Source: Cirrosporium novae-zelandiae (lineage: Eukaryota). From it: a stretch of DNA of 64,000 bases. A program made the position numbers and the translations under genes. Positions within the stretch are counted from its first letter, which is position 1; each line of letters starts with the position of its first letter. The stretch lies in contig JAPETS010000001.1 in NCBI GenBank assembly GCA_026023565.1, positions 124,001-188,000 of the forward strand, read 5' to 3'. Below are positions 1 to 64,000 of the stretch, in pieces. The notes beneath the pieces were generated by a model. The model saw nothing but the letters and a program-made list of their open reading frames with translations, searched no databases and had not been told where the DNA came from.

Positions 1-3000
1 TATCCCTGGGAACAAGGCCGATGGCAAGGACTTAGAAGGGCTTTACAGGACGTGGAATAGGGGCCTATTTTTAATAGGAGCAAGATAGTATTGGCAGAGG
101 ATTTCAATACCTATAATCTAATGTGGGAGCCCGAGCGGGCCACCTGCGTGGACGACGCGCCCCTAATAGCGTTTATAGAGAAATGGGGCTTAGTTATACA
201 GAACGACACCGCCCAGAACATCTGGTTCGGAAAAAAATCGGCTCGTTATTCAACAATTGATTTGACAATAATTAACCCCGCTATAGGGCCGTTTCAGGGG
301 TGGTTAGCAGGCGCGGTAATCGATAACGCAGGTAATAAATTAGGAATTGATTCAGACCACGCCTTTATTCAATTCGAATAGGGGGGTCACCGCCCAAAAA
401 TAGGCCAGCCAACCCCGAATTCGTGGGATTTAAAACCGCTGGAAAACCCCTAACAGCAAGCTAAAGCGAAACAAGAATAGGAATCCTGGTCAACTGCGAG
501 GGGCATACTAGCCGCAGACTGTACGGAAACGCAGCTGGAAAACGAGGTACAGGGGATTACTACCCAGCTAAAGGTTATTCTAGATAAATACGCAAAGCCT
601 AAACGGGTGTGCGCATGGTCGAAAGCGTGGTGGGACCCCGAATACACCGCCAAAAGGCACGAATACTGTGTAGCGTTTAGAGAGACGAGGCAAGGGCGCC
701 GAACCTACGGAGAAGCTAAAGCGGTATTCAGGGAATTCACAAGGCTAATTAGGGCCAAAAAAAAGGAAAAATAAACCGTTTTTCTCCAAATATATATAGG
801 GGGAGACGACCTAAACAAACCCCTAAACCCCGAAAATATTCAACGAGGATGGAAAATATTGAAATACTGCAAGCCCCAAAACCGAGACCCGACGCCGGCG
901 CTCCGTATAGAAGACGGGAGGGTAGCGGTAGAGACCAAAGACAAAGAGGCCCTTATACGGGAGCGAGCCTTCCCGTTATCCCCAGAAAGCCCTGAACCTC
1001 GGCTTCCGATAGGGGGGGTATTCGCCCAACAACTGTCCGAGAAAATGGTGCGGAAAGTATTATACGCACAAAATATGAATAAAACCCCAGGATACGACGG
1101 AGCCCAATTTGGGGCGCTCCGTATGCTATGGCAGTGGGACCCCGGTAGAATAACGGGGGTGGTCCGGCATTGCTTCCGGTTAGGGTATCACCCGACGCAA
1201 TAAAAATATGCCCGGGGGATATTACTATTCAAGCCTGGAAAAACCGATAAAATATTGGTTAAAAACTATAGGGTGATAAGTCTATTATACTGTTTAAACA
1301 AAATAATCGAAAAAATTATAGTTAACGCGCTAGCGGATATATACGAAAGCCTGAATAAACTGTATAATAGCCAATTTGGGTCGAAGCGTAACCGGAGCGC
1401 AGTCGATGCGTTTGCGTATCTGATATACCGAATAAAAAAAGGATTTAACCGAAAACAGGTGATTTATATTTTATTTATAGACGTGAAAGGGGCGTTTAAT
1501 TATATATTACGGTTTAAATTGATACAACGTCTAAAGTAATTAGAAATCGATAGAAATATTATTAGATGGGTAGCCAGTTTTATAGCCCAACGAAACGTCG
1601 AATTGGTGATCGACGGAGAGATATAACCCCGAATCAGTATAGAAACGGGGGTGCCGCAAGAATCATCCGTATCCCCAATATTATTCCTAATATATTGCAG
1701 CGGGCTATTCGCAGCCGTAGAGTAGGCGGTCCCTGGGGTTAAAGCCCTATTATTCGTGGACGACGTAAGCTTCTCGACCACCTATATAGATAATAAACAA
1801 GCCCGGAAGACTATTTAATAGGCAGTAAAAGCGGCGGTCCAATAAAAGAAAGAAAATAGGCTAGAATTCGACGTCTAAAAAATTGAGGTTATAACTTTTT
1901 CTAGGCTACGTAAATACTAAGTTTGGGTGAATATTAAACCGAAAATTAGGGTCGACAGTTATTTAATCGAATATAAAAGGGATTACGTGCGGTAGTTAGG
2001 CGTATAACTAGATCCGAAACTTAATTTTTAGGCCTATCACGCCTAGCGGTTGGTTAAAACCCGACGTGCGGAAAATATAGTTAGGTATATATACCACCGA
2101 AACGGGCTACCTACGGGGCTTGCGCGCCAGGTAGCCGTGGCGATTATAGTGTCAACCTATATATACGGGTGTGAGATTTGGTGGAGGGGGCAAACCGGCT
2201 ATCAGGCAGAATTTCAAAAGCTGCTGAATAGGCTTGCCAGGCTAGTAACGGGGGCCTATAAAACAACCCTAATAGTAACGGTTATACAGAAGGCCTGTAT
2301 ATATCCCGCAGACGTGATACTAAATACCGCGCAGAAAAAATATAGGTTTCGGTGCTTCTAAAAAACCGAAAAAAACCTAATAAACCTAATACTGCCGATA
2401 ACGTTCAGGATGGGAGACGCAGGCGCCCAATCAGGGGAATAACCGCTGAAAGACCTCCAATAGATCCAGAAAACCAAAAGGGATACGTTAGGCCAATATT
2501 TAGCTATAACGACAGCTCAAGGGGTAGTAAACCCGAGTTTTGGGGTCGAAAAAGTCCAAATAACCGAAGAAAATAGGTTTTTAGGGGAAATAATAATACC
2601 CCTAGAACAGCAGGCCTTCAGCGAGGCGCTAGCGCAGGGCTGGAAGGACGTATACTGGTCGGACGGATCTAGGCTAGAAGACCGCAAGGTAGGGGCGGGA
2701 ATAGCCTGGAAAACAGCCGAAAAAACCCTATGGACGATGCGGAAATACCACCTAGGTCAAAATAAGGAGGTATTCGATGCAGAGCTTTGGGGGGCGCAAG
2801 CGGCCCTATAAACAGCGGCTAGGGCGTACCCAAATAACTATAAAACCCCCGGAAGAGAAATAGTGGTGTTGCTTGATTCGCAAGCGGCTATCAGACGGAT
2901 CGAAAAGGGGGGGTTAGAAGGGGGCCAAGCGACCGTACAGGGGGTATACGAGTATACCAAATACCTGGTCGATCAAGGGGCGAAAGTCGCTATTAGGTGG

Positions 3001-3990
3001 GTCCCAGGGCACCATAGGGTACCAAAGAACGAAGCAGCAGACCAAGCGGCTAAGGCAGGCGCGGCGCTAGGGAATAGCAGGGCGGCCGAATAGATCTCGC
3101 TGGCCTATATAGCCCGTAGTATAACGGAAGAACGGGTTATAAAAACGTACAACCAGCTGCGCAGCTGGGGGGCAAAAAAATCGCCCGATAGGCCGTATCG
3201 AATACACCCGAGATATAAAAAAGATCGGGTGCTAGAATACGCGTCTAAAGGGCTGATGGATAGGCTCTATCAAATAAAAACGGGGCACGCCGCCACCGGG
3301 GAATATATATACCGCACGAAGACCACTACCACCCCGGAATACTGGTGGTGCGGGGCTTTATATCAAAACGTTCCCTATTTAATATTGATATGCCCGCGCT
3401 GGAAAACGGTTAAAGCCCGGGTGCGGGGAGCAGTGGAAAAACAGGGGGGCCAGTGGCCCAGTATAGCCGAGAGGGAAAAGCTAGCATTCGTATTAGGGGA
3501 CCGAAGATTCTCTAAAAATTGGGTGCGCTTTTTGGGCAATACGGAGGTGGGGAAGCCCCAGTCCTGGGCCAGACACGAAACGGAAAATCGTGAGGCGTAC
3601 CTGGATTGGGGGTGGGTAGAACCCGGACACGGGGGGGAAAACGACCCAGACGTAGGTGTTGGGTAAAAGCTGGGCCCGTAGTAGGTACGCGGGGTGAGCG
3701 CATGCGTAAGCAAGGACTGAAAAAGTCGGAAATAGGTGCGAGTGGGCCTATTTATAGGCTACGAACACCGAAATAGCGCTAAAAGACTATCCGGTTAGAT
3801 AAGTCAGGTGATTCTAGGAAACCCAAAGAGGGGGAGAAGCTATATAGCCGAACCAGGGGGGTGACCCCCACCACCTTAGCTAAAAGTAAGCCCGAAAGGG
3901 GATACGAAAGGGCCTAAAAGCCCCCGAGTAGAGTCCGTCATAGCTTCTAAGCGATATATGGACATAAAACAATGAATAATCATCATCATA
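1..3990 (+). mobile_element. Degenerate non-LTR retrotransposon (LINE, Tad1-like with RNase H); 5' part lies outside the window
   Basis: Domain fragments appear in ORF2 order: APE endonuclease tail (EDFN..W, IDLT, DSDH; 91-381); RT (KTPGYDG, NYRVISLL, QFGSKRNRSAVD, FIDVKGAFN, GVPQESSVSPILF, FVDD; ~1070-1790); RNase H (YWSDGS, EVFDAEL, LDSQAAI, WVPGH..NEAADQAAK; ~2650-3060); degenerate CCHC knuckle (WWCG..ICPRW). ORF2 stop is at 3666, followed by a 3' UTR and an AATGAATAATCATCATCATA tail. Many in-frame TAA/TAG stops. Confidence 0.93.
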
Positions 3991-5694
3991 CCTAACTAAC
4001 CAAGCCAAAAAAAAAAAAACGTGGGATATTCGCTAAATCTACCTAAGCTGGGTACACGGTGTTTAGGATATTTTACTTGGCTGCGCTGTAATAGTACTTC
4101 TTTTCTTGTCGTTGTTCGGTTTAGGAGTTTCTAAAACTGTGCTTTTTTTCTTTCTTTCTTTTTCTCCTGGAAGGGGTTCTTTGTTTTTATTTTTCTCTTT
4201 TTTTTCTTTTCGATCAAGGTAAGGTAAGTGAGTGTAACCTTGGCTGCGTTGGAACAGTTTGGATGTGTTCATGTTTTTGTTTTTGTTTTTGTTTTTGTTT
4301 TTTTTGATTAACTGGATTAACTGGTTAGGTAGTTACTATAGATAGGAAAGGAAAGGGAACGGACTAGACCGACCAGGCTATGGCCCTTGACCTGGTCGGT
4401 TTATAGATGGGGAAGGCTTGGTCTGGTTAGTCGGGGGTCAGACCGTCTATTTGGTCTATTCCATTCCCCTTCGCTAACTTATAAATTTGCTATGATACTT
4501 CTTCTTCTTCTTCTATGAGATCATTTAGTTTACAGTTTCCAAAGCTATGCCTTTCTTTCTTTCTTTCTTTCTTTTCCTCCCAGAAGGGATTCTTTTTTAT
4601 TTTATGTTTCGATGGGCGTGGGTGATAAATCAAGTCAAGTACATTGAAGATAAATAAGGAAAAAAATTGACAAGAGCCACCCATCCCGTCCCATCCACAT
4701 CCAATCAAATCCCATTTCAATATTTTCCAATTTGAAACCCCCCCCCAGTTTTCCTTTTAACATCCCCGCTAGCATTTTTTGAGATCCAAGGTCATTGAAA
4801 TAAATTAAAAAATTTGAATAAACGCCCCGCCTGCTCCTTCGCTTTGAAGAAGTTTGGGTATTGAGCGTTTTTTGGAAAGGACCATCATCCCGTCCTGTAT
4901 CGAAAAAAGCTAGCGCCTTGTCTATAGTCTCCTGCCGTACCCATCTTCTCTCATTGTTCACCATCGTCGTCATTGTTGTTGTTGTCATCATATACCAAAA
5001 ACACCTGCGTGCGTACATACGAATAAATAAACAAATAAATAAAATGTTGTTGTTGGCCCCACCCATATTATCGGATATCATATCATACCATAACTGCTTC
5101 ATATAGCCAAAAGAAAGAAAAACGGGGTGTAAATAAAGCAGCATGGTTTCTATAATATTAAGAATTAAAGGAGAGAATATGTGAAAGGGGAAAAGGAAAG
5201 ATTATATAAAAAGGGGAAAGTAAATATGAATGTGTAGGTCTGCTTCAATCAATCTCTTTTCTGTCCCATAAGCCATTCTATCATGTCTCGTACAGCGTAG
5301 GTTCTGTCTAGGCTGTAGTTGGCATATTGAACTTGAAGAGATCAAACGACCGTTATCCCCCTCCCTTCCACGCCCAGTTGAATGGAGAAGGCCAATGATT
5401 CCTGTAAGGAAGGTCCCATAAACATGAACTCTCACATCAAGAAAGTGTTCCCGAGATACTGTCGTGGTCGGGTGTTGAAAATGGAATGTAAAAAAGCGAA
5501 TCGCAGGGTGAAAGGATAAAGAGAAACAACGACGCTCAACCCGCGAGAGAAGATAGACATATGTTTAAAATGTATCGATATCTATCCAGTACATGAACAC
5601 AGCCCTTTAAGAAGTAAATCCACTGTCTGCTATGAATATTTGATTGCGGAAGTAAAGGGCATATTGTTTTTTTTAAAGATTAGGCATCTTCTTT

Positions 5695-7471
5695 CTATTC
5701 AGAAATAGAGTAACTGTCTGGATTGTATGATGTATCCCAAAAATCATCGATATTCTGATCTGGTAGTCCAGGAGCCAGATTATTGAGGCCTAAAATAGGG
5801 GCAGCTTGTGGTGATTGATCAGAGCGTAGGTTCTGACCGAGGTCTATAGGCAGTTGTGCCGCCTCTTGATACAATTGATCATCTCGTGTTGGTGAGCCTG
5901 AATAATAAGTATAGTCCTGGGTCACGGGTGACTGAGTCAATTCGGAATAATTGAGTGAACTAGATTGTGGACTTCCAAGGAAATTTTGATGTGGTTGTGG
6001 ATTTTGGTATCGGGAGGGAGGGACAGATGACACCATATAAGTGGTAAGCAAGTTCTCGTGGTTGGGAAGAGTCTGAGGGAGAGTCTCTCCCGGATATTGG
6101 ACCGAGGATGAGGTAATGTTTTGGCTCAAAGGCTGCATCGTGGGCTCTTCTTGGAGCATACCCAGGAGCTGTGCGGTGGTATATGGTGGTACCGTAGAGA
6201 TAAAATCTTCGGGAAGGCCAAGTGCGCGTAAATAGTCTTGTACATTATAGTCTGCAACTTAGTTAGCGATGTTCGAATATAATTATCAGAACTCACGCCC
6301 TACATGGTGATGGTACGTTCTGGCCAGGGTATATGATTGCGAAGATCTGTTCCCACCCAGCAGCATAGACATCCCTAATGTTCCTCATCTGCTCTCTTGT
6401 GATGACATCAATAGGGATTTCCTGGTTCCCTACACAGGTCTGCGGGTTTAGATGATGGGTCAATTCCTCAGTTCTCTGAAAGGTAAATCTGCATGTAACG
6501 CATTGTAGGGAAGGGTGAGCACGCCTTAGGTGTTGTTTCAAACGAGATATCCTTTCAAAACCTGGCACGCATGAACGATACTGCGCATTTAAAAGATGAT
6601 ATTTTCTTGGATTGTTCTTGAAACATGGGCAAGCAAATAACTCTTTATCACCAGTATCGTCTGCGGAGCCCTTGCACGGCCTTGGCTTCTTTCCACGCTC
6701 GCGTTCAGAGGCTGAGGAATTCCCGCTGTCCTTGTCGCTCGTACGGCGGCGTTTTCTATGAGGTTTCAGAGGTTTTTTCTCTGATTGTCGACTGGAATAT
6801 CTAGTGCCTGCTCGTGAATTTGTCGAGGACGGTGGACAACGTGGGACAGTTTTTATTCCGAAACTCTTACTAGACTCGTGCCTCGTGTTGATTCCGGTTC
6901 GATAAACTCTTGGTTCAGTCGGTTGTGCAGCCAAGCCCTCAGCGCTGTTTTGTTCTATTGCGGTAGCAGATATTCCACAGCTTTCCAGCTGCTCGGATAG
7001 ATCTTGGACCGCAGAGGTATCGGAAACATACGAACCAGCTGATCGGCTGGAAGCTCGTATCGGAGCTGACACGCACCGTTGTTGAGTGGGCGGCCGTAAA
7101 TGCCGAGACCGAATAGGTATGTTATTCGCAGTTTCATTAGGAATTCTCGAGGCAAATGTGATAACTAGGTCTGGAATACGGGATGGCACTCCAATAGAGC
7201 TGGCAGCTCCCAGAGGAGACCAAGGTGACTCAACCTCGTCCTTTTTAACTAGAGTTAAAATATCACTCAAGTGCGTCCCCTGTTCAACGCCTGCCGCATT
7301 GTAGCTTCTAGGGTTGGTTTTTTCAAGTGCCTCGCCTCCACCATATGCGCAGGCAACAAGATGCTCTCTTTCCGAAGGAGATGTTCGACAGCATCTAACA
7401 AAATGAGATGTTGAGGTGTTGTAGAAACATTCTCCAGGGCCTCGATCACGGCTGGCGGCTGAAAGAGCCAT
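5695..7471 (-). CDS. C2H2-type zinc-finger protein, 2 exons (intron 6252-6303)
   Basis: FACPCFKNNP..Y...C...GF..ISRLKQHLRRAH..LQCVTC..F....L..H motif. Splicing GTAGGG..GCTAAC..TTGCAG restores PSPYY and joins ORF 6293-7471 in frame with ORF 5695-6159. Confidence 0.75.
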
Positions 7472-9651
7472 GGGTACGATAGTAGATCTAAATAGTAAGC
7501 GATGAGGCCAAGTTGATCGAGGAGGCCAAAAGGGCTATAGTATCTCGCTGGAGTAGGCTCCAAGAAACTGTGAAATCTTAGTAGAGGGCAAAGGAAGATT
7601 CGGAGAAAAGATGAGGGTGGGTGGGAATCAGCCTGATTCAATAATGAATTGGTGCCTACAATCCACATCAGCAAATCTACTGTACGCAGTGTAGAGAAAT
7701 ATAAGAAAGTCACTCATACATGGAGAGTAAAAGTTGGTGTCAATCAGGCTAAGGCTCTCTTGTCGGCGTGAGGATGGGCATGATGAGGTGAAAGTAGAAA
7801 CAAGAAGAGTAGGCATCGCTAGGGGGGCTTATGAGTATTGTCGGTATGACTTGCACAAACGTTTGTTTCGAAGGGAATACACATATGTTCGTTCTTGGGT
7901 GGCAAGGCAGAATCGAGCAAGAGTTTAGATGTATTTAATGAAAGATGTTATTGATGCCAATCTTATTCGGCTCAAAGACTCAGGTCACCTGGGCGCGTAA
8001 TATTTTATTTAATGGCTTTAGAAATAAGCCATCGGCTTACTGCTTCGCATGTACTGTACAACAGAATAATGTTCCAGTGCATGGAAGCCGCTGATGTACC
8101 ACCAAGACCTTGATCATGGCCCTTACATCATTGTAATTGTGCATATTTTTCATATACCTACATGCGGATTGATGGAAAAGTTGAAAATACCGACTGGCTG
8201 AGCTGCAATTGAATGAAAATCATCGAAATTGATTAGCCATCGAAAGCTCCATCAAGTTTTTGGACCACTAAAATCCGTCGAGGGCCATAGTTCGGTTTCG
8301 GTACGAGTTTAAAGATAAGCTGGCAGGGACATGGGAAACCCTATTGAATTCTCGGACTAATCGCATCATTGTGCCTATGAAGATAATCAAAGGCGTTTGG
8401 TAATGAAGCGTATGCTTTAGATGGTTCCGATTTCCTGAACCTTTGTATATTCTTACCACACTGCAGAGTCCGGATTGTCAGCCCTGAACTTGGTAAAATA
8501 TTTTGATAGCCATCATCCCCTAGCCATCGCCTTGGATTTTACATCTTTAATCATTCGAGTGGATATATGTATTTATATATGTATAGATGTCTGCTAGCAT
8601 TAATTAGCAGTAGTGCAACTCAAGTTGAATTTCGAAGAGCATGACAGGATAGATTAATACATTACTACCACAACTCATGCATTCAGAACAGGAAATCTTA
8701 AGCATGAGCACCATTATAGGGGACAGACGACGATACACAGAATCATTATTCCGAAACAATGGTATAGCAATTGATAACATTGTAGCGAGGATTCAAAAGG
8801 ACTATCGCAACATAACACGATATAGAAGTGAAGCACCTCTCGTCCTTCAATTCGATGTTCAGGTCTATCGCCACTAGCTGGGGTGAAGATATTGCACCAA
8901 ATATAAAAATATTGATTTCCATAAATTGTTATATCAATCCAACTTGAAGTTTCTTAAAAAGAGGCCATGAGCATGATTTCTTCCTCATAGAGTTCCATCA
9001 AAGATCAAGAACGTGGCATTTTGACCAGACATCTCTTTTACAGCACAATTCATCTCCTTAATAGGTGGGAATTCTTTCTATTAAATATTCCTCCTCTATG
9101 ACAGACAGCTCATGAGAAGTTAGACACAGTGATTGGTTCCAAGTGACGAATCAGTAGTTATCCGATGGCCCTTATCCTAGGTATCCATTCACGTTAGAAC
9201 ACTAGGACGTTGGGCCTGACTGCTTGGTCCAACCCGTTGTGTTCTATATGTTGACTTGCTGTTGGGCAACAATTCACGTGTTCAAAGAGATAAAAAGGAT
9301 GTTTGAGTCTGAACGGTTGATGATTAGTATTACGTTTGACTGATAGCAAGCTAGACCCGAACCTTGTTCAGCACGCACTGTTCAGGTCATTAACTCCTAA
9401 GGCAGCTATTCCAAAGTTCTCCTTGACAGAATCCATGTTCATAAATCTGATGATAAGCGTTACATTCGATTACCAGGATCCTTCGTGGTTGTTGGCTGGT
9501 ATGGCAGGTTTCGCTACTACCCAACGATGACCACCACAAGTAAAAAGGTATAAAGTGTACCCAGGTAGAGATCTATATCTATCAAACTTTTATTTATATC
9601 CATCATGATTGCCCCATAACAATGACAATTCCATAACCTAGACCTATCCAT

Positions 9652-10362
9652 TTAATCCGTGGCCCTATATCTATCCCTATATTCTTTCAGTCTCTTGGCA
9701 TCTTCCTCACTGCCTGATCCCTTCTTCACTTCTTCTACTAAATCATCCAATGTAAGCACACTCAGTACATCAATGCCGTATTCTCGTCCGATTTCTGAAA
9801 TTGCACTTCTTTCATCTCCATGTTCCTCCTTCTTTTCCATTCGATCTAGTGCTACGAGCATACCGATGACCTTACCACCTTCTTTCTCAATAATCCCGAC
9901 TGCTTCTCTGGCTGCTGTTCCAGCGGTAACAACATCATCCACAATCAGAACCTTCTTTCCTTTTAAGGCTGCACCAACAATATTTCCCCCCTCTCCATGA
10001 TCTTTGGCCTCCTTCCTATTGAAACTAAACTCGATGTTTCCAAATTTTTCTGGTGTCAATTCAGCGAGTTTTGATGCTGTGGCGACCGCGAGCGGTATGC
10101 CTTTATACGCAGGGCCGAAGAGAACATCAAAGGTAAAGGAGGGGTCGGCAGAGATTTTGGCAAGGATTGTACGGGCATAGGCCGTAGCGATGGATGAAAG
10201 CAGATCTGCTCGGTGGAATAATCCAGCATTGAAGAAGTAGGGTGATTGACGACCCGATTTCAGGGTGAATGTTCCAAAGTAGAGGACACCCGCCGAAATA
10301 CAGGTTTGGAGAAAGGATGACTTGTAGGTGGGGATGGTGGTTGGATTGGTTTCTGAAGCCAT
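9652..10362 (-). CDS. URA5: Orotate phosphoribosyltransferase
   Basis: [43 protein letters not shown] and PRPP-binding [13 protein letters not shown] motifs; intronless, 236 aa. Confidence 0.97.
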
Positions 10363-13300
10363 GGTGATTATCCTAGTCGTAGGGTGGCCTCTTTAAGGGT
10401 CGAGGACCGGTAAAAGACAATTTGTAAAAATCAATGCATCCAAACTACAAGGAAGATGTGAGAATATTTTCTTGAAATTCAACCCCGCCGTGCGAAGATT
10501 CACGTGTGCGGGGTATGCAGACGCGTAAATCAGCCTAATAATTAAGGCCTTCAAGACGCGTCTCAATTCTTGATTCCATGAATACCCTATACTACAATAT
10601 CTTTTCAGTTTCTATAACCCCCTCCAGTCAACATTTCTACAGAGATATATCAGAGACCTTATGATGTGACCCTATTCCCTTACTCTGCCCAGCCTTCCTA
10701 CAACTTTCAGTGGCATCGCCATATCCCCTACATGATCGACGCCTGCAGGCAGATTCTATTCTCTAAGCCTTGTGGCCGAGATTAGGCTTGCAAACCCCAA
10801 GATCCCATCATGGTGCATACAGCAGTTATTCTTTGCAGAAGTTTCTGGGGAATCCCCTTCTCCACTGAACCAAGCCTCCCCATACCAATATCTGCCTAAT
10901 GGCTTAGACGTGTCTAAGCCATGTTTACTCTATGGCTTAGTTCCATTTGAAATGAATTAGGGAAAACTTTGAAAGACATTCATTCCCTTCTGTCGAGTGA
11001 ATCGGTTGAAGATGTTGCTGTCTTATCACTTATCCTTGGTCTATCATCAGACCATCGGGAGTCTCTGGGTCCTCTTATTTTTTACTGGAGAATGACGAGG
11101 TTTCAAGTTTATCGCTCTCTCTTGCCAGTCTTAGCAACCCGGCACGATAAAACTTTGCCGATCCGAAATGTTCCAATTATTGTGGTGCGAACATTAATTA
11201 TTGTCTCCGTCAAAAGAAGGCTTACTATCAAACAAGAGGGAACCGTCCAGTCGCTTAGCAAGCGGGGCGGAAACCCACGTACTTGTATGTATCCAATATT
11301 ACATGCATACCTATACATACCTATACATACCTTACAACATACATTACATTACCTACCATATTTCCTACCATCTCTCAGACAAAATAATTAACAAACCAAG
11401 ACCCACGATCAACTCTAACCAATGAATATTAATGAATATCACACCCCACAACCCCACATCCGTCACCCGTCAACCAGGCATTTACCCTACTCGTAACATC
11501 CACCCCAAAACCACTTCCTTACCCCATTTCACCAAAAAAAAATCCCCAAGTACTTCCTATGTATACTCGAGTACACAACATAAGCTTACATACAGCAAAT
11601 AAGAGCCTACCTACAAATCATCACATCACCCAAAAACCATCCTCTTCTTTTTTTTTCTTTGTCGGGGAGGGAGGGGGGGCCACGGGACCGACCATGCCGT
11701 GACCCTTCCCTACCTCGTTTCGTTCCGTTTGTGGAGACAATAGGCATGAGATATGAATATCACCCGAGAAGTCGCATGGTTACCCTACTCTACCTTTTTG
11801 TTTCGCCGATCTATATTACAATGTACACACACAATATCTAAGTAAACATGTGTGTGTGACCTTGACTCGATTCTGACTTTAGCTTTGACTTTTTTGGCTT
11901 TGACGATTTACGGAACGGGCGGAGATGGAAATGGAAATGGGATGATGGTGTTCATCTTAACGTAGCCAGTATTAATTAGTATCCTAAGAAGTGTAGAGTA
12001 GGCTGGAAAGAGGTTGGGTGGGTGGTTAGGTGGGCGGGTGGAAGTTGTACAGTAGAGTAATAAGGGAAAAGACACGAGAGACACATAGTCTAAAATACAG
12101 TGAGTGATATAGATGATAGTCTATCCATACTTGGTATATAGCCCAACGAGCCCAGCGAGTCAAACATAAGAAAATGACCCTTTCATCCATCTTACCTTTC
12201 TTACCTAAGGACTATTATATATTCCTAGGTATACTTTACCTGTATGTATACATGTAATTTATACATACAACAGCATCCAAATACCAAACCAACAATACCA
12301 TAAAAAACAGAGATCGGGAATCGGAAAGTCTCAATTCCTTAATAATTCCATTTAAATTCTATTTAAATTCTCCCTCGCTTTCTTCACCTTCACTGATGAA
12401 AGGAAAGAAAAGAAAAAAAATAACTTCCCTTCTATTCAACCAATAATCATATACAAATCCCCTCTTCCCTCCTTCCCTCCCGCAAAAAAAAAGTTTTTTT
12501 TTTTTTTCTCAATTTTTGGTTTGGGTTTTTATCCCCACCGCTGAAGTTAATACACCCATTACACCTATACATGTATCCATGTAATATATCTACCTTGGTA
12601 CGCAAAGAAAGGCAAAGGAAAGGAAAGGAAAGGAAAGGAGGGGAAAAAAGGAAGGAAAAGTACATGGTTTGACATTGGATATTAGACATGTAAAGTATGT
12701 AAATATGGGGTATTGATTTGGCATTTTTGATGGCTCTGATTTGGATTTGGATTTGGAATTTAAGTTTATAGACTATATACAGGACTTGTAAGTATAGGTA
12801 GGGGTAGGACCTAGTGGTCGAAAGAGAGGTGGGGGTTGCTGGGGAGTTTACAAGTAAGTTGGTTATAATTATGATTATAGGTTTTAAATTTAGATTTGGA
12901 TCTGAGGGTGTATATTCTATCCTTATTATATGTATGTATGTAGGTAGGTATGTTTGATACTGGTATTGGAGTTGGAGTTATATTCGGTATGGCGAGGTTA
13001 AGGAGGTAAGTTGGGTTGGGGGTGGATGGGGATAGATGGAATGGGAGGGATGGATGGTTATACATACATACGGACTTATTAGTGGTTGGGAGCGTTTGGC
13101 GGTATTAATAAGAGTGAGTGGTACTGAGGTATTGTGTATAACATATTTGCGGAGAAGAGAGCGGAGGTGAGGAAGGGGGAGGGCAGATGAAATATCACTT
13201 TTCGGTTTGTTTCTTGGTTGATTTCTTTAAACAAAAGGGGAGGGAAAGGGAGGCTTAAGAAGGTTGGAGGGAAAGTCATGTAGAACTTTTTAACCTTGCT

Positions 13301-13505
13301 GTTAGTGAGGCGAATAAAGGGATGGATGTCAAGACGAGGCTTGATTTCTCGTTGAATGCATATAATAAAAAAATATTCTAACCATCCGTAAAATGAATGG
13401 GCTTGGGTCCTCCTCCATAGCTCATTATCATACAGCAGCAGCATGTGTCCTTCCCTATTCTCCATTCGCTTAAATGTCTCCCCCCTCACTTTTTCCTCTA
13501 CTTCT

Positions 13506-14781
13506 CTACTTCCAAAGCTTGCCCAAACTGACTTCCTTGTCGTCATGTTTATTCAGTACCTTTGCGGTTGCGAGGTCGAAATCTTCTTGGGTAACGTGGA
13601 CTCTTCGTTCTCGAAGGGCGTACATTCCGGCTTCGGTGCAGACGCCCTTGAGTTCGGCGCCGGAGCAACCGTTCATTTTTTCTGCGATTTTGGTGAGGTT
13701 GATACCTCTGGTTAGGTTCATGGAGCGGGAGTGGATTCGGAGAATGTCAGCTCGGGCTTCGACGCTGTTGGAGGGTTAGTTGTGCTATTAAAAAAAATAT
13801 GGCAACGGGAATGTCTCACGTTGGTGGGGGGAATTCAATTTTCCTGTCAATTCGACCCGGTCGAAGAAGAGCGGGATCAAGTATATCGAGACGGTTCGTT
13901 GCCATGATGACCTTGATGTTCTTGGTAGGTTCGAAGCCGTCCAATTGGTTGAGAAGTTCCAACATCGTTCGTTGGACTTCAGAGTCACCGCCACTACTTC
14001 CTTCCACTCTACTTGATCCAATACTATCAATTTCGTCCATAAAGATGATACTGGGGGCGTGTTCTCTAGCCATGACGAAGAGTTCACGAACCATTCGACT
14101 ACCTTCTCCAATGTATTTCTGAACCAACTCGCTGCCGCTAACCCGAATAAATTTACAGGCGGTATGATGCGCAACGGCTCTTGCTAGCAAAGTCTTTCCG
14201 GTTCCTGGAGGTCCGTAGAGTAGTACACCCTTAGGTTGAGATATGCCCAACGATTCAAAGAGCTCAGGATGTTTCAAACCAAGCTCGATAACTTCTTTAA
14301 TTTCTTTGATTTGTTGATCCAATCCACCAATCATGTCATATGTACTGTCTGGGACCTTTTCCACCATCATGAGCGAGACAAGAGGATCAACCGAAGATGG
14401 AAGCATTTTCTCGAGCTTGTAGGAATCCGAGAGGAGGGACACCCGTTTCCCGACAGTGAGCTTTGTTATATCAATGCCATCTGCTATATCGACGACTATA
14501 GGATATATGATTAGATATTGCTAGGTGCCAGATGTATTATGCTCACCATATTTGCCTTCCGGATGAACCTTTACCAGCACTTTCTTAGTTCCCATTACCT
14601 TGACCACTTCTCCAACATATGACCCTGGTTGTTGCAAAAGTCCCAATTCCTCTCTCAATAATCGAACACGTGAGTTGTAATCATTACGTTGAGCTTCAAG
14701 TCGTCGTAGTTTTGCTTGACCTTGTATGATCTCGAGCTTCATGCTCTCAATCTTATTTTGGAAGAAATTATCGAGGGCCAT
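13506..14781 (-). CDS. RPT6: 26S proteasome AAA-ATPase regulatory subunit 8 (Rpt6); introns 14496-14546 and 13765-13819
   Basis: [37 protein letters not shown]-terminus; Walker A GPPGTGKT; Walker [35 protein letters not shown]-terminal SLGKLWK; canonical splice sites. Confidence 0.97.
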
Positions 14782-15526
14782 TTTTGGTGTGGACGCAAGA
14801 GAGGAACCAAAGGGCAATGTTTCAGGGGGATACAAGGTTAGAGGCGTTAATATGGAGGATATATTGGATATGTTGAGGTTGAATTAATAGTTAATAGATC
14901 CAGACGTACTTGTAAGCAGCTCTGTTGTCGTACACTTCAGATGTTGAAGTGTTAAAGCCACAATTTCAATTTCAGCCTCAAACTATCTAGCCACACTGAT
15001 ACTGTATCAAGAGTCGGAGTTCAGATGATGTCTTGTAATGTACTAAGTAAAACAGGTAAGATTAATTACCAACATAATTACGCAAGTTTGCATAAGATTT
15101 AAACTAAAGGTTCCACAGCTCTTAGATGGATTAGGAATAGATAATGGTTCACTAGACTAGGGAAAGACAAAAGGAGCTCCCATGACAAAATAGTGTGATA
15201 GTGTGGTTAGAAACATGAAGTGCCTGCGCATAGGACGGTTGTTTATCTACGCCATGCCACATTATGATTTTGTGTAGAAAGTAGATTAAACAAAAAAGTC
15301 AAGATTTTCTACTTTCCCACTTCAGAATTTTACTATGAATCGGTCTCTTTTTTCTCTTTCTTCCTGTTAAATCTTTCCACAACCCAAGGGTTCAGTATTC
15401 TGCCCTTCTAATCTCCTCTCGCCCTTAATCTTCATTCTGCCTACCTTTTATAAACCTACGCTTGATGCGAATCTCCGTCTCAACGTTAGCCTCGCGTAGG
15501 CCTTCACAAATTCACCAAAAATAATA

Positions 15527-18500
15527 ATGGATTCTGGTGGTGATCCCAAAAGTAGCTGGACAGAAGCCTCTTCTTCCAACCCGCCTCCCATAGAAAGGAG
15601 ACATAGCCGTCGCGAAACGGCGCAAAGTCACGTTGCTGAAAGCCCGAACCAACCGCAGCGCCCTAGGAACCATACAGCAAGTACATATGGTAGGAAATAA
15701 ATAATAAATCTGCGCATTTGTCTTCAAAGTTTCTAAGTGACTTCAGGTTCGGTCGGTGCATACGACAATGTCTCCGGACAACCCAGTGCTGAGGGAAGCG
15801 GAACCGCTCCTCAGTCACCATATCCTAAACCTTCACGATCCCGCGAATCTTCTACAAGCCATCCGAGACAATCTGCTACACCTGAGTTTGGACCAGTGAA
15901 ACAATCCAAGAAGCCTTTAATGAACCGACGAATCTCAAAATTACATGTTCCCCACAAAGGTCAAGAATTTTCGGTTGATGATGCTCCTGGGGAGTTTGAG
16001 AAGGATTTGCAGCTTCATAGGCAAACGTCTTCGGTGAAGGCGGCTTCAGGATTTGGTGTACCTCTTCGGAGAGAGCCGTCTACTTTGAGACGGAGACCTA
16101 CCGGACAGCCAGCTCCAGGTCTACCCCGTGTGGATTCCCAAGAAGAGGAAGAACAGCAATCGGAGCGCCGTGAATCAACCGAAATCCAAGGGAATGAAGT
16201 ACAGCCTTCCTCTGGAGAGGAAACAATTACAGCAGCCGAAGAGGAATCGCCCCTCGAAGACGATGCAGATGTTAGCGATGCGGAAAGTTTCACTCTAAAA
16301 GATAGACAAGAGGCAATCAATACGACGCATCCTTTTGGTATAAGAATCTGGAAGCCTGCATTGTACAAGAAGAATCGATCTGTTCAGAGAACTGCCGAGG
16401 GAGACATCCACTCATCCCCTGGCGGGAGAGTAAGCAAATGGTTGTGGTTTTTCAACTTCTTATGGTCTGTTTTATTTGGATGGTGGCTTGCATTGGTGAT
16501 TACGTTCTCGGCCTTGATATGCTTCTTAGCCGCTTTTAGTCCAGGGGCTACGGACTATGGAAGGGTGTTCTTAGGTTTGGCCAAATATATTCTGTATCCT
16601 TTCGGCCAGTTTGTGAGATTAGACACCGATGAAGCATATATGGAAGAGGATGAAGGCGAAGGACGAAGCATCAGTGAATATGAACGCTGGCAGACAGGTG
16701 ACCTTGAAGACGGACGACTCTTCTTTGGGCCAGTGGTCGGCAGGAGAAGAAACAGTGTAGACTCTGCGAGTGAGCACGATAGTCTCCTAGGAAGAAGCAG
16801 GATAGGAGATGGGGATGACCATATCGATCGACCCAAGAGCAAGCGCAGATTCTTTGGCAGAGGTGAATGGACTCTAGCAAGAGTAGTCTTTTATCTATTG
16901 TTCTACGTGCTGGTTGCCCCTTTTCTGCTTCTTGTCTCTGGGCTTTGCTGGCTAATGGTTTTCTGGATCCCAATGGGAAAAGTTACCATAATATTGTTCC
17001 GACATTTACGTCGTCATCCTTTGGCTCTATCATTTCATACCGATGCTACATATTCCAGACAGCGTTCAACCCCTACCTCATCAATTCTGCTTTGCACATA
17101 CCGAGCAGTTGGTTCAAGATATTGGAAGTACACCGTGGATGGGACAAACATCTTCCTGATTAATCTTCTCAGTGTTGTCTTGTTCACCATCTTTGATTAC
17201 TGGGTGTTGGATGTTTCTCTAGGGATAAAGTCATGGGTTACCAACCCTGGTTTTGTCTTCACGTTGGCGCTGTTCTCCGTTACTCCTCTGGCATACTTTA
17301 TTGGACAAGCGGTTGCTTCCATATCTGCTCAGTCGTCTATGGGACTGGGGGCGGCCATTAACGCATTTTTCTCCACTATAGTTGAGGTATTCTTGTACTG
17401 TGTGGCATTAAACCAGGGCAAATCGCAACTGGTCGAAGGAAGCGTCATCGGCAGTATATTTGCGGGTATTCTGTTACTCCCTGGAATATCCATGTGTTCT
17501 GGGGCTATCAAACGGAAAACACAACGGTTCAATGTCAAATCTGCTGGTGTCACGACAACCATGCTTCTTTTTGCCGTCATTGGAGCGTTTGGTCCAACAT
17601 TATTCTATCAAATCTATGGAAGCGTAAGTTTGAACACCCACTCATCAGCATATGCTAACAGTCTTCAGCACCAATTGAATTGTCATGCATGCACCGTTAC
17701 TTCTGATGTCACAAACCGTGACTGCCGTCGTTGCTATTACTCCCAGACCCCTGCTATCAACGACCGCTTCTTTATTGAGGCTGTCCAGCCCTATTGCTTC
17801 TTTGCGGCTGTCCTTCTCTTCCTCTCCTATCTCATCGGTCTCTGGTTCACCCTCCGAACACATGCTGCAACAATCTGGAACAGTGAAGCCGATGAGAAGA
17901 AAGCTCAGGGGCATGAGATGTATGAATCCCGAAATGAAGGTGGAAGTCTCATCGAAGGCTTGGGTAACTCGTCCATTAGACACAATTCACTTCGTGAATC
18001 TCAACTTTATAAGCGCATCCTAGGCAACTCTCTCAAACAGATTAGTCTCAACAATCCTTCTATGGGCGGTGAACTCTCTCGTCAAGTTACCTCAACATCA
18101 ACCAATCAACCTCCCTACATTGTCCCACCAAAGACCGGCGACGACAGCACTAAACCCACCGAAGACAATACCTCCCAAAGAGGCTTCCACATTGCTGGTC
18201 TCTCTGACGAGGAAAATCGTCAATTAATCCGCCAGGTGACGGAGATTGCTGCCACCGCCGCAACAGCAGCAGCCCGAGATATCACTCGCGCTCCAAAGAA
18301 AACGGCTGCAATGTCACAAGTACCTGCTGATCTCACTCTCACCAAGACATCTACTCATCGCACTGGTACCACACCTGGCTTGGCTGAGCATGACGATCCG
18401 TTAGCGGCAGAAGCGGCCGCAGTTGGTCAGAGCGGCGGCCATGATGCACCAAATTGGAGTCGAACAAAGAGTAGTGTAATTCTATTGGGAGCGACCATCT

Positions 18501-19111
18501 TGTATGCGATCATTGCAGAGGTTCTTGTTAATACGGTGGATACGGTGCTAGAGAGTGTTGATATTGATGAGAAATTCCTCGGAATCACCCTGTTTGCGCT
18601 TGTTCCCAACACAACGGAGTTTTTGAACGCCATTTCATTTGCCATGAACGGCAATATTGCCCTGAGTATGGAGATTGGTAGCGCATATGCTCTACAGGTA
18701 TGTTTGCTACAGATTCCTGCTTTAGTGTTGTTTTCGGCGGTTCACGAGCGTTGGCTTGATCCAACCGAACTTGTGAGCCACACATTCAAGTAAGTCTAAA
18801 CCCGCATTTTCGTTATTTAAGAATAATTCTCACAAGTCGCCATTAGTCTCCTCTTCCCACAATGGGACATGATAACCGTGATCCTATGTGTTTTCCTCCT
18901 CTCATATATGTATGGCGAAGGTAAATCAAACTACTTTAAAGGAAGTATTCTCGTTTTGACATATCTGGTTGTCATTATGGGATTCTACTTTTCCGGATAT
19001 AGTCAGGATATTGAAACCATGGCTGCAAGCAGGTTTCCAGAAGTGCCAGTTTCGACGGTCAGAGAGGACTTTTGGACTGTAGGGAGAGGTGTGAATGGGA
19101 GAGCGTTTTGA
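15527..19111 (+). CDS. VNX1: Vacuolar cation/H+ exchanger, CaCA/CAX family (Vnx1-like); introns 15690-15746, 17624-17668, 18790-18846
   Basis: TLKDRQEAINTTHPFGIRIWKPALYKK, a YccF-like hydrophobic region, alpha-1 repeat (AAINAFFSTIVE..VEGSVIGSIFAG), alpha-2 repeat (ALVPNTTEFLNAISFAMNGN) and EGKSNYFKGS. The upstream ATG exon at 15527 splices in frame. Confidence 0.9.
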
Positions 19112-20334
19112 TGGGTCATTTGGAGTGAAAACCCGGATTAATTTTAAAAAGGCGAGGTTGAATGGACGCGTTTGAGGCACATGGGGTCTTTTCAGTACCG
19201 ACATCAAAATTAATCAACACTGAAATCTCATACCGCGGGGGGTGGAGTAGAGCGGAGTGGAAGCAGAGAGCAGAGAAGGAAAAAAGCGACAGACGAAAAC
19301 CACCACACCTTCCATCGTACATGTACAACCAACTTGTACAGCCATCCACCCATCTCTAATCAGCATAGCACAGCGCAGGCGTTTTGTTTCTTGCTTACTT
19401 ACTTTACATAACATTACCACCACCACAAGTCACAACCCGAGTCGAATTCAAGTCGAGTCGAGTTAGTTTAGTTAGCTGTTAGTTTACACACCTAACATGG
19501 ACCTCCATTCAGTCATTTCCTACTTTTTTTCTCTTCTCTTCGTTCCTTTGCTTTTCTTGACTACTTGACTTGGGGCTTCCTCTTTCTTCCAGGAAGAAGA
19601 AGAGTTCCGTATAGATGGGATGGATTGATGGACAGGTGAATGGATCGATGAACAATTAAACCAAGTAGTAAAAAAAAAATTTCTTTTTTATTTCATTTCG
19701 AACCTAAGAAGGAAGGAAAAGGGAGGAGGAGAGAGGGGATATTTGTTTTAACATTAACCATTAACTATTAAATGTTTTGGGTTTTGTGTATTGGAATTTA
19801 TTGTTTTTTTTTTCTTTTCTTTTTGATAAGGTGTATGTATGATAATTAATGTTTGTCATGCCATACCATGCCATGCTATACTATACTACACTATACATGA
19901 TTTGGGGATTAATTATTGTATTAGGTATTGTGCCGAATAAAAGAAAAGAAAAAAGGGCTCTTGAGATTTGGAGATTTGGAGATTTAAAGATGGGGGAATG
20001 TGGGAGTGGTGAATGGTGAATGGTGAATATGGTGAATGATTGCCCCTTTTTTTGGGAGGGAGGGGAGGGGGGGGTGAAGGGTGAAGGGTGAAGGGTGATT
20101 GGTATCTACCTATTCATAGACCATGATGGGTAAGGTTGGGTGGATAATCTATCTAAAGTTGTAACCAACCTACCTATCTCCTCTCATTTTATATTCTTCC
20201 CTCCTCCTCCTCCTCCTCCATCCATCCACCCTCTACCCACCAGGAAAGCAAACCAACCAGTCGGTCAGTTAAATCCAATATCAAAACCAATATCTCAAAA
20301 AAAAAACAAAAAAAAAAACTCAGGTAGGAAAATT

Positions 20335-20335
<1 letters not shown>

Positions 20336-20393
<58 letters not shown>
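20336..20393. repeat. (AGT)n microsatellite, ~19 units
   Basis: Perfect trinucleotide run visible directly. Confidence 0.95.
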
Positions 20394-21392
20394 TTGAAGT
20401 TTGGGGTTTTTGGGATTCAAGGGGTTAGGTAGGGATGAAGATAGAAATATGATTCTTTTTTTTATTCTTTATTTTTTTTTTATAACCCCCCCCCCCTCCC
20501 CCCTTTCTTTCTTTCTTTTTAGTTTTGTAAAAGATAAAAGGGTCGATAATATCTCTTTAAGTTTAAGTATATATTTTTATATCTACTATGGATTAGCTTG
20601 TCAATTCCTTATTTCATCCTTTTTTTTTTTTTCTTTTAATCCCTCTATTCTTTCTATCCCTCTACCCACCCACCAACCCACCAAGCTAGCCAAACTCCAA
20701 ACAAATAAACCCATTAGCAAAAAAAAAGAAAAAAAAAAAGAGGGAAAAACTTTGATAGAAAGACGGATAAAAATGGATAGGTAAATAAATAAATAAATAG
20801 GTGGAGAAGTAAAGAAGTAGAGAAGTAGGGGGTTTGGGGTCTGAGGGGTTGGGGTTGGAATTGGAGATGAGAGATGAGAGATGAGACGAGAAAGAAGGCG
20901 GAGGGTCCTATATTCCCATTCTTCTCTCCATATCCCTTATCTTTTATGTAACTAATCCCCCCCCCCCCCCTTTTTTTTTTTCTCTCTCCTTTTCTTTTAT
21001 TTTCTCCCTCACTTTTTTTTTTGTTACCAAAAGTTACAAGTAATTACAAGTTATTTACCAAGAGACAGAAAAAAAAAAGGGGGGGGGGAAAGTACGGCCT
21101 TCCCCTCCTTTAAGGATGAATGAATGAATGAATGTGATTGTTTGTTTTTTTGACAAGATATGTGTGTGTAATGCATGTGATAATTTATCTATACAACGTC
21201 CATGTTTTTGTTTTTTATTTTATTGCAATGGATTTGATTTTTTGCTAAGAGAATGGAGACCAAATACTACTCGATTATTCTTTTTGTTCTTTTCCTTTGA
21301 ATTTCAACTTTTTGAAAATGACCCGAGCCAACTCTCGGGATTGGGGAGCAAGGAGTGTCCAGACAAAAGACATTTATTAGAAACATCATCCG

Positions 21393-23260
21393 CTAGACTT
21401 GCACGTTGTCATCTGGCTTCAGCATGGCTAACGCCACCTGCAAATGTTCGGTGCCCGCACGCCAGCTTCAAGCTCGCCAACGTAACCCCACTCGTCCTCC
21501 AACTTTTCCATATAATTCCAAAGTTCAAACCGATCCAACAACCCAGGCGTGATGTGCGCTCGAAGCTTCGCCGACAATATGGAACTTGGAATCAGCCGCG
21601 GGGCGTGATAGATATGGATACAGGTTCTTGAATTGGTCTGGTCCGAAAAGAGCGAAAGCGCCGGCAGTTCTAGGGTCGTGTGAATAGGACCATGCGTGAT
21701 GGGTGATATATGTATTTGCGATCCTTGAGCGTATCTCAGGAAGCGATAAGCCCTCGAAATTATTCTCATGGGGCTTTGCAAGATCATCAAACATGAGCTG
21801 GAGGAGTTCTTCCTCACCACTCGGTGAGTCAGGCTTGATAAGCGAGCCAATCCGCGTTGCATCTTGAGACCATGTATACGAGCAGAGAAGCACGGCCGTG
21901 TCTCCATCGCTGTCCTTTAGGTTGTAGGATGGGTAGACGCACGTGCGGAGCGGGAGATCCGTCGAGGCGACACCCCCGCTTCTGATCCCACAATCCTTGA
22001 TCCACCATGGGTACTTGAATTTGATAGCCACTTTGGCACTGTCGTCATAATGCAGGCAACGAATGGCATCTTTTTGACTTGGATGGAGCTCCAAGTCCCT
22101 AGATCCATATGTTGAAGGCAGCCTAAGCTTGTGGTATTGAATACGGTAGTGTAAGGCGTCCGTGAGTGATCTTCATTTGCGCATTGAACCACTATGTTTT
22201 CATTTCCGCTGATGCTTCTATCGATTGCAATCTTTGACACACATTTACCCACTTGAACGTTTTCCTTGATTCGAGCCTTCATTGCTTCGGCAACCAAGGA
22301 CGCTCCTCCATCAATACAACACCAGTCCATATGCCCAGTGTCTCCCTCGGGGGGGGGGGGGAGAAATCGAACGAGTCAATCACACTCTCCGAAAAGGCTT
22401 GATCAAAAAGACCGCTGGATGTATTAACTGTCTCCATCCATTGAATAGAGAAGAAATCGTATCCCATCCTTTCTCGTAGATACTGTCGAGTACTATACTG
22501 GTCCTGCTTGAGAAGGAGTTTGAAACCGGTGCCCCAGTCCTCTTGCAAGGCGTCCTTATATTCACCGAAGGCTTCGTTCAGAATCATATCAACCCCTTTT
22601 TGGATGATCTAGTCGGGTACGCTGCCACCATTTGACTTGCCCACGCGATAGATATCTTCATGCGGCCGATCATCTTCAATGACAGTAATGTCGTTGTACC
22701 TGCTTGGGCATCTAACAGTCCCATGGTTCAAGTAATACGGAATCAACGGAACACCAAGATGTTTGAATAGTTTGAACGTTCTGTCCATAATCTCCAGTTT
22801 GGGAAATCTCATCGCACCTATGTCGTAATAGTCGTGTGGTTTTTCTGAGAAGTAGTGGGATTTTAGGCGACCGCCGACTCTATCTGATCCTTCCAGAATG
22901 TCGTAGGAGAGACCTGGGATTTTAAGACTATCCAAGATCATCGCGATATATAAACCTGCGACTCCGGCTCCAACAATGCAAAGTCGATAGTGGTCTAGGG
23001 GGTGGCTAGGTGCTATAATATGACCTCGCCTACCATCTGATAGCCTGCGATCTTCAGGTAGGTTATTTGGTGTGTGCCAGGAACCCTCGGGAGGAGGCGG
23101 CAGTAGTGGTTGTAGTTCGCCCGAAAGAGGCATTATTTTATTGTGTTCTTCCAATTTATTCTACCCGGGAGCAAGCTTCTCCCTGACCAGGGCTCGAGCC
23201 CAACGAGCGTGGTAAGATAAGTTATCATTTATAATGATGACGATGACCTTAGGAAGATTG
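21393..23260 (-). pseudogene. Flavin-dependent amine/L-amino-acid oxidase pseudogene
   Basis: CIVGAGVAGL, EGSDRVGGRL, YYDIGAMRFP, WCCIDGG, STDLPLRTCVYPSY, SYTWSQDA, AGAFALFGPDQF, VGEASSAHHAWVVGS. Lesions: in-frame TAG at 23161-23163 and 22609-22611, frameshifts at the G13 run 22349-22361, ~22097 and ~21457, and an apparent deletion at ~21533. The 5' end is approximate. Confidence 0.88.
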
Positions 23261-23836
23261 GGGGAGCGTGGTGCAGGAAATTGAGAATTAGAAACCGAAG
23301 TACTCTTTCAACATTCCCTTTGACGGAAGAAGTACTGGCTCAGTACGCTTGAAAACCGACCACCTTATATAACGCAACTAATCCTAGAGCTGGATAACGA
23401 CCTTGGGAGTTTTGGTCATTTCACCAAAATTTGGTCCTTGGAGTTACAAACCCAAATATGCAGTTGCCCACCAACGACAACGCAACAGCAGTACTTATCT
23501 ACCCCTTGCAAGATGAAATGCTCTAGAAAGGGGTCAACTTTAAGGCAAGTGATCACCCTGGCCGGGGGGAGGGGGAAGTTCAACTTATTAGCACCATTCA
23601 TTGGACGCAAATTCATATTTCTCCCAGCCAACTTGTATGATGATATTCTTTTCCATGATTTTTTGAGAGCCTTTGTCAACCCTTGCGAGCCTCATACCAA
23701 TTTCGTGCTTGCCTGAGAAGTTAGTTGGTAAACTGATCAAAACCCGACACGACACACTCACACAAAAGAATCTACAGGTTGTTGCATCTATTTTTGCTCC
23801 AACAAACATCTTAAACTGTGACCTTTTTTTTTCACA

Positions 23837-24894
23837 ATGAGTGCAATGAGTGCAACCACCGTGTATGATGTTATTGTTGTGGGAGGCGGTCCGGTTGGAC
23901 TCGCTGCGGGTTATGAAATCGCCAAAGCTGAAAAGTCTGTGCTGGTGTTGGAGCAATCTAATTTCTTTAACCAGGCAGGAAGTTCCAATGATATGGGACG
24001 CATGTTCCGCACCATGTAAGTGGAACAAGCGGGTGGTGTGATTATGGCTCTCCGTGTTAACGAGGATAAAAAAGGTATACAGAAGATTTTATGGCGGACT
24101 TAGCATACCATGCCATGGAAATCTGGCACGAGCTGGAGAAAGACGCTGGCACTTCCCTACAGCTGATGTCTGGATTACTCAACTTTGGTGACAAGGACTA
24201 TGGTGGTGATAGTCCAGAAGGTGAAAAAAACACTCTTTTTCATCTTTACCCGGATTTTTGGTAGTTCCCCTGACCTGATGGGAAACAGGCACTTTGATGG
24301 GGCCCGTCCCGAATCTAGAACGCTTGAAAATGGAGTATAAGAAGTGTAAGTAATTAGGCATTTTTATGCAACCGCTAAGTCGATTGCTAAATTACACGGG
24401 CAGTGTCTGCGGAACAAATCGAGAAGCGATACCCATTCAAAAACTTACCCAAAGATTGGATCGGACTTTTTGCACCTGACAATGGAATTATAAATGTCCA
24501 ACTCTTGCTTCGAACTCTATCCCGTCTCGCGAAGGACTATGGTGCCAGTACCCAGCAATATGTAGAGGTAAAAAAGCTTGTTCCAGTTAGCGAGCTTGAC
24601 GAGCAAATATGGAGGGTTGAAGCTGTTGAGTCAGGATCTACCCAAGTTGTCTATAAAGCGAAAAAGATTGTGATTACCTCCGGCGCCTATGTTAATCATG
24701 TTCTCAGCCCCAGCTTCAACTTTTCACTAGATCTCGATATATGGGAAATGGTGGCAAGCTACTTCAGTGTAAACGCTGGTCCCAGTGGCACGGTATTTCC
24801 TAGCATGTGGTTTCAATTCTGTCCCGACAATGGTGGCCGGTCACAGTTGTTTTATGGGTTTCCCGCTCTCGAATGGGGACCGCCAAATGTTGCT
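23837..24894 (+). pseudogene. Sarcosine/pipecolate oxidase-like FAD-dependent oxidoreductase, apparently 3'-truncated; introns 24016-24074, 24220-24288, 24346-24403
   Basis: YDVIVVGGGPVGLAAG, LEQSNFFNQAGSSNDMGRMFRTMY, GLLNFG, IEKRYPF..LP....GLFAPDNG, KKIVITSGAY, FYGFPALEWGPP. Family-like sequence stops after WGPPNVA; no C-terminal FAD motif (GxxFKF-like) is recognisable afterwards. Confidence 0.78.
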
Positions 24895-26511
24895 GATTCC
24901 CCCAAAGGCCAAGTCGTTAAGAGTCGTAGTAACTTTAGCCTGGAGGAACAAGGACATGGATCTTCTGTCCGTCGGTCTTATAGCACTTTGTAGAGCTTCC
25001 CGGGGGCAGGAAACCGAAGTGATTCCTAGAAATAACAGGTATCGTCCAATCATTATCATGTCAGGTCTATTCTAGAGGACAGAACTTAATTTGTATGCCG
25101 AATAACATTTATTTCATAAACCCCCTTATATCCATCATGCTTTAAATTGAATTTTTTTCTTTTTCTTTTTTTGTTGATGGTTAGCTGGATGGTAACACCT
25201 TATGTATAATTTGGGATTGCCTAAGTCCTATATCTAAGGTCCCTTGAAGGTTAAAAGTTTGAAGCTGTGTGAATCATTCCCACTCTTCTCCACCCTTTTG
25301 GGAGAGGGGTAGATAATGTAGATGATGTAGAAGGGGAAAGGGAAAAGTAATAGGTTAGAATAGGATCCCCCCCTTCCATCGACTAATGGTAACATAAAAT
25401 TACTTGAAAAAAAATAAAAAATTCATATTATTCATATTTCATATTCACACATTTGACCCACAAAAGTAAACCAGCAAAAAAAAGAAAGAAAGATGGATGT
25501 ACTCTTTAATTTTTTTATGCTTGTTAAGCCTATCTGTTCTTGTTCATTCTGTCTCATTCTATCTAAACACACACACACTGATTCATTACCTAATTATATA
25601 TGCATGCCCTATGCCATGCTCATATGCATGTACGCATGCAAAACTAAAACTAAATTATTTCCCCAGATTTCTAGAGAAAAGAAAGAAACAAAAAAAGAGA
25701 AAGGGAGAGCTCGACTCGCTTTCGTTTATGAGAAACGATGGGTAGGATAGAGATAAACCCCTTTCTTTCTTTCTTTTCCCCTCTTCTCGGTTTTTCTCTT
25801 CCCTTTCTTTCATTCTGGGGTTTTACTACCATTCTCGGATTTCTTGGGGTTTCTTTGCGCTGCCTGCATACAAGCATACAAGCATACATACGAGCATGCA
25901 TGCGTGCGTGCGTGCATTATGTAGGCAACAAGTAAGGGAAAATCTCAACCTCAATCAAAGAATAAGATAAATTAATGTATCCCATCCCTCTCCCACCCCT
26001 TTCCTCTCACGCCCCCTTTGCACCTGAATATATCAAAAAATAAAACGAGGGTATCAAGTGAGCAAGCACAACAACGCAATGCACACACACCACACTACCA
26101 GCAAGGGATGTATGTGTGGAGCGAAAAAAAAACAAAATCGGGGAAAAAATACAAAAAGGAGAGAGAGATAGCGGTCGTAGAAGCACATGCGAAAAAAAAA
26201 AGATTGTTAGCCAGCCACCCAGCACCCAGTTGCAGTCATGGTCGTCGTTAAAAAGGCAAATTCGGTTTAGATAAGTATAAGGAAATAAAAAAGTCATCGT
26301 GTTCAAGTTTCAATATGAAAATAAAAGACCGGATTGGTTTTTGTTTTTTGTGTGGTGTGGAAAATCCTCGATTGATCAAAATAGAGAGGATTCAAAAGGT
26401 TCGTTCGTCAAAAATTTGGTTTGAGCTCGTTCCATGTCAATTCCTATTCGTTTTTCCCTGGTTGTGTGCGGGTAGTAAGTAAGTCCGCATTTTGCGTCCA
26501 TGTCCATGGCA

Positions 26512-27897
26512 TCACCATCGGAATGAATTTGTTTTGGTGTAATCCCCGTCAACGAAACCCTCGTCCTCCATGGGGTCCTCTCCATCACTCATTTCTTCGT
26601 CAAAGACTTCGAATTTTGTCCCCAAGGCTTCTCTTCCTTCTTTGATCATTGCTTTTAGTTGCGCATTTAATCTTCTCATACTCGCATCTTCTTCATGTTC
26701 GCGCTTTTTGGCCTTAGCCACGTATCGTTGTGACTCTTCCGACATGGGACTGCTTTTTGCGCCTCGTGAATATGGCGAGGCAAACGAGGAAGGCTTTTCC
26801 GAGTATAGAGCTGGGGAGCTCGCTTGAGATGGATATGAGGGTCGCGAAGATGGTACAATAGGTCTTCGAATTGCCCTCGAGGAGAGTGAGCGACTATGTG
26901 TGTGCGTTCGCCGAACGGGTGTACTGTATTTTGGAATTTTTCGAGTCGAGACACGCGAAGGGCTAGGATCTCGAGATGATTCCACTCCGTCTTCAACCAT
27001 CACCCAACTTGTCTTCAGTTCTGCCTCCCCCTTTTCGCGCTGAATCCTCTTGCTTGGCCTCATAGGCGTATCATAGTCCCGAGACATGTAGTCATTAGCA
27101 ATTCCTTCAGGGGGATATTGCCCTGGCAGTGGCGTCGAAGTTCGTTCCATCCTGAACGAGTCGCATTTTTCTGATACTTCTGACCATATGCTTTGGTCAA
27201 GACTGTGGTTCCCATTCGGAACACCATTCGCAGAGTAGGCCTGCCCACCGCCAGCATGAAACCCTCGAAACGCGCCTGTCCTACAAAATTGCCATACTTT
27301 TCCTGCAACACCTCCAAAAACCTGAAAAAGCGCGCTTCCCCAACCATTGTGACCCTCGTTCAATTGAGCTTGCTGCTGGCTATAACGCTGAGAAATTAGA
27401 GGATTCGGCGCATTTTGCGCGTACATTTCCTGTGGCTGTATGGATTGCGATGGATAGTCTTCCCATCCGCGACGAAAGCCCATGTCTGTATGGGTTGCCG
27501 GCTCGTCCTTGTCGTATGATGCAGCAGCCGACGCGGTCGGCGTGTCAAGTCCACCTGCAAGAAGGTATTTGGTATCAACGAATGGAGCTGGACTTGGTGC
27601 TGTGGCAGCAGCAAAGGAAGCCGGGGCGGAAGTCGAATTTAGATTCGACCAACGGGTTGAGTTTGTAGTCTGTCCGAACGATTCAGGTAGAGAGAATTCA
27701 TGACGATGGCGCTTTCGCGATAGGGTACTATATGAAGACGGTCCTCTGCTAGATGCAGATTGATGAAGAGAGGATTTCGAAGATGGAGTTCGGGGCGGTC
27801 TGAAAATGTTGGAGTTTGCGCCGACAGTATTGTGATCTAGCTTTGGAGCAAGAGACACAAAGGCTCCAGGGATTGAAGGATATGCACCAGTCGCCAT
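26512..27897 (-). CDS. Hypothetical protein (Ser/Pro/Arg-rich, C-terminal coiled coil)
   Basis: 461-aa ATG-started ORF with conserved-looking blocks (YLLAGGLDTP, GGVAGKVWQFCRTGAFRGFHAGGG, MRRLNAQLKAMIKEGREALGTKFEV). Confidence 0.8.
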   Translation of the reverse strand: MATGAYPSIPGAFVSLAPKLDHNTVGANSNIFRPPRTPSSKSSLHQSASSRGPSSYSTLSRKRHRHEFSLPESFGQTTNSTRWSNLNSTSAPASFAAATAPSPAPFVDTKYLLAGGLDTPTASAAASYDKDEPATHTDMGFRRGWEDYPSQSIQPQEMYAQNAPNPLISQRYSQQQAQLNEGHNGWGSALFQVFGGVAGKVWQFCRTGAFRGFHAGGGQAYSANGVPNGNHSLDQSIWSEVSEKCDSFRMERTSTPLPGQYPPEGIANDYMSRDYDTPMRPSKRIQREKGEAELKTSWVMVEDGVESSRDPSPSRVSTRKIPKYSTPVRRTHTHSRSLSSRAIRRPIVPSSRPSYPSQASSPALYSEKPSSFASPYSRGAKSSPMSEESQRYVAKAKKREHEEDASMRRLNAQLKAMIKEGREALGTKFEVFDEEMSDGEDPMEDEGFVDGDYTKTNSFRW

Positions 27898-28447
27898 GTC
27901 ATGAAATTTTTTGTGTTGTGAAGAATGTGGAGATAATGGGGGGTCAGCAGGAGATGAGATTGATCACATATGCGGGAAAGAATGTGGCGCATGAGGTTTT
28001 TTTCGATATTGCTGGTAACGAAGTGTTGGGGTTCGTCTTGGGAGCTGTAGCCTCGTCCTCGTAAGCTTTCCTTGTGATGAGCTTTCGCCAATCCAAGGGT
28101 CACCCTGAGCAACCGAATTTAACCGACCGACTTTTCAACCACTCATCTACTGTCTGTCTATATCATGTCTATATTATCTATAATGTCATCTATTATTCAT
28201 CGTTCAAGTACTTTGTTATTCTTCTTCGACAACTCTTCGACCACTCTTCGACAACTTACACACTCTCTGGATTGAGCATCGAGGATCCAAAGCTTATGGA
28301 TTCCAATTTCAATAAATCTCAATTCGGACTAGACTCCAGACGGAGCTGAAATATACATTTATGAATAATGTCCATCGTTTCACTAGGATAACGCTGTCAG
28401 TTGATAGCTTCAATTTCATTTCTTTCAGTCAGTCAATTTATCATGAA

Positions 28448-28959
28448 CTACAGCTTCTGCATTTTCCACTCCTTTCCGCTCGCCCTCATGGCATTCTCTC
28501 CATCTACCAGGACGCACCATCCATCTCCACCGACCCCAGCTTGAAATTCCTTTTTCGCATACTCCAATCCCTCTTCGTCAAAGCTTCCAGGTTGCAGCCA
28601 TACTGCTGGTATTCCTACCTCCTTGGCTTCCTTGAGGATCTTCAGTGTTGCTGGCGGAGGAGTAATAATGGACAACGAAGTCTCTTTGGGATCAGTGAGA
28701 GCCGAAGGTGAGGATACAGTCGAATATGTCTGCGATGGAAGGGAGATTTGAGGAGCGCGCGGATTTATTGGTGTGACTGGGAGAGAATGGGCATGATACC
28801 AGGCAAGGACTGGTTTGGTGTTATTGTTGGTGTTCTCGTTTGATCTAGTAACGAGAACTAAACCGACCCACCTTTGTAGCCAAATTTGCTGCTATCTTGA
28901 CTTGCTCCTGCCACAGCAAAGCGGGTAGATGAGAAAAAGACCTTTGCCGCCGACTCCAT
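28448..28959 (-). CDS. CoA-binding (YccU-like, Rossmann-fold) protein; intron 28810-28871
   Basis: Spliced product MESAAKVFFSSTRFAVAGASQDSSKFGYKVLAWYHAHSLPVTPINP...SIITPP..T...LKEA....PAVWLQPGSFD...WCVLVDGE. Confidence 0.87.
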
Positions 28960-29218
28960 TGTATTAGATTAAGATAAAATTAAGTCGAGATAGGAAAAAA
29001 TTGACCTGAATATCACATGGGAATGAGGTTGTTTGGAAGTCGTGGGAGACAGAGAGAGCACTTGCTATGTTGGGGAAAGCGTGAATTGCGGGGATGATAG
29101 TGTTATACGAGCTCTGATTGGTCCTGACAGGTACTGGTACTAACAGAACTGGGCAATGATGACGATGGATAGATAGGGTTAAAAACGGTAGAAACGGAAA
29201 GTGATTGCATAAGATTCA

Positions 29219-29304
29219 GGTGGTTTAGTGGTTAGTGGTTTAGTGGTTAGTGGTTAGTGGTCAGTGGTCAGTGGTCAGTGGTCAGTGGTCAGTGGTCAGT
29301 GGTT
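29219..29304. repeat. 7-bp tandem repeat (AGTGGTT / AGTGGTC)
   Basis: About 12 units visible; the unit shifts from AGTGGTT to AGTGGTC along the array. Confidence 0.9.
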
Positions 29305-30908
29305 CATGATAAGCTTGACATTGTTCGGATCTACTCCATCGGCGGATCGGATCATGAAAACTGGTCAGGCCGTCCGTCAGCCATCATGAACCATTTTATC
29401 AGATTTCAACGTCTATTGGATATTCTATAATCCTACAGAGACAAGCAATCGTTCGATCTGACCTTCTAGTGGTGTTCGATAATAATTGAATCTCTTATGA
29501 AATGGTCGAGGTAAGGATCATGCTGTACAGAAACACACCTCCCTCCTATCAGTTCTCAAAGCAAGGGAGGGGGTGGTCTAGAAAAAGAGACCACGTTCAC
29601 AAAATAGCCGACGGATTGAACCAGAGGCAAAAAAACCTAGTTGATGTTTTTTTCTTTATTCATTTTTATGAAAAAAAGACCTAAAAGTTAGCCGACATGG
29701 CTATATGGGTATTATATTATTTTTTTTTGGCATCAGTCTCCTGACCTAAATTGTCGAGTAGAGCATTATGCTCTCAATTCAAATTTAATTCCGAATATTG
29801 TCAAGGGTGGGAGGTTTGGGATTCTCGGAGATGACCGAGGAAGCCGACAAAACACATGAAAGAACAAAATTTACAAGCATTATCCTAACTCACCATTTCC
29901 TCTCCTAGCTGGTATTTTTTGGTATTCCATTCATGCCCGTCAAGCCCGTCAAGTTTTGGGTCCTTGGAAAACAGTCAAACCGTCAACTATGGGAAATGAC
30001 GGTGAGACGGTAAAAAATGCATTTTCCGCCGTCATCATCTTCTTCTGCTCCTCTCCGCCTCCTCCTCCCCAGAAAGACTGGGAAGTCTCTTTCCGCGTTT
30101 TGCCGTGGGCAAGTTTTCTGGAGAAAAATTTTCAACGCCCCATTATTTCCAATCCCCACGGTGACTAACCAGAGCACTAACTAACAACAACAAGTGCCTC
30201 TGAAGGATTTAGGCGTGCCGCGATCCGTAACTCTCGTGAAGCCATTGACAGTTGATCGACCTCCACTGAAAATCATTCAGGGAGAGCTGACTGTATCACA
30301 AAATGACTATATATTATTTGGAAAGGAAAGCCAAGATGGACCATGTAAATATCGGCAAGGGATGAGGGAATAGGAGAAAGTAATATTGGTCAGCCTTGTG
30401 CATTGGGTGATATATATAAAATCCTGGAGGGGGTTTAGAACCCTGGGAAAATAGATGTCTGGCAAGACTTTGGACATAAATAGGTACTTTCTTCATATTT
30501 TTCGAAGCTGAAATGCCGACAATGGTGTGCCTGTCCCTTTTGGATAGGGTTTCACAAAAAAGAGGGGCAGCAGGCAGGTGATGGGTGGATGGATGACCAC
30601 AGGAAGATAATTGGGTGTGCGGCTGAGGAGAATGGAGACCTGAATGTTCTGGAAGGCTTCTGGCACGATACTTGGAGCTATAATCCAAGTTGACTTGCGT
30701 GCATTAGAGCAATACTTTTTAGAGGGCAGCATGATGATAAACCGATACACACACAGGAGAAGACCTAATTAGAGAGAGGTTGATTAAGGAATAAGAGAAA
30801 AGAGAGGGGGTGAGGGGAGATGGGGAGGGGGGGGGGGGGATGTTACGTGGACTTTGGTTGGAAGTTGGAACTATTCAGGTACTGGCACTGGTTTACTGGA
30901 ACTTGGTT

Positions 30909-30994
30909 CTGACTGGTACTGACTGGCTGGTACTGACTGGCTGGTACTGACTGGCTGGTACTGACTGGCTGGTACTGACTGACTGACTGGTACT
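30909..30994. repeat. 14-bp minisatellite (CTGACTGGCTGGTA) with variants
   Basis: About four full units plus partial CTGA units. Confidence 0.88.
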
Positions 30995-31356
30995 TTGTTG
31001 TTTCTACTTATTCTACTGCCGTTTTACTACCGTTCTATTGCCGTTTTAATGCACTTGCACTGCCCTTCCCACTTTACATTTTTCTCTTTCCCTCTATTAT
31101 TTTTTCCCCCCCCATAGATATATTTTCGGGTGGCTGTGAATTTCGGAACAATTACTTGTATTGTGGCAGAACCCCCGCTCGAAAAAAAAAAAAAAGATTT
31201 TTGATTTTTGAATCATTTATTTTATTTTTTTCGCTCTTCTCGCTTTCCCACTTTCCACTTCCAACTTTCCCACTTTCCACTTTCAATTTTAGGCTAAGCT
31301 CCGTTGAAGAACCGAGGGAAAACTGCCTTTTGGGAGTACACACTTTACTACCCAGA

Positions 31357-31441
31357 AACTGCCAAAAACTGCCAAAAACTGCCAAAAACTGCTGCAAGGT
31401 CTACTTTACAACTCCCTCCCTGTCCCTCTCATATCCCAACC

Positions 31442-31470
<29 letters not shown>
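31357..31470. repeat. Short tandem repeats (AAAACTGCCA) and (CAACCCT)
   Basis: Visible at ~31357-31392 and ~31437-31470. Confidence 0.8.
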
Positions 31471-31472
<2 letters not shown>

Positions 31473-32131
31473 GACCCTCTCTACCCGACCCGACCCTCGA
31501 GCCAATCCGGCCAATCCACCCAATCCACCCAGTTCAACCAATCCCAAACCAACTTCAACTCCTCCAGTCCCCGCTAGAGGGAAATAGAAAAGAGAAAAGA
31601 AAAAAAAAAAAACACACAAAAAAGTCCCTTGGACCTTAATCTGCATCTCGTTGGCCAATATTTTCGTATCTAGCTAATATTCGGTCGACGCTACTGCTCG
31701 TACGGTCAAGGATCGCATGATAACGACACCACCCACACAGCCACCAACGTCCTTCTCTGCAGCGACTCCATCCATTCCATCCACTCCATCCACTCCATCC
31801 ACGGCTCACCACTCTTGATTCTACCCTAAGATCCTTTAGATCATCTCGCCTTCGACCTCTTCTGCATCCGCATCCACATCCCACGACATCCCAACAAACC
31901 AACTCTCACTCTCCGTTTGGACGTCTTCATATTTCAAACTGTCGTCGCTGATATCGCAACATTCACCTAAACATATCCACTCCATATCTTTCGCTTATTA
32001 GCTCTGGGTGTTTATGGCCCGTGACAATTGAATCTGATCTCGACTCCATCCCCTCCAACTCGGCCCCCATAAACCCCACAACCTGTCATCTTTCCGCCCC
32101 AGGTGTCAACCACCGACTTCCACAAACCACC

Positions 32132-33818
32132 ATGGAAACCTTCGACACCATGACTATGCAATACCTCGCTAGTCCTCTATCACTGAACGCTGCTGGGAAT
32201 GATTATCTCAATGCCATGCAGCCCATGGATATGCAGGACCGTCAATCCAATTTCGATACCGAGACCTTCGTGGGGTAAGACCTGATGAGTACTACAGGAA
32301 TCGCTCTGCGCTGATACGGAATACAGTTCTGAAGATTTTGGCTATGGCCCTCCTCAAAACTTCCAACCACAAATGAGACGATTTCCAAGCAATTTCGAAG
32401 ACCCATTTGCCGATGCTTTGGCCCAGTTTCCTCCCCAACAACAGCAGCAGGAAGAAACCACGGCCGACTCCACCATCGAACGTGATAACAAGCTTCTCGG
32501 CTTCTCCTTTCCTACATTCAACTTTAACCTGCTCGATTATTCGCTCCGAAGGGCGACAATCTCCTTATCAGCGCAGCTTCATGGCATGTTCTTCTTAGCC
32601 GAGTCCCCATGGACGGCTGCTGGGGAACCATCGGGTCCTCCCTCAGAACTCACTTGTTATCGCCGCAACCTCTTCCAGATTACTGGACAAGTAGTGTTAC
32701 CGCGAACATTACGTTTCATTCTAACCGACCAAGGCGATCAGATTCCCATTTTAGGCCAAGAATTGCACATCTCTGCTACCGAATCGGTGGAAGGTAACCC
32801 GGTGAAGATTATCTCGGTGCCCTGGAAGACTCCCGCTTCGAACCAACAAGCCACACCGGAAGATAAATCAGAAAAGGAACCGCCTTCGGTTCCACTGGAC
32901 CTGATGTCGAATCAAGATATGGACTCGGAATTCGCAACGTTCCCGTTTGCCTGGAAACGCCTACAATTTCGGATCGCAACGGCCAACAACGGAAGACGAA
33001 AGGAATTGCAACAGCACTTTGTTGTTAAGCTACAGGTGATGGCTACGCTGTCTACTGGAGGAAAAATCTCCATCTGCGAAGTTCAATCCGGTCCGATTAT
33101 CGTCCGCGGCCGAAGTCCACGAAACTTTCAATCAAGAAAAGACTTGCCGTTGAACGGCGGCAGTGTTTCTGCCCGCAAGTCGCATGCCCCTACGAGACAA
33201 AATACGGGAGACTCCGGACCACGTCCAGTACCCAAATCAGAGAAAAGTCCAGAGGTATCACAAATTGTATTTCAATACGAACAAAACAACAATCAGACCT
33301 CTCCAAATGCTGACGGCTGGAATAAGAAACCCGCGCTTCCAAATACTGCCATGGCGGCCGCACCACCTCCCAGTAGCCATGGCCGCAAACGTTCCTACGC
33401 GAAATCTAGTCCCGAAATGAGCAGATCAGAACCACACCCTCCGCCATCTGCCCCAATAAACCTTTCCCTTACCGAGGACGAGACAAAAACCAAAGTGACC
33501 CAACTCTCCCCATCGAAAATGCGATCTAATACCACCTCTGGTGCCAATGCAGTTCCTCAAAATAGATACAAGATGCCTCGTCTGAGCTCTCATAACATGT
33601 CACCCTCACTTTCCGACGGGAGCGTCAAATATATTTCTAGCCCCGACGAGAGTGCCGATCTCCTGTACGAATACTTCCCTCTGGGTCTGGATGATTGGAT
33701 GCCACCGGTGGATGCCGTGTACAGGCCTCATGTGGTTCACCACACCAAAACAATAGCCGATCCAAAAGAAATGGCCGTAAGAAATCGAACCAAGAGATAC
33801 TTTAGCAGCGAGGAATAG
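32132..33818 (+). CDS. NDT80/PhoG-family transcription factor (VIB-1/XprG/RON1-like); intron 32275-32326
   Basis: SAQLHGMFFLAES, ELTCYRRNLFQITG, WKRLQFRIATANNGRRKELQQHF, PIIVRGRSPRNF, and C-terminal LLYEYFPLGLDDWMPPVDAVYRPHVVHH. Exon 1 (ACC ATG G context) splices in frame. Confidence 0.92.
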
Positions 33819-36325
33819 CACCCTCAGTTGGGGTCCCCGTTTGCTCCTTTGAAATAACTCGAAGCTCTTTTTTTGTCGGGTCTCACCGAAGTGGTCTACG
33901 GTATCACTTCGGATCTTCTTGTCAGCTCCTCTGAAGCACGAATGCATAGAGCCATGTAAAGATGATCAAGGATTGAATGAATGATGATACCCTGGAGTGA
34001 GGACAGATGCGATCTTTATGATGAAGCACCAAAGACGGTGATCGAGGACCCTGACACTGGAGCAGAGGTCCTGATGCAACGAAACAGGAACCCGACGAAA
34101 TCTGCATTATATTATGAAATCGCTAATGACATTTATGACATGGGAAAGATGGATTGAACCCCGTTTCGACCGGGGCAATCTTGTGAGCTTTATCTTGCGA
34201 CGGTGCATTTTTGTGGGAGTCTGTACAACATTTGAATATTTCATGGAAGCTTGCTTTTGTTCAAGTTGATCGCATGATACCTTGTCACTCGGATCCACTG
34301 GCTACAATATATTTACACGTGGGTTATCCGACAGAACGGTTAAGGTACCGTGGAAAAAAAAAGAAGTGAAACGGCAAGGTACCTAAGGCCGAGGGGTTGG
34401 CGTCAATGCGGAAGGATCTATCACTGCTGGAGTTGGGAGTAGACAAGGGGGAAGAACTGCACTACCAAAGGCAGCAGAAGGGAATACACCAAGACTCGCA
34501 GGGAAAATGGCTAGGGTCGGACTCATGATGATGATACCATTTCTACTCTTAAACCGACATTTATTTTCTTCTCAACCATTTTATTATTCCATCTGATCCT
34601 TATGAAAAGCCATGCAGGGTATATCTCCGGGCTATCCATCTCTGTGGGGATGGATGGTGAGCATGATGACCTGAACTGGTGGTACTACAGGCCAGGACAC
34701 AAAGTGCGTATCATGTATCATATAGAACCAAAAATAAAGATGCCTGATGGCTTATTCATGGGAAGAAAAGACAAGGTGTAACATTGTCGGGCAGGGTCTG
34801 TAGAGATGATTCAACGGTGGTTTCTCCGTAGCGTTCACATGAGAAGTAGAGCAAGAAGGAGGCAGGATATATGTACGCTGCTGGGGATGTCCGCATTGAC
34901 CTGATCTAAGATTAGTCAAGCTAGAGAATAAATAAGAAGATGACTAAAAGGAATAAAGTGAAGAGGCAAAGGTTAAGTATCCACTCCTGATTCAGTTAAA
35001 ACAGGAAAAGGGGGGATGGAAATTGAGGCTGAGCCGACTGGGTCAGGATGGGAAATATTGAACCCCTGTCGGACTGCACCTGATTGGTGAGTAGGTGGAT
35101 GGGTCAAGTGGGCAGGCACCAAGAAAGGAAGCATGAAGTTTAATATAATGGGTTGGATGATTTCATGGTGGGAATCTAATTTCTAACTGTAACCAACTCT
35201 TCCCGCAGAACCCTTTTTTGACTATTGTATTTCCCAGGAGAGGAAACAAACCAGGTGAGAATAATGAGATGGCGAATATATAGATCAAAGTTAATCTATG
35301 ACGATTCCAGATGTTTTTGTTTTTGTTTTTTTTTGTTTTTTTTCCGAGTCGAGGATTAAGGATGGATTGAATAATTAAGTGGAACAGAGAAAAAGCAGAA
35401 AAGAGAGATGTAGGTAAGCTTACCAGGTTTTATGGTATTGACACGGGTGACCAGATTTGTTGCCCCACGCGAAACAAGTTGAGTGCAGCAAAGGTCGGAT
35501 AAGGGCAGCACTAAGAAGGATGTAAAGAACTTGGCATCACTTGGCATTTTCATAGTTGTCCAATCATTTCTTGACAATCAATGCAAATCACTAAATTCAT
35601 CGAATCTCCGCTCGTTTGTCAAGTTACCTTTTTTTATGATCCCTTCTATAGACTATCCCCCCCCGAACTGGTCGCTCTGGAAGAGCTACATTATCCGAGT
35701 CCCTGAAACAGAGAAGCTCCAAAATACCGTCCAAATACCGTCCAAATACCGTCCAAATACTCTCTAAATACTCTCTAAATCCAGCCAAGAAAAAAACCCC
35801 CCGAGAGACCCCCCCCCCCTCCCAGAAAGGCCGCTATCTTCTCGGCGGCGTCTTGTCGTCCATTACCCTTCTGCCATGACCTTGGGTATTGCCACCATAC
35901 TGTTTATGGGTACAGCATGCCATGGACATCCAAGATAGTGGTGGCACTTGTGTGCCTTGCCCAACGTTCCCCATTACCAAAATACGAAGAAACCAGGGAA
36001 ACCAGGGCCACTCTTCCTTTCTCTTGTCTTGTAAACTAATTCACTCATTACCGCTGTCTACCTTTTCACTTTCCACTTTTCCTTCCTTGCATCCACCACC
36101 CATTGTCTCTCTTTCTCCATCCTCATCTCTATCTTGATCCTTCTTTATTGTTCTTTGAGGTACCCATTCATTGCTCAGCGTCAGTGGATATGCTGCGAGG
36201 ACACTGACCCTAAGCTCTATTAACTTCTGTACCTGGACTCCTTTCGATCGCTAAGAAGTATAAACAAAAACATTCCGGTGTCATACAGCAACACCTTGAA
36301 AAACATTCTGGTGTCACACAACACC

Positions 36326-37756
36326 ATGTCATTCGCTGAAGTGCGTTCTAAGCTGGAAGAGATGGACTTTCTTACTATCAAAAGCTCCAAGAGGCGCACC
36401 AAGTTCATCGCCTGTGTGGGCATTGCCGCTCTTTTCTTTTTTGTTCTGCTATCATCCACGATATCTTTTGGTCACCCGCCGCCGCCAGATCAGATGCGTG
36501 TTTTATTGCCCAAGGTCTACGATCATAATGCAGAATTGGTGAAGCCAAAAGATCTGAAAGTGGTTGCATTTGTATTTTATGGGCGACGGGATAGAGTCAA
36601 GGTCCTGGAATGCTACCTCAGGGTATGTTGATCTTTCAATTTGGAGGAGAAATATGCTGACCATGATGAAGAGGAATTTGGTCGAATACGGAGGTTGGGT
36701 GGACGAAGTACACTGGGTTGCAAACACAGACAAGCAAGACGACCTGCAGTATCTCGACAACTCAATCATACCATCGCATAAAAAATATAAGAAAATCTCG
36801 TTGCACGACCTTGGATTCTACAACGGATTTCAGAGTGTCTGGGAGACTGTCGAGAGAGGGGTTATGTATGTGAAGATCGATGATGATGTGGTATGTCTTG
36901 AATTTGGTTGATTTGGTTTAATTATCTTGATTTCCTAATGGCTCCATAGCTCTATATCGCCGATGATACCATCCCCCGCATTGTCACAACCAAACTCACC
37001 AATCCAGAATATCATGTCGTAAGTGCGAACATGATCAACAACCCTCTCCTGGGTTGGGTGCATGCGAAACTCGGCGCGATTCACCCCTACTTCCCTGAAT
37101 TCGACCCCGAAGTGGCCCCCCTGAAGAAAGATGATTCTCCGTCCCCAGATTGGCACATGTCAGAACTCCCTGCATGGACTGGTCCAGAAAACTACACCTT
37201 CTCTATCGATTCCGAACCTCTTGAGCAAGGTCATCGTTGGCTGCCTGTCCGGTCCGGCCGTCGGGCTGCGCTGCTAGCGAAAACTCCAATCGCCCAAATA
37301 GAGTACGATACCTGGGGCACGGGAATTGAGAAGTGGCCTATTGCAGCACAGGAGCATTATTCCTTCCTGGCCAACCTTGAAAAGGGAAATCTAGACGTTT
37401 ACAAGGCAGGCAAAATCTGGATAGCAAATTATGAACGGACTAGCATCAATTGCATTGCTGTTTGGGGTGATGATGTGCTCGATACGCTGCCAATTACAGG
37501 TGGTATTGATGAGGAGTGGATTACCAAGGATATTCCAAAGAAGCTTGGAAAATGTACGTTTCTTGTTCCCTCTCCCTACTGCTTTCTTGTGTTGTGAGAT
37601 GGAATATTGATTAACATGGTTCCTACAGCCACCGTCATCGACATGCAAGCACTGGCCGTCCATTTCGCATTTGGTCCCCAGAAGAAGGGAATGGAGTCCA
37701 CCGATTTGATAGCTCGCTACCGGTCATACGCTAAAGACAACATCTGTTTGAGGTGA
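36326..37756 (+). CDS. Type II membrane putative glycosyltransferase (GT-A-like, DxD); introns 36623-36671, 36891-36949, 37554-37628
   Basis: Basic N-terminus followed by one TM helix (IACVGIAALFFFVLLS), VFYGRRDRV..L.CYL.RNL, YVKIDDDV and HFAFGPQ. Three canonical introns join the ORFs in frame. Confidence 0.75.
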
Positions 37757-39102
37757 CATCTGGATTGTCTGTCTCCTCCTCTCGATTGGTCCATTAGTAT
37801 CTGATCGATACCTGCTTATAATTTGAATAATTAAAATAATCAATGACGATCGACGTCTGCTCGAGCGGCCTCATGTGGTCCCACATCTCTCAGAAGACGT
37901 GGGAATATTATACGGCTATCCAACTGCATTTTCCATTATCTATACATCCAATGATCACAGGCGTCTAGCTCCTCAAGAGCAACTTACCCCCGCCGCCGCT
38001 GTCTGGCAGCATCTCGAAAGGTCATTGTGAGGATGAACCATTTAGATTTTTGGAACTTGACTTTGGACAGGATCATGGTTCGCGGTTCCGTCAAGCTTTA
38101 TAGGATGGGAAGAAGGTTATTGGATAAGCTTACATTGGATTGGTGATACTATTTACTTAATATTTAAGAGATACTCGAATGAAGATCTTTAATGGTTTGA
38201 CGAAGCGTCTCTGATTTGAATTTGGGTGGTTTGATTATTTTTTTCATGTTTTGAAAAGCGATGTTCGGTTCGGTGCATATCAAATAGCGACTTTTGTGCA
38301 TTTACACAAACTTTTCAGGATACCCACGAATAGCCACAAGAACCTTCAGGGCTACTTTCGATCCAAAGGCAGTGAAATAAACTTGTCCAAATAAATATAC
38401 ATTCCTAATTTGCGAATGGTTCGTTTCTCTTGGATTAACCAAACCCATAGAGTAATTTGGTCCAGCTCCAACAAATAGCCAACCACCGGAACCTATCGGC
38501 TTGCATCCGTAAGCGCTAAATGCGTGCCATGTAGTCATTAAGATAAATGTATTGGAGTTTCATTTGCGAAAAAAACTTGAAAGGTGTCTGGCTACGAAAT
38601 AATGGCGTTTCGTTAATGAAAATCGGTCATCAAACGAACTACCCCTCAGCTGCATCAAGCACTCTGGCTTTGGGGATTTCAAAAAGCCATGAAGGAGAAG
38701 TTATCCTTTGCAAAATTATTTTATCCTATGCATCCTTGCTATATAGAATATATGACCCGTCGTTACCTTTGTTTATACCACCTGAATTAACTTCAAGCCA
38801 TTTCTCGTTTACTAGTTACCTCGGACAACAAGTCCCCAGCGAGCAGAGCGATGTTGATGCATGCCTGAAAGATTATGTTTGGAATATTGTGCCTATGAAA
38901 CTGATAACATAATCCATATCATTGAAATTGATACCTGTCTATATTCAAGAGCGGTGTCTATTGAGGATATATATCTATAGTGCGCCGGGGACCAGAAAAT
39001 GAAGAAGCACTGAAGAGGAGGTATATATGGTGACGATATGGCAATCAATAGCTTTTAACTTCAACCATTGACCTCGACCATCACTCGCTATTCGGTACAA
39101 CA

Positions 39103-40125
39103 ATGAAAATCAAGAGCTTGCTCAAGATACGATATACAGGACGTCGTGACCCTACTGAAGACCTCGCTCCTACAGTTGTCGATGCCTGTGGAATTGCCTG
39201 GTCTCAACCAAAGCTTGGAATCGTTGACTTGCCTCTTGAGCTTTTAGGAATGATATGCAGCCATCTCTCTCCCACTAGCTTAGCTTGTTTTCTCTTGAGT
39301 AGCAAGCAATTTTACCAGTTACTTGACACTACACCCTTTGCGTGCTTGGAGATTTCACGTCAGTGGAATTACTATCGCATCAAAAGCGACGAGCGCTTTA
39401 AATTCCTCACTTTACTGGAAAAGGATCTAAAGGATTCTTGGGCCTTCTGCCACACCTGTTACATTTTACACCCTGCGGATCACTTCAGCAAGGCAAACAG
39501 GAAACGGCCAGCCTATCGTCGGTCCTGCAAAATCGGTGGAGAGGTTGTGGGATTATGTTGCTGCAGAGAAATTAATTTTCTAGCATTTATATCCGCCATC
39601 AAAAGAATGCAGAAACATGGCTCCAACATCGTGTGGCATCAGTGTACCATGAAGCCACACCGTGGACCGAATGTTTTGCATACCAAAGTACTCCTTTACC
39701 CGAACCATGACAACCTGTTTATGGAACTGCGCTATCAAGTTCTGATGCCAGTTGCTTCATCCCCAGAGCCAGTTCAATATAATAAACTATGGCGCATAAG
39801 GCCTTTCTTCCTTCCAGAGTCTCTATGTCCTCATTGCGGACTCAATGGGATGCTTTACAAGCAACTCAATTGCTTCTCAACCCATGTGGATCGCACGCCA
39901 TGTAGCGAGTGCAGCACCATTGAATACTGCACCGATTGTTACACCAAGGCTCAACTAGTGCAACCGAGTAGCCACGATGAAGGTTACGAGGTGCTTTGTG
40001 AAGTAAAAGCCACGAGGAATCTAAACGAGTGCAGCCTGATTCCGCTGCTAAGAAATTGGAAGAGGATCCGGTTGAAGACGATGAAGAATGTAAGGCCATT
40101 CTATGGTCGGTTTTGGCTGACCTAG
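39103..40125 (+). CDS. F-box protein with Cys/His-rich C-terminal region
   Basis: F-box signature IVDLPLELLGMICSHLSPTSLACFLLSSKQFY; FL.LLEKD....FCHTCYILH; several CxxC pairs; intronless, 340 aa. Confidence 0.82.
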   Translation: MKIKSLLKIRYTGRRDPTEDLAPTVVDACGIAWSQPKLGIVDLPLELLGMICSHLSPTSLACFLLSSKQFYQLLDTTPFACLEISRQWNYYRIKSDERFKFLTLLEKDLKDSWAFCHTCYILHPADHFSKANRKRPAYRRSCKIGGEVVGLCCCREINFLAFISAIKRMQKHGSNIVWHQCTMKPHRGPNVLHTKVLLYPNHDNLFMELRYQVLMPVASSPEPVQYNKLWRIRPFFLPESLCPHCGLNGMLYKQLNCFSTHVDRTPCSECSTIEYCTDCYTKAQLVQPSSHDEGYEVLCEVKATRNLNECSLIPLLRNWKRIRLKTMKNVRPFYGRFWLT

Positions 40126-40876
40126 AGTCCTAAAACTTGCTTCGTATGCATCTGGGAGGGATCCTGACGAAGAGTTTAAAGCCTATGGTATTAGGAATTA
40201 AGGCTGGTAGAAGCTGAAATGTCTCGGAGAAGCCAAGACACGTGTAGTCTGTGGTAATTGGGAATGGGATATATGGGATCCATTTAAGTTGTCTACGTAC
40301 GGACGCAAGGCCATTAACTTGGGTAATATATGATCTCACCAAAATATGGTACATGACCATTAGATGGTACTTTCTCGAGGGGATATAAGTCAAGGGAAAC
40401 ATTTAAATACTCGGTAGAAATTAATCATGATTTTCATGTTGGATCAAATAATATGTGGTTTCAATTGGTTTGTTCAATGACCAAGACTAGACCCCTGCTC
40501 CCCGGATTATCGTGCAACATCAGGATGAAAATGCAATGCTGCTACATGTACTGTGCCCAGACATCATTACAGTGAATAAATCCTGCGGTGGAGTCAGCAG
40601 GTCCAGTTGTCACCATATAGACTTTACCTACACCTTAGGTTGCATATCTGTCCAATTGTCAATCTGGCGTTCCTTCGAAGTCCAAGATTTATCCTCCTCA
40701 CCCTCCTCGTCTTCCTCTCCATCTTCTTCTTCCTCTCCATTCTGGCTTCTCCACTTCGTCTTGCCCAGCGGCTTTCTTCGCTATTTACTCAAATTAGACC
40801 ACCGGGAAGACCTCAGGCTGTCCTCTTCCCCACTTCTCTCTCGACCTTCTCACGACCTTTAACGACAACCACAGCA

Positions 40877-43119
40877 ATGTCTGTCCAATCGACGCTCGGA
40901 GGTTCCAACTTTCGGGTGCCTCCGCAAGCCCCGCCCATGTTTACGGCCACCTCAAAGTCTCTCATTTCTGACACCAAAGCCCTTATCGAGAAATCCCGCA
41001 AGCTTCAGGATCAGCTTGCTTCCAATATTACTGAAAAAGATGCTGCATTCAACAATGTTGTCCTCCCCATGGCCTACGACGAGAATGCTATGGGCCTTGC
41101 CATACCCATCATCGGTTTCTACCAAGCCGTTTCCACCTCGCAAGAGCTCCGTGACTCTTCTACAGAGGCGGAGAAGCTTCTCGACGACTTCTCTATTGAG
41201 TCTGCTATGAGAGAGGATATATACAAGTTGGTTGATGCCGCATTAAAAAAGGCTGAGAAGCTCGACCCCGAATCTCAAAGGCTATTGGAGAAGGAGCAGA
41301 AGAGTTTTGTTAGGAACGGGCTCGGTATCCCTGCTGGACCAAAGCGGGATAGATTCAAGGAGATTAAGAAAAGGTTGAGTGAGCTCGGGATTGTCTTCCA
41401 GAAAAACTTGAACGAAGAGACAGGAGGTCTTTGGTTCACTCCCGAGGAACTCGACGGTGTTCCTGAGGATGTAGTATCCAGTTTTAAAAAAGGTGAGGGG
41501 GAGAATGCTGGAAAGGTGTGGATGACCTTCAAGTATCCGGATCTGTTTCCTGTCCAGAAGTACTGCAAGAACGCAGAAACCCGGAAGCAGGTTATGATTG
41601 CAAATGAAAACAAGTGCAATCAGAACGTTCCTTTGTTCCGAGAAGCCATCATTTTGAGAGATGAGGCCGCAAGACTCCTTGGTTTTAAGAACCATGCAGC
41701 TTTCAAGATTGATGATAAAATGGTCAAGACTCCTGAATGGGTAGACAATTTCCTCGGCGATCTTCGAAAGCGCTTAGCTCCAGGAGGCCTTGCGGAGATT
41801 GATAAGTTGAAGCAACTGAAGAAAGAGGATCTCGCCTCACGAGGTAAGGAGAAGGAATATGACGACCACTACTACCTGTGGGACCACCGTTTCTATGACC
41901 GACTTATGCTCGAGAAAGAATTTTCCCTGGACCAGCAAAAGGTTGCCGAGTATTTCCCTATCCAAACCACCATTCATGGCATGCTTGAGATTTTTGAGCA
42001 AATTTTCGGCCTTGTCTTTGTCGAGATCACGGGTGGCTCTCGCGATAAGATCTCTCCCTCCGGGAATGGCTCCGAGATTGTGTGGCATCCTGATGTCCAG
42101 GTATTCGCAGTCTGGGATGATGAGACTGAGGGGGGCGGCTTTGTTGGGTATCTTTATCTTGATCTCCACCCTCGTGAAGGTAAATATGGCCATGCTGCAA
42201 ACTTCAACTTACAGCCAGGCTTCATCGACGAGAAGGGAAATAGGCGGTATCCCGCTACCGCACTTGTGTGTAACTTTTCGAAGCCTACGCCCAAGAAACC
42301 AAGTCTTCTGAAGCATGACGAAGTTACTACCCTGTTCCACGAACTTGGACACGGTATTCACGACCTCGTAGGCCGAACTAAATATTCCCGCTTCCATGGC
42401 ACAAATGTAGTTCGCGATTTTGTGGAGGCGCCGTCTCAGATGCTGGAGAACTGGTGCTGGACTCCTTCGCAACTCAAATCTCTGAGCCATCATTGGTCAT
42501 ATCTGTCCCCTGAATATTTAACTGCATGGCAAGAATCCAACAGTTCCTCCTCTCAACCACCAAAGAAAATGCCGGACGAGCTCATCAAGAATATTGTACG
42601 AACAGAGCATGTTAACGATGCTCTTCATTATCTAAGACAATTACATTTTGGGATGTTCGACATGGCGATCCATGAGCCCGAGAGTCATGAAGCGATTGAG
42701 AAGCTAAAGATAAGTGAATTATATAACCATTTGAGGAAAGACATTAGCAAGCTTGATGGGCCAGAAGTCTTTGGGAAAAAAGATGACTGGGGTAATGGTG
42801 AAGCTACTTTCGGACATCTAATGGGAGGTTACGATGCTGGATATTATGGTTATCTGAGGTGGGTTTTTCTGTCCTATAACCAGCTCTCTATTCCATCCCA
42901 ACTAATCCAAATCCTCCAAATAGCTCGCAAGTCTATTCCACAGATATGTTTTATACTGCCTTCAAAGCCGATCCTCTAAACAAGGAACAAGGCCGTCGTT
43001 ATAGACACATGGTTCTCGAGAAGGGAGGCAGCCAAGATGAAATGGAGACTCTGAAAGCGTTCTTGGGACGTGAACCTAGCACCGAGCCATTTTATAAGGA
43101 ATTGGGAATCTCTAAATAG
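40877..43119 (+). CDS. PRD1: M3A metallopeptidase (thimet oligopeptidase/saccharolysin, MepB-like); intron 42859-42923; possible non-AUG extension upstream
   Basis: LFHELGHGIH (HExxH), DFVEAPSQMLENW, YLDLHPREGKYGHAA, FGHLMGGYDAGYYGY. The spliced C-terminus ends FLGREPSTEPFYKELGISK*. Confidence 0.93.
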
Positions 43120-43723
43120 ATATGTATATCTTTAAGCGCAACGCGCGATGACATGATATGACGAGCTAGAGAGTACAGAGCTTAAATATCAGGAGTAAAA
43201 AAATAAAGTCCATGAATAACGATATGAGTAGTCTCATTCTTACATAGATAAATAGTAGAAACTTGGAAAAGATATTAGCACAAGGTGCTTAGGAGGCCTT
43301 CCGTCGTACTTGACCTAGGCAGACCTTTTCTATCAATTATTACTATGTGTTATTGGCAACAACCACCTCCGGGCAAGTCAACCTAAATCGACCCATCTAC
43401 CTAATCCTCTCTTCCTCCCAACAAACCAAGCCAGGTTAATAATTTCTTCTTCTACTGTACAATTAAGAAACTAATTACATCCCCCCCTTCCTACTATCCA
43501 ACCTCTTTACAAAATTCAATCATTAACTTGTAAAATCGTTCCCTTGACGTACGTCAACCACAAAAGCCTTGAACACACATTCTTGACTTTAAGAAATTCT
43601 ATAAACTATATGGGTTGCCACGTGAAAATAGATGAAGCTTATAAATAACTTTTATTGCAATTATATCAGCAATGGCAGAGATCTCTCATCTCAAGCCAAT
43701 CATACTGCATGATGTCTACTGTG

Positions 43724-43796
43724 GTCATCTTAGCTCAGCGGTACGAGCAACCGGCTGCAGTCCGGTGGGTCCCCGGTTCAAATCCGGGAGGTGACT
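43724..43796 (+). tRNA. tRNA-Cys(GCA), intronless
   Basis: Acceptor GTCATCT/AGGTGAC, D-stem GCTC/GAGC, anticodon stem ACCGG/CCGGT with GCA at 43757-43759, T-arm CCCGG-TTCAAAT-CCGGG, U73 discriminator, and a T-run Pol III terminator immediately downstream. Confidence 0.93.
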
Positions 43797-44453
43797 GTTT
43801 TTTTGCCGCTGTACAGTAACAGATGTGTATGTGTTTTATTTGTACTTACTATACTACACCCCCGAATTTACCCGAGGCACATTTTGTTGTTCTTTTGGAC
43901 AATGTATTATACTTTTTACCCTGGAGAATTCATATGCCGTCCCTTCTTTCCTTCATTGCAAGGGACGCAAGGTAATTCTCCCGAGTTTAAAAAAAAGAAA
44001 GTTGCGGATGAATGACTGTGCATCTTACGGTTTCAGGGGGGTTCCTTGAATGTCAGTAGGTTCAAAGTCGAGTACAGTCGAAAAAATGAGCCTGGTTTTT
44101 CGCCCCTGATCCAGGAAATGCATAATTAAATACGAACATGAGGTAGAACAAAAAAAAAAAGGGCTGAGAGGGCGGAAAAAAACAAGGGACCCAAGGGATC
44201 GAAAGGATGCTTGGTGTCGGGTTTGATGTGGGGCAAGGGGTGGAAATCACGATATGTACCGGATGACTACCATCAAGGGGATATTTTTCTGCCAACCGGA
44301 GGGATGAGTGGATAAAACAAGAATGAATGGTTTAAGATATGGTTCTAGCGATCAGATTATCCATAACCCAATAGATGATTTCTTATTGATATTGTTCTAT
44401 CCAGTCAGAGGAGTTTTGGGTGTTTTGGGTGTTTTGAGGTTGTTGAGTTTGGG

Positions 44454-44530
44454 AGGGATGAGGGATGAGGGATGAGGGATGAGGGATGAGGGATGAGGGA
44501 TGAGTGATGAGTGATGAGTGATGAGTGATG
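44454..44530. repeat. 7-bp tandem repeat (AGGGATG / AGTGATG)
   Basis: About 11 units visible. Confidence 0.9.
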
Positions 44531-45623
44531 GAGTTCTTTTGGAGCTTCTCCGCACTCCAGACTTTTTTTTCAGATTTCGGGGCGGCGCATGATGCGCGAC
44601 CTTTCCCGCATTTGAACCCCATTACACCCCCATTACACCCCCATTACACCCCCATTACCCCCCCATCGAAATCCCTCCCCCCCCCCCCGGTCGCTAAAGC
44701 GTGGTCTGCTCACTTCAAGGCCCCTACCACATTTGACTTTGAATCCGTCTAACAGTGGATATTCTATCTTTCTCCCTCCGCTTTTAACACACAAGAAAAA
44801 AGTTTCTTGTTACAACAATTTCAAACATCCAAAGGAATTTAGCAAGTAATGACTACCTCTCCTCCATCTCCTGCTACTTGTTTCTCATCAGGGCAAAACC
44901 CTCCTGATTCCTTGCCGGTACTCCTCGAGATATCCCCCCCGGAGTGTTTTAGGTTTTTGCTGACCCTGTTATTTCAGCCCCTTGATATCATTCGTCGTCT
45001 ATGACCGGGGGAGGACTGGTCCACTGACCATGATCGATACAATATCCCGGTTCAATTCTGTTAAAGCAGTAATTTACTTCTAGAACAGCTTGGATATAAT
45101 CCTTTCACGCCTCCCAGTCCTTTTCATCCCCCCAACACTCGAGCTTTACAGCAATCCATCTCTTCCGAGTTCCCCGAGTACGTTGATACCTATTGACTAT
45201 ATCACATTGGGGAATTGAGCAACCTTGTTGCTGCCCGATAATATCACTATCTAATTCTGGGACCATTTCTGCTCGAGAATACTTCATCTGGAAGGAAGAT
45301 TTGCTAGGGTATTAGATATTGGTGCCCAAGGAGATTCTGAGAAAGCAACTAGTACGGATACGATTCTCCGCTTCAAGGTCAAGAAACAACAATATAACAG
45401 AAAAGACAAAATTGGGTTCTATGAAACGATCATCATACTTCAGATTATATCTAGACCTTCCCAGTCCACCAATATTTTCCGTCACGCTACGCTTTGCGAT
45501 CTAACCCTTCGATTATATGCACATGCCCGTCTTTCAAAACCCATGTTCTCTATACGACAATTCTGGAATAGGTTGACTGTACTATAACAGCTGTCTGAGT
45601 GCGTTGAGAATCAAGCGCACGAC

Positions 45624-48600
45624 ATGACCGACGTTGCCACCGACGTTGGCGACAAAGCTCGAGGTAGGAAACGGAACCGGGAGGGAAATGAAAACGGGCA
45701 AACATTGGAAAACGGGGATCAGAACCACTTCGAGAAACAAGGGGACGGGAAAGCCCCACGGAGACGACGACGAAGCCGTAAAGGCTTGGAGAAAAAATTT
45801 GAATGCTCCCATGAGGGTTGCGGTAAAAGCTACTCTAGGGCCGAGCATCTTTACAGACATCAATTGAACCGTCAGTCCAGCCTTTCCCACCTCGAAGCTG
45901 GCTAACTTTCCTTAGATACCCCGAAGCAGATTTTCAAGTGTGACTTTCCAGAATGTGGTCGCACATTTGTCCGCCAGGATCTTTGTGCTCGGCACCGGGA
46001 GAGGCATACCGCCCATGGATCGCAACTTCAGAGAAAAGATGCACTATTTCACTATAGTCACCCCCCCATTATTCCTTTACTGGCTTCTCCCGACTCACGT
46101 TCTGTGGCTCGACCATCCGAATCCAAGGTTTTGGAATTTCATCGAGATGAACCCAGGTTAGCACAGACCGACCAAAGAACTATAAGCATATCACAACCAC
46201 CTCCTAGTTCCGCGAATGATGCGGAAAGGAACACTAGTCATATTTTACCTTACTCGTCCCAATCTAAACATCAATCAGCAACGGGTGCTGATGAACATGT
46301 GAAACGCTTCCAAGCTCATGACACGAATGCTGACCGTGTGATGCCTTTCAATAGGTCTGAAAGTAACGGCAGTTCTGTTACAGAAAACGGCGCTCTGGGC
46401 AAGAGCCATCCCAATGGTGTTTCTCATAACTATAACGGGATCAATCATTCGGGAAATCTTGGAATGGTGGATGGGGCAAAATCTCAAAGAGCTTCTATAT
46501 CAGCGGCAGACTTTCCCCGACCAACCGGACAGGTCACCCTTGGTCCACTTTTAAGACGGACAAGCTCTCAAACTTCAATGGAAACTTCAAGCATGAGACC
46601 GCCATGGACGCCCCAGGTACCATATGGAAGCATATCAGGGTCAATGAACCCATATCCTCAGCAAACCTTTCAACCAATGTCCTTGCCCCCGTCTGAATTT
46701 CCTCAGATGAGTCAGCCGTCAACCTCGACTGCTCCATTCACCTCCACTGCCCCATTCACCCCGACTACCCCGTTCACTTCGACTGCCCCGTTCACAGACA
46801 CAACTTCACAAGGGCTTGGCACATTCCCGGTTGGTTCCCCAGATATTCTTGCCGATCCAAATCTACAGGAAGCATGGGCCGCTTCGTTTTCCATACCTGT
46901 ATTTGGGGAACAAGGATACAATCGCTCACCTTTTGCTATGGCCGATGACTTTGCAGCATGGCTCTTCAACTTTAATGAATCTGGAATCCCCAACAGTTTA
47001 TCACCTGCTGCCCACACACCTAGCGTCGGGTCGCTTTCAAGCCCAAATGGAGGATTTTCTCTACCAGCACAATCATATTCGAATGATCCAAGCACCAAAT
47101 ACTTTCAGAACCCATTTCCCCCACATGATCCGATGGCGGTGAGGAACATGTGTGACCAAAGCGTACCCCCGCAAAGGGGGATAATGTCAGAAGAAAAGAG
47201 GCAAGAGCTTCTTGATTTGATAACCAATAGGTTCAAGGAAAATGAGCATTCAGTGGTGAGAAAGCGAAAAGAGGATCTTTTCGAGGGAGATATCAATGCG
47301 GAAGGACATCTTCTCAGTTTGAGATCGATGCAGACCTACATTGGCTCCTTTTGGTATCACTTCCATTCACAATTGCCTATCCTCCACAAACCAACATTCA
47401 ATGCCGATAAAACAGAAAACTATCTTCTTTTATCCATTATGGCCATAGGAGCATCTTGCCTGGATAAGATACACGGTCTTACCGTTACCAATGCCGCTGC
47501 CGAGTTTGCAAATTTTATCGCCTGGCATCTGCGGTGGGAAGTCTTTATGGATGCAGATTTTCGACCTCCAGCAAAACTCTGGGTTTTCCAGACGTTGGTA
47601 TTGTTGGAAGTTTTCGAAAAGATGTATGCAACTCGAGCTCTGCATGAACGGGCACACATACATCATGCCACCACATTAACGTTGATGCGACGGGGTAGCT
47701 CTTTAATTGGGAGATCTGCTTATGACTCTCCACCTAGCGTTCGAAGTGGGGATTCAAATACAGTTTCCCGCCATCATTCCATGTCCAATTCGCCGGAAGA
47801 TTGGTGGGCGCATTGGATCACGAATGAAGCAACTAGAAGAGCCGCCTTTGCTGCCTTTGTGATGGATTCAATCCATGCCACCATGTTTGGTCATTCTGCA
47901 GTAATGGTTGCCCATGAAATGAGACTTCCCCTTCCCTGTGATGAGGCATTATGGTCAGCCACAAGCGGCACTGAAGTTGGTAGAGTAGAAGCAAGCCTTC
48001 AAGCAAATGGTATCAAACCGACGACATTTTTGGATGGACTCAAGAAGACTTTGAATGGCCAAAACGTTCGTACCAATTCATTCGGTCGAACCATTCTCAT
48101 GGCTGGGCTGCTTAGCGTTGCTTGGCATATGAATCAGCGTGACCTTCAAGTAAGTTCCTTGGGGGTATCCCAAGCACTGGGAGGACGGGATCGCTGGCGC
48201 GGTGCTTTGACACGTGCATTTGACTTCTGGAAGCGTGATTTCGACGAAATGCTCTCTCATACCCATGGTTCAGCCTCAACACCTGATAGTAGCACCAGCA
48301 GCCCGTATGGACATCGTCCACTCTTCAGACCCCCAGATGGCGAAAATATCTTCGAAAGTCGAGTTGTACTGCATCATCTAGCTCACATGGCCATGCACGT
48401 CGATATTGTCGATTGCCAAATCTTTGCCGGGGCAGCCCGACTTCTCGGCCGCAGCATTACTCCTGCCGATTATAACAGCGCTCAGCGTCGGATGAAGGAG
48501 AACTGGGCTCCCTCGGCTCGGGCGCGTGATGCCGTCTTCTATGCACTTAAATTCCTTCTCCAGGTACTTGTCCCCGATGAATCTGGCACTTCCAACTATG

Positions 48601-48980
48601 GTGCCTCTCAAGGTTCTCCCAATACACACGCTGTATGTCAGTATGAAGCACGAAACGATTATCTCCTTAACCGTCCATGGGTTGTCTATTTCGCTGCACT
48701 TGTTGTCTGGGCATATGGGTATGCACTGGAAGGGCCTGTTCGTCCGTTTCCTAATGTATCAACACCCGAAGCGCAATTTTCGAATCTCAAGCAGTTCCTC
48801 CAAGGAATCGGCGGCGTGAAGAGTCCAGATGATTTAGTTGGTCTTAGAGGACGGAATAAATGCGTGGGACTGTTATGCGTGCTGAGAGATGATTTTGAGA
48901 AGACTAGGTGGGAGTTATTGCATGAGGCAGCGAGACTATTAGGAAAATGTGTTGATTTGTTAAGAGGGCCAGGAGGCTGA
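45624..48980 (+). CDS. Two-finger C2H2 plus fungal-specific (Fungal_trans) transcription factor; intron 45871-45915
   Basis: FECSHEGCGKSYSRAEHLYRHQLNH and FKCDFPECGRTFVRQDLCARHRERH, then FWYHFHSQLPILHKPTF and EATRRAAFAAFVMDS..LPLPCDEALW. The start could lie slightly upstream. Confidence 0.9.
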
Positions 48981-49908
48981 GATGAATTGACCCTAAAAGG
49001 CCAGACTGTCTAGGGTGGCCAGACCTGATCGCTTCTTTGTGTTTTGGATGATATCGCCTTTCTCTTTTATATTCAGAGTTGGGACGAACATCTTCCGCTA
49101 AGCCATATGCCCTCTTTAAGGAAATCTCGTGAGCATTGATATTTGCATGATGACAGCCGTGTTTGTTATTGATTTCCTCGTCTTTACTTTTTCTGTTAGT
49201 CAAAATTTTCATTCGTTTGTATTCATTGTTCATTAAAGATTCGAATTTGAGTTCTTCAACCAACAGCTCCATGAGTTGACGTTTGATTGGACTCTGGAGG
49301 TATGTTGCGGGAGTTGAAAACGGGATTCGGAGCTTGTATACTTGAGAGGCCAAAGGATATGTGGGATGGACGGATGGATGGGATATGATGGAATTCTGGA
49401 TCACATTATTAAGGGGTGATGGGTTTGTACCTGGTTTTTGGTTGTAAATGTGTTGGATGTTCAATGTATGGATTGCATTCGTATTATTATGGGATGGATG
49501 AACTGGATTTGATTTACAAACTGGAATGAAGCATTAGTTCTTTAGTGTCTGATGGCAAAAAACAAATACATTATTTTGTGGACACATGACAAGATGTTAA
49601 TTTTATATTTTCTTTTGTTGTTCGGGCTGTTTAGGAGGAGCAAACGTCATCCCTCATTTCAAAAAATAAGTTACTTTCTAGCAACGCAGCACAATCCAAC
49701 ATTTACTCCACCAAATCCTCCACCAGAGATAAACCACCAGATCCACATAGCCAATTAGCTGTAGAATAACCTCACCTACCTCGAACCAAAAAAATTTTCA
49801 ACCTCAATTACTTTTTGCGCTACAAAATAGCTTCGATCGCATCCAAAACACCATCTACAACCACCAATCGCACCCACTCCCACCCCAACCACAGCACACC
49901 TCCACACG

Positions 49909-50655
49909 ATGCCCTCCCCCGAAATCCACACCTACCACCACATCTCGCCCTGCGCCTCGCTGCTCCTCGCGACCACAACGCCTCTAAATGCCCTCCCCCA
50001 CCGCGCCCCCCCATCCCTGGATGCCTCTCTAATTCTCCCGCTCCCACCACTCCCACACTCACCCTCACCCTCCTCAGACAACGAAGACGATCCAGAAGAC
50101 GAAAACAACAATAAGGATAGTAGTAACAACCAGTCCCCCTCCCCCAAAGACTTGGAAAAAGGTGTAAAAGGAAAAGGAAAAGGAAAAGAAAACAGTGAGG
50201 GGGGTGAGGGTGAAGACGGAGACGGAGACAAACATTACGCAGTCCTCCTCTCAACAACCCTGGATAAAAAACCCCAAATCATACGCCGCGACGATGGATT
50301 CGAACGGCGGCGACTCGTCCGCTGCGCCAAATGTCGCGGGTGCGTGGGTTATTTTCTTGAACATCCACAACAGTCCGGGCAACACCAGCAGCAGCGTGTC
50401 CAGCCATCCACTTCCTCTACCAACATCACCACTATCGTAGAAGCAGAAGAAGAAGGAGAAGAAGAACCCTCAGCCCAGACCCAGACCCAAAATAAAGAAA
50501 AAGAAAAAGAGAAACAGAGGGTTGTGTATATCATCCCGGGCGGGTTAGTGGAGACGACGGAATTGGATTCGTATGTGGGACTTGCGGAGGGGGAGGCGGA
50601 GATTTGGGATCGGCATCCTGCTGTTGTTGCTGCTGATGTTGGTGTTGATTCGTGA
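49909..50655 (+). CDS. STEEP1/CXorf56 (UPF0428)-like small zinc-binding protein with low-complexity inserts
   Basis: IHTYH...C..LLLATT.PL..LP.R....D...ILP, IRRDDGFERR....CAKCRGCVGY and VVYIIPGGLVET match the family pattern as recalled. Confidence 0.65.
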   Translation: MPSPEIHTYHHISPCASLLLATTTPLNALPHRAPPSLDASLILPLPPLPHSPSPSSDNEDDPEDENNNKDSSNNQSPSPKDLEKGVKGKGKGKENSEGGEGEDGDGDKHYAVLLSTTLDKKPQIIRRDDGFERRRLVRCAKCRGCVGYFLEHPQQSGQHQQQRVQPSTSSTNITTIVEAEEEGEEEPSAQTQTQNKEKEKEKQRVVYIIPGGLVETTELDSYVGLAEGEAEIWDRHPAVVAADVGVDS

Positions 50656-52214
50656 GCTGGGCTGGGATGGGATGGGGGGTTTATTCCGTGGATTTTATGC
50701 CTCTTTTTCCCTCCTCCGACAACGATGGTGATGACCAGGTGCATGATATGACACTCGGTTTATATCGTGGGCTCCCTCCAGCTACAGCTACAGCTACAGC
50801 TACAGATCTCACCCCCATTCCCATTCACTCCAACCCAACAACTCCCATCAAAAACACCCCCTAGGGCCACCAATCCCACTTTTCAACAATCCCACAATAG
50901 CGTCCCATCCGATACCCCCCTAAAAGAACCAAGCCAAGCTCAAAACCCAAACCCAAGAGGGGAATACAGTACAGAAATACGGGAAGAAATTATAATTAAC
51001 TAAAAAGTACAAGTACCTATTTATTCAAGGATTATATGTGCTTGTTTTATACCACTACTACCACTACTATCCTCCCTTCTTTGGTCCGATTTGGGTTCAA
51101 TTTACGAGATGCTATGAATGCTATAAATGATATGATATGAATAATACAATCATAATTACAATTACAATCACACCACCTACCCACACCGCCTACTCACTCA
51201 TCCACCCCTTACTTACCCCATTATTCTACCCCTAGGAGGGGGAGGGAAGAGGGGGGGGAGCTTGTGATGTGATTTATCGATTGTGTACCAGAATCATATA
51301 TATATATTTAAAAAAACGGGTTACTCGAAGGAGAAAAAAAAGAAAAAAAGGGGATTATGAACTCATTGGTGTATATATATATATCCACATAATCTACCGC
51401 AATCCAATTGACTAAAACCAATGAATCAATAACCGTTACTCATTCATTCATTCATTCATTCATTCAATCGTACAATAAGTAACTCTATTGAAAACCAAAT
51501 TAAAAAAAACCCGAGAACCCTTTTTTAGATCCTTAGATTCCCATCCATCTAATTAGTTTAATATTTTAAGTCTAATGATTCGAGATGGGTTAATGGGAAA
51601 TGGGAAATTGGAAATGGGAAATTGGAAATTGGAAAATAGTGTGTATATATATATATATATATATATATGTGGGAGAGAGGGAGGGAGAGAGGGGCTTGTG
51701 ATTTGATTTATAGATTTGTTGATTGGAGAATAAAATTTTACATATCTATTTGAGAGGAGGGTTGCCTCTCTCGAGAGAGAGACGAGAAAGTGGTCAAGGC
51801 TAAAAAGCACTCTCGCATTCTCAATCACCAATTCGTAACTACCATACAAAAATTTACCATTTCTCAAATTCATTCAATTCAACTATCTATCCATAACGGA
51901 CCGCAATAACCGCATCCAAATATCATGGTATGCGCACATAAAATACATGCAACTTAACTAATTGACTCCTCAAGTTCTCCTGGAATAAATCCTCTAGAGA
52001 CCTTGTTGCTATTCATTCCCAATTCGTTCATCCGTTATAACAACCGTGACCATACTGATTTGTCATATCACTACAACACCAGGGACGCCATTCTCGACTT
52101 TGACCGAATGATTAAATTCCTCATCGATATACACCAGAGAATTTCCATCAAACCGACAAGATATCCTAGATTTACTAGGTATGCGCGCATGAGGGAGAGG
52201 TAGAGAGTATTAGG

Positions 52215-53190
52215 CTAGTTGGCCAGGATAGTGCGAACGAGTTCTGTAGTTTAAAAAATTAATACATTGGTTAATTGGGGAGAAAAAATAAAAACGGATG
52301 AGCTTACCGGTATAATTGATCTCGCCGCTGCTGGTATCAACAGCCTTCAACAGCTCATCCACTTCCTCATCACTCATTTTCTCGCCCAGGTTTGTAAGAA
52401 CTATCAGTCAAAAAGATCAGTCTTCTGCTTTCCAACTTCTGAGATAGCCCAGATATCCATGGCATTGGATACAAGTCTATATTCATTCGGGTAATAACGT
52501 ACTGTATCTTAGCTGGCCAACTCCAATGTACCCGGTCATGTCTTTATCAAACACTTGAAATCCCCGACAGTATTCTTCTGGCTCACCAGGATCACGGAAA
52601 CCACCAGGACGGTTAAGGACTTTTTGAAAGGAATCGAAATCGACTACAAACCATTCATCAAAATTAGCCATCTTGTCCATCCCTCATAAAGCTTCCCCCT
52701 TATGAAACATCTCATAATTCCTGTAAACATTGTAGAGGTTACTCACAATCACCACCCATCCCTTTCTCCAACTCACTAATCTCAGCGAGTGTAGGATTCT
52801 GGCCACAGGCCCTCAGGAGATCGCCCAACGATTCCAGGGCAACACGCCCGTTGCCTCGCTTATCGAAGAGCGAAAAGGCTTCTTTGTAGTTGGTCGAGGC
52901 CTGTTGTCCTTGATTTAGCGATCGGGACGAATTTGGAGTATTGGCTGGAGGAGCCATAGTAAAGAAAGTTTAAAGCGAAACGATTGATTGTAATGTACTG
53001 TATGAGAGGAGTTTTGTTGTTTAGAAGTTAGGGGGATAATGAGGTGATTGTTTATGATGATGACCAAAGTGGTCGCAGGGAAGGTATTAGCTGCCGGCAA
53101 CGACATGGGACGGGTCTCATGGCTGCCGCGGTAACTGGGCAATCCAGGAAAGAAACAGCGAAACATCCAAGACGGTGGTTGACTTACCAT
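52215..53190 (-). CDS. cdc4: Myosin light chain (EF-hand, Cdc4/Mlc1); introns 52244-52307, 52401-52502, 52644-52746; 5' exon structure uncertain
   Basis: ASTNYKEAFSLFDKRG, LGDLLRACGQNPTLAEI, FQKVLNRPGGF, YCRGFQVFDKDMTGYIGVGQLRY, LTNLGEKMSDEEVDELLK, ELVRTILAN*. Confidence 0.9.
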
Positions 53191-53649
53191 TATGAGAAAT
53201 AGGGTAAAAGTAGGATTGACCTGAAGTTGCACCACTGAAGAAAAATGCTGGCGAATGAATCCTGGAAGATTTTCGAAGGAAGTTGAGAGGCGAAGACGTT
53301 ATCTTTTGTAGATTTTGTTTCCTCTTTTTTTATTTGTTTTAGGAGAAGGTGTGTTTTTTGGTGTTGTTGAATGTGAGACGTAGCAATACTTTTTTAGTCT
53401 GGATATTCAGTTTAATCGGTGTGAAAGTTATGAAACTTGGTTGCCAAAGCAACTAATCTTTCATTCTTATCAACAACAAGGTCTCTCCTATTCAATATTC
53501 AATTGATCCAATAAAATACACAAGGTACACAGTACCGTTGTCTACAATGTAATAAATTCCTATCGTCTAATTTGTACAGGAAAATTCATATCCTAAGTTC
53601 ATAAACCAATCCTCTTTCCAAATTCCATAATTCACCATCAATCATTCCA

Positions 53650-55929
53650 TCAATGTCTGGCTGCACGCTTGCTAGCTGCTGCAAGTGGTGAACTACCATA
53701 CCCGAAACTCGAATCCATAAATGAATCATCTTCTGAATCGTCATGAAGAACACTAGCCAGATTCGGCAACATGGGATCGTTCGCAGGTGATATTACTGGG
53801 CTCAAGGCAATCTTAGGTCTGCTCTTGAATACGCTCGCATAGTCTATTGTCTCTTCAAGAAGTTCCTCCTTCAAATTAGATTCTGGTTCCTCTTCGTAAG
53901 ATGGCTTTTGGGGCGTTTCCCACTGATTAATCGGAAATGATTCTCGTGGTTGGTGTATTGACTTTCGATGTCTTGATGGATCTGGTAACATAGACATTGA
54001 CTGCCTTGTTCGCTCCAACAAGGTATGTCCAGACAAGTCTTCAATATTACTTTCTCTACGAGCCGTATTGGATCGAGACCTGGATGGAGGAGGAAGCATG
54101 GCAGGAGAGGGCAATGTTCCAAGAGAACCAAGATTGGCCATTGATAGACGAGTTCGTTCAGCTAATGTTGTGGGCTTCTGCTTCACAGGAGAAGGCTCAG
54201 CATTCTTAATTGAGGTTACCATCTCATCCGCCAACAACTCTTGCTCCTCTGCGTCGAAAAGTGATAGACGCTCATGCTTCATACGCTTAGGTCGATCAGG
54301 TAGAGGAGACTCTGACTTTTCTGAAGATTTTGAGGGTTCCCTTGGTCTGGAAATGTTGGCCCTGCCGGAAAACTGTGTTCTTTGTGAATCAAAACTATCA
54401 TTTCTGATCGTTTCGGGCCTGCTGATAGTTGGTGAATGAATGGAATCTCTCCTTTCCCTTTCATACTTTTCTCTAGGTAAGCCGGTCTGGTTTACCCAAG
54501 ATAGAACATCGCCATCTGCTTTTACAGTAGACGGTGGTGCGGTGAAACTGCTTTCTAGTGGTGCTGGACTGGTGGGATTGTGGTTAGATAGCATAGTATC
54601 CTCCTTTTCACGTATGTTGGGCTTTTCTTCTCCTCCATTCAAAAGTTCCTGACGCATTGAAGCAATAATGGAGTAATATTCACTCCCCTCGGGTAATTCC
54701 TGGTTGACAGAAGATTGTGCATCCGAAGGGGGCATCTTTGAAGGAAGCAGATCGATATGTTGACTAAAGTCAAGTTCGAGACCTGACGCTGATTTGGGTT
54801 GACCCATTGGATCATCAATCTTGGAACCCTCAGAATCTTTCATGATCTCGTCATGAATCTTTCGCCAGTATTTTAACTTGCTTTGTTGCTCCTCCACACG
54901 TTCACTGAGACCTTCTAAAAGTCCCCTTGATGTTCCATCTTCAATATCGCGAATGGTACCATTGTGGACGCTCTGCCATACTCGTGCAAAAGGCGTCGAG
55001 AAAAGTCCATCCTGCCCCTGCTTACTTTCACCTTGTAGAATGACTTCTACCCACCTCGAATCACCCATCCAACTGTCTTCTAGGAGTTTCTTAACTCGAC
55101 GAGCTGTCACCTGATCCAAGTCGGCTTCAACATATTGCTCCTGTGCATCCGCCTTGATTTGTTCATGTTTCCGTCGAACCTTACGTTGTTTTAGATCCAG
55201 TAGCTGACTAAAATCTTCATATCGACCCCTTAAAATTTCTCGTTGAGCAAGAACATCAGCAAGAGAACCTCGATGCGCGATTATTAGAGGAACAAGAGTC
55301 CGCTTAGCATTTTCTCCTAAAACTGGTGCGGTTGCTAGTCTTTCTGCGACGGAGTTACTCCATCCATCACCCTCATTGATTACCTTTCTTAGAACGACGT
55401 TCGAGAATACCAGAATAACCTCCTCGAACTTTTCACCTTTACATTCATCAAGCATTGTTTTCCGTAGTATAGTCTCTCGTCCTAGAGCCCCATCTTTCTT
55501 CAAGTCCGAAAGACATCTGAAGAGGGCCGCGCGGAGGTTAAGGGATTGTAGTGGTTCAAGGGGAGGGAAAAAAGGGCGAAGTTTCTGCAATGAATATGAG
55601 CGCTGGTGTAAACAGTAGACAAAACGATAACCTCTTACATTGTTTGTGGTGTCGATATCCCAAAGCTCAAAAAGTCGGTATAGTGACCATTCCACACATC
55701 TTAATCGATTTTTCTGATTCTGGTTTGCGTCTTTGGTAGAGAATACTGCATTGGTAATATGAGGCCAATCTGGAAACTCCTCAAGACCTAGAAGACGTAG
55801 GTTGGTCAAAAACATGGAAATATTTGATGGACCAGGCCATTGGCGCGAAGATTCCAAAGTTCCATGTCGCAAAGGCCTAGAATCTGATAAAGGCCTAGAA
55901 GCATGGGTAGCTGTATATTTGGGTGGCAT
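53650..55929 (-). CDS. HAUS augmin-like complex subunit 6 (HAUS6_N) protein; probable in-frame intron 55585-55638
   Basis: FLTNLRLLGL..FPDWP, RLRCVEWSLYRLFELWD, KLRPFFPPLEPLQSLNLRAALFRCLSDLKK.G.LGRE..LRKTMLDECKGEKFEE and C-terminal SVFKSRPKIALSP. Confidence 0.82.
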   Translation of the reverse strand: MPPKYTATHASRPLSDSRPLRHGTLESSRQWPGPSNISMFLTNLRLLGLEEFPDWPHITNAVFSTKDANQNQKNRLRCVEWSLYRLFELWDIDTTNNVRGYRFVYCLHQRSYSLQKLRPFFPPLEPLQSLNLRAALFRCLSDLKKDGALGRETILRKTMLDECKGEKFEEVILVFSNVVLRKVINEGDGWSNSVAERLATAPVLGENAKRTLVPLIIAHRGSLADVLAQREILRGRYEDFSQLLDLKQRKVRRKHEQIKADAQEQYVEADLDQVTARRVKKLLEDSWMGDSRWVEVILQGESKQGQDGLFSTPFARVWQSVHNGTIRDIEDGTSRGLLEGLSERVEEQQSKLKYWRKIHDEIMKDSEGSKIDDPMGQPKSASGLELDFSQHIDLLPSKMPPSDAQSSVNQELPEGSEYYSIIASMRQELLNGGEEKPNIREKEDTMLSNHNPTSPAPLESSFTAPPSTVKADGDVLSWVNQTGLPREKYERERRDSIHSPTISRPETIRNDSFDSQRTQFSGRANISRPREPSKSSEKSESPLPDRPKRMKHERLSLFDAEEQELLADEMVTSIKNAEPSPVKQKPTTLAERTRLSMANLGSLGTLPSPAMLPPPSRSRSNTARRESNIEDLSGHTLLERTRQSMSMLPDPSRHRKSIHQPRESFPINQWETPQKPSYEEEPESNLKEELLEETIDYASVFKSRPKIALSPVISPANDPMLPNLASVLHDDSEDDSFMDSSFGYGSSPLAAASKRAARH

Positions 55930-56477
55930 TATTCCTATAATTGCTCCTATACAACATCGCTAATAAGCGAATTGAATGCCAAACACTTTTGTTGTTTAAT
56001 GTAATGTTTGATCTTAGAGAATCAGACCTGGGAAGCTCAGGTTGTAAACAATACTGTGGGTGCATATGGTCATGATCTGCCAATAGCGGTGAGAAGGTAC
56101 CTGACATAGCCGGCAGAACTGTTATAGCGAGCCTAAGGACTGCTAGGGACACCCCAAACGATCAACAGGCTAAGCCAAAAGTACAGTACGTGTACCTACC
56201 ACAGTAGCCAACTTTGATCTATCACGCTTTCCTTTGCCCCCCATGTATATGCGGGGGTTTTGCTGTACGTGATAATTCACTCTCAACATTAACAAATGCA
56301 CAGCTTATTGAACATAAAAACATTTCAATTTCCTTTCTCTTTCTTCTTTCTTATTTCACTTTCAGAACCTGATAAGAGAACCCACTGCTAATTCACATTT
56401 ATTTCGCATTCTCCCATTACTCTATCAAAACAGTCAACATTCTCTTATCAGTTCTGGAATTCATCATTCCTTTCAGC

Positions 56478-57321
56478 ATGGCTCCAAACATAGATACTAA
56501 TGCCTCTGTACCAGGTAAATCATATCTCTGCCTTGTATGTGCAATCTTCAAGAGAGTAACTAATTTTCTTAGCCTCTTCAGGTAGTCAGAACACGATTAC
56601 AGAACAGAATCCTTGGTCGGTAGATTCTGTCATTTCGAAACTTGCTCACAAGCCCCAAGCCAAGTCATCGTCCCCGTTACCATTTTTCCATATGCTTGAG
56701 CTCCTCAAAACCACAAAACGTGAAGGCTGGAGACGTTTTGAGATTCAACATGGAGAGTCAATCTCAGACCATATGTACCGAATGTCCATCATGACCATGT
56801 TGGCCCCTCAATCTCTCACCAAAAGACTGGATGTCTCTCGTTGCACTCGAATGGCCCTTGTGCATGACATGGCTGAAGCACTTGTTGGGGATATTACACC
56901 GGTGGATGGAATACCGAAACCAGAAAAGTCCAGAAGAGAAAGCGAAACAATGGACTATTTCTGCATCACCCTTCTTGGTAACGTGCAGGGTGGTTCAGCT
57001 GGTCAGGAAATCAGAGCACTCTGGCAAGAATATGAAGATGATAAGACAGAGGAAGCCCATTTTGTTCATGATATTGATAAGATGGAGCTTCTTCTTCAGA
57101 TGATAGAATACGAACGCACGCATAACAACGGAACAGGCAACAGCATTAATCTCGGCGAGTTTATATACGTTGCAGAGCGTATCAAGCTTCCAGAGGTGCA
57201 GGAATGGGCCGAAGAAATCAAACACGAAAGACTAGAGTTTTGGGCGGCTCTCGGTCATAACCCGAGGGACCATATTTCAAAGACTCTCGAGTCACAACAA
57301 GACGAATATTATGGAAACTGA
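56478..57321 (+). CDS. HD-domain 5'-deoxynucleotidase (HDDC2/YGK1-like); intron 56515-56572
   Basis: LKTTKREGW, ESISDHMYRM, MALVHDMAEALVGDITP, LWQEYE, FVHDIDKMELLLQ. The upstream ATG exon splices in frame. Confidence 0.9.
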
Positions 57322-58112
57322 ATAACTCAAAAATAATTCTCTGAGACATGAATATAGTTCATGACAGTGATGTATTTTTTTGCTTCTCATGATGGGAGTT
57401 TATGGAGACATGCCAGTCATATACCCCAAATAGAATGGTTGATTCAGAGCTATACATACAGCAAAGGATTACAAAAACCCGATCCGAAACATATAAAAAT
57501 TCAATTTGATGGCTTTGAGGTCCTAATTCTTATTTTCTCTCAAATACTATTGTTTCATTTCAAAGATTTTGGGTTTTTAATTTGGTTTATCTTGATATGG
57601 TCTAAATGTATACAGCTATTCTCATTCCTAACGTGATAATATAGAGAAAACACCAGATATATATTACAACGATCGAGTATCGCTTTACTGACATCCCTAA
57701 GGTTAGATGCCCCTCTAGGTGGCGATTTAGTCTTTCAACAAGGCTAGGATCCATTCTATACGCCTAAATGTCTACCATTATACGTTTCCAGTTCCCCTTC
57801 AAGCTATGAAAATGTCTTGGTACAGTTTCTGGGTGAAAAACTGATTATCTCATTATTTCACTCCTTTGCTATTACCCCATTTGGTTCGATTATCCCCTTC
57901 GAATCTTCCTTCGTAGCATGTCTTTTCGGCTTTTCAATCCTTATAAGGTTGCGTTCGATGAGTGCGTTCGGTGAGTTCTAACAGCACCAAAAGTAATAGT
58001 TACTGTGTATTACTTCACTATATAACCGGCCATCATTCCACCAACTATCCAGTCTACAATCATTTCCACATCTCTTAATCGAATCGAGAATCGTGATCAC
58101 ACACTCGCCCCA

Positions 58113-59015
58113 ATGTCTACGCTAGACCTACCCCGAAGCAGTTGTGAGTTCTGGACCGAAGTCTCTTGTGCCCAGCCCTTACGCCGTCTTATATTCTACT
58201 ATCTACACGCTGAATATGCGCCGAACTATTTTCGGCCTTCCCTATGCTACCTCTGTCGTGTTGGTGGAATTAATATTCGTACTCAATCTTGCTCTCGCAG
58301 AAATAATGGCCACCAGCTTGTCTGTTATACCCACGAATATCAGTATGTTCGCCGCATTGTGAACTTATACTGTAGACATGAATACTACTACAGCTCGTTC
58401 GTGACACTACGAAATGTGGCCGATTTTGAGAGCTTGGCAGCGAAATTTGAGATGGAGAGGAATACCGTGGATGCGTTTTGGTCCTCACGTGGAGGACCAC
58501 TTGAGGCAAAAGAGTTGGCCGACAAGCAAAAGTTGCTAACACTCATAAACGATGCGAGCACATCAATATTCAAGGAATCGCCAAGGCCAGAGTTGAATTT
58601 GAAATTGACGTGGTCTGCGATAGCGCGCCAGAAACACACTCAATATAATATCTTCCGGTCTGCCTACCCTAAGGAGCAGCTTGAGGAAGCATACCGTGTC
58701 GTCGGCGCAGATATAACGCTCGACAAAGTCATTGCCATCGATGAAGAGGGGGAGGAATCAGAAAGGGAGATGAGCTCACCAGAAACATCCGAACCCGTCT
58801 ACCCATACCCCACTCAACCCCAACCAACCTTCTGGCCAGAACCCCCCCCAGAAATCCCATCACCGCAAACGAATCCCGAAATTACACCAGGACAGCTCGG
58901 TTCAGACACCCCCGGACCAAGTAACCAATTCGACCCGCACAAACACGACGACCAGAGCTGGGGCGCCCGTTGGTTTGGATGCAAATCCTGTTGTGCGCGG
59001 AAGGGACGTAGCTAG
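58113..59015 (+). CDS. Hypothetical protein with a Cys/His-rich N-terminus and an acidic, Pro-rich C-terminus
   Basis: 300-aa ATG-started intronless ORF; CYLC, C..GHQLVC..H pattern and terminal GCKSCC. No family recognised. Confidence 0.6.
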   Translation: MSTLDLPRSSCEFWTEVSCAQPLRRLIFYYLHAEYAPNYFRPSLCYLCRVGGINIRTQSCSRRNNGHQLVCYTHEYQYVRRIVNLYCRHEYYYSSFVTLRNVADFESLAAKFEMERNTVDAFWSSRGGPLEAKELADKQKLLTLINDASTSIFKESPRPELNLKLTWSAIARQKHTQYNIFRSAYPKEQLEEAYRVVGADITLDKVIAIDEEGEESEREMSSPETSEPVYPYPTQPQPTFWPEPPPEIPSPQTNPEITPGQLGSDTPGPSNQFDPHKHDDQSWGARWFGCKSCCARKGRS

Positions 59016-59667
59016 TTGAGAGGCCAGTTCTTTAGATACGAGGGCACAGATGAGTGAGAGGAGATGCTGACGACGGAGACTGAGGTTGCAAGCGATTGGG
59101 AGTATGGACGCCACGTTTATGGTTTAGAGGGAGGGGGGGTGTCGACGCAGAAACAACAACCCCGACAGCTCCCGCAGCGCTCGGGGTGGGTAAGAAGCAC
59201 CCGGGTAAATTCTTCAAGTCGGGTTATTAGAAGAACAAGAAGAAGTTAGGAGGATATAGGTCCGATAGAATCAAGAAATGAGCTTGTTTAAGTAACATAT
59301 AACATGTGCATATACAACCTCTCACCACTTGTAACTCCAGAAACTATATATATTTTTTTCTTTCCCTGTCTTTCTTAGTAAAGGCTAAGTAGGAGTTTAG
59401 AAAACAATTAGGTGATCAAGAGAATTGAGGAGCTGGGCTTAAAGTCTGTTTTGAGATGGGTGTGTTTTGTTGGGGAAATGGGAAATGGAATAGAATGGTG
59501 GTGGATATGGAATAGAATAAAATAAATGTATCATATTTAATTTCGACTAATTTTCGACTGAATTCTTGACATCTTGTTATAACTCCCCCCCCCCCCCTAA
59601 AATCTAATCCCCTAATCCCCTAAACTCGACTCAATTCAATTCACAATTCAATTCAATTCAATTCAAT

Positions 59668-61326
59668 TCAATACTCCCAACTAACCCCTCTCCTCCTCTC
59701 TGGCCTCTCTGGCCTCTCTGTCCTCTCCCCATTCTCAACCCCAACTCTTTCCCTTCTCTCACCACCCGAAACCCTCCCCCCGACCGCTCTAGCCAACTCA
59801 TCAATCGCCCCCCTCGCCTCCCCCAGCCACCCTCTCCGATCCTCCCAAAACTCCCTCAAAAGCCCCAACCTGGAAAGCCCAAACGCAACTCTAACTTCCC
59901 TGCCCTCATGCGTTGCAAACCAGGTCCAGAGGCTGTTGACGGCGCATACGCGACCGAAGGAGACGCGTTGGGTCCAGGTTTCGCCGGAGAGGGTTAGGTC
60001 GTAGAGGACTGTTAGTTCGGAGGTTAGGGTGGGGGTGCGGGGGCCGAGGTTGAGGGAAGAGGATTTTTGGGGGGTGGGGTGGGGAGAGGTGGGGGAGGTG
60101 GGGTAATGGGAAGGGCGGGATTGGAATTGGTATTGGGATTGGTAGGGGTAGGGGGAGGAGGTGGGAAAGGGTCGGAAGAGCTCGGAAAGCCAGATTGCCG
60201 AGTTTAGCATTATTATTGATTTGTAGAGGAGGGGGCTTTCGGCGTAGATTGTTGATTCTTGGGATGTGAAGGGGTGGGAAGGTGTAGGTGGGGTGTTGAG
60301 GGGTGTGGTTTGGAGTATTGAATCGATGATGCAGATTGAGATATCTGGGAGGGTGGTAGTAGTAGGTCTGTTGGAGCGCTGGTATAGAAGCCCCCCCTTT
60401 AGCTGCCGGTTCGGGAAATCAAGCGCTTTTAATTTAGGCGTTAGGGATTGTGCGGTGTTGAGGTGGGTTTCCTGGAGCACGGCGAGCAAAACGTCGACAC
60501 GGCCCATGACGGGACGTTTTATTTCGGGGAACTGGGACAGGTAGGTGTGTAGGAAGGAGCGGAGCTCGAATTGGTTCGCGAAGGGTTGTGAAGAGGACGA
60601 CACGCGGAATTCAACTGCTGCTTGGAGCTTTTGCAGCAGGGCTTCCCCGATATGCACGAGGCCGTTTATGCCCGCGAGGATTTTTAGTTCGTCTTGGGAG
60701 GGGGAGCCGGTGGGGGCTTTGTAGACGAGGTCTCGTTCCACTTGGGACCAGGAGTGCATGAGGATGGAGGCGACTTGGATTTCTACTTGCATGTTGGAGT
60801 AGTGGCTTTGGCGCGGGATGAGGGTTCCGGGGCGGAGGTGGACTTGGTAGTGGTCTGCGTAGTAGCCACCGAGCCGGCGAGTCTGGCGTTCGTTTTCGCC
60901 TTCTGTGGTGGTGCCGTTGGAAGCATCATCGATGTAACTACCGCCGCCACCGTTCTGGTCGCTCCCTCGGTCTTTAGGGAAACAAACCGCCTGCTGGACA
61001 TGAAACGCTCTTTGAATGATCCTCTCAACAGCAGCTCGGTCGTTGGGGAAGTAGAGCGAAATCCGCACGCCTGCGAGGTCCGGGATATCGGCACGCACGG
61101 CATCGACGTCTTTGTAGTCTTCGCGTCTCTTTGCCTGGCGCTGCTCCAGTTTCTCGGCGAGGCCTTCGGGTGGTTTTGCCCGGAAGGTGATCATGGCTCG
61201 GATTCCATTGTAGTTCAGTTCTTCCTCGCACTTCTCGCTGGCGAGTCGGGCGACTCTTTCGTACGTGTCGTATCGCCGGAGGTAGTCCTTTAGAAAGGCG
61301 TGGATCGCCGGGGTTCCGGTTGCCAT
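59668..61326 (-). CDS. Stand-alone RelA/SpoT synthetase-domain protein (small alarmone synthetase-like)
   Basis: RAKPPEGLAEKL (RxKxxxSxxxK-like), DIPDLAGVRI (DxxGxR), GGYYADHY (GYxxxH), VEIQVASILMHSWSQVERDLVYK (EIQ..W..E....YK); intronless, 552 aa. Confidence 0.88.
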   Translation of the reverse strand: MATGTPAIHAFLKDYLRRYDTYERVARLASEKCEEELNYNGIRAMITFRAKPPEGLAEKLEQRQAKRREDYKDVDAVRADIPDLAGVRISLYFPNDRAAVERIIQRAFHVQQAVCFPKDRGSDQNGGGGSYIDDASNGTTTEGENERQTRRLGGYYADHYQVHLRPGTLIPRQSHYSNMQVEIQVASILMHSWSQVERDLVYKAPTGSPSQDELKILAGINGLVHIGEALLQKLQAAVEFRVSSSSQPFANQFELRSFLHTYLSQFPEIKRPVMGRVDVLLAVLQETHLNTAQSLTPKLKALDFPNRQLKGGLLYQRSNRPTTTTLPDISICIIDSILQTTPLNTPPTPSHPFTSQESTIYAESPLLYKSIIMLNSAIWLSELFRPFPTSSPYPYQSQYQFQSRPSHYPTSPTSPHPTPQKSSSLNLGPRTPTLTSELTVLYDLTLSGETWTQRVSFGRVCAVNSLWTWFATHEGREVRVAFGLSRLGLLREFWEDRRGWLGEARGAIDELARAVGGRVSGGERRERVGVENGERTERPERPERRRGVSWEY

Positions 61327-62297
61327 TATGCTGAGATGAGATGGGCTTTTGTGGGAGTGTGTTTGAAGGTGATGGAAGGGTAAAACTGGATGGGAGGATT
61401 GTATATCTATCTCAAATGGAAATAAGGAGCCACCAGCAGTGAGTTAATGATGCTGGCGAAACTGTATCTGTAAGTGCTCAGGCTAAGGTCGTATATAAAA
61501 ATATTGAACAAAATAATTTCATTCTCATTTCTAGTCTTCAGAGAACTAGGAGAAGGAAGAGTGCATCGTTATAAAAACTTAAGGGAATAACAATCAGAGC
61601 TTAGTACTCCATTCAGTACTCTACTCAGCACCCTGCTCGCGTCGCCTTCTCACAACTATCGAACAGCATACAGAATTGGAAATATTGGCAGAGTGAGCTG
61701 TTGGCAACCAATAACAATATCTGAAAAATAAACAGACATTTTGGTGGTTGTTCTGAGATACCTCTTGCCGTTGATCAAACGTGGCAACATCATCTCCTGT
61801 AGAAAGCAAGTTGTACAAAAACTAAGCACCAAAAAGTCACAGACTGCAGATATGCATCTGCTGGAACAGAAATGAGATGGCACCATTAATTTTGCTCTCT
61901 AGATACAAATGGCCGTGTTGTCAGTTAACAGCCGGGCAATGTGAAATCGATGGGGGAAGAGGAGACGACTTGAAAGTTGTGCCCGAACCTAATAATTAAT
62001 CAAGACAGCAAAACACATACATGACATATAACGTAAATGCAATCGTCTATTTTATTCCAAGTATCTATACTTTGCAGTTTTCATCTAATTATTATCTAAA
62101 TTCTCCAAATCATTCATCCAAGAACTTTTAATATATCACATGTATGTAGTCATCATTTGCATCATCGTCATTCATCATTGCTTCATTGTTTCCATATGTT
62201 CCAATTTGTCTCTCTTGCTCTCTAGCTCAGTCTGTCCCCACGACTCTCCGGACATTGACTCCAGGCCCTTCTCGACGTCTTCCTTTCCAGGTCATCT

Positions 62298-63724
62298 TTA
62301 CTTTCCTGTTTTTCCCATGTTAAAAACAGGTACTCCGAATTTCCACACTTGGTCCACCACCAACCTCTTTCCCTGGCTCCTCGTATCGTCTAGTACAACT
62401 AGATCTGCATCGGCTCCTTCAATCAAACTCCCCTTTGTATTCCCTAGTTTCAACATCTTTGCCGGTGTGGTTGTTACTGCTCCAATTGCTTCTGCAATAT
62501 CACAATTCGTCCATTCCAGCAGATTGTTTACGCAGTCCATAAGTGTCACGGCACTACCTGCAATCCCACCAGTCCGTTCAAGGATAAGATGTGTGCCTTT
62601 CTTTGTGACAAATTCGCCATTTGTCCAGGGGTAGTATCCATCGTCCAGCCCTGCATACATCATCGCATCCGTCACAAGAATCATTCCTTCAGGTCTCATC
62701 GCATGCGCCATCCGAACAGCAACAGGATGATTATGAATTCCGTCAGCGATGATTCCGAAATAGGGACGCTTGGAAATCTCATCGAGGTTTAGAGTGCCGA
62801 TTATCCCTGGTTCACGATGTGCAAAGGGACGCATGGCGTTGAAGAGGTGGGTTACCATCGTTGCACCAGATTTGAGGGCAATTGTAGCCTCAGAAAGGGT
62901 AGCGTCTGAGTGACCAATTGAGAAGACTATATTGGAAGACGTGAGGCGTGGGATTAGCTCGGCGATTGTACCGACTTCGGGAGCGGCCGTCATCATTTTG
63001 ATAGCAGGAATAGAAGGAGAGTTGGAGATCTCCGAAACATTGGAAGAATTGGGAGTCTGAGGCTCAGAGACATTAGATGAGCGAGCTGAATTGGACGAAG
63101 AACCCCAGAGGTTCGTGGCGCCGTATCGGTCTTCTAGATCGGATATGCCATTTGAAACGGCAGTCAAGACACCACTACAGTGAATTCCATTGCGTTTGGG
63201 ACTGATAAAAGGGCCTTCAACATGAGCGCCGAGAGATTCAGTGCCATCATGAGGATTTCGAGTGGAGCCAGATGGTACCAATGAAGGGAGGATCTTGGAA
63301 TATTAACCACCACAGAGCAACTAAGAAGTACCGATCAACAAACCTTGTGATACACATCTGCCGCTTGACTCGTCATCGTGGGGAGAAATGATGTGACTCC
63401 AGTTTTGATAAGTGACTGACTGATTCTGCGAAGACCAACATCAAACTCCTTCTTGGTGGCCGCTGGAATAGAGAAGTCGACGCCCTGCCAGCCATTGATT
63501 TGGACGTCTATGAATCCTGGAGCAAGAATTTTTCCGTGAAGGTTAACTGTGCGATGCTTTTGGAGTAGACGATCAACAATATTTGGTGTATCTATGATCT
63601 TGCCACTCTTAGAATCAATCCAAAGATCACCATTGACAAGCTCGCTGCCTCGAACAAGACGACAGTTTGTAAGGTGAACAAGGTAGGGCTTAGTGGCAAC
63701 CTCGGTGTCTACCGGAATAGCCAT
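62298..63724 (-). CDS. DAC1: N-acetylglucosamine-6-phosphate deacetylase; intron 63294-63343
   Basis: PGFIDVQING..GVDF, GVTSFLPT, GAHVEGPFI, MTAAPE, SIGHSDA, THLFNAM, IADGIH.H, LVTDAM, IAGS, GADADLVVLD. Confidence 0.94.
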
Positions 63725-64000
63725 ATCGTTGGGATTAGGGGTGGCAAGTTAAAAGATTTTCTAAGGTACAGAATAAAATCTGACGAATTAAACAGATCAA
63801 GGAAATTTTGATAGTTCTCTAGGATATCAAGAATCTTGTACAGAGTATTCAAAGAATATACGGTAAGGACTGAATGAATGAACAAAGGAAAGAAGACGAA
63901 AGTCTAAGGCTGAGGGGAGTCAGTATAGATATGGTTGGTGAGTGCCGTTGAACGTGATGAATCTAGACTTTCCCATAGGTGAAGGTTAGTTTGTGCGGAA

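Follow-up and report, generated by a model that had tools for sequence, protein, structure and literature searches.

A stand-alone RelA/SpoT synthetase-like gene of probable bacterial origin on a fungal chromosome

Introduction

How did a gene resembling the synthetase half of a bacterial alarmone enzyme come to lie in the genome of a filamentous ascomycete, and could its product still transfer pyrophosphate? The locus is found in a 64,000-nucleotide stretch of Cirrosporium novae-zelandiae DNA (the window), where an earlier sequence-only reading had noted a stand-alone RelA/SpoT-synthetase-like open reading frame. Stand-alone divergent synthetases have been known in ascomycetes since 2011, and the gene described here is a further example: the accessible part of Atkinson 2011 (PMC3153485) describes divergent stand-alone SASs (divRel) in Aspergillus nidulans, A. 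fumigatus and Gibberella zeae, proposes their HGT from bacteria, and reports fungi to be without a SpoT/Mesh1-type hydrolase. That paper and Dyrka 2014 (PMC4986451), in the portions available, also speculated on alarmone signalling by fungal RelA_SpoT domains. Both the sporadic ascomycete SAS genes and the NLR-linked RelA_SpoT domains that the sequence-only reading mentioned are accordingly in print, as far as the available text of these two sources goes.

An uninterrupted, GC-rich frame between fungal genes

The ORF occupies 59668..61326 on the minus strand and consists of 552 codons and a stop codon (TAG/TAA at 59668-59670), free of introns and of internal stops, as first read. Its protein, P0001, starts at the first in-frame ATG downstream of a stop. 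By our own estimate, a frame that stays open for 552 codons with this base composition goes far beyond what chance would give. An (AATTC)n microsatellite (59623..59675, unstranded) overlaps the stop codon; this and one weak 26-nt inverted repeat were all that a repeat scan for signs of mobile elements returned around the gene.

The GC-richness previously described for the 5′ half extends over the entire ORF, with a GC content of 0.58 for residues 1-260, 0.52 for 261-385, 0.62 for 386-460 and 0.59 for 461-552. At third codon positions the ORF reaches a GC3 of 0.646, against 0.36-0.54 in the 19 other window ORFs of at least 200 aa (the antisense shadow of the ORF itself being left out of the comparison).

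The gene stands between ordinary fungal genes, which include HAUS6, an HDDC2-like gene, an amidohydrolase, a fungal transcription factor and similar genes. The window's HAUS6 ORF and a protein of Cirrosporium novae-zelandiae share 98% identity. The HD-domain gene nearby was considered as an alarmone hydrolase and ruled out; it is an ordinary HDDC2/YGL101W orthologue, not of the SpoT/Mesh1 type.

An outlying GC3, together with the MAG label carried by the best-matching neighbour protein, is what one might see if a bacterial fragment had been misjoined into a fungal metagenome-assembled contig. We consider such an artefact extremely improbable: fungal genes lie 0.7-1 kb away on either side on a single 1.75-Mb contig, the closest tree neighbours of P0001 are fungal rather than bacterial, and the protein carries eukaryote-style low-complexity insertions that are missing from its bacterial relatives.

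A synthetase domain of the RelP/RelQ fold

Both a PF04607 profile match and a structural match to RelA_SpoT enzymes were found. RelA_SpoT (PF04607) is the sole Pfam domain of P0001, covering residues 49-204 (60715..61182, minus strand) with an E-value of 2.3e-09 and 37.9 bits, above the gathering cut-off of 27. HD, TGS, ACT, NACHT and NB-ARC domains and WD/ANK/TPR repeats gave no Pfam match even at E<=1, in line with the domain absences noted at the outset. The AlphaFold2 model has a mean pLDDT of 61.6, with residues 1-300 mainly at 75-94, and Foldseek matched it with probability 1.00 to SaRelP (6ewz/6ex0/6fgj) and BsRelQ (5ded/5dec), at a TM by target of 0.64-0.74. With Pfam, Foldseek and the flanking fungal genes in agreement, the identification of a stand-alone RelA/SpoT-synthetase-like gene on a fungal chromosome holds.

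From the model's secondary structure, pLDDT and the Foldseek matches, the synthetase-like (SAS-fold) domain was delimited to residues 1-243 (60598..61326, minus strand), including a long N-terminal helix and a helix at 211-243. A Gly/Asn/Thr-rich loop within it, residues 118-151 (60874..60975, minus strand), finds no counterpart in relatives in the alignment and is predicted to be disordered (pLDDT 28-34).

A mainly bacterial family with an exchangeable C-terminus

Judged by its sequence, P0001 falls into an extensive protein family, mainly bacterial and with a typical length of ~430 aa, in which a synthetase-like head precedes a conserved middle part made of helices and the C-terminal module usually appears HEPN-like. 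With a limit of E<=1e-30, a profile of the 12-sequence alignment A1 retrieved 990 cluster representatives; the best 150 scored 351-556 bits, were mostly 410-450 aa long and matched end to end. P0001 itself scored 441.8 bits (profile positions 3-410, residues 5-552), a value inflated because it is one of the 12 sequences that built the profile; by BLASTP its identity to family members outside the profile is 36-45%. Among the 600 GTDB pattern matches listed, at least 439 genomes encode a relative with 33-42% identity to residues ~1-300, the phyla represented being Bacillota, Pseudomonadota, Actinomycetota, Planctomycetota and others. Our literature searches found no paper on this family, and the accessible portion of the PMC7229694 supplements holds no entry for Acetobacter aceti, Commensalibacter, Xylaria or Fusarium.

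The C-terminal ~300 residues, previously described as unrecognised, in fact have collinear counterparts in this family, in its middle and C-terminal regions. Residues 244-385 (60172..60597, minus strand) form the conserved helical middle module common to the bacterial family, with F249, L255, G275 and L280 conserved and a pLDDT of 86-95 at residues 205-305. A Pro/Ser/Thr/Tyr-rich low-complexity insertion follows at residues 386-460 (59947..60171, minus strand; GC3 0.73), which the alignment, the model and the composition set apart and which occurs in none of the relatives. In the alignment, residues 461-505 (59812..59946, minus strand) are a remnant of the family's C-terminal HEPN-like module with the fungal-clade motif LWTWF...VRVAFG, and the Arg/Glu/Gly-rich tail, residues 506-552 (59671..59811, minus strand), is unconserved and, from the model, predicted to be disordered.

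In the bacterial relatives, 102/156 proteins, and 46/80 of those whose loci were analysed, have the pattern RNxx[ILVAM]H within 130 aa of the C-terminus, and conservation in alignment A3 is at least 90% at both R394 and H399. At E<=1, Pfam matches for 100 family members included HepT-like (22), HEPN_RiboL-PSP (16), DUF4145 (15) and HEPN_Swt1 (5), all below threshold; the sub-threshold matches of the bacterial relatives span five HEPN families. PADLOC matched relatives to CARF_HEPN at E 2-4e-4 and, weakly and partially, to PDC-S33, and assigned no family to P0001. A profile of alignment A2 matched SAS chains only among PDB sequences, with no HEPN chain at E<=10. When residues 205-552 were modelled separately (mean pLDDT 66.7), Foldseek returned nothing from the PDB at E<=0.001, so that the structural check proposed for this part produced no match at that threshold. 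In a wide VIA-align search with these residues, the best Z (6.0) belonged to an axonemal protein, and the HEPN entries, at Z 4.1-4.9, did not rise above the noise level of helical bundles; the ESM Atlas gave the C-terminal part no usable match by features and a best TM by structure of 0.31. With Pfam matches below threshold, no HEPN chain among PDB sequences and fold scores at noise level, the assignment of the bacterial C-terminus to HEPN is not firm.

In P0001 the RNxxVHG motif is reduced to R479-V-A-F-G, where R479 aligns with the motif Arg and the Asn and His are gone; the other fungal-clade proteins likewise have neither. Since the HEPN His and Asn were lost in the fungal clade, the C-terminal module could at best regulate or bind.

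Genomic context in bacteria gives no function, as there is no conserved partner gene: 297 neighbouring genes at 80 loci fell into 191 clusters, the largest present in 14/80 loci. A defence- or mobile-type neighbour was seen at 5 of 46 scanned loci (SIR2_2; DUF4145; a DNA methylase; an integrase with a reverse transcriptase; HIRAN/HipA_N), and at the other 41 the neighbours were housekeeping or unannotated. The C-terminal module itself is exchanged among bacterial relatives for HEPN-like, TPR, GGDEF or ankyrin versions. It is conceivable, at a rather low probability, that these relatives make up a conflict or signalling module, as yet undescribed and contained in one protein, that wires a RelA_SpoT-type pyrophosphokinase to a HEPN RNase or, in some members, to TPR, GGDEF or ankyrin parts. 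One such gene would have entered filamentous ascomycetes and outlasted the death of its RNase site; toxSAS-like pyrophosphorylation of nucleotides or RNA 3′ ends would then take place in the cytosol of these eukaryotes, where it might serve as an effector in stress or antagonism. The bacterial family, with its synthetase head and exchangeable, usually HEPN-like tail, may prove to be the more useful by-product of this work.

Module swapping of this kind, as in conflict systems, and the defence- or mobile-type neighbours at 5/46 loci could also be read in favour of a fungal immune or cell-death effector, a free-standing form of the NLR N-terminal RelA_SpoT domain triggered in trans. The available text of PMC4986451 sorts the N-termini of fungal NLRs into 12 annotation classes, RelA_SpoT among them, and nwd5, a Podospora anserina NLR gene with a RelA_SpoT domain, is induced 3.6-fold in incompatibility according to the accessible part of PMC3689799. 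P0001 has no NOD or repeat domain, however, and no NLR, HET or HeLo gene was found among 36 scanned ORFs of the 64-kb window; the 30 nearest Atlas clusters contain RelA_SpoT alone, and 41/46 bacterial loci have only housekeeping or unannotated neighbours. As a weaker point, no longer fused relative of residues 1-260 appeared among 2308 candidates. A link to NLRs is therefore not supported, and we give an effector of this type little credence.

Phylogeny and transfer from bacteria

An unrooted IQ-TREE phylogeny (LG+C20+F+G4; 58 of 247 rows) placed P0001 in a clade with proteins from Fusarium (P0002), Xylariales (P0003) and Xylaria (P0115/P0166) and two metagenome proteins, with support 97/98. 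This clade joins Acetobacter, Commensalibacter and three further proteins at 99/92, and the addition of Caulobacter and three more proteins to the Acetobacteraceae-type set is supported at 97/93. FastTree on all 247 rows recovered identical nested sets. P0001 sits on a long branch (1.52 changes per column), and its placement is flagged as unsure. The small fungal clade is thus nested among alphaproteobacterial (Acetobacteraceae-type) sequences; because the tree is unrooted, the direction of transfer rests on the breadth of distribution. A metagenome scan with P0161, meant to show whether the metagenome members of the clade are fungal, returned a single 1.8-kb contig without flanks.

The nesting and the outlying GC3 support a transfer from bacteria, which agrees with the horizontal derivation suggested earlier, and we hold family membership and bacterial origin with good confidence. 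It is then a clean example of a bacterial gene that has become established in the midst of core fungal genes. Its high GC3 would point to a recent acquisition, but even the closest fungal relatives of P0001 are just 31-34% identical to it; these two facts are at odds.

The active site: what is kept and what has changed

P0001 retains R49, K51, K59, R63, D83, G86, R88, G154, Y155, H159, E182 and Q184, each at a position 98-100% conserved across 235 non-fungal rows. By motif spacing these include counterparts of SaRelP R78, K80, K88, R91 (one position off), D107, R112, Y151 and E174. In the HMMER alignment, which has identical motif spacing, the Mg2+-coordinating Asp107 and Glu174 of SaRelP correspond to D83 and E182; the residues that bind the ATP phosphates and adenine in SaRelP (R78, K80, K88, R91 and R112) correspond to R49, K51, K59, R63 (one off) and R88; and the G-loop Tyr on which the acceptor base stacks (Tyr151 in SaRelP, Tyr116 in BsRelQ) is Y155 of the GYYADH motif.

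Other positions differ. SaRelP Ser84, which contacts the alpha-phosphate, is G55 in P0001, and SaRelP His190, which contacts the ATP ribose, is R198. H198 is invariant in 235/235 non-fungal rows and in the four other fungal-clade rows displayed (P0002, P0003, P0115 and P0103); the Arg codon of P0001, CGA, is two base changes away from His. The segment from Q195 (CAA) to R198 (CGA) lies at 60733..60744 (minus strand), and the family has an invariant Glu and His at its two ends in the alignment. The RelP paper states that the ATP-coordinating and catalytic residues are all strictly conserved in RelP/RelQ, and two residues so described differ in P0001. Further changes are D218A and F152L, each at a position 97% conserved, and R161Q (85%), and P0001 has RAKPPEGL where the family has a basic RAKRxxRL and the usual consensus is RxKxxxS.

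The three motif deviations singled out in the sequence-only reading (RAKPPEG, EIQVAS and E197-R198) are all real, but only the change from EH to ER is peculiar to P0001. EIQVAS is the family norm (A186 90%, S187 95%), and the Ser position of RxKxxxS varies within the family. E195Q, at a position where Glu is 100% conserved in the family, is also peculiar to P0001 and was absent from that list.

Because H198R and E195Q fall at family-invariant positions in P0001 alone, the protein may act differently, weakly or not at all. The strongest form of this idea is that P0001 is an inactive relic or pseudoenzyme: acquired from bacteria, with its HEPN site dead and its synthetase site decaying in this lineage, the protein would be inert or would merely bind. 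Such decay could explain changes unique to P0001 at two 100%-invariant positions together with D218A, F152L and R161Q, the loss of two basic residues from RAKRxxRL, the three predicted-disordered insertions or tails (residues 118-151, 386-460 and 506-552) and the missing HEPN His; the protein is also the one member of its 90% cluster and its own representative in the 50% library. It accords less well with an intact frame of 552 codons and the retention of the Mg2+ ligands D83/E182, all phosphate- and adenine-binding Arg/Lys residues and the G-loop Tyr. The root-to-tip distance from the fungal node (1.52) is not above that of Xylaria (about 1.9), and Arg could still offer the ribose a hydrogen bond. 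On balance we think a relic rather unlikely. Whether P0001 is still an active pyrophosphokinase is close to an even call, leaning slightly against.

A proposed activity and its acceptor

The explanation we favour, and think probable, is that P0001 is a horizontally acquired member of a mainly bacterial two-part family, with a SAS fold and helical module and an exchangeable, usually HEPN-like C-terminus, whose head would use a RelP/RelQ-style mechanism. The head would bind ATP-Mg2+ through R49, K51, K59, R63, D83, R88 and E182; as in RelP/RelQ, the beta,gamma-pyrophosphate would pass to the 3′-OH of an acceptor that stacks on Tyr155 of the G-loop. The whole family has GYxAxH and EIQVAS as against GYRSxH and EIQIRT in RelP/RelQ, and so it probably does not take GDP/GTP as its acceptor in the way that RelP/RelQ do; the acceptors of toxSAS enzymes, an adenine nucleotide or the 3′ end of an RNA, would be no less likely.

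This bears on the idea of a true (p)ppGpp synthetase, producing an alarmone signal for use within the fungus or directed at bacteria. The top fold and sequence matches of P0001 are RelP and RelQ, which make (p)ppGpp, it retains the G-loop Tyr together with the catalytic Asp and Glu, and its only NCBIfam match is the YjbM model. That match, however, scores 23.7 bits against a cut-off of 320; the family has Ala-Ser in place of the Arg-Thr of EIQIRT and x-Ala in place of Arg-Ser after the G-loop Tyr; two residues strictly conserved in RelP/RelQ according to the RelP paper differ in P0001; and no HD-domain gene was seen in the window other than the ordinary HDDC2 orthologue, which is not a SpoT/Mesh1-type hydrolase. 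We regard both an alarmone-signalling role and (p)ppGpp as the product of P0001 as quite unlikely.

The gene supplies a defined bacterial source family for comparing fungal RelA_SpoT-type enzymes, and the Fusarium and Xylaria orthologues with His are natural comparators for P0001 with Arg.

Comparison with known systems

By description rather than by sequence comparison, the gene is of the same kind as the divRel genes in the accessible part of PMC3153485: both are synthetase-only RSH proteins of filamentous ascomycetes without an RSH hydrolase. The host here belongs to another class, Xylobotryomycetes, judged by the best match of a neighbouring protein. The RelA_SpoT domains of fungal NLRs (P. 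anserina NWD5; Dyrka 2014, PMC4986451, in its available portion) also occur in filamentous ascomycetes and have the Pfam domain in common with P0001, whereas P0001 is without NACHT/NB-ARC and WD/ANK/TPR repeats. By analogy, the general layout of the bacterial relatives may be compared with MNT-HEPN (MntA/HepT) toxin-antitoxin pairs, including fused forms, in which a pol-beta-fold nucleotidyltransferase accompanies HEPN (PMC13000451, in the part accessible); the transferase of the P0001 family is of RelA_SpoT type, not MNT, P0001 has no HEPN His, and the HEPN matches of its relatives are sub-threshold.

Among the RSH enzymes, P0001 differs from the long Rel/RelA/SpoT forms in having no HD hydrolase, TGS or ACT domain. 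It shares its fold with RelP/RelQ of Bacillota (6ewz, 6ex0, 6fgj, 5ded, 5dec and 2be3; TM by target 0.58-0.74), along with identical Mg2+ ligands, the ATP-binding Arg/Lys residues, the G-loop Tyr and the lack of hydrolase and TGS/ACT domains. Identity in the fold alignments is just 15-20%, however, and P0001 is longer by ~300 C-terminal residues, has GYYADH in place of GYRSxH and EIQVAS in place of EIQIRT, and carries Gly where the Ser contacts the alpha-phosphate and Arg where the His contacts the ribose. The bacterial family, represented by the Acetobacter aceti 'RelA/SpoT family protein' (P0158) and proteins of Commensalibacter (L002), Streptomyces (L057) and Paenibacillus (L007), is collinear with P0001 over head and middle at 33-45% identity and has in common with it the family-specific residues FP93-94, MH190-191, W193, NG221-222, E228 and R241; P0001 differs by its three insertions or tails, H198R and E195Q.

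The toxSAS toxins (FaRel, FaRel2, PhRel and CapRel) synthesize (pp)pApp or pyrophosphorylate tRNA 3′ ends, and so put the SAS fold to uses other than ppGpp synthesis. CapRel (7ztb, 9erv) is among the fold matches of P0001 but superposes badly, with a TM by target of 0.34-0.36 and an rmsd of 12-15, and the bacterial relatives of P0001 have no conserved adjacent antitoxin-like gene (largest neighbour cluster 14/80 loci). A fused C-terminal part, if regulatory, would be reminiscent of CapRel.

Identification of the gene and its fold

The intron-free ORF on the minus strand at 59668–61326 encodes a synthetase-like protein of bacterial type and has settled among core genes in an isolated lineage of ascomycetes. 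The sequence-only reading had proposed a stand-alone RelA/SpoT synthetase-like gene here, and this is borne out by an intact frame, a Pfam match above the gathering score and a fold match to RelP/RelQ. The single open frame has 552 codons, with the first in-frame ATG past a stop taken as the start, and RelA_SpoT (PF04607; residues 49–204, E 2.3e-09, scoring 37.9 bits where the gathering threshold is 27) is the sole Pfam family of its product, P0001, even at E≤1. An AlphaFold2 model, for which 12 sequences were aligned, averages a pLDDT of 61.6, with residues 1–300 mostly at 75–94 and values below 50 at residues 118–151, 386–460 and 514–552. Its top Foldseek matches in the PDB are S. aureus RelP (6ewz, 6ex0, 6fgj) and B. 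subtilis RelQ/RelP (5ded, 5dec, 6fgk) (probability 1.00; TM by target 0.64–0.74); the long Rel/SpoT enzymes, like CapRel (7ztb), rank far below. An (AATTC)n microsatellite (59623–59675) runs over the stop codon.

Relatives in bacteria and fungi

A word-based search with P0001 returned 11 relatives only, some of them metagenome proteins; they include proteins of Fusarium oxysporum f. sp. albedinis (34% identity over 88% of the query) and Xylariales sp. (31% over 87%). An exhaustive HMMER search over cluster representatives, using a profile of P0001 and these 11 relatives, gave 10,392 at E≤0.001, a set bound to contain further small alarmone synthetase (SAS) families, and 990 at E≤1e-30. The best 150 of the 990 score 351–556 bits, are mostly 410–450 aa long and cover the profile nearly end to end. 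In GTDB contigs (one genome per species), a relative is encoded at no fewer than 439 of 600 pattern matches. The 80 loci that we kept come from Clostridia and other Bacillota, Paenibacillus, Streptomyces, Mycolicibacterium, Ralstonia, Burkholderia, Azospirillum, Caulobacter, Commensalibacter, Planctomycetota, Chloroflexota, Bacteroidota and others, and their proteins share 33–42% identity with residues ~1–300 of P0001. The nearest BLASTP matches (43–45%) are from Acetobacter aceti or are proteins without an organism name. By these identities, P0001 is about equally close to bacterial and to other fungal members.

For residues 1–300, the top ESM Atlas match by features is a cluster with 62 members of ~252 aa, annotated ‘putative RelA/SpoT domain-containing protein’. 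As 60% of this cluster is eukaryotic (Ascomycota), shorter fungal relatives may exist outside the reach of length-limited searches. One Xylaria flabelliformis protein (P0166, 785 aa) carries a short-chain dehydrogenase domain N-terminal to its RelA_SpoT part; the other proteins of its 90%-identity cluster have 437 aa, and P0166 is probably two merged gene models.

Phylogeny and origin

In a FastTree phylogeny of 247 rows, P0001 falls in a starred set of 10, made up of eight named fungal proteins and two metagenome proteins (P0103 and P0161). Acetobacter, Commensalibacter and three proteins without an organism name join these in a starred set of 19; a Stachybotrys protein (P0012) lies outside the fungal clade on a very long branch. 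For IQ-TREE (LG+C20+F+G4) we used 58 rows, comprising 14 near-clade sequences, 32 named bacterial loci picked to span a wide range of taxa and 12 further representatives, with P0011 and P0012 excluded. The fungal clade (7 rows, UFboot/SH-aLRT 97/98) joins Acetobacteraceae-type sequences in a set of 15 rows (99/92), and these 15 join Caulobacter and allies in a set of 19 (97/93). P0001 is therefore placed within a fungal clade nested among Acetobacteraceae-type sequences. Its branch is flagged as long (1.52), and its path from the fungal node is not longer than that of Xylaria. The tree is unrooted; given how widely bacteria, and how rarely fungi, carry the family, a move from bacteria into fungi is the most economical interpretation.

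The timing of such a transfer is less straightforward. GC3 of the ORF is 0.646 (0.68 in the synthetase part) versus 0.36–0.54 in 19 other window ORFs of at least 200 aa, the antisense shadow of the ORF being excluded, which suggests a recent arrival. The GC-rich 5′ half reported from the sequence is indeed rich, though the richness extends over the whole ORF. The 31–34% identity to other fungal members suggests an old split from them, and the two signals do not fit easily together. Options under bacteria-to-fungi transfer are a single old event followed by many losses, a later move from fungus to fungus, or two transfers from similar donors.

Genomic setting

The genes around the ORF are ordinary fungal genes. 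They comprise HAUS6 (53650–55959, minus strand), an HD_3 protein (56560–57321, plus strand), a convergent ORF of 329 codons with a Pro-rich C-terminus and no Pfam family (58026–59015, plus strand) and an amidohydrolase (62298–63302, minus strand). More distant in the window are STEEP1, a Fungal_trans transcription factor, peptidase M3, NDT80, an F-box protein and a Na/Ca exchanger, along with the sole tRNA, tRNA-Cys (GCA; 43723–43797, plus strand). The HAUS6 ORF matches a protein of a C. novae-zelandiae MAG at 98% identity over 99% of its length, and the next matches reach just 34–45%, indicating that the host, a member of Xylobotryomycetes (Pezizomycotina), is phylogenetically isolated.

The HD_3 gene, 2.3 kb from the synthetase-like ORF, was considered as a SpoT/Mesh1-type hydrolase and ruled out, being an ordinary orthologue of yeast YGL101W and human HDDC2 (PDB 5yox, 8e-41; 4dmb, 7e-35); its nearness is therefore probably chance. 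A link to fungal NLR immunity had also been raised, and no NLR, HET or HeLo gene was found among the 36 window ORFs scanned.

The C-terminal module

Family members start with a synthetase head, continue with a conserved helical stretch and end in a C-terminal module. Of 156 proteins, 102 have an RNxx[ILVAM]H motif within their last 130 residues, as do 46 of the 80 proteins encoded at the loci, and its Arg and His are each at least 90% conserved in a 100-member bacterial alignment. Scanned singly against Pfam at E≤1, these 100 members gave matches that were all below threshold, to HepT-like (22 members), HEPN_RiboL-PSP (16), DUF4145 (15), HEPN_Swt1 (5), HEPN_Cthe2314 (2) and HepT-like_2 (2), counted as HEPN by their names and by table 1 of the HEPN survey (PMC3710099). 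PADLOC CARF_HEPN models were matched by two members (E 2–4e-4). No HEPN chain turned up when PDB sequences were searched with a profile, and HEPN entries match the C-terminal model of P0001 at a fold-match Z of just 4.1–4.9. Our interpretation is that the bacterial module is HEPN-like, an assignment short of proof. In some members (P0087, P0093 and one of the aligned 100) TPR, a GGDEF diguanylate cyclase or ankyrin replaces it.

No conserved partner gene was found at the bacterial loci, where 297 neighbours (−2 to +2, 80 loci) fall into 191 similarity clusters, the largest present at 14 loci. The immediate neighbours scanned (89 of 154, covering 46 loci) are mostly metabolic or regulatory genes. 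Defence- or mobile-type neighbours occur at five of these 46: a 1210-aa SIR2_2 protein (L040), a DUF4145 protein (L053), a DNA methylase (L016), an integrase fragment with a reverse transcriptase (L066) and a HIRAN/HipA_N protein (L070).

The C-terminal ~300 residues of P0001, first described as unrecognised, do have relatives. Residues 244–385 align with the family's helical middle (pLDDT 86–95 at 205–305), and residues 461–505 contain an LWTWF...VRVAFG motif that the Fusarium and Xylariales proteins also have. Between them lies a Pro/Ser/Thr/Tyr-rich insertion (386–460) absent from every relative, and an unconserved Arg/Glu-rich tail (506–552) follows. R479 aligns with the Arg of RNxxVHG, whose Asn and His are absent from all seven fungal-clade rows displayed; the nearest bacterial groups already have a weakened motif (RLRTELVHG in Acetobacter, YIHSYFIHG in Commensalibacter). 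Should the module be HEPN, the fungal proteins would have a dead RNase site.

The synthetase active site and comparison with known systems

Residues were mapped from SaRelP by aligning P0001 to SAS chains with HMMER and by motif spacing, which is identical (D-to-R 5, E-to-H 16); the SaRelP roles are those given in PMC5794853. The adenine-stacking Arg78 and Arg112 correspond to R49 and R88, the phosphate-binding Lys80, Lys88 and Arg91 to K51, K59 and R63 (one position off), the Mg2+ ligands Asp107 and Glu174 to D83 and E182, and the G-loop Tyr151, critical for guanosine binding, to Y155. Ser84, which contacts the alpha-phosphate, is replaced by G55, and the ribose-holding His190 by R198. P0001 has all head residues that are 98–100% conserved in 235 non-fungal rows except for E195Q and H198R; other departures are D218A and F152L (97% each) and R161Q (85%). 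Glu195 and His198 are kept in all four other fungal-clade rows displayed. The EH-to-ER change picked out by the earlier reading is peculiar to P0001; EIQVAS, also listed there as a deviation, is the consensus of the family itself. The R198 codon, CGA, is two base changes from a His codon, making a single read error unlikely. With two substitutions at invariant ATP-site positions, the activity of P0001 appears doubtful.

The family consensus is GYxAxH, compared with GYRSxH in RelP/RelQ. Differences from RelP/RelQ lie mainly at positions around the acceptor, from which we infer that the acceptor need not be GDP/GTP.

Our literature search for synthetase-HEPN fusions and for horizontally acquired fungal alarmone synthetases, whose coverage left out most subscription journals and RSH classification tables, found no description of this family, and the terms SpoT, ppGpp and alarmone are absent from the HEPN survey; provisionally, we regard the family as undescribed. 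Atkinson et al. 2011 (PMC3153485) report that Aspergillus nidulans, A. fumigatus and Gibberella zeae, three fungi without an RSH hydrolase, have divergent synthetase-only RSHs, and propose HGT from bacteria. Dyrka et al. 2014 (PMC4986451) count RelA_SpoT among 12 annotation classes for the N-terminus of fungal NLRs. A P. anserina NLR bearing this domain is induced in incompatibility, according to PMC3689799 and, in restatement, to a 2023 review (PMC10197012). The present gene is a further case of something already reported, and the surprise is limited accordingly. To those cases we add the source family of a fungal gene, the neighbourhood in which its donor likely lies, the disappearance of the HEPN-like site from the fungal proteins and the two ATP-site substitutions.
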